A stretch of DNA of 20,209 nucleotides. It comes from a virus. Its lineage: Duplodnaviria > Heunggongvirae > Uroviricota > Caudoviricetes. The stretch lies in the IMG/VR virus record IMGVR_UViG_2681813263_000005. One strand, 5' to 3'. Of the stretch, positions 1-20,209 are shown in pieces. A program made the position numbers and the translations under genes. Position 1 is the stretch's first letter; every line of letters begins with the position of its first letter. The notes beneath the pieces were generated by a model. It was not told the origin of the DNA, searched no databases, and was given only the letters and a program-made list of their open reading frames with translations.

Positions 1-625
1 CATTTTTAAAACCAATCTTTGCCCAGTCAGTATTCCGAATCCAGGCGAGGATTGAGTCGTTTTCAAAAGTCAGTCCACCGGACAAGGTATCGCCTTCCTG
101 ATGAACATAGCGTTGATCTGACTGCTCTTTACTGTAAACCTGAAGATTATCCCGTGCCGTCCCTTTATTCTGAAGGTCTGACAGATTGTTCTTCTGCCGC
201 AGGAATATCCTTTTCGGATCCTCAAGAAGATTTACCCAGCCCGCACTGTCGGAGCCTTCAGGATCGGTCAGGTTATCGTCTGCGGTATTCAGCCAGACCG
301 CTGTTGTTGCGACTCCGGCGAGAATGGCTCCTTTTGCATATCCACCAATGGCCCCCGCAAAACCGGCATTATACGTGTACAAACCGCCAGCCTGGGCGAA
401 CCGTATTGCTGCGGTAATATCGTACATCAGACCGTTAAAATCCTTGCCGTGTGGCGGTATACCTCCCGCTGAGACCGCTGTCATGGTCACCGGAGGAAAA
501 CCTGAATCATACGCAGCATTACCGCTCTCTCTGGTCTGCTGCGTCGCCTTGTCCGGAATACTGTTTTTATCTCCGGCACTCGCAAAGGGGACCGCCAGCT
601 GGCGGGGGTTATCACTGGCCTTCAT
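1..625 (-). CDS. Tail fibre protein, N-terminal part (5' partial in window; gene continues past coordinate 1)
   Basis: Minus-strand ATG at 625..623 preceded by SD-like TAAAGGAGCCCCGTA. The frame stays open to the window edge (208 codons, hand-translated: [25 protein letters not shown]...[31 protein letters not shown]). It sits directly after the baseplate genes. The final block resembles a conserved segment I recall from enterobacterial phage tail fibres. Absent from the ORF track because there is no in-window stop. Confidence 0.55.
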
Positions 626-1217
626 TACGGGGCTCCTTTAAAACCACTGAAACATAAACACCCGGCGGGGATGGCAGTGCACCCGACGACTGGATAATCG
701 CCAGTTCTGCCAACGAGAGCGCGGACTCAAAGATGTAACTCATCCTCAGCCCACCATTATTCAGAACATAAGCCCGCCGTTTTTTTCCGAACATAAATCT
801 CAGCATCCGGTTAATATCCGGAACGGAACAGTCAGTAATGTTCGACATGGCTTTCATCAGTATCAGCCGCCGGTATACAGCATCAGACAGGTCAACAGTC
901 CGGGTATCCGATTTTCCGTTGTAAAACGGTGCCTGATTAAACGGACAGGGATCATCCATTACCGGGGTGTCCATCCTGGACTCGCTGAAGCCCAGGTAAT
1001 TAAAATCGTCCTTTACCGTCAGCCGGCGACTGACACCCACAATCTTCCCCCAGACATCAAGACCGTACTTTTCTGCGGTATCGATGTTCCAGATAAGACC
1101 ATAAAAATCACTGATAAAACTGTCGGGGGAAAGCGCTGCGTTAAAGCTGTTAATGAGGGCATTGAGTCGGGGGCTGGCAGCATACTGCGCAAGCACAGTG
1201 GCAGCCACATTCTGCAC
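612..1217 (-). CDS. Baseplate/tail protein, gpI-like (DUF2612-like), tentative
   Basis: 201-aa ORF from the track. Position between the baseplate J-like gene and the tail fibre gene, and size, match the gpI-type slot of contractile-tail baseplate modules. Its last codons overlap the tail fibre start. Confidence 0.4.
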
Positions 1218-1218
1218 G

Positions 1219-2460
1219 TTATGCCTCCTGGAGTTTCACACTGATATCCGACACATCCAGAACCGGAATCTCATCTATCCCGAAAGTGACAGCCGTTGTC
1301 CATGACGAACCGTCACGGCTCACAGTAAGGCCCAGAATATCAATATGTTCCGGATCGGTTTTGTAAATGCCGGCATAGTAGCGCCCGGCAGAGACAACAG
1401 AGGCAACTCTTGCCCGCAGACCACCATCTGTACCATTAAATGCGTCCAGCACGGATTGCTGTACCTGTCGGGTAATATCTGAAGGCAGGTAGTCACTTTT
1501 TTTCAGCGTCACACTGACATGCAGACTGACGGGTTTGAGTGTCTGCCAGCTGATCACGTATTCAGGATACGGCGGATCGTACTCCTTATCTGCAACAGTG
1601 AACGTTGTGTTGCCATTCATATCAATACCCGGCGGAGCCTTACGCCAGATGGCAGCCGCGATATCTGCCGGGCTGCCGCCGTACACGCCAACATACAGCG
1701 AACCGGGTGTTAATGGATACTGACTGACTCCGGCTTTTTGTTCTGTTTTTTTCGGATTATGGGTGACGTAAACATCCACCACGTTTTCTACCGTGGAGAG
1801 TATTTCACCCCGGATGGCTTCCAGAATATTCCGGGCATTACGGGCAACTGAATTACGTCGGCGGTTTTCAAAGTCCGCACGGGTTTCCTCATCGCTGCCC
1901 GGCACACCGGCACTGGCGTTAGTGACACCTGACCAGCCAGGTATTGCCTTATAAATTTTATTCAGCGTCCCCACAGGACAGCCGACGGGGCCGGTGGACA
2001 AATTCAGAAATACCGCATCAACCTGCCCTGATGCGCCGATAGTGACGTCTGACTGACTGACATACTTATAACCGGCCTCATCCTGCGCCATACTGCCCGC
2101 CGGGATCAGCGTGCCAACCAGCCCGGTACAGGTCGCTGTTACTGTCGTACCTGTGGCCCCGCGGCGCTCCAGGAAATAAATCCTGCCTATTGCATCCTGA
2201 AAGCGACCACTGGAAAAGTCAGGGTTGATCTGGTTAACGATATACAGCAACTGATCGTTTTTATCCGCAATAATGGCGCTTTCGCTGGATGCAAGTTGTC
2301 CCTGCGGACTGCTCAGACTGGTACTCATGGCCCCGCCCAGCGCCGCCGAAAAATCAGCAAGCCTGCCGCTCAGAATATCCGCTTCATCCGGCACATTCAG
2401 CCCGCTATCCGAAATCTGTACAGCGGGCACTGCGGTAGAAAAAGATTTATTTTCACTCAT
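1219..2460 (-). CDS. Baseplate J-like protein (baseplate wedge subunit)
   Basis: 413-aa ORF; size and position (after the W-like gene, before the gpI-like gene) are typical of the baseplate J family. Start overlaps the upstream stop (ATGA). Confidence 0.6.
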   Translation of the reverse strand: MSENKSFSTAVPAVQISDSGLNVPDEADILSGRLADFSAALGGAMSTSLSSPQGQLASSESAIIADKNDQLLYIVNQINPDFSSGRFQDAIGRIYFLERRGATGTTVTATCTGLVGTLIPAGSMAQDEAGYKYVSQSDVTIGASGQVDAVFLNLSTGPVGCPVGTLNKIYKAIPGWSGVTNASAGVPGSDEETRADFENRRRNSVARNARNILEAIRGEILSTVENVVDVYVTHNPKKTEQKAGVSQYPLTPGSLYVGVYGGSPADIAAAIWRKAPPGIDMNGNTTFTVADKEYDPPYPEYVISWQTLKPVSLHVSVTLKKSDYLPSDITRQVQQSVLDAFNGTDGGLRARVASVVSAGRYYAGIYKTDPEHIDILGLTVSRDGSSWTTAVTFGIDEIPVLDVSDISVKLQEA

Positions 2461-2813
2461 AGCAGTACCGTAAAAATGTCATTATTGGTATCTGTAATAC
2501 GCAGCACACCTGTTACTGTCCGGGTTTGATCAGCTGTGACCTGGCAGACAGCGGCGCTCACAGTCGGCAGTTTAAGTGCTTCCTGTTGCAGAGAGGCATT
2601 CACCAGTTGTGTGCCGGGCCAGTGTCCGAGGATGCGTGGCCAGTAAGGTATGCCAGCCGTTGAGTCGTACCAGCACTCCCCCAGAAAAGTACTGCACGCA
2701 CACGCCACATCCTGAGCTACCGCATGGGGATTATCAGTAATGGCAAGATTTCCGGTATCATCAAGCAGGATATCCCATGTCCCGGTGTCAAGAAGAAGTG
2801 ATCGTGACTGCAT
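2457..2813 (-). CDS. Baseplate protein, gpW/gp25-like, tentative
   Basis: 118-aa ORF directly between the spike gene and the J-like gene, the canonical slot and size of gpW-type baseplate proteins. Confidence 0.4.
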   Translation of the reverse strand: MQSRSLLLDTGTWDILLDDTGNLAITDNPHAVAQDVACACSTFLGECWYDSTAGIPYWPRILGHWPGTQLVNASLQQEALKLPTVSAAVCQVTADQTRTVTGVLRITDTNNDIFTVLL

Positions 2814-2825
2814 GTTTTCTCCTGT

Positions 2826-3503
2826 TTACCGGGGTCCCTGCGTGGTTGAGCCGCCGGACTCAACGCCGCCGTGAACGTGGTTTCCAAAATCAATACCCCC
2901 GATGTTCGAACCGCCGGAAAGCCTGGACTGCCCGGTAACGTTAAGCCCCTTACTGACGGCGGTATCGCCGTTCAGCGCAATTTGTGGTGAGTTAACGGTG
3001 AAGCTTTTCGGCGCATTAATCACACCCTCAGGCGCGGATATCTCCACTTTCCAGGGAGATACAATCCGCATCTGGTTGTCATCAAATACCACAAACTGGA
3101 CGGGATCACCGTTGAGCACGCCACCCAGCCAGATGGCATCAGCATAATTATGGGTACGCTTTGATCCCGGCATCGCAGCCTGACGCGTGGCTTTTACCGC
3201 ACTGATATCCCGATCGCAGATGGCAAGAAAACCGATATCCCCCACATGTGGCGGCATAATCACCGCATTACCGCCCCCCTGTAGTCGCCATACGGGAATG
3301 TTATAAATCACCTCATGTTCAACCGGGGAACCGTCTGCTGCAACGCCCATTACCATCGGTCGGGCCTCAATAAATCCCTCTTCCACGGCTACCACCCGTC
3401 CCAGAGTGATAAACGCATGACGTCCGAGAAACTGCCGCAGCATAAAGTCCTGTGCATTGATTTCGCTGTTCACGTCTGTCGGGTTACTGAGTGGTTGTGC
3501 CAT
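2826..3503 (-). CDS. Baseplate central spike protein (gpV-like) with C-terminal HxH motif
   Basis: 225-aa ORF; Gly-rich C-terminus ...GGIDFGNHVHGGVESGG containing an HxH motif as in the spike apex of P2 gpV and T4 gp5. Start may instead be the internal Met at 3443, since 3503 overlaps the upstream gene by 20 nt. Confidence 0.5.
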   Translation of the reverse strand: MAQPLSNPTDVNSEINAQDFMLRQFLGRHAFITLGRVVAVEEGFIEARPMVMGVAADGSPVEHEVIYNIPVWRLQGGGNAVIMPPHVGDIGFLAICDRDISAVKATRQAAMPGSKRTHNYADAIWLGGVLNGDPVQFVVFDDNQMRIVSPWKVEISAPEGVINAPKSFTVNSPQIALNGDTAVSKGLNVTGQSRLSGGSNIGGIDFGNHVHGGVESGGSTTQGPR

Positions 3504-4353
3504 TTTCTTCAGCCCTCATCATGGTACAGTTGGAACTCCACGGACCGCCCACGGTTCGCGAAGTAATGGTGTGTATCACCCCAGTGATCGTATAATCGCC
3601 CGTCATATCAGGCAGTGACGATTCCAGATGCGCTGGCCTGCCAGTAAAGAGATCGGGGCAGAATATCGTGGTGGCGCTGAGTCCGGTCATGGTGTAAACC
3701 GGATAGCCAGTCAGTCCGTGATCCGGCGAAATCAGTACCGGCGGAATATTCCGGTTCTGCCCTTTCGGCCAGATGGTGACTTTCTCCACATTCCCCAGAT
3801 CAATGTTAATATCGGCGGCTGAAGCGACATCCAGCATTTGTTGTACAACATTACCGGAAAAATGCGGGTCAGACAGACTGCGGCTGACCCCCTGGTTTTC
3901 AAATCCAAGCCCGACAGTTGACGCCAGCGCACGGATAATATCTGCAACCGCAACATCGCCCTTTGCGCTGAAATCTGCCGCCGGCTGATTACGCAGATTA
4001 AAATGAATCTGTCCTGTCAGAATGAGCGGAATATCCGGTGCCTGGTTGTAGTCGGCGTATGCATCAGTAATATCACCTTCAAAAATAAGCCGCCCGTCGG
4101 CCCACAGCCGCATTTTATTTGCGGTACTCTGCTCCTGTCGCCACACACCGCGCCAGCTTAAATTCGTCATATGCGCCGGTGACATTCCCCAGATATACAG
4201 CGTGATTTGTGTACCAGCCACCCCTCCATATACGGCAATACTGGCAAAACAGCTTGCGTCGGTAATGGTCAGCATATTGCCCTGGCCATTACCAAACGTT
4301 CGTCCGTCTGAAAGAGTGAACTCCACCGTTATTTTACGTTGTCTGTAGCTCAT
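3484..4353 (-). CDS. Putative baseplate hub protein
   Basis: 289-aa ORF immediately upstream of the spike gene; ATGA overlap with the preceding gene. Assignment by synteny only. Confidence 0.35.
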
Positions 4354-4652
4354 ATCAGTTCCTCAGGTAACAGCCAGTAGAGCCGGTACCGGGATCCGAG
4401 CCCCCGCCAGTCAGGGTCACTATTCCCCTCCGTGTCGGTAAAAAACAGGTCCCCCTGAAACGGCAGGTATCCGTACCGGACAATCCGGTTATTATTCAGA
4501 CACAGCACGCCATACAGGCACGGTTCACCATTAACAATGATATCGATATACATCCCCGTAGTACGCTGATTCAGGCGAATGGTGCAGACCTGAGCGCCCA
4601 GTGTCACCGTAAACTGCTGGGCTTTAACGGGAGATAAAACAATTTCCAGCAT
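4350..4652 (-). CDS. Hypothetical tail/baseplate-associated protein
   Basis: 100-aa ORF, translationally coupled on both sides (1-nt and 4-nt overlaps), between the tape measure gene and baseplate genes. No recognisable motif. Confidence 0.3.
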
Positions 4653-5362
4653 CAGGTGATCCCCCTGTTCGTGGCGCTTCGTCTGTCAGCGTCTGACGGT
4701 TGTGTCACCGACGCCGTAACTGGCTGCGTTTTAACCGATGCGGCCCCTTTTGCTTTATCGTTGTCCGTGGGAGACGACTTATCCGTACTTCCCACTGACA
4801 CCTCTCCTGTATTCATTACGGTCTGAAATACCGCAGTAACCGTCAGTAAGGTCGGACCATTATTACTTCGCATTCGGTAGTCATATTTCACAAGGTCGCA
4901 GGATGTCCATGTCTTGTCCGGCGTCTCAATATCGTAGAGTCCTGCCGTGGTACGCATCCTTTCAAGCGTTTCCAGCACATTCGTCCGCGAGGTGGTGGAA
5001 AAATTTGTCAGGTTCGGGACGGATCCGGAAAAGGCCGTCCACCCCTCTACAGTGAAAGTCACATGCAGTTCCGGCGATCTCTGGATTTTATTAAAGGTGG
5101 TATAAGCCCCCTGCTCCACGGGGACGGTGGAAACAGAAGCCTCCGCGCCCACCTCAACGACAACAAAAGAATCCGGGGAGAAAGGTTTGCCACCCTTCTG
5201 ATGGGCACCTGCCGGATCATTCCGTGCGTAATAAATACCGAATGACGGTGCCAGTACACTGTTAATGAGTCCCAGGACACCGCCGCCACGAACTGCACTC
5301 AGTACGTTACTTTCACTGAGCGAAAAGTTATTCAGGGAAATATTATCGAAAGAAAAACTCAT
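4652..5362 (-). CDS. Hypothetical tail protein (post-tape-measure slot)
   Basis: 236-aa ORF whose ATG overlaps the tape measure stop (ATGA); Ser/Thr-rich C-terminus. Function by position only. Confidence 0.3.
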
Positions 5363-7380
5363 CCTGTTACCCCGCTGGAATAAACCGACACGAGCGCCGA
5401 ATTCGTGATACGCCGACGTGCGTCATCGGTAATACCCTTCACATTGTCCGACGTTGTGGTGACATTCAGTGTCCCGATATGCGTGGTTTCCGTTACGGTG
5501 GACTGCCATACAGGCGCAGGATGGCGCGACCGTATGGCCATTGCCGCACCCGGATAAGGCAGGTTCGCCAGCACCCGCGGAATATAGTTGCGGGTCTCCT
5601 CCGGAGCAGCAGCCAGTCCCTTACGCTGAACATTTCCCTCTCCCCAGTTATATGCCGCCAGAGCCTTAGCCAGATCGCCATGAAAAAAACGTATCAGGCC
5701 ACCAAGTTTTCTCGCGGCGGCATCAGCGGCTTTTTCGGGATCAAAGGCATCGTTCCCCCTCAGACCAAATTCCCTGGCCGTCTTCGGCATGAACTGAAAC
5801 AGTCCCATCGCACCAGCAGGTGAGACGGCAAACTGATTACCACGGGATTCGGTGATCGCAACGCTGCGCAGCAGTCCGGGCGGCAGGTTATATTTTTCCT
5901 CCAGTTGAGACAGTTTCGGTTGCAGCCAGCCTAACAGGGCTTCCCCGGTCTTCGTCGGTCGCTGGCGGTTTTGCATGGCATTACCGAGTTTTTCCTGCGT
6001 CGCACGCATACCCTGTAGCCAGGATTCACCGAAGGCTGCTTCCCTCCCGGTTGCCTGAGAAGCCTGAGTATCCAGCATGCCCTGCTGCCATACTGTGGGT
6101 GATTGTGCCCGGGTGATGTTGCCAGGCTTTTCTCCGGCATCCAGTTTTGTCTGATACGTCTCCATCTCTTTCTTATTGAAAAAGAAAGTCCCGTCTGAAG
6201 CCCAGAAAAAACCATGTGAATCCAGCCAGTCCTTATTTTCCCTGCCAACAATGGATGTCAGTAATCCGTCAACAACCGGGTAAAGCGCCGTTATCGCAAA
6301 AAGAAGGCCTCCGGGGCCACTGAGGGCTTTTGTCAGCCCCCGCACCCATGACGCCACTTTCAGCCCGATCAGCGTAATAATGACATTCTGCCAGCCCCCC
6401 AGTTCTCCGGCAGCCTTATTCGCCAGGGAGGCCACTGACTCAACGTCATTCAGAAATGTGGTGATAAACCTGTTCACTTCCTCCGGATGTTGCTGCATCC
6501 AGTCACCGAGTGTCTCCAGCCAGTGGCTGAGCTTCAGCGCGTACGGCATCAACGCGGTGCTAATCGTCATCCCGATGCCGGACCAGGTCTGATCGAGCTC
6601 AACAAGCTCTTTTCGTAGCTTACGGGCCAGCGCTATACGCCCCGGCGTAACCTGCGAACGGGAAGTAAATTCGTCCACATCTTTCAGCGCATGACCGGAG
6701 CCAAGAAACTGCTGTCCGGCATAACTGAAGCCCAGCGCGTTGCCGTAGGCAGTTTGTTCGGACTTTGTCAGTCGCGGAAAAATAACCGCCAGCTTGCGCA
6801 TGATGGCTTCAGTGCTGTCAGTATTTAAATCAACACTAATGCCCGCCCTGGCTGCAACCTGAAACAAATCCTGTAACACAGGATCAAAGGACCTTCCGGC
6901 TCTGAAGGCCGCTTTTGCATTTGCAAGCCGGGAAAATGCCCCAGACATTTCCCCTTCATCAACATTATTTGCCCGCGCAGCCCGTAACCATCCGTCCAGA
7001 TTTCTGGCCTTCATGCCAAAAGCATCAGATTCCACGGACAGACGGTTCAGATCACGGGCAAAACCTGTTACCAGGTTCTTCAGCCCCCCCAGCGTCAGAC
7101 TGACACCCGCAAGAGCCAGAATCTCGCTACGGATCCCTGAAAAAAAACGGGACGCCCGTTTCCCGGCATCTTCCATTCGACGGGCCGTTTTATCAGCATC
7201 TTTTCCGGTTTTTTCCAGTGATTCACTGGTTTTCTTCTGTCCCTGACTGAATGTGTCAGCGACACCTTCCATCACCGTCGTGAGCCGGTTAAGGGCAGCA
7301 TGTACTGCCTGTTCCCCGGCAGTAAAGTCCCTGTCATCAATCCCGAGGGACAGAACAAGCTCATCAAGTACCTGCGCCAT
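5359..7380 (-). CDS. Tail tape measure protein with C-terminal lytic transglycosylase (SLT) domain
   Basis: 673-aa ORF following the sheath-tube-chaperone genes. N-terminal region is rich in charged residues and Ala (helix-like composition); hydrophobic segment around residues 330-380. C-terminal block ...AITESRGNQFAVSPAGAMGLFQFMPKTA...AYNWGEGNV matches the SLT catalytic region, with the probable catalytic Glu in TES. SD AGGAG lies 8 nt upstream of the ATG. Confidence 0.8.
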   Translation of the reverse strand: MAQVLDELVLSLGIDDRDFTAGEQAVHAALNRLTTVMEGVADTFSQGQKKTSESLEKTGKDADKTARRMEDAGKRASRFFSGIRSEILALAGVSLTLGGLKNLVTGFARDLNRLSVESDAFGMKARNLDGWLRAARANNVDEGEMSGAFSRLANAKAAFRAGRSFDPVLQDLFQVAARAGISVDLNTDSTEAIMRKLAVIFPRLTKSEQTAYGNALGFSYAGQQFLGSGHALKDVDEFTSRSQVTPGRIALARKLRKELVELDQTWSGIGMTISTALMPYALKLSHWLETLGDWMQQHPEEVNRFITTFLNDVESVASLANKAAGELGGWQNVIITLIGLKVASWVRGLTKALSGPGGLLFAITALYPVVDGLLTSIVGRENKDWLDSHGFFWASDGTFFFNKKEMETYQTKLDAGEKPGNITRAQSPTVWQQGMLDTQASQATGREAAFGESWLQGMRATQEKLGNAMQNRQRPTKTGEALLGWLQPKLSQLEEKYNLPPGLLRSVAITESRGNQFAVSPAGAMGLFQFMPKTAREFGLRGNDAFDPEKAADAAARKLGGLIRFFHGDLAKALAAYNWGEGNVQRKGLAAAPEETRNYIPRVLANLPYPGAAMAIRSRHPAPVWQSTVTETTHIGTLNVTTTSDNVKGITDDARRRITNSALVSVYSSGVTG

Positions 7381-7992
7381 TTCTGTTCTCCTGTATCACC
7401 TGTTCGTTATGGGCATCCACATGAATTATTTCCAGCAGATCCCATAAGTCCTGCACACCAAGGACAGAATCCAGTTCAGCTTTTGAAGCCTTACCGGAGG
7501 AGATAACGGTCGCAATGGTACGGGGAACATTAACGTAATCCACCACCCCGAACGGTCTGTCGGGGTCGAGATAACGCGGGGGGATATCTAGCTGACGACG
7601 GTAGCGAAAAAATCCACATGCAGCTTAAAGACCTCCGCACGCAGATTAAGACGGGTAATGATTTCTTCAATATCCTCTTCAACAAGCGGTCTCCGGATGC
7701 TGCGTTTTTTCGGATCGGGAACAAACTGCACACAGTCCATCATTTCATCCATCAACGGACGCGCCTCATCAGGCGGAATTTTCGATAATGCTTTCAGCCC
7801 TTCAAGGGCAAGCGCAGCCATCCCCAGACTACGAACATCATCCGGTAACTCCACGCCACCACGCCCCATTGCCATAATGGCACGCATCGCCCACCATTCC
7901 GCCTGTGAGGCAGACATTTCGGTAAGATGAAATACCTTGCCCTTATCCCGTCCCTGACCTTCAATAGTGATAAATTTCTCTTTACGGGCCAT
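7364..7992 (-). CDS. Tail assembly chaperone, predicted -1 frameshift fusion product
   Basis: Hand translation: the -1 frame is open from the slippery site T_TTT_TTC (7612..7606) through the in-frame stop down to a stop at 7364, adding about 82 aa (FRYRRQLDIPPRYLDPDRPFGVVDYVNVPRT...). Same arrangement as lambda G/GT and P2 E/E'. Confidence 0.45.
7588..7992 (-). CDS. Tail assembly chaperone (short, in-frame product)
   Basis: 134-aa ORF between the tail tube and tape measure genes. Ends ...HVDFFATVVS with TAG at 7590..7588. Contains a slippery heptamer near its 3' end. Confidence 0.6.
   Translation of the reverse strand: MARKEKFITIEGQGRDKGKVFHLTEMSASQAEWWAMRAIMAMGRGGVELPDDVRSLGMAALALEGLKALSKIPPDEARPLMDEMMDCVQFVPDPKKRSIRRPLVEEDIEEIITRLNLRAEVFKLHVDFFATVVS
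7606..7612 (-). promoter_or_regulatory. Candidate -1 programmed ribosomal frameshift slippery heptamer (U UUU UUC)
   Basis: Minus-strand sequence GAT TTT TTC encodes D-F-F of the chaperone; the heptamer fits the X_XXY_YYZ rule and the -1 frame continues open past the zero-frame stop. Confidence 0.45.
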
Positions 7993-8438
7993 CAGTTAAA
8001 AACCTCCGGAGTAATGGTTTCCCACTCAATAACCGCCTGCCCTGGCTGCAACGTACGAGCTGCATCAGGCAGCGCTTTCCATTGTTTGAGTACGCCATTC
8101 ACGCAGGTATATTTACGGCCAATCGCCGGAAGCAGGACGACAGCGTTACAACGGAATACAGCCCGACTGGCCCGGGATGTGGTTGACCAGGTATCAAAAA
8201 TATCCCGGCTGGGGGAATCCGGCATGATATGAAACGTCTGGATAATGTTGCTGTACACAAATCCCGCGGACAGTTTACCGTCAATACCGCGGGCAGTTTC
8301 CGCCAGTACCAGTGGATCGGTGCCATAAACGTTATCTGTTGCAAATCCCTGAAGTCGTACGCCGGAGGGATACAGATTATTCACTGTCAGCGTGATAATG
8401 GCATCCGCCGCAGTGATGGTGTTGTTGTTACCCGACAT
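7992..8438 (-). CDS. Tail tube protein
   Basis: 148-aa ORF immediately downstream of the sheath gene and upstream of the chaperone, the canonical tube position and size. Confidence 0.6.
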   Translation of the reverse strand: MSGNNNTITAADAIITLTVNNLYPSGVRLQGFATDNVYGTDPLVLAETARGIDGKLSAGFVYSNIIQTFHIMPDSPSRDIFDTWSTTSRASRAVFRCNAVVLLPAIGRKYTCVNGVLKQWKALPDAARTLQPGQAVIEWETITPEVFN

Positions 8439-9923
8439 TTACTGGACCTCCGTGGATGCAATAACAAGTTTCTGGATACTACCGCCGTCACAGTACCAGA
8501 GCGTACAGGACGGACTGCTACGGGTTGCCCGCAAAGAGGGAAGCATATCGCCGATATACAGGTAATAGCCGGTGGCAAACAACGTTGAAGAAACATCTGC
8601 CCCCACAACATTGTTAATCTGTTTCTTCTGCGCCTCCGTCAGTGTCACCCCTTCACGGATCCCTCCCCAGCGTTTGTACTGCTGGATAACGTCACTCATT
8701 GACGCTGCAACCAGCGCCCGCCCTTCATTGTTGTAGGGGATCGTCTGGTTTGACTTGAATAACGCGATCACCGCCCCCTGCAAACTGGCATTCAGCCAGA
8801 TTTGCCCGCAGAAACTGTCCAGCCATTTAAAATCACCGGTAATAGTGCCATCCGCCCAGTAATCTTCCACCACACTGTTTTCCGCATATTTTCCGTAGAA
8901 ATTGTAACCTGCGGCGATCAGCGCATCATAATCGCTGCCACTGGTAACATCAGCGGCCAGCCCCTCATACTCGCGGAACTTGAATGATACACGCCCCTCT
9001 GGTCGGACAAAATCAAGGCACGCTGCATACCCCAGTACCGCTGCAGCCCGGTTACCATCAGTCGCGAAAACAGGTACAACAGAGCTGTAGTTATTGACAG
9101 CAATTATCTGGTAAGCGATGTGTTCAGTACTGCCTTTTACTCTGGCGTTGCCGCTGGTTGTCCATGCCACATAAAAGTAACGCTTGCCCTGCCCGTTTGC
9201 CCATGCAGAAAACGCCAGGTGTTGCTCGTCAGTGACCTCAGATACCGTGGAAAAACCCGCCCATTGCTGGGAAGCGGCCTTAATGGCTGCCATTGTGTCA
9301 GGGACATCAGATACAGGCGCGCCCCGGGATATCACCGCACCGGTGTTACTGGTCATCTTCAGGAGTTCTGCTGCCGATCCACTGCCGAACGTTATCGTGG
9401 TACTCCCGGGTTTCGCCCCGGCGACAGTAATGACAAAAGCATTCTGTGTGGTATCGAATACCACTGTAGCCACTGCTGCGGTCAGCGCTGTCTGTAGTGC
9501 CGTTGCAGCAGCGGCGAAGCTGGCGACACCGTTAAAATTCACTTCAATGCTGACGCTTTTCCCGTTAATACTCAGCATCAGCGTGCCGGAAAGTTTTTGT
9601 AGCTGTTCAACAGTCGCGCCCTTAAACGAACCGCTACGTAACCAGGCCGCCGATGGGGCAGGACTGAAACGGGAAAACAACAATTGCCCCGGCGTCCTGG
9701 TGGCATTTTTGAAGCCCTGGAAATAAAGCTGAGCGCGTGCGTACTCATCGGATAATGCACCAAAATACGCGGCCACATCATCCGGAGAGGAAAACGGAAC
9801 CACAGTGCCGACCGGAAGTAACGGATTACTGGTCAACAGCAGGCCGTTAAGATCGACGGCATTACCCGCCACAGCCAGCACACCGGGATTTATCTGTACA
9901 TCTTTACTGAGTGGAATTGGCAT
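8439..9923 (-). CDS. Tail sheath protein (DUF3383-like)
   Basis: 494-aa ORF; size and position ahead of the tube, chaperone and tape measure genes. Sequence resembles sheath proteins of the DUF3383 type (recollection). Confidence 0.7.
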
Positions 9924-10449
9924 TATCAGCCTCCGTTGTCCGGGTGATCACGTTGTCAAAAAACATCAGGGAAGTTGTGACCACAGGGTTAATCTGCATC
10001 TGAATATCAAGCGTCCAGCGCGGTTCATACTGTTGCTGACCGTTGGGGAATGTGGTGTTAAAGGGCTCTGAGCAATACAGCGGGGAAATCAGCCCACCGC
10101 CCTGCCGGAAAAGCCGTACGGAAAATTCAGACCGGAAAAGCGTTGCCAGCACCTGCGCGTTATCTGCCGCGTGAGGGCCGTAGAAATCAAGCTGGCAACG
10201 CCATTTTGTGGTACGGGTGATATGCTGAGAGCCCTCACCAGCCTGCGCTGGCGCAGAATATGCCACTACCGCAGTGGATAATCCGGTAACATCAATGCCC
10301 GTCATGGTGATGAAATTCCCCTGAGGCATCGGGACCTGGTTCTGCTGCGTTCGTTCAATCCCGGCATCAGAAAAAAGCCCCCGGAGATAATCACCGAGGG
10401 CCTGATAAAGAGCGCTTTCCGTAACGGAGAGGGTCACACCTGAAGGCAT
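9904..10449 (-). CDS. Hypothetical neck/tail-terminator-like structural protein
   Basis: 181-aa ORF immediately upstream of the sheath gene. Assigned by synteny only. Confidence 0.3.
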
Positions 10450-10799
10450 ACAATAACCCTCGTCCAGTCAGGCCAGATTTCCGGTACCTCAATCACCAGC
10501 CACGTTTCATCGCCAATAACAAATTTATCGCCTCCCTGTTGCCGGGCACGGTTAAGCCCGCACCAGTTACCATCGGTATACAATGTGGCGAAAACTCCCT
10601 GCTGGTTAAGATTATCAAGATGACGTAAATCAGCCTGGGTGACAGCCTGCTTTTGCACCCTGACAGAAACCGGATCTTCATACTCAGGTACGCGGGAATA
10701 ATCTGCCTGCTGTGTACTCCCGCGGGAACGATAAACCAGCGCGTCTGTAAAGGGATTTACCCGACGTACTGCGCCGGAAACAATACCGTGAAAGTTCAT
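10434..10799 (-). CDS. Hypothetical head-tail joining protein
   Basis: 121-aa ORF; ATGA overlap with the upstream gene. Lies within the capsid-to-sheath neck gene block. Confidence 0.3.
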   Translation of the reverse strand: MNFHGIVSGAVRRVNPFTDALVYRSRGSTQQADYSRVPEYEDPVSVRVQKQAVTQADLRHLDNLNQQGVFATLYTDGNWCGLNRARQQGGDKFVIGDETWLVIEVPEIWPDWTRVIVCLQV

Positions 10800-11380
10800 T
10801 TTTTGCCCCCGTCTACAGAATAATCAACGCTGTCCATCATATGTCCGGTTTCAATAAGCGGGTTGTTAAAACCCTTTTGCCGGGCAGTGGATGCAGCGTT
10901 GGGCGGACTTTCCCAGTCGCGAACAGACATCTGCAACTGCCCTTTGATATGTTCTCCCATACACACCAGAGCGGTCGCAGTATCAAAATCATTCGCCCGT
11001 AATAAGGTCGCCATTTTTTCGCCCCATTCGGGACTTTTATGTTCGATCATCTTACGGAAGAACGGACGGGGGGGAATGGTGACCGTGTGCTCAGGAATAA
11101 CCACATCCTGAACAAAATTCCCTTTACCGGCTTTGACAAAGCGGTGCCCGGTTTCTCCCGTTTTTTCGTTATAGCGAAAGTGGAGCGTCTGCTCACGGGC
11201 GGGTATGACCGCTCTTCCACCAAACTCCTGAACTGCGGCAATATAAGCCACTGACGTACCGTCAGGGTAAGTTGCTCCCTCAAGAAAACCCACTTTGAGT
11301 TTTTTACCCAATGAAAGGTTCGCGGCAACCTGTTTCAGCTTCTGCCGGAACTGTTTGCCACCTGTGACTTTATTTACCAT
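10796..11380 (-). CDS. Hypothetical neck / tail-completion-like protein
   Basis: 194-aa ORF in the neck gene block, overlapping its neighbours. No decisive motif. Confidence 0.3.
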
Positions 11381-11829
11381 CGACGCCCCCTCCCGTATCC
11401 CCGGTAATAATGCCCCGGATATCGCGAAGGTGACCCCCCGGAATGATACTGCATTGAGCGGTATGGCGCTGTCGCCTGCCAGTAGTCAGCACCCCAGGGG
11501 GTCTGGAGATACCACCACGACGCATCATTACTGCCGCTATTATCCACCGATACCGATACAGAACCTTCCGACGCACTGGTGATACGCCCCACCAGACCAG
11601 CCTGCCCGTCTCTCCCGTTTCCCAGCCCCCGCAATGCGCACAGATGCGCAACCAGCAGGAACAGAAGCTGTTCCCGCTCCTTCAGGTCGGTAACCGGACT
11701 GTCGTCCGTGTTATCCAGGTACAACGCGGTCGCCTGGTTAAACACCGCCGTCAGTAGCTCCGGTGTCACCGTGGAAAACTCCGGGTACAGACTGACAAAC
11801 ATCCGACAGTCAAACGTCACCGTACCCAT
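11374..11829 (-). CDS. Putative head-tail connector protein (DUF4054-like), tentative
   Basis: 151-aa ORF; second gene downstream of the major capsid gene. Recollected resemblance to the DUF4054 phage protein family. Confidence 0.35.
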
Positions 11830-11834
11830 AGCGT

Positions 11835-12182
11835 TTACTCCTGAGGTTTACCCATCACTTCATCATTGCGGTTAACGCCCGGAGCCGGATTTTTCTGCGG
11901 CAGCGGTTCAAGGCCGGATTTAACGGCTTTCTGCTCCGTAGCCTGCGAGACTGCACTGTTCGCCTTATCCTGCGCAAAAATAACGCCATTTTTCACATAA
12001 GGTTGCTGTCCGTGCTCCGCCAGCCAGGCGTCAAAAAACACCTTATCGACCTGCGTCAGACCATAGCCCCCCACAATTTTAACCGCGTTATTCCGCCAGC
12101 CTGCCACCTGAACCCGTTTCTGACCCACTTCCAGCACCAGACCGTTCGGCAGTTTGCAGCCCACTGTTACCATTTCAGCCAT
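11835..12182 (-). CDS. Hypothetical protein
   Basis: 115-aa ORF; ATG 3 nt after the capsid gene stop, with a G-rich SD-like sequence about 8 nt upstream. Pro-rich C-terminal tail. No family recognised. Confidence 0.35.
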
Positions 12183-12185
12183 AAC

Positions 12186-13214
12186 TCACACCCCCAGCAT
12201 TTGTGCATACGCCAGCGGCTGGCGAATAATCGCCCCCCAGGTACCAGCGGATTTTTTCTGTTTCCAGGAAGACGTATCTGCCACTACCGCATGGGCGCGC
12301 ATTTTTTCAGTGAAAGCGCAATAGCCTGTATCCTGTTCACCCAGACGCTCCGCGATAAGCTGTACCAGCTCGCCAGCGTCAGAGGTGTATTCCACCGCCG
12401 TTTCAATGGTCATCGCCGGGAAATTTTTCGCCAGCAGATCGGACACGTTAACCCTGTACTGGTTTGTTTTGGTGAGGTTCACCTCTGCCAGCGGCGACAT
12501 GCACAGTTTCATTTTGTCGGTACGCTCAATATGACCGTTAGTCTGTTTCACCAGTTGCTTAAAAAGTTTCACGATATCGTCATACACGCCCTGTCCGTCC
12601 TTGTCGTCCCACTTCAGTTTACCGTCAACGGTATCCGGGGTGATTGGTGCAGATAACGACGGATCATTCAGCAAACCGTAGTTCGTCAGTCCGGCAATAC
12701 CGTAGAAATAGGACTTATTCTGGAACTTATTCAGCGTCAGTGCTGACGCCACGTTCAGCTCTGCCGCCCAGCCAATACGGGCTGCGCCGTACATCTCCAG
12801 CTCACGTTCGCCCCATACGGTGAAGGTCTGGAAGTGATAGCTCTGGCGCGGTACCCAGTTGACGTTTGCGCTTACCACCCCGTTGTTGCTGTAATCCCCG
12901 TAGGAACTCACCTCCCCGTCAGATTCTGCAATCGGGAATTGTGCCGACAGTGTCGTCCAGTCACCTTTTTTGGTTTCGCCCAGAATCTGAGCGGCTTTCA
13001 TCGGCGTCACCAGCACGCGGATCAGTTCTGGCTCAACGTAATTGGTGAAATACGCAGGGATACCGCTGTTAGCCGCTGTGACCAGCGCAGGCTGCGCGTC
13101 CATCGCCAGTCCGTAATCGGCGGCGTACTCCTTCGGCAAATAAGCCTGTGCTCCGGGAAGAATAATCCCGTAGTCGCGACTTGCCGTCGCATAATGCTGT
13201 TTAAATTTATTCAT
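12186..13214 (-). CDS. Major capsid protein
   Basis: 342-aa ORF directly after the scaffold gene and the small head protein gene, the typical size and slot for an HK97-fold major capsid protein. Start codon shares one nucleotide with the upstream stop (TAATG). Confidence 0.6.
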
Positions 13215-13696
13215 TATTTGCTCCAGGTACTGATCTTAATGACTTCTTTTGCCGCCGCAGCGCTGGCAACGGAAAACCAGGTTTCGACAAACCCCGCCAT
13301 CGAGGTGCCAGCCGCCCCCGTGGCTATCTCCCCGGTGGCCAGTGAGGCAAATACTTTCTGCCCGATCGTCGCAGTAGTGGTGGTCAGCGCCCAGAAATCC
13401 CCCGACACCATCAGGGTGCATTCACGCCCCGGATAAATGGTGTTCGAGTTCCCGGCCAGCCATTCCACAATGGAAGCCTGCCCGTCACGAGGAACAAAAC
13501 CCGCCGGTGCGCCGGCCCCCTTATTAGCGGCAACACCTTTGGTTACCCAGGCAAACCGGGCAATTACCAGCCCGTCAGGGCCGGTAATCAGCCCGCCATC
13601 TCCCGCCACATACGAGGCATGAGGGTTAGCACTGGCAAACGCCCCCGGAATACCCGGTGCCGGGTACTGGTTCATGTGTGTCTGAAAAGTATTCAT
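13214..13696 (-). CDS. Small head protein (putative decoration/cement protein)
   Basis: 160-aa Gly/Ala-rich ORF between the scaffold and major capsid genes. Assignment by position. Confidence 0.4.
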
Positions 13697-13697
13697 A

Positions 13698-15047
13698 TCA
13701 GTAACCTCGTTTCAGTTTTGCACCGGGGAAATCTGCCGCAAACGTCGATGCGCTGGCCTGATCCATCGCCACACGGGGAGAGGATTTGGCCGTCTGCTTC
13801 TGCTCAACGGCAAACTTCACCATGCTGCGGTACGCACCGGGGTGAATACCCTGGATATCGATCCCCGTCTGTTCCAGCGCGGTACGGTAAACATCTTCGG
13901 CGCAGTCCATCGCCACCACATCGCCAATCAGCGGTCGCACTTCAGCTTCAGCCACACGGACGGCGCGGAAATTTTCAGCAGCCCGTTTCGTTGCCTGGTC
14001 AGTTGCCAGCCTGATTGCTGCATCCATCGCAGGTTTATCGACTTTCACATCGTCGGGTTTCACATCAGCCTCTTTTGTTTCGGGGGCTTCGTCGGTTGTC
14101 GGAGACAGTGCGGATTTAATTTTTTCCAGCACATCATCAGGAACTTTGCCGGACAGCAACGCCAGTACACTTTCCATCGGGCTGTCGGTATCAAATGCCT
14201 TCGACTCGTCAGTTAACCCGGTATCATCATCCCCGACCAGCTCCGGTACGGCTTCTGCTGATTCCATCAGTTGCGCCAGCTCCGCCGGTTCAATATCCAT
14301 ATCCTGTGCCAGCCGTTCGCTGTAAGCAGTTTTTACCGCGCTGGCGATAGCTGCCGGACGCTTATACTGCGCCATCAGGCGTAACAAATCCCCGGGAGCC
14401 GCATCCTGCGCCAGACGCGGCGCAAGATAGGTTCCCAGCGCGGTAAGCACCGCCACTTCTTTTTTACTCAGTTTCATGCGTTTTAGCTCCTGAGGGAGAG
14501 AGTCCATAACAAGACAGTCCGACCCTACCCGGCCATCGCCGACCAGGGCCACATGATTTCCCACGATATTCCGCATAACGCCGTCATACGGCTCACCGTC
14601 GGGGGTGGTTCCCGGCGTCATATCTGCCACATAGGCATATGACGATGAGATTTCCCGTTGTTCATCCGTTTCTATCCCCGCGATGGCGGAGTTGTCCCAG
14701 ATGGACATGCCGTTAACCAGATAGGTACCGTCAAACTCGCTGTTGGCATGAGTCGTCCCCACCCGGTACTCGCGCGCGGGCGCGCCCGGATAATCGGGTT
14801 TGTGTCGGCACAGGACGGGAATATTGTTGAAGGTTGAAACTGCCTTGCGCAGTTCATCGGGGTCACGGTAAAGCTGATAAAGTTTTTTGGGGTCGAGTCC
14901 CAGCGCTTCCGCCCCCGGTATTTCATACCCGAAATAACCGCAGACGTTCGCCTTGCTGAGATTACTGCGCTCAATCTGGAGGCGACCGACTTTATCGAAC
15001 TGCCTTACCGATGCCCGGTCAAACGCCAGCATTTCGGTAATAATCAT
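13698..15047 (-). CDS. Head scaffolding / prohead protease-like protein (DUF2213-like)
   Basis: Track ORF is 13698..15119, but I prefer the internal ATG at 15047 (MIITEML...), which forms an ATGA overlap with the stop of the upstream head morphogenesis gene. Acidic, Ala/Glu-rich C-terminal half typical of scaffolds. Lies between the MuF-like and capsid genes. Confidence 0.5.
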
Positions 15048-15865
15048 TTTTTCTCCAGTCCGGGAATAACGGCCTCCCAGCCACACCGGCAGTTGATTTC
15101 TTCGCCCGGCAGTACCCACTTACCATCCAGAAACATCCCCTTTCGCAGGTCAAACCGTTTACCGTTCGCCTTCACATGCGACGGACGCCATGTTTTACCC
15201 GCGCGGGAATGCCGCCAGACACCTTCAGTGATACCCACCGAACGCTGTCTGGCGGCCTGCATTACCGACGTTGCCTTATTGTTCTGGTCGCGGGCAATCA
15301 GCGCCGCGCGCCGTCGTGTGATGCCGTAACGTTTTTCCAGTTCATCGGTCAGCGTTTTCAGGTCACGTCCCCGGCCAACAGACTGCATGACCAGTGTTTC
15401 CACCTGGGTGAGATGTTGCTGCGGGATGGAGCGAATGAGGTTCACATTCTCCGTGATGCTGGCCTGAAGTGCGGTATTCATCTCCGTTGTCATACGGAAA
15501 GGAACCGTAAACCCGGCATCACGGAGCGCAGTGTACAGTGACGCATCGCTGTTTTTCAGGACATCACCGGCAAACCGCCTCGCCAGCCGCAGGGCCATTT
15601 CGTCAAAATTTTTCTGCCAGCGCCTGGCAAGTTGCTGCATGGCACCACGCATCAGGTTAACGGGGGACGCATCCTGCGCGAGGTCTGTTTTACGGTACTC
15701 AGCCCGCAGCCAGTAAAGTACACTGTTGTGCATCCCACTGACGGCATTATCCAGTTGTCTGCGGTACCAGGCCTCAATCCCCGCGTTGGGTGAAATCCGC
15801 CTCAGGGTCTGCATTCGGGCCTTGCGGCGGATTTTCTTCGGTGTTGTCAATTTCAGTGTCGTCAA
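15044..15865 (-). CDS. Head morphogenesis protein (Mu F-like / SPP1 gp7 family)
   Basis: 273-aa ORF directly after the portal gene. Basic N-terminus; sequence recollected as similar to MuF-type minor head proteins. Start uncertain: 15865 gives a 92-nt overlap with the portal gene, and an internal Met (15814) is an alternative. Confidence 0.65.
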
Positions 15866-17324
15866 TTTCGATGTCCCCGCTCAGGTCAATACCGCTGTAC
15901 GGGCTGTCCTGCGCAGTCGCCAGCCGTTCGCGTACTTCGTTATTGGTCACTGCTCCGGTGCTCTCATAAATCTGATCCGTTTCCGCCTCAGTTTTACGGA
16001 TATTCGCCAGTTGCTCGCGCGTCAGCTCATGCAGGGGTTCAAATTCAAACGTGATATCAGGATCGATATCGCCGAACTCAGACAACTGGATAATATCCAG
16101 CACCTTTTTCAGCGGTTTCTTCAGAAGACGGGTGGCAAGTGCAGCAATGGTGTCGTAAAACACCCGGATTTCACCCTCACTCGACGCATTCAGTCCCGTT
16201 GGGCTCAGCCCGGCGAATTTTACGGACGGTATGGCACTGACAAAGAACATGTGTTCCTGTGCCTGCGCCTGAAGGGTGTCGAGGCCGCTCAGGGGAGTGT
16301 TGAACTGGAAAAACTCTTCGTTCGTCTTGTCCAGCATCAGCAGCCCGCGGTTATCACGGGTACGGTTAAACAACTCCGCGCGTTTTGCGTAATTCGGGTC
16401 CCTTTTACCACTTAATACCTGTGTCATATCCGTCTTAATCCCGCTCAGCGAAAACGAATGCAGCATATCGCCCACGCTGTCGCGTGTTCGCAGCCAGTTA
16501 TCAACATAAGGCTCAGCAATCTGAACCAGTGACAGGCCGCCAAAGTTGTAGGCCGGCTTCAGCATGTCCGGAACCGGACGGGAGATCAGATCAATCATGC
16601 GGCTGGCGTGAACCGTTTTTCCCATTACGTACCATTCGGACGGACGGTAAAAATCATCACTCAGCGGATTATCCGCGTTATATATACCCGGATACGTCCA
16701 GACGGGGTCAATAACACGAAGCCCCAGCAGGGAACCTTTCGGGATTTTTTTGTCGGAAATAAACAGTCCGGATCCCAGCTCCGCCGGGTCAGTCCAGGCA
16801 GATATACCCGATGGCGAACGCACATCAATATAAATCTGCCCTCGCCCGAAAAAGCCGTCGTGCTCAATCGCCAGTCTGAAAACGTCCTGTACGTTATAGT
16901 GCTCCAGTGCGTCAGTAAGCTGCGCTATGCGTGACGCGTGGCTGTCGTCCCCTTCTCCGACCGCCTTAACCTTTATCCACTTACGGGTCATCTCCTCGGC
17001 AAGCACACTGACCATACGCCGGTACTCCGGTAACTGCGCCTGAAGTGCCAGATACGGATAGCCCGGGAAACCACCATAAACAAAATCAGGATAATGACTG
17101 TTCAGGGTGTCATACGGTGTTGCATCCATTGCCAGCACAGCGTCGCGAACCGGTGCCGGGATAACGCCCGGTGGTGGCTCATAGCGAACAAACTCCCTCC
17201 GTGGTTTCTGCCGGACGGAAGCGATCACCTCATCGTTAATTTCCGGTGGCTGTGGTTCAGGTTGTTTGTCCGGTACCGCCGGCGCTGACGGTTCTTTTCG
17301 TTTAAACGGCCACATCAGATCCAC
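15774..17324 (-). CDS. Portal protein
   Basis: 516-aa ORF immediately downstream of the large terminase gene and upstream of the MuF-like gene. Acidic C-terminus. Start may be Met1 (17324) or Met4 (17315). Confidence 0.7.
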
Positions 17325-18934
17325 TCCATAAAGTCATCAGAAATTACGATGGGCATTTCCATCGGGGCATAAGCAATCATCACAGAATCAGCCAGGTTTG
17401 GAGATTTCGTTCCGTCAGGTTGCTTATCCACAAGAATTTTTCCGGTGGCATTTTTTGACCAGGTAGGTTGTGACAGCTCCATCAACAGCCGGTCTTTATT
17501 TTCCATTGTGCTGCTGATGGAAATAATCTCATCCGGGTCATACTCCATACCCTGTAGTGCACGAAATGTATTGCGGAATAATTTGCGAAGATGCCACCAC
17601 CCCTGGGCTTTGGCATTGACAAAAAAGTCCTTATTCAGACGAGCCGGTTTACCATTATCACCGGGAACAGCTTCATTTTCAGGATGAAACACGCTCCCGC
17701 TGCCCCGGAATGGAGTGGCGGTGATTTGACAGATGCCCTCCGCTTCACGCAGTTCGTTGATAGCGCGCGCATCACCACGAACGCCAGCACCCAATCCGTC
17801 CTCATCAAAGCGAAACTCATCGGCACCAAAGTCATCGCACAGACCAAAAACCTTAACCACAGAGTCATAGATGTCACTCCCCTTACCTGACCACTCCTGT
17901 ACGTCATTCAGCAGGATGCCATAACGGAGCGAACAGGCGTTTTTATCCCGCCCTTCGTCGGCGACATCCATTGCACCAAGCCGTTGGCCGCCGGGCTGAA
18001 TGCCCAGTCTGATATGTGCATCAACCGCAGCCTGTACCCATTCTGAGGGGATCAGGATGCCTTCTGCTGATGCCTGGTAATTAAGATCCAGTTCCTGGGC
18101 AACGATGACTGGGTTATCAATTTTCTCGCACTCCTTGTGATACCACTCATCGTCTTTACGCGGATCGCTACGCCAGTGAAACGTAAACACCGGGATTTTT
18201 CCACTGTGCCGCTTCTGTGCGAAGGGGTTGTTCATGCCGTTAACCGATGAGAGATCGATACGACATCGGGTTGTCTGGGAAAGCGCGGCATCAATAAGTA
18301 ATGGTCGCTGGAGAAAAGCAGCCTCATCCACAAAATAAAGGGTCGTACGGTCACCACGACCGATATTATCGCCAGCCTCACCTTTGATAACCGCGCCAGT
18401 TTCAGGAAACTCAACACGCATATATGGCGCGTGCTTCTTCTCGCTCCACGAACCGCGAAACTCTACAGGTAGAGTTTCCACGAACTTGCGCGCCTTCCAG
18501 AACAATGCTTTCGGGTCACCGGTGCTGTCGACGTATTCCTCTTTACGGGAGCCGAAACCGATAACCATTTCTTTGTTGAAGAGACAAAGCGAGCAGGCCA
18601 GTCCGATCGCGGTCCAACTGAGCCCCATTTCACGGGATTTTTCGGTAATACCATTCTCCCGATTGCTCCAGCGTTCCATAATCCAGTGGATCCACTCCTC
18701 CTGCTTAGGGAAGAGTAAAAACGGAATGGTCACCGGCAGGCCATAATCAATATTACGCGGGTCCGTTGTCATGCCCCAGTCGATGATGAACTGAGCCGGA
18801 TTGGTTCGGTAAAACTGCTTCAATACGGGCAATATTTCAGGGTTCTGGCGAATGCGCTGTAGGCGTTCCATCCGCCATTCAAAAACCATCTGGTAATCAG
18901 GATGTTTAAAATCGAAGGGGAATGGTAACGGCAT
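17315..18934 (-). CDS. Terminase large subunit
   Basis: 539-aa ORF; Walker B-like LYFVDEAAF in the N-terminal ATPase region and an acidic-residue-rich C-terminal nuclease-like region. ATG lies 2 nt after the small terminase stop. Confidence 0.85.
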
Positions 18935-18936
18935 AC

Positions 18937-19491
18937 TTAGCCCATCATTTTTCTATACACCTCTGCGGCCTGCTCAGGCGTTAATTTGGTAATTTCTGTT
19001 CTGACTGGTCCTCCGTCAGCGCCAGTCACTTCATTTTTGACGTTGTCTTTAAACGCCTGAACAGAAACATGGCGCCCAAGCAACTCAAGGTTTTTAACCT
19101 TATCAGGCCATTTGATTTTCTTCAGAAGTGCGGCGCTATCTGCGGATACCATCTCCACGACATCCATTCCTGATAGCGTTGTGCGCCATACCTTAGGCCA
19201 GTCTTTAATGGGCTTTAGCTCACCGTTTTGCAGGAGAATGTCGAGCACATCCATCTGGTCGATTTCAACCAATCTACGAAGAACATAAGCGGCATCTATA
19301 CCTACCTCTTCGTTTCGCTCGGCTTTAAGCTCAGCAATGCGCTTTGCGATATTAGCTTTTATTAGGTTTTTGCATCCTTGTACGGCGGCAGAATCCTCAC
19401 TGTAACCCGCCCTGATAGCTGCTTGCGTGGCATTGAGATCTTTCAGGTACTCACGGGCAAACAGCTCTTGTTTGTCGGTGAGCTTTGCCAT
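18937..19491 (-). CDS. Terminase small subunit
   Basis: 184-aa ORF; N-terminus [32 protein letters not shown] is characteristic of the phage small terminase (Terminase_2-type) HTH region. Directly upstream of the large terminase gene. Confidence 0.75.
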
Positions 19492-19518
19492 TATTTGTGC
19501 TCCGTTTATCCGTTAAAA

Positions 19519-19540
19519 GGGATATCAGTTAAGTTATCCC
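19519..19540 (-). other. Inverted repeat / hairpin in the leader upstream of the small terminase gene
   Basis: Plus strand GGGATA-tcagttaagt-TATCCC (6-bp stem, 10-nt loop). On the minus strand it is followed by TTTT and lies about 30 nt upstream of the terminase small subunit ATG. Confidence 0.2.
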
Positions 19541-19655
19541 GTGTAGGGTATAAGCCATTATCAAGCCCACCAGTAGATGGACTTTGTAATGGATAGCTGT
19601 TGCTCAGTTCTCGTAATGCTTTGATTTTTCCGATAACGCAGTTTTGCGTTTGCCA

Positions 19656-20177
19656 TCAGCACGCGATATCGAGAGTCAACTGCAGTTGCTCGCGCCAGTA
19701 CTCGACATTTGCTTCAATAACCGGCTTATCCCATCGCCAGCGAGCCATCTCTCTTGCCCCATTGCTGGCTTTTGATTTCCGGTCATCGCGAATGCGACAT
19801 GCTTGCTCATATTTCTGCTGCTCAGTCAGTTCACCGCGAAGCAGACTATCAATGTGCAGGTCGCACCATACGGAGAATTTCGGATCGCACCATCTTGCAA
19901 AGGCAACTGATAACTTTGGATGCTGCCATGTTCCGCCGCCCCTGTCCTTTCGTGCCTTGCTTGTTTTTACATACCCGGAATCACGGGTATGTAGAATTTT
20001 CGATGGTTCACCTGAATAAACCTCATCCAGAGCTCTAACGTATTCGAGAGTTTCAGCGTTGGACAACCAGTGATCCAGACGCTTCCCGAAACGTTTTGCA
20101 ATATCAGTGGCATTAATCCAGCCATCAGTATTGAAGCGGATAGGTTCGCCTTTGTAATTCAGTGGAACGATATTCAT
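19656..20177 (-). CDS. KilA-N domain-containing protein
   Basis: 173-aa ORF; the N-terminal ~100 aa (FNTDGWINATDIAKRFGKRLDHWL...YVRALDEV...HPKLSVAFARWCDPKFSVW) matches the KilA-N DNA-binding domain pattern. SD-like AAGG about 9 nt upstream of the ATG. Confidence 0.65.
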   Translation of the reverse strand: MNIVPLNYKGEPIRFNTDGWINATDIAKRFGKRLDHWLSNAETLEYVRALDEVYSGEPSKILHTRDSGYVKTSKARKDRGGGTWQHPKLSVAFARWCDPKFSVWCDLHIDSLLRGELTEQQKYEQACRIRDDRKSKASNGAREMARWRWDKPVIEANVEYWREQLQLTLDIAC

Positions 20178-20209
20178 AGCGTCTTACCTTTTAGAAAGAT
20201 GAGCCTGTT

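Follow-up and report, generated by a model that had tools for sequence, protein, structure and literature searches.

A predicted −1 ribosomal frameshift in an Escherichia coli prophage's tail assembly chaperone gene

The tail module and its overlapping reading frames

The DNA analyzed here (20,209 nt, the whole of which we refer to as the window) is a tailed-phage sequence, IMG/VR record IMGVR_UViG_2681813263_000005, that corresponds to an E. coli prophage. All of the features described below lie on its minus strand, where a contractile-tail module is laid out in the order sheath, tube, chaperone, extension, and tape measure, which is the position occupied by chaperone genes of the G/GT type. 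The sheath gene (8439..9923; DUF3383, phrog_205) is upstream of the tail tube gene (7992..8438, 148 aa; PF22764 E217_Gp32, E = 2e-17; phrog_1964), and the latter lies immediately upstream of the gene for a tail assembly chaperone (7588..7992), a short, G-like product of 134 aa. In zero-frame translation, the chaperone runs from an ATG at 7992..7990, which shares bases with the tube gene stop (TGATG) and has a strong Shine-Dalgarno sequence (−10.2 kcal/mol), to a TAG at 7590..7588, with the C-terminal end ...HVDFFATVVS. The tape-measure gene (5359..7380, 673 aa) starts with an ATG at 7380..7378, and its product has a C-terminal SLT lytic transglycosylase domain (PF01464, E = 8e-26; phrog_2013, phrog_2276).

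A first-pass annotation, made from the letters and their open reading frames, had named the gene a tail assembly chaperone, and this identity is supported both by its tube and tape-measure neighbors and by a PHROG profile search, in which residues 1–131 of the 134 matched phrog_1932 (“tail assembly chaperone”) at E = 3e-59. Neither the chaperone nor its extension (see below) matched any Pfam family at E ≤ 0.01, including the Phage_TAC_* and Phage_P2_GpE families, or any NCBIfam family at E ≤ 1, and a PDB sequence search gave no match to either one. An AlphaFold2 model of the chaperone, for which 29 close homologues were used, had low confidence (pLDDT 58); with this model, Foldseek returned nothing from the PDB at E ≤ 0.001, its BFVD matches at E ≤ 1e-5 were sequence relatives, and several proteins named tail assembly chaperone were among the weaker BFVD matches (E 0.01–0.1). 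Searches of phage DNA were nearly empty, with no match by megablast and a sole blastn match of 127 nt to Pantoea phage PA-1, and thus protein-level searches were needed.

Within the chaperone gene, the slippery heptamer T_TTT_TTC occupies 7606..7612. The zero-frame codons GAT (7614–7612), TTT (7611–7609), and TTC (7608–7606) place it in the X_XXY_YYZ phase, and the TAG of the chaperone comes 22 nt past it. Counted from the heptamer, the −1 frame forms an extension of 82 codons (7364..7612) that translates, from 7612, as FFRYRRQLDIPP...NRNGAGT, passes through the zero-frame TAG, and ends with a TGA at 7366..7364, overlapping the start of the tape-measure gene by 17 nt. The last 60 residues of this extension (residues 22–81), a T-like domain, match phrog_3976 (E = 6e-32). 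The predicted trans-frame product would have 127 + 82 = 209 aa, with residues 1–129 read in frame 0 and followed by RYRRQ... in frame −1; the whole recoded gene would span 7364..7992, and this predicted product can be aligned to homologues without a break at the junction. The first-pass annotation had anticipated the slippery site, by hand translation an open −1 frame of about 82 residues to a stop at 7364, an overlap with the tape-measure start at 7380, and a fusion of roughly 210 aa; its coordinates for the heptamer are exact to the base, and re-translation agrees with the rest.

Conservation of the slip site and the −1 frame

An in-phase heptamer is not rare on its own. There are 31 X_XXY_YYZ sequences in phase within the 24 minus-strand genes of the window (6477 codons); the remaining 30 are followed by just 2–43 open codons in the −1 frame, and none adjoins a gene end. 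Similarly, the run of 22 stop-free codons from the heptamer to the first GTG is only mildly unlikely in a single sequence. The significance of the site rests on its conservation across homologues, and we compared 115 related loci from many host genera, spanning 34–100% protein identity.

An in-phase X_XXY_YYZ occurs at the homologous site in 111 of the 115 loci, in each case with the sequence TTTTTTN or GGGTTTT and at the corresponding [D/G]F residues; what remains at the other four loci (two lineages) is a T_TTT tetramer. Past the zero-frame stop, the −1 frame continues open for 55 codons or more in 114/115 loci. When the comparison is reduced to 35 non-redundant lineages, a stop falls within the 25 codons after the site in 34 of them in frame 0 and in 28 in frame +1, but in none in frame −1. 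Interruption of the −1 frame in close homologues had been named beforehand as an observation that would count against a frameshift, and alignment of homologous chaperones as the way to look for it; in that alignment, both the heptamer and the open frame are kept down to ~34% identity. One IMG/VR contig (L013) has an apparently broken −1 frame, but we do not count it against the frameshift, since its differences from the window are three indels in homopolymers, which are typical of sequencing error.

The pattern of substitution is also informative at the level of single bases. Among 84 unique sequences, the two wobble bases inside the T-run are T in 80/84 and 84/84, corresponding to an entropy of 0–0.28 bit, versus 1.0–1.9 bit at neighboring wobble sites. 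Just past the heptamer, conservation tracks the codons of the −1 frame (CGN CGN, giving RR), and in this frame the linker has a dN/dS of 0.44 and the domain one of 0.28. As these alignments show, coding selection in the −1 frame begins directly at the slip site. Further, many lineages have a −1-frame TGA directly 5′ of the heptamer, so that the usable overlap is exactly 22 nt and the site of the shift is fixed.

One recoded gene or two genes

Existing gene models divide the locus differently. PGAP and all 16 of the GenBank/RefSeq phage records inspected give separate coding sequences for the two parts, and the fused protein is absent from the best 120 protein matches in public collections. In RefSeq, the second part is a separate hypothetical protein of 60 aa (7364..7546) that we take to be the 3′ portion of the extension. 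If the two were instead independent genes, the 60-aa ORF would initiate at a GTG of its own and the heptamer would be a coincidence. Some relatives do have a plausible internal start, such as an ATG in Aeromonas (Shine-Dalgarno −9.3 kcal/mol) and a GTG in Pantoea PA-1 (−8.1 kcal/mol). However, the candidate GTG codons in the window lack a Shine-Dalgarno sequence (+0.4 and −2.2 kcal/mol, vs. a median of −6.9 for 23 genes of the window), the position of the start is not conserved among lineages, and no ATG, GTG, or TTG precedes the conserved domain in Photorhabdus, Xenorhabdus, Serratia, or phiE131. A search for an internal promoter between the two parts found none. In addition, the 22–25 codons that precede any start contain no stop in 35/35 lineages, this pre-start stretch (the linker above) is under purifying selection in the −1 frame, and homologues with a single in-frame ORF cover both parts. 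We therefore give two independent genes a very small probability. The claim of the first-pass annotation that the 60-aa ORF is just the tail of the extension fits both its lack of initiation signals and its collinearity with the C-terminal part of the single-ORF homologues.

Comparative evidence of this kind makes it very likely, in our judgment, that the locus is one recoded gene rather than two, with the 209-aa form made by a −1 frameshift. Sequence features that characterize G/GT-type loci (Xu, Hendrix & Duda 2004) are found here: a −1 overlap in which the second frame has no initiation signals of its own, an in-phase heptamer within the overlap, and conservation of this arrangement in divergent homologues. 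The chaperone recoding arrangement of tailed phages, to which the locus had initially been assigned, is likewise supported by the gene order, the conserved slip site, and the lack of initiation signals at the 60-aa ORF.

Slippage by the ribosome or by RNA polymerase

The same 209-aa protein would result if RNA polymerase added an extra U on the T6 run, and the two routes cannot be told apart by their product. Documented bacterial sites of transcriptional slippage are runs of about nine or more A or T. At this locus, the run is just 6 nt in the window; it shortens to 5 nt in Aeromonas phage 56 and to 4 nt in phiE131, in the Klebsiella/Raoultella clade, and in Paraburkholderia; the window and several homologues (T4–T5) are thus below the length of the documented sites, and the −1 frame is still conserved in the homologues with the shorter runs. 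Those shorter sites are, moreover, valid in-phase ribosomal motifs (G_GGT_TTT or a U_UU.U tetramer), and the site is always in the ribosomal slip phase, which is irrelevant to a polymerase. What speaks for the polymerase is that conservation falls on a homopolymer run (T6 in the window, T7 in some relatives), and that U7 runs are scarcer than expected in each of the three frames of E. coli genes, possibly as a result of slippage (PMC4066793). On balance, we consider transcriptional slippage improbable as the source of the long form and infer that the slip is ribosomal. A minor possibility is that polymerase slippage on the T6 run contributes part of the long form.

No stimulatory element was found around the heptamer. 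U_UU.U_UU.C itself is one of a class of motifs measured as efficient in E. coli (PMC4066793). In dnaX and at IS3/IS911-type sites, tandem −1 slippage on X_XXY_YYZ takes place in bacteria as we propose here; however, those sites need a Shine-Dalgarno-like element 6–17 nt upstream and/or a downstream hairpin or pseudoknot, and neither is conserved at the prophage site, which thus lies outside the stimulator-dependent (dnaX, IS3) class. Downstream of the heptamer, folding of the window sequence was no better than that of shuffles (z-scores −0.43 and +0.23), the mean z over 35 lineages was −0.39, with values below −2 in four lineages only, and an Rfam search gave no match. A candidate upstream stimulator, the Shine-Dalgarno-like GGAGG at 7636..7632, was rejected because 19 nt separate it from the heptamer and because it lacks conservation (its GAG/GAA wobble varies). 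Given the lack of a stimulator, the efficiency of the slip is probably low, at a few per cent.

Comparison with lambda, P2, and other tailed phages

One parallel is lambda gpG/gpGT (Levin 1993; Xu, Hendrix & Duda 2004, 2013, 2014), which likewise consists of two overlapping ORFs flanked by the genes for the major tail protein and the tape measure, with the second ORF (T) in the −1 frame and without a start of its own. The lambda products are made at a G:GT ratio of about 30:1 (reviewed in PMC5009743), and a low yield of the long form is similarly expected here. Lambda, however, is a siphovirus that slips at G_GGA_AAG, whereas the prophage has a contractile tail and T_TTT_TTC, and no sequence similarity was detected between the two (no Pfam tail-chaperone family was matched). 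The roles of the prophage domains would be assigned by likeness of arrangement.

Phage P2 is another parallel, a contractile-tail phage of E. coli with a −1 shift at T6N. According to PMC3091744, gpE/gpE+E′ of P2 (Christie 2002) shifts at TTTTTTG without a downstream structure, and in this the analogy to P2 E/E′ drawn in the first-pass annotation holds. TTTTTTG is also the variant in several relatives of the prophage, which itself has TTTTTTC. The products differ in size (91/142 aa in P2 vs. 134/209 aa in the prophage), Pfam and PHROG searches detect no similarity between them, and the P2 frameshift has been verified experimentally, whereas that of the prophage is read from sequence. A conserved stimulatory RNA structure is absent from the prophage family, as it is from lambda G/GT and P2 E/E+E′. 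Tail chaperone loci with a GTTTTT motif were described in Pakpunavirus/Vandenendeviridae and Andersonviridae, where a frameshift was inferred from stop-free −1 frames in many genomes and where the downstream ORF is routinely mis-annotated as hypothetical (PMC12846349); these are other phage lineages, likened to the prophage by arrangement.

In our reading, the majority of ribosomes would translate 7992..7588 and halt at the TAG, releasing the 134-aa chaperone. A minority would slip at GAU_UUU_UUC, where two tRNA-Phe on UUU and UUC would re-pair one base upstream on UUU_UUU, and would then read the −1 frame to the TGA at 7364, producing a 209-aa protein composed of the shared N-terminal 129 residues and an 80-residue C-terminal domain. 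If the analogy with lambda gpG/gpGT and P2 gpE/gpE+E′ extends to function, the N-terminal part found in both forms would serve to coat the tape-measure protein (5359..7380). Recruitment of the tube protein (7992..8438) would fall to the rare C-terminal domain, and the virion would retain neither form.

The arrangement could also be a relic inherited from functional phages, in a prophage copy no longer expressed or needed. The element is present in only 9/5,426 complete E. coli genomes, and a neighboring structural gene is flagged “frameshifted” in one copy. The 24 minus-strand ORFs of the window that we treated as genes nevertheless run nearly end to end without large gaps, and the region of chaperone, extension, and tape measure is 100% identical in seven genomes and 99.8% identical in an eighth. 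We see only the slightest chance that the locus is a relic, and this would bear on the activity of the copy rather than on the nature of the signal.

Consequences for annotation

The principle of the tail chaperone frameshift has been textbook knowledge since 1993–2004 and gains nothing from this gene, which is an unannotated further case of a well-known phenomenon. Its use lies mainly in annotation. The extension is entered as a free-standing “hypothetical protein” both in RefSeq and in the 16 phage records inspected, and the chaperone is often hypothetical too. Treating the two as one recoded gene would correct how the locus is modeled in a lineage of prophages and phages whose hosts belong to many genera (Escherichia, Salmonella, Serratia, Photorhabdus, Xenorhabdus, Pantoea, Enterobacter, Klebsiella, Aeromonas, Vibrio, Pseudomonas, Acinetobacter, Burkholderia, and others), including the Acinetobacter Obolenskvirus phages used in therapy work.

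Distant relatives with and without an annotated frameshift

A distant homologue has already been annotated in this way. Burkholderia phage BcepB1A (GenBank AY616033.2) encodes gp15 E and gp15′ E′ (“pre-tape measure frameshift protein”), with an identical T_TTT_TTC in the same phase (AGT_TTT_TTC) and with E′ given by the depositors as a frameshift product, an annotation rather than an experiment. The first residue of E′ is already part of its alignment to the window extension (pairwise E = 9e-11; database-wide tblastn E = 9e-4). E scores 22 bits against the chaperone profile, and the N-terminal domains are barely similar. In BcepB1A, the zero frame runs for about 34 codons past the slip site, versus five in the prophage.

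In other relatives, the two parts are joined in a single frame. The predicted fusion matches phrog_18181 in one stretch across the junction (residues 56–198), and it also aligns across the junction with single in-frame ORFs, namely gp47 of Burkholderia phage Bcep781 and ORF 22 of Ralstonia phage Bakoly (E = 4e-15 for the latter). Bcep781 gp47 and gp46 and Bakoly ORFs 22 and 21 are collinear with and homologous to both parts of the fusion, but they do without a frameshift. One in-frame ORF (170–186 aa) that lacks a T-run at the junction encodes the long form, and it is adjoined by a separate gene of 136 aa whose homology is to the N-terminal part alone. Read from these sequences, Bcep781 and Bakoly have a two-gene solution in place of recoding. 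In G/GT-type systems, a short and a long protein are produced in unequal amounts and tail assembly requires both; that relatives without the slip site encode the two forms as two genes lends indirect support to the prediction that both would be made and needed here.

With somewhat less than even confidence, we suggest that this chaperone family may make its short and long forms in three interchangeable ways: by a heptamer, by a tetramer, or from two genes. The window and most relatives have the full heptamer without a stimulator. Others have a bare T_TTT, which in Paraburkholderia is followed by a strong GC hairpin and in Klebsiella/Raoultella has no evident stimulator. The Bcep781 and Bakoly groups have an in-frame long-form gene and a separate short-form gene. 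Such a three-way family, if real, would amount to a natural experiment addressing why a frameshift usually couples the two forms and how strict their ratio must be; the relatives with two genes in place of a frameshift are, in themselves, a modest evolutionary curiosity.

Architecture of the probably recoded chaperone gene

The chaperone ORF runs on the minus strand from ATG 7992 to TAG 7590..7588, encodes 134 aa ending (by translation) in KLHVDFFATVVS, and matches PHROG family phrog_1932, "tail assembly chaperone", in a profile search (E 3e-59). It lies downstream of genes for the tail sheath (8439..9923, DUF3383/phrog_205) and tail tube (7992..8438, E217_Gp32-type) and upstream of a minus-strand tape-measure-like gene (5359..7380) with a C-terminal SLT lytic transglycosylase domain. 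Because its last zero-frame codons read GAT (7614-7612) TTT (7611-7609) TTC (7608-7606) GCT ACC GTC GTC AGC TAG, the minus-strand heptamer T_TTT_TTC (7612..7606) is an in-phase X_XXY_YYZ slippery site; the first-pass annotation, which had proposed a programmed -1 frameshift here, placed it correctly to the base, and the codon reading confirms its phase. The open -1 frame of about 82 residues that it described is likewise present, with 82 sense codons from 7612 (FFRYRRQLDIPPRYLDPDRPFGVVDYVNVPRTIATVISSGKASKAELDSVLGVQDLWDLLEIIHVDAHNEQVIQENRNGAGT, by translation) before a TGA at 7366..7364, as is the overlap with the tape-measure start, which amounts to 17 nt at ATG 7380 of that 673-aa gene. Translation also bears out the view that the 60-aa minus-strand entry which the mechanical ORF list gives at 7364..7546 represents the distal stretch of this extension. 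A tandem -1 slip would join frame 0 residues 1-129 to 80 residues of the -1 frame in a 209-aa protein. The extension matches phrog_3976 (unknown function, 67 profile positions; E 6e-32) over its final 60 residues, and the predicted fusion has one continuous match to phrog_18181 (170 profile positions; E 5e-8), residues 56-198, that spans the junction at 129/130. Neither Pfam nor NCBIfam has a model for the chaperone or the extension.

The heptamer taken alone is not beyond chance, and the case rests on comparative data. The window's 24 minus-strand genes contain 31 in-phase X_XXY_YYZ motifs; at the other 30, none of which lies at a gene end, the -1 frame shuts within 2-43 codons. Two T runs in the minus-strand tape-measure gene, T8 (7140..7147) and T7 (5683..5689), form in-phase T_TTT_TTT heptamers, but slippage there would merely truncate the protein, since the -1 frame meets a stop after 6-7 codons.

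Conservation across homologous loci

We compared 115 loci whose chaperones are 34-100% identical to that of the window. Besides the window itself, the set drew on phages and prophages from GenBank, 80 contigs from IMG/VR, and 22 genomes from GTDB. Among the host genera are Escherichia, Salmonella, Serratia, Xenorhabdus, Photorhabdus, Pantoea, Enterobacter, Klebsiella/Raoultella, Edwardsiella, Aeromonas, Vibrio, Pseudomonas, Acinetobacter, Burkholderia/Paraburkholderia, Oxalobacter, and Rhodovarius. Both parts of the proposed signal hold up in these homologues: 111/115 loci have an in-phase TTTTTTC/A/T/G or GGGTTTT at the homologous [D/G]-F position, and in 114/115 the -1 frame is open for at least 55 codons beyond the zero-frame stop. 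Among 35 non-redundant lineages, a stop falls within 25 codons past the site in none for frame -1, in 34 for frame 0, and in 28 for frame +1. The lone locus with a broken -1 frame (L013, IMG/VR UViG_2537561977_000012) has a chaperone 100% identical to that of the window and, at ~935-1000, three downstream homopolymer-type indels relative to the window (C6 to C7, C4 to C5, GGTGG to GTG); the break is thus most likely sequencing error rather than real biology. Individual prophage copies may possibly be dead relics, although such status would leave the nature of the signal unchanged.

Four loci keep just a GCT_TTT_N tetramer. They represent two lineages, Klebsiella/Raoultella (L006 ~1950, L110, L111) and Paraburkholderia bannensis (L114 ~1870), and the open -1 frame is conserved in both. 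The Paraburkholderia site has a strong GC hairpin directly 3' (-24.7 kcal/mol). In the Klebsiella clade no stimulator is evident, and no start codon precedes the conserved domain. Gene order also varies locally. The stop of the -1 extension and the tape-measure gene, which normally adjoin, are separated in Burkholderia phage phiE131 by an inserted HNH homing-endonuclease gene (L003 2114-2605). Klebsiella phage ST15-VIM1phi2.1 carries a Rha-family regulator gene between the tube and chaperone genes (L006 864-1421), and its record has the tape-measure gene annotated as two pieces.

Selection on the slip signal and the -1 frame

We anchored 84 unique sequences on the heptamer. Upstream of it, zero-frame wobble positions have an entropy of 1.0-1.9 bits, and the Val codon directly before GAT uses all four third bases. 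Inside the T run, the wobble base is T in 80/84 at GAT (never GAC) and in 84/84 at TTT (never TTC). The seventh heptamer base is free (C 49, A 11, T 12, G 12), with the zero-frame residue alternating between Phe and Leu. Directly 3', the conserved pattern is that of -1-frame codons, CGN CGN (Arg-Arg), not zero-frame codons, and -1-frame differences fall mostly at third positions (NG86 dN/dS 0.44 in the linker, codons 3-24, and 0.28 in the distal domain). In many lineages (GTT GAT TTT TTC) a -1-frame TGA immediately abuts the heptamer, so that the permitted shift window is exactly 22 nt starting with the heptamer. Transcriptional slippage on the T run would give the same protein product, but is disfavoured, as homologues with runs of only T4-T5 keep the arrangement and the slip site is always in ribosomal phase.

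Initiation of the 60-aa ORF on its own is likewise disfavoured. Its GTG candidates at 7546 and 7543 have anti-Shine-Dalgarno energies of +0.4 and -2.2 kcal/mol, versus a median of -6.9 for 23 window genes (-10.2 at the chaperone start, -7.4 at the tape-measure start), and its start codons are not conserved across lineages. In Photorhabdus, Xenorhabdus, Serratia, and phiE131, and likewise in the Klebsiella clade (read by eye), the first ATG/GTG/TTG lies inside or past the conserved NVP...ELDTVYG...LLEI domain. No promoter-like site was found between the chaperone and the 60-aa ORF.

Homologues of the predicted fused product

A tblastn search of 50,697 phage records with the fusion as query returned one-piece, in-frame matches covering 89-91% of its length in Burkholderia phages Bcep781, Bcep43, and Bcep1 (gp47) and Ralstonia phages Bakoly, Adzire, Simangalove, and Elie. 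Pairwise, the window's LHVDFF/RYRRQLDIP aligns with LHAGFVVGRKPTELP in Bakoly (E 4e-15) and with LHVAFLTDREPLDIP in Bcep781. These long ORFs (170-186 aa) are collinear with the window's predicted fusion and have no T run at the junction (GCG TTC CTG) and no frameshift. Downstream of each lies a separate gene of 136 aa whose homology is confined to the N-terminal part (profile scores 36 and 29 bits): gp47 and gp46 of Bcep781 lie at L118 1222-1734 and 1731-2141, and the Bakoly pair at L119 1195-1755 and 1752-2162. gp47 and gp46 have no similarity to each other detectable by BLAST; each matches the chaperone profile. As the in-frame long gene and the N-terminal-only gene adjoin, these phages appear, from sequence, to make long and short forms from two genes and not from one recoded gene. 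In Burkholderia phage BcepB1A (AY616033.2), gene 15/15' was labelled by its depositors "pre-tape measure frameshift protein" E/E'; the alignment of its E' (FFRERQSVRFP...) with the window extension begins at residue 1 (pairwise E 9e-11), and its slip site, AGT_TTT_TTC (L120 1213-1219), has the same heptamer and phase.

Mechanism and expected efficiency

Tandem -1 ribosomal slippage is the best-supported mechanism, in which two tRNA-Phe molecules would shift from UUU_UUC to U_UUU_UU. According to measurements in E. coli, H_HH.U_UU.Y heptamers, including U_UU.U_UU.C, belong to the efficient class, and among tetramers only A_AA.G outranks U_UU.C and U_UU.U (PMC4066793), which covers the four tetramer-only loci. 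The contractile-tail case proven by experiment in E. coli, P2 E/E+E', shifts on TTTTTTG without downstream structure (PMC3091744). Downstream folding is no better than in shuffles for the window (z -0.43, +0.23) and averages z -0.39 over 35 lineages; the region has no Rfam match, and the window's GGAGG 19 nt 5' of the heptamer is not conserved. Burkholderia/Paraburkholderia and Rhodovarius (L109) lineages, which have a weaker slip motif, account for most of the strong GC hairpins directly 3' of the site; two other loci also have one. Given that no stimulator was found, and by comparison with lambda (G/GT ratio ~30:1) and P2 (2-3-fold more efficient; PMC5009743), we expect a low slip efficiency of a few per cent. 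By analogy with the lambda model (PMC5009743), the N-terminal domain would coat the tape measure, and recruitment of the tube protein would fall to the rare C-terminal domain.

Annotation and genomic context

The first-pass observation is correct, and its reading as an ordinary recoding signal, overlooked by current annotation, is well supported. A -1 frameshifted tail chaperone is of a textbook kind (Levin 1993; Christie 2002; Xu 2004). The distant homologue BcepB1A is already annotated as frameshifted, and a 2025 paper on a different myovirus family argues along the same lines (PMC12846349). The joined product appears neither in the 16 inspected records of close relatives nor among the best 120 protein-database hits, and our literature search found no paper on it for Obolenskvirus or related groups. 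PGAP enters the chaperone and 60-aa ORF as two "hypothetical proteins". The tape-measure protein, with SLT domain PF01464 at residues 493-598 (E 8e-26), bears only the RefSeq name "lytic transglycosylase domain-containing protein".

The window is an E. coli prophage, and an 801-nt test segment is 99.8-100% identical in 9/5,426 complete RefSeq genomes. The tube stop overlaps the chaperone start in TGATG (7990..7994), and overlaps of 1-4 nt recur at several further junctions of the tail module, which suggests translational coupling along the operon. The window's intact 194-aa structural ORF (10796..11380) has a 584-nt homologue in strain CFSAN029787 (L001 5722-6305) that RefSeq flags as a "frameshifted" pseudogene. 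In the same strain (NZ_CP011416.1), the prophage tail-fibre end adjoins an ipaH type III effector E3 ligase gene (L001 18775-18801).

What the first reader, a model, noticed from the sequence alone, without database searches (positions are those of the whole stretch)
5551..5898. Tape measure protein carries a C-terminal lytic transglycosylase (SLT) domain
Residues ~495-610 of the 673-aa tape measure protein contain the SLT signature block AITESRGNQFAVSPAGAMGLFQFMP...AYNWGEGNV, with the probable catalytic Glu in TES encoded at about 5848..5850. A virion-borne peptidoglycan hydrolase fused to the tape measure protein is a known but not universal feature, used for cell-wall penetration during DNA injection, and is a candidate ejected enzyme independent of any lysis cassette. 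A hydrophobic stretch (residues ~330-380, about 6247..6396) precedes it.
Basis: partly seen in the sequence, partly recalled or inferred. Interest (0 to 1): 0.45.

Follow-up and report, generated by a model that had tools for sequence, protein, structure and literature searches.

The report
Prophage tape measure with transglycosylase domain
The tail-length ruler protein of an E. coli prophage carries a cell-wall-cutting domain, probably used to open the wall during DNA injection; this is real, but it is ordinary and already annotated in public databases.

Summary
ORF 5359..7380 (- strand, 673 aa) has a Pfam SLT domain at aa 493-598 (E=7.7e-26). A predicted structure of aa 465-673 matches solved family-1 lytic transglycosylases (Slt, MltD, T7 gp16, MltE).

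The tape-measure call also holds:
- The gene follows a tail chaperone with a conserved -1 frameshift site (T_TTT_TTC, 7606..7612).
- It precedes Dit-like, plug, hub and spike baseplate genes.
- It matches tape-measure PHROGs.
- Its N-terminal part (aa 1-349) matches the gene called the tape measure in Burkholderia phage PhiE067.

One refinement: the domain is not terminal. A conserved 63-aa tail follows it. That tail persists in relatives whose enzyme domain differs (SLT, Phage_lysozyme2, glucosaminidase, GH24 or GH19).

A near-identical prophage copy has a separate holin/lysozyme/spanin cassette, so the SLT is a virion enzyme candidate, not the endolysin.

The protein is 100% identical to a RefSeq entry named "lytic transglycosylase domain-containing protein" and matches PHROG 2013 "lytic tail protein" over its full length. 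The related-architecture myovirus Pa193 has the same arrangement. Enzyme activity and a role in infection are inferred, not shown. The finding is already known and of low interest.

The parts
5359..7380 (-). Tape measure protein gene, 673 aa plus stop. It has an AGGAG Shine-Dalgarno 8 nt upstream of the ATG at 7380. Its TGA overlaps the ATG of the next gene (ATGA).
   Evidence: PHROG 2013 'lytic tail protein' matches full length at E=2.4e-246, and tape-measure PHROGs 2276, 9570 and 8125 also match. It is 100% identical to a RefSeq protein.
5587..5902 (-). SLT (family-1 lytic transglycosylase) domain, aa 493-598.
   Evidence: Pfam PF01464 E=7.7e-26. AF2 pLDDT is 85-93 over this part. Foldseek hits to Slt, MltD (rmsd 2.5 A over 144 columns), T7 gp16 and MltE.
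5848..5850 (-). Codon GAA for Glu511, the predicted catalytic acid in the TES motif.
   Evidence: aligned with Glu37 of the WTES motif of T7 gp16. Invariant in 22 homologs.
5362..5550 (-). Conserved C-terminal tail, aa 611-673. Proposed anchor to the tail tip or hub.
   Evidence: Conserved in A1. The last ~45 aa are kept in counterparts whose enzyme domain differs or is absent. The analogy is Pa193 gp41 residues 840-858, which bind the tail tip. The function is inferred.
6244..6387 (-). Hydrophobic pair of predicted helices, aa 332-379, preceded by the invariant GGW motif (aa 328-330).
   Evidence: Hydropathy. GGW.N is conserved in distant relatives. Predicted helices 330-352 and 358-378 come from a low-confidence model.
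5971..6345 (-). Hypervariable linker, aa ~346-470, full of indels between homologs. It overlaps the second half of the hydrophobic region.
   Evidence: Alignment A1 columns ~400-600. pLDDT below 50.
6331..7380 (-). Conserved N-terminal ruler region, aa 1-350. It includes a confidently predicted helical bundle at aa ~110-250.
   Evidence: 752 representative clusters match aa 1-470 at E<=0.001, mostly over aa ~1-360.
7588..7992 (-). Tail assembly chaperone, short product of 134 aa.
   Evidence: PHROG 1932 'tail assembly chaperone' E=3.2e-59.
7606..7612 (-). Slippery heptamer T_TTT_TTC, in register for a -1 programmed frameshift.
   Evidence: The same heptamer sits at the same codon in Pantoea phage PA-1, and G_GGT_TTT sits at the equivalent place in PhiE067.
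7364..7606 (-). The -1 frame extension (80 aa) of the chaperone, giving a ~209-aa long product that ends 17 nt inside the tape measure gene.
   Evidence: The extension is homologous in PA-1 and PhiE067. RefSeq annotates its distal part as a separate 60-aa hypothetical protein.
4652..5362 (-). Dit-like baseplate protein, translationally coupled to the tape measure gene.
   Evidence: Pfam Dit_like. ATGA overlap.

Best explanation
The 673-aa protein is the tape measure protein of a contractile-tailed E. coli prophage. It has four parts:
- a conserved helical ruler (aa 1-350);
- a hydrophobic helix pair and variable linker (aa 330-470);
- a family-1 lytic transglycosylase domain (aa 493-598, catalytic Glu511);
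- a conserved 63-aa tail.

Inferred mechanism: the protein is assembled inside the tail tube with help from the frameshifted chaperone pair, and its C-terminal tail is held at the hub or spike end. After sheath contraction drives the spike through the outer membrane, the tip-proximal C-terminal part leaves first. The SLT domain then cuts the glycan strands locally (MurNAc-GlcNAc bond, giving a 1,6-anhydroMurNAc product). The hydrophobic segment may then help to form the passage through the inner membrane.

The sequence features, fold and gene context are shown. Virion location, order of exit, enzyme activity and any membrane role are inferred from T7 gp16, T5 Pb2, TM4 and Pa193.
For: - SLT profile hit E=7.7e-26.
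- Glu511 aligns with Glu37 in the TES motif of T7 gp16, the ejected core transglycosylase.
- E511-S512, G526/Q529, A576-Y577-N578-G580 and Y599 are invariant in 22 homologs of 51-91% identity.
- The AF2 model of aa 465-673 has pLDDT 85-93 in the domain. Foldseek places it with Slt, MltD, LtgA, T7 gp16, MltE, MltC and cod g-type lysozyme.
- Gene order is sheath (DUF3383), tube (E217_Gp32), chaperone, this gene, Dit-like, Pam3_gp18 plug, E217_GP41 hub, spike with gpV apex, then wedge genes.
- A conserved -1 frameshift lies in the chaperone immediately upstream. The same site is published for PhiE067, where the counterpart gene, homologous over the N-terminal ~350 aa, is called the tape measure.
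- Tape-measure PHROGs match aa 1-606.
- 14 of 132 relatives found with the N-terminal part alone carry Pfam PhageMin_Tail.
- No other tail protein in the window has a muralytic domain.
- A separate holin/RrrD/lysis-protein cassette exists in a near-identical prophage copy.
- Pa193 gp41, a tape measure of a myovirus with related tube and hub families, has a putative transglycosylase at aa 491-582. Its C-terminus is seen bound to the tail tip by cryo-EM.
Against: - No experiment on this protein or any close homolog was found.
- The window protein itself does not reach Pfam PhageMin_Tail, and no NCBIfam tape-measure model matches it.
- The full-length model is of low confidence (mean pLDDT 54), so the helical ruler is weakly supported structurally.
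- Several E. coli copies of this prophage are decayed. The sheath gene is IS-disrupted in one genome and the tape measure gene is frameshifted in another. The element may therefore not always be a working phage.
- Arg513 replaces the Gly found in at least 90% of homologs next to the catalytic pair. The effect is unknown.
Confidence: 0.85

Rival explanations
1. The protein is a separate 'lytic tail protein' or baseplate lysin and not the length ruler. The real tape measure is another gene, or this tail has none.
For: RefSeq and PHROG 2013 name it only by its lytic domain. There is no direct Pfam or NCBIfam tape-measure hit for the window protein.
Against: - There is no other long ORF between the tube and the baseplate genes.
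- It sits directly after the frameshifted chaperone pair.
- Tape-measure PHROGs 2276, 9570 and 8125 match its N-terminal 460-600 aa.
- Relatives carry PhageMin_Tail.
- The PhiE067 counterpart is published as the tape measure. Its 622 aa fit a 102-nm tail at about 1.6 A per residue.
Confidence: 0.05
2. The SLT domain is a structural remnant without catalytic function, for example a plug or spacer in the tube.
For: No activity data exist. Arg513 is unusual next to Glu511-Ser512. At least one counterpart (Pantoea PA-1) has no recognisable enzyme domain, so a lysin is not obligatory for this tail type.
Against: All family-1 catalytic and substrate-binding motifs are invariant across homologs down to 51% identity, while the neighbouring linker is free to vary. 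Relatives have replaced the domain with other muralytic families rather than with unrelated folds, which argues for selection on wall cleavage.
Confidence: 0.07
3. The domain acts as the endolysin at the end of infection, from within, and not at entry.
For: PHROG 669 'endolysin' matches the domain. No lysis genes lie inside the 20-kb window.
Against: A near-identical prophage copy has a complete class II holin, RrrD lysozyme and lysis-protein cassette just upstream of the terminase genes. The gene is embedded in and translationally coupled to tail genes. No signal sequence or holin partner lies adjacent.
Confidence: 0.03

Closest known systems
Pseudomonas phage Pa193 (Pbunavirus) gp41 tape measure protein (PDB 9B45; PMC11456595)
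   Same: It is a tape measure of a contractile tail with an internal putative transglycosylase domain at almost the same distance from the N-terminus (aa 491-582 there, 493-598 here). The C-terminus beyond the domain anchors to the tail tip. Tube and hub proteins of the window match Pfam families built on E217, another Pbunavirus whose structure has been solved.
   Different: Detectable sequence similarity is limited to the SLT region (E=7.9e-10). Pa193 has about 275 aa after the domain, against 75 here. Pa193 is a virulent Pseudomonas phage, while this is a temperate E. coli prophage with a lambdoid lysis cassette.
Phage T7 gp16 N-terminal lytic transglycosylase (PDB 7EYB, 9JYY)
   Same: It is the best PDB sequence match to the domain (E=7.8e-13). 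The TES motif is aligned residue for residue. It is an ejected virion protein that acts on peptidoglycan at entry.
   Different: gp16 is a head-internal core protein of a podovirus and not a tail ruler. Its domain is N-terminal in a 1318-aa protein.
Burkholderia phage PhiE067 (PE067) ORF17 tape measure protein (PMC7266877)
   Same: The N-terminal ruler is homologous (aa 1-349, E=7e-18). The gene order is the same, the frameshifted chaperone is the same, and the last ~45 aa are conserved.
   Different: It carries Pfam Phage_lysozyme2 (PF18013) at aa 404-531 in place of SLT.
[quoted passage not shown]
   Same: A ruler protein carries a peptidoglycan-cleaving domain used at entry. T5 Pb2 also carries fusogenic activity according to its paper's title; hydrophobic segments in T5 Pb2 are from my own knowledge.
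   Different: These have non-contractile tails, different enzyme families (peptidase or Rpf-like motifs) and no sequence relationship outside the general architecture.
Bacterial family-1 lytic transglycosylases (Slt70/Slt, MltD, MltE, MltC)
   Same: The fold and catalytic motifs are shared. MltD gives 33% identity and rmsd 2.5 A over 144 columns.
   Different: They are housekeeping periplasmic or outer-membrane-anchored enzymes with signal peptides and LysM or superhelical accessory domains, none of which is present here. All NCBIfam equivalog scores are far below their cut-offs.

Membership tests
Pfam SLT (PF01464) / family-1 lytic transglycosylases | Profile match above the curated gathering score | tested here: met
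   90.4 bits against a cut-off of 21.3, E=7.7e-26, aa 493-598.
Pfam SLT (PF01464) / family-1 lytic transglycosylases | Catalytic Glu followed by Ser (motif I) | tested here: met
   E511-S512 align with the TES motif (E37-S38) of T7 gp16 and are invariant in 22 homologs. That Glu37 is the catalytic residue of gp16 is from my own knowledge of Moak & Molineux 2000, cited in PMC6116005.
Pfam SLT (PF01464) / family-1 lytic transglycosylases | Motifs II (GLMQ-like), III (AYNxG) and IV (downstream Tyr). The motif definitions are from my own knowledge of the Blackburn and Clarke classification. | tested here: met
   GLFQF 526-530, AYNWG 576-580 and Y599 are present. G526, Q529, A576, Y577, N578, G580 and Y599 are invariant.
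Pfam SLT (PF01464) / family-1 lytic transglycosylases | Goose-type-lysozyme-like alpha-helical fold | tested here: met
   The AF2 model has pLDDT 85-93 in the domain. 40 PDB matches at E<=0.001 are almost all lytic transglycosylases; cod g-type lysozyme 3gxk follows at E=1.4e-3.
Pfam SLT (PF01464) / family-1 lytic transglycosylases | Non-hydrolytic cleavage of MurNAc-GlcNAc giving 1,6-anhydroMurNAc | not testable with these tools
   This requires an enzyme assay and muropeptide analysis.
Phage tail tape measure protein | Gene lies directly downstream of a tail chaperone pair made by a -1 programmed frameshift and upstream of the distal-tail or baseplate genes | tested here: met
   T_TTT_TTC is in register at 7606..7612, with an 80-aa -1 extension. 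The site and the extension are conserved in PA-1 and PhiE067. Dit-like, plug, hub and spike genes lie downstream.
Phage tail tape measure protein | Profile similarity to recognised tape measure families | tested here: met
   PHROG 2276 E=9e-30 (aa 1-606), PHROG 9570 E=4.8e-20 (aa 1-463) and PHROG 8125 E=1.1e-11. Pfam PhageMin_Tail is found in 14 of 132 relatives but not in this protein itself.
Phage tail tape measure protein | Long, mostly alpha-helical protein | tested here: inconclusive
   DSSP on the model gives helices through nearly all of aa 1-470. However, pLDDT is below 50 outside aa 110-250.
Phage tail tape measure protein | Protein length sets tail length, and the protein is present in the tube lumen | not testable with these tools
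   The only indirect calibration is PhiE067, with 622 aa and a 102 +/- 3 nm tail.
PHROG 2013 'lytic tail protein' | Full-length profile match | tested here: met
   E=2.4e-246, aa 1-672 on profile positions 1-656 of 657.
Endolysin of a holin-endolysin-spanin lysis cassette | Encoded next to holin and spanin genes | tested here: not met
   The gene is embedded in the tail module. The lysis cassette of a near-identical prophage copy lies beyond the terminase genes and has its own RrrD lysozyme.

The most novel reading that the evidence does not exclude
In this contractile-tail lineage the tape measure may be the only virion lysin and a true ejection protein. It would have a fixed 'slot' between a conserved ruler and a conserved ~45-aa tip anchor. 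Different muralytic cassettes (SLT, Phage_lysozyme2, glucosaminidase, GH24, GH19) are exchanged in that slot to suit host wall chemistry. After exit, the invariant GGW plus hydrophobic helix pair (aa 328-379) would build the inner-membrane conduit. This would extend the siphovirus tape-measure channel model to myoviruses, as hypothesised but not shown for Pa193.
Probability: 0.3. Interest if true: 0.4.

Novelty: already known. Interest (0 to 1): 0.12.

Why it matters
It matters little as a discovery. It does let the annotation of this prophage be completed. The 'lytic transglycosylase domain-containing protein' is the tape measure. The adjacent 60-aa 'hypothetical protein' in RefSeq is the frameshifted end of the tail chaperone. 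Practically, virion-associated lysins are candidate enzybiotics. The survey here shows that this tape-measure family exchanges at least five muralytic domain types at one position, which is a convenient natural scaffold for domain-swap engineering.

Tried and rejected
- Megablast of the gene against 50,697 phage records found nothing. Relatives there are seen only at protein level, at 35% identity or less over the full length.
- NCBIfam gave only sub-threshold hits to bacterial transglycosylase equivalogs and no tape-measure model.
- The full-length AF2 model was poor (mean pLDDT 54). Its BFVD search returned tape measure and lytic tail proteins, but with TM-scores of 0.15-0.3 and rmsd above 20 A, so I use it only as a weak pointer.
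- The last 65 aa have no sequence match in the PDB even at E<=10. The proposed tip-anchor role therefore rests on conservation and on analogy with Pa193.
- I considered that the SLT domain might be the phage's endolysin, a dead domain, or part of a non-ruler baseplate protein. The reasons for rejecting each are under the rival explanations.
- I did not compute how many relatives carry two muralytic families at once, so the per-family counts may overlap.

Full report
**What is in the sequence**

The window is a tightly packed block of genes, all on the minus strand. In order, it holds:
- KilA-N and the small terminase subunit;
- a 539-aa ORF at the large-terminase position (no Pfam hit; RefSeq calls its counterpart TerL in related genomes);
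- portal, a Mu-F-like head protein and a DUF2213 protease/scaffold;
- cement protein, major capsid, neck proteins, DUF3383 sheath, tube, tail chaperone;
- the ORF in question, followed by a Dit-like protein, plug, hub, spike and wedge genes.

The ORF runs 5359..7380 and encodes 673 aa.
- aa 495-610 equal 5551..5898.
- AITESRGNQFAVSPAGAMGLFQFMP is aa 508-532.
- AYNWGEGNV is aa 576-584.
- The TES glutamate is Glu511, GAA at 5848..5850.
- The hydrophobic stretch is aa 332-379 (6244..6387), and another lies at aa 79-106.

The start codon is well supported. AGGAG lies 8 nt upstream, and the N-terminus is conserved from residue 1 in homologs. The stop overlaps the start of the next gene as ATGA.

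**Is it an SLT domain?**

Yes.
- Pfam SLT matches aa 493-598 at E=7.7e-26, 90 bits against a cut-off of 21.
- The best sequence match among solved structures is the N-terminal transglycosylase of T7 gp16 (E=7.8e-13). Glu511 falls on Glu37 of the gp16 TES motif. That Glu37 is the catalytic residue is from my own knowledge of Moak and Molineux 2000, which is cited in PMC6116005.
- In 22 homologs of 51-91% identity, E511, S512, G526, Q529, A576, Y577, N578, G580 and Y599 are invariant. These are the four family-1 motifs.
- An AlphaFold2 model of aa 465-673 has pLDDT 85-93 across the domain.
- Foldseek against the PDB returns P. aeruginosa Slt, MltD (33% identity, rmsd 2.5 A over 144 columns), LtgA, T7 gp16, MltE, MltC, MltF, Slt70 and a cod g-type lysozyme.

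**Is it the tape measure?**

The evidence is contextual but consistent.
- It is the only long gene between the tube/chaperone genes and the baseplate genes.
- PHROG tape-measure families 2276, 9570 and 8125 match its N-terminal 460-600 residues. PHROG 2013 'lytic tail protein' matches end to end at E=2.4e-246.
- The 134-aa chaperone ORF immediately upstream contains T_TTT_TTC in the correct register at 7606..7612. The -1 frame stays open for 80 codons, ending 17 nt inside the tape measure gene.
- The same heptamer at the same codon, and a homologous extension, occur in Pantoea phage PA-1. G_GGT_TTT occurs at the equivalent site in Burkholderia phage PhiE067.
- The PhiE067 authors describe that frameshift and call the downstream gene, ORF17, the tape measure. 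ORF17 matches aa 1-349 of this protein (E=7e-18). PhiE067 has a 102 +/- 3 nm contractile tail and a 622-aa ORF17, about 1.6 A per residue.
- A search of 1.84 billion representatives with aa 1-470 alone found 752 related clusters, mostly 500-750 aa long. 14 of the 132 long relatives scanned carry Pfam PhageMin_Tail.

**Architecture**

The family alignment shows five regions:
- a conserved ruler, aa 1-350;
- an invariant GGW followed by a hydrophobic helix pair;
- a hypervariable, indel-rich linker running to about aa 470;
- the conserved SLT domain;
- a conserved 63-aa tail.

The domain is therefore sub-terminal, not terminal. In more distant counterparts the last ~45 aa persist while the enzyme module changes. 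PhiE067 has Phage_lysozyme2 (PF18013), and PA-1 has no recognisable domain. Among the 132 relatives the counts are SLT 42, Phage_lysozyme2 47, glucosaminidase 6, T4-type lysozyme 1 and GH19 1. These counts may overlap on single proteins.

No other tail protein in the window has a muralytic domain.

**How it probably works**

This section is inference from named precedents. In the myovirus Pa193, the tape measure gp41 has a putative transglycosylase at aa 491-582. Its last 19 residues are seen by cryo-EM bound to the tail tip. The window's tube and hub match Pfam families built on E217, another Pbunavirus whose structure has been solved.

By analogy, the conserved tail of this protein sits at the hub or spike. 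After contraction it leaves first, the SLT domain cuts peptidoglycan locally, and the hydrophobic segment may contribute to inner-membrane passage. The last step follows what is proposed for T5 Pb2, HK97 and lambda gpH. None of these steps is shown for this protein.

**Not the endolysin**

A near-identical (99.6%) copy of this module in E. coli CFSAN029787 has a class II holin, RrrD lysozyme and a lysis protein just beyond the terminase genes.

**What is known already**

- The protein is 100% identical over its full length to a RefSeq protein named 'lytic transglycosylase domain-containing protein'.
- A truncated copy is named 'putative phage tail tape measure protein' by one source (P0042).
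- The gene is present at 99% identity or more in 9 of 5,426 complete E. coli genomes.
- Homologs are common in Salmonella and Serratia prophages.
- Tape measures with lytic domains are textbook virion-associated lysins and have been noted for myoviruses.

The finding is therefore correct but not new.

**Verdict**

The novelty class is 'already known' and interest is low (0.12). The useful by-products are three:
- the frameshift annotation;
- the sub-terminal placement of the domain, followed by a conserved tail;
- the survey showing cassette-like exchange of muralytic domains in this tape-measure family.

Noticed in passing
window 7364..7992 (- strand); heptamer at 7606..7612: The tail chaperone has a conserved -1 programmed frameshift (T_TTT_TTC) giving a ~209-aa long form. 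RefSeq annotates the distal part as a separate 60-aa 'hypothetical protein' (WP_000228829.1) and does not mark the frameshift.
   Followed up: yes
window ~7170..7200 (aa 60-70 of the tape measure); alignment A1 columns 64-113: Salmonella homologs (about 720 aa) carry two or three extra ~25-aa repeats of the type KTG.DADK.A..ME.AGKR that are absent here. This ~50-aa difference in the ruler would predict a tail about 7-8 nm shorter if length scales as usual.
   Followed up: partly
window 5971..6345 (aa ~346-470): The linker between the hydrophobic segment and the SLT domain is hypervariable and full of indels, even between homologs that are over 90% identical in the flanking domains. This suggests recombination or relaxed constraint at the domain junction.
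   Followed up: partly
window 6631..7050 (aa ~110-250): A compact helical bundle is predicted with pLDDT 80-91 inside the otherwise low-confidence ruler. It is the best conserved part across 752 related clusters. Its role is unknown; chaperone or tube binding is possible.
   Followed up: no
L003 3501..5366 (PhiE067), L004 3501..5276 (PA-1), and 132 representative relatives: Tape measures sharing the N-terminal ruler carry SLT, Phage_lysozyme2, glucosaminidase, T4-type lysozyme or GH19 domains at the same position, or no recognisable domain. All keep a similar ~45-aa C-terminal tail.
   Followed up: yes
window 19603..20209: The right end, with a KilA-N domain gene at 19656..20177, does not match the eight E. 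coli genomes that share the rest of the window at over 99%. It matches other strains at about 89% instead. In CFSAN029787 a different gene and then the lysis cassette lie at this position, so this is a mosaic junction.
   Followed up: partly
L001 23081..26155 and L002 20359..22379: Copies of this prophage in complete E. coli genomes are often decayed. IS600 and IS421 interrupt the sheath gene in an O121 strain, and the tape measure gene is frameshifted in CFSAN029787. In the O121 strain the prophage lies next to the T3SS effector gene ipaH3.
   Followed up: partly
window 5359..5362: The tape measure stop and the Dit-like gene start overlap as ATGA, which suggests translational coupling.
   Followed up: yes
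window 15044..15865 (- strand): The mechanical 273-aa TTG ORF (Mu-F-like head morphogenesis domain) overlaps the 3' end of the portal gene by about 90 nt. RefSeq calls a shorter 229-aa product in the related genome, so the true start is probably internal.
   Followed up: no
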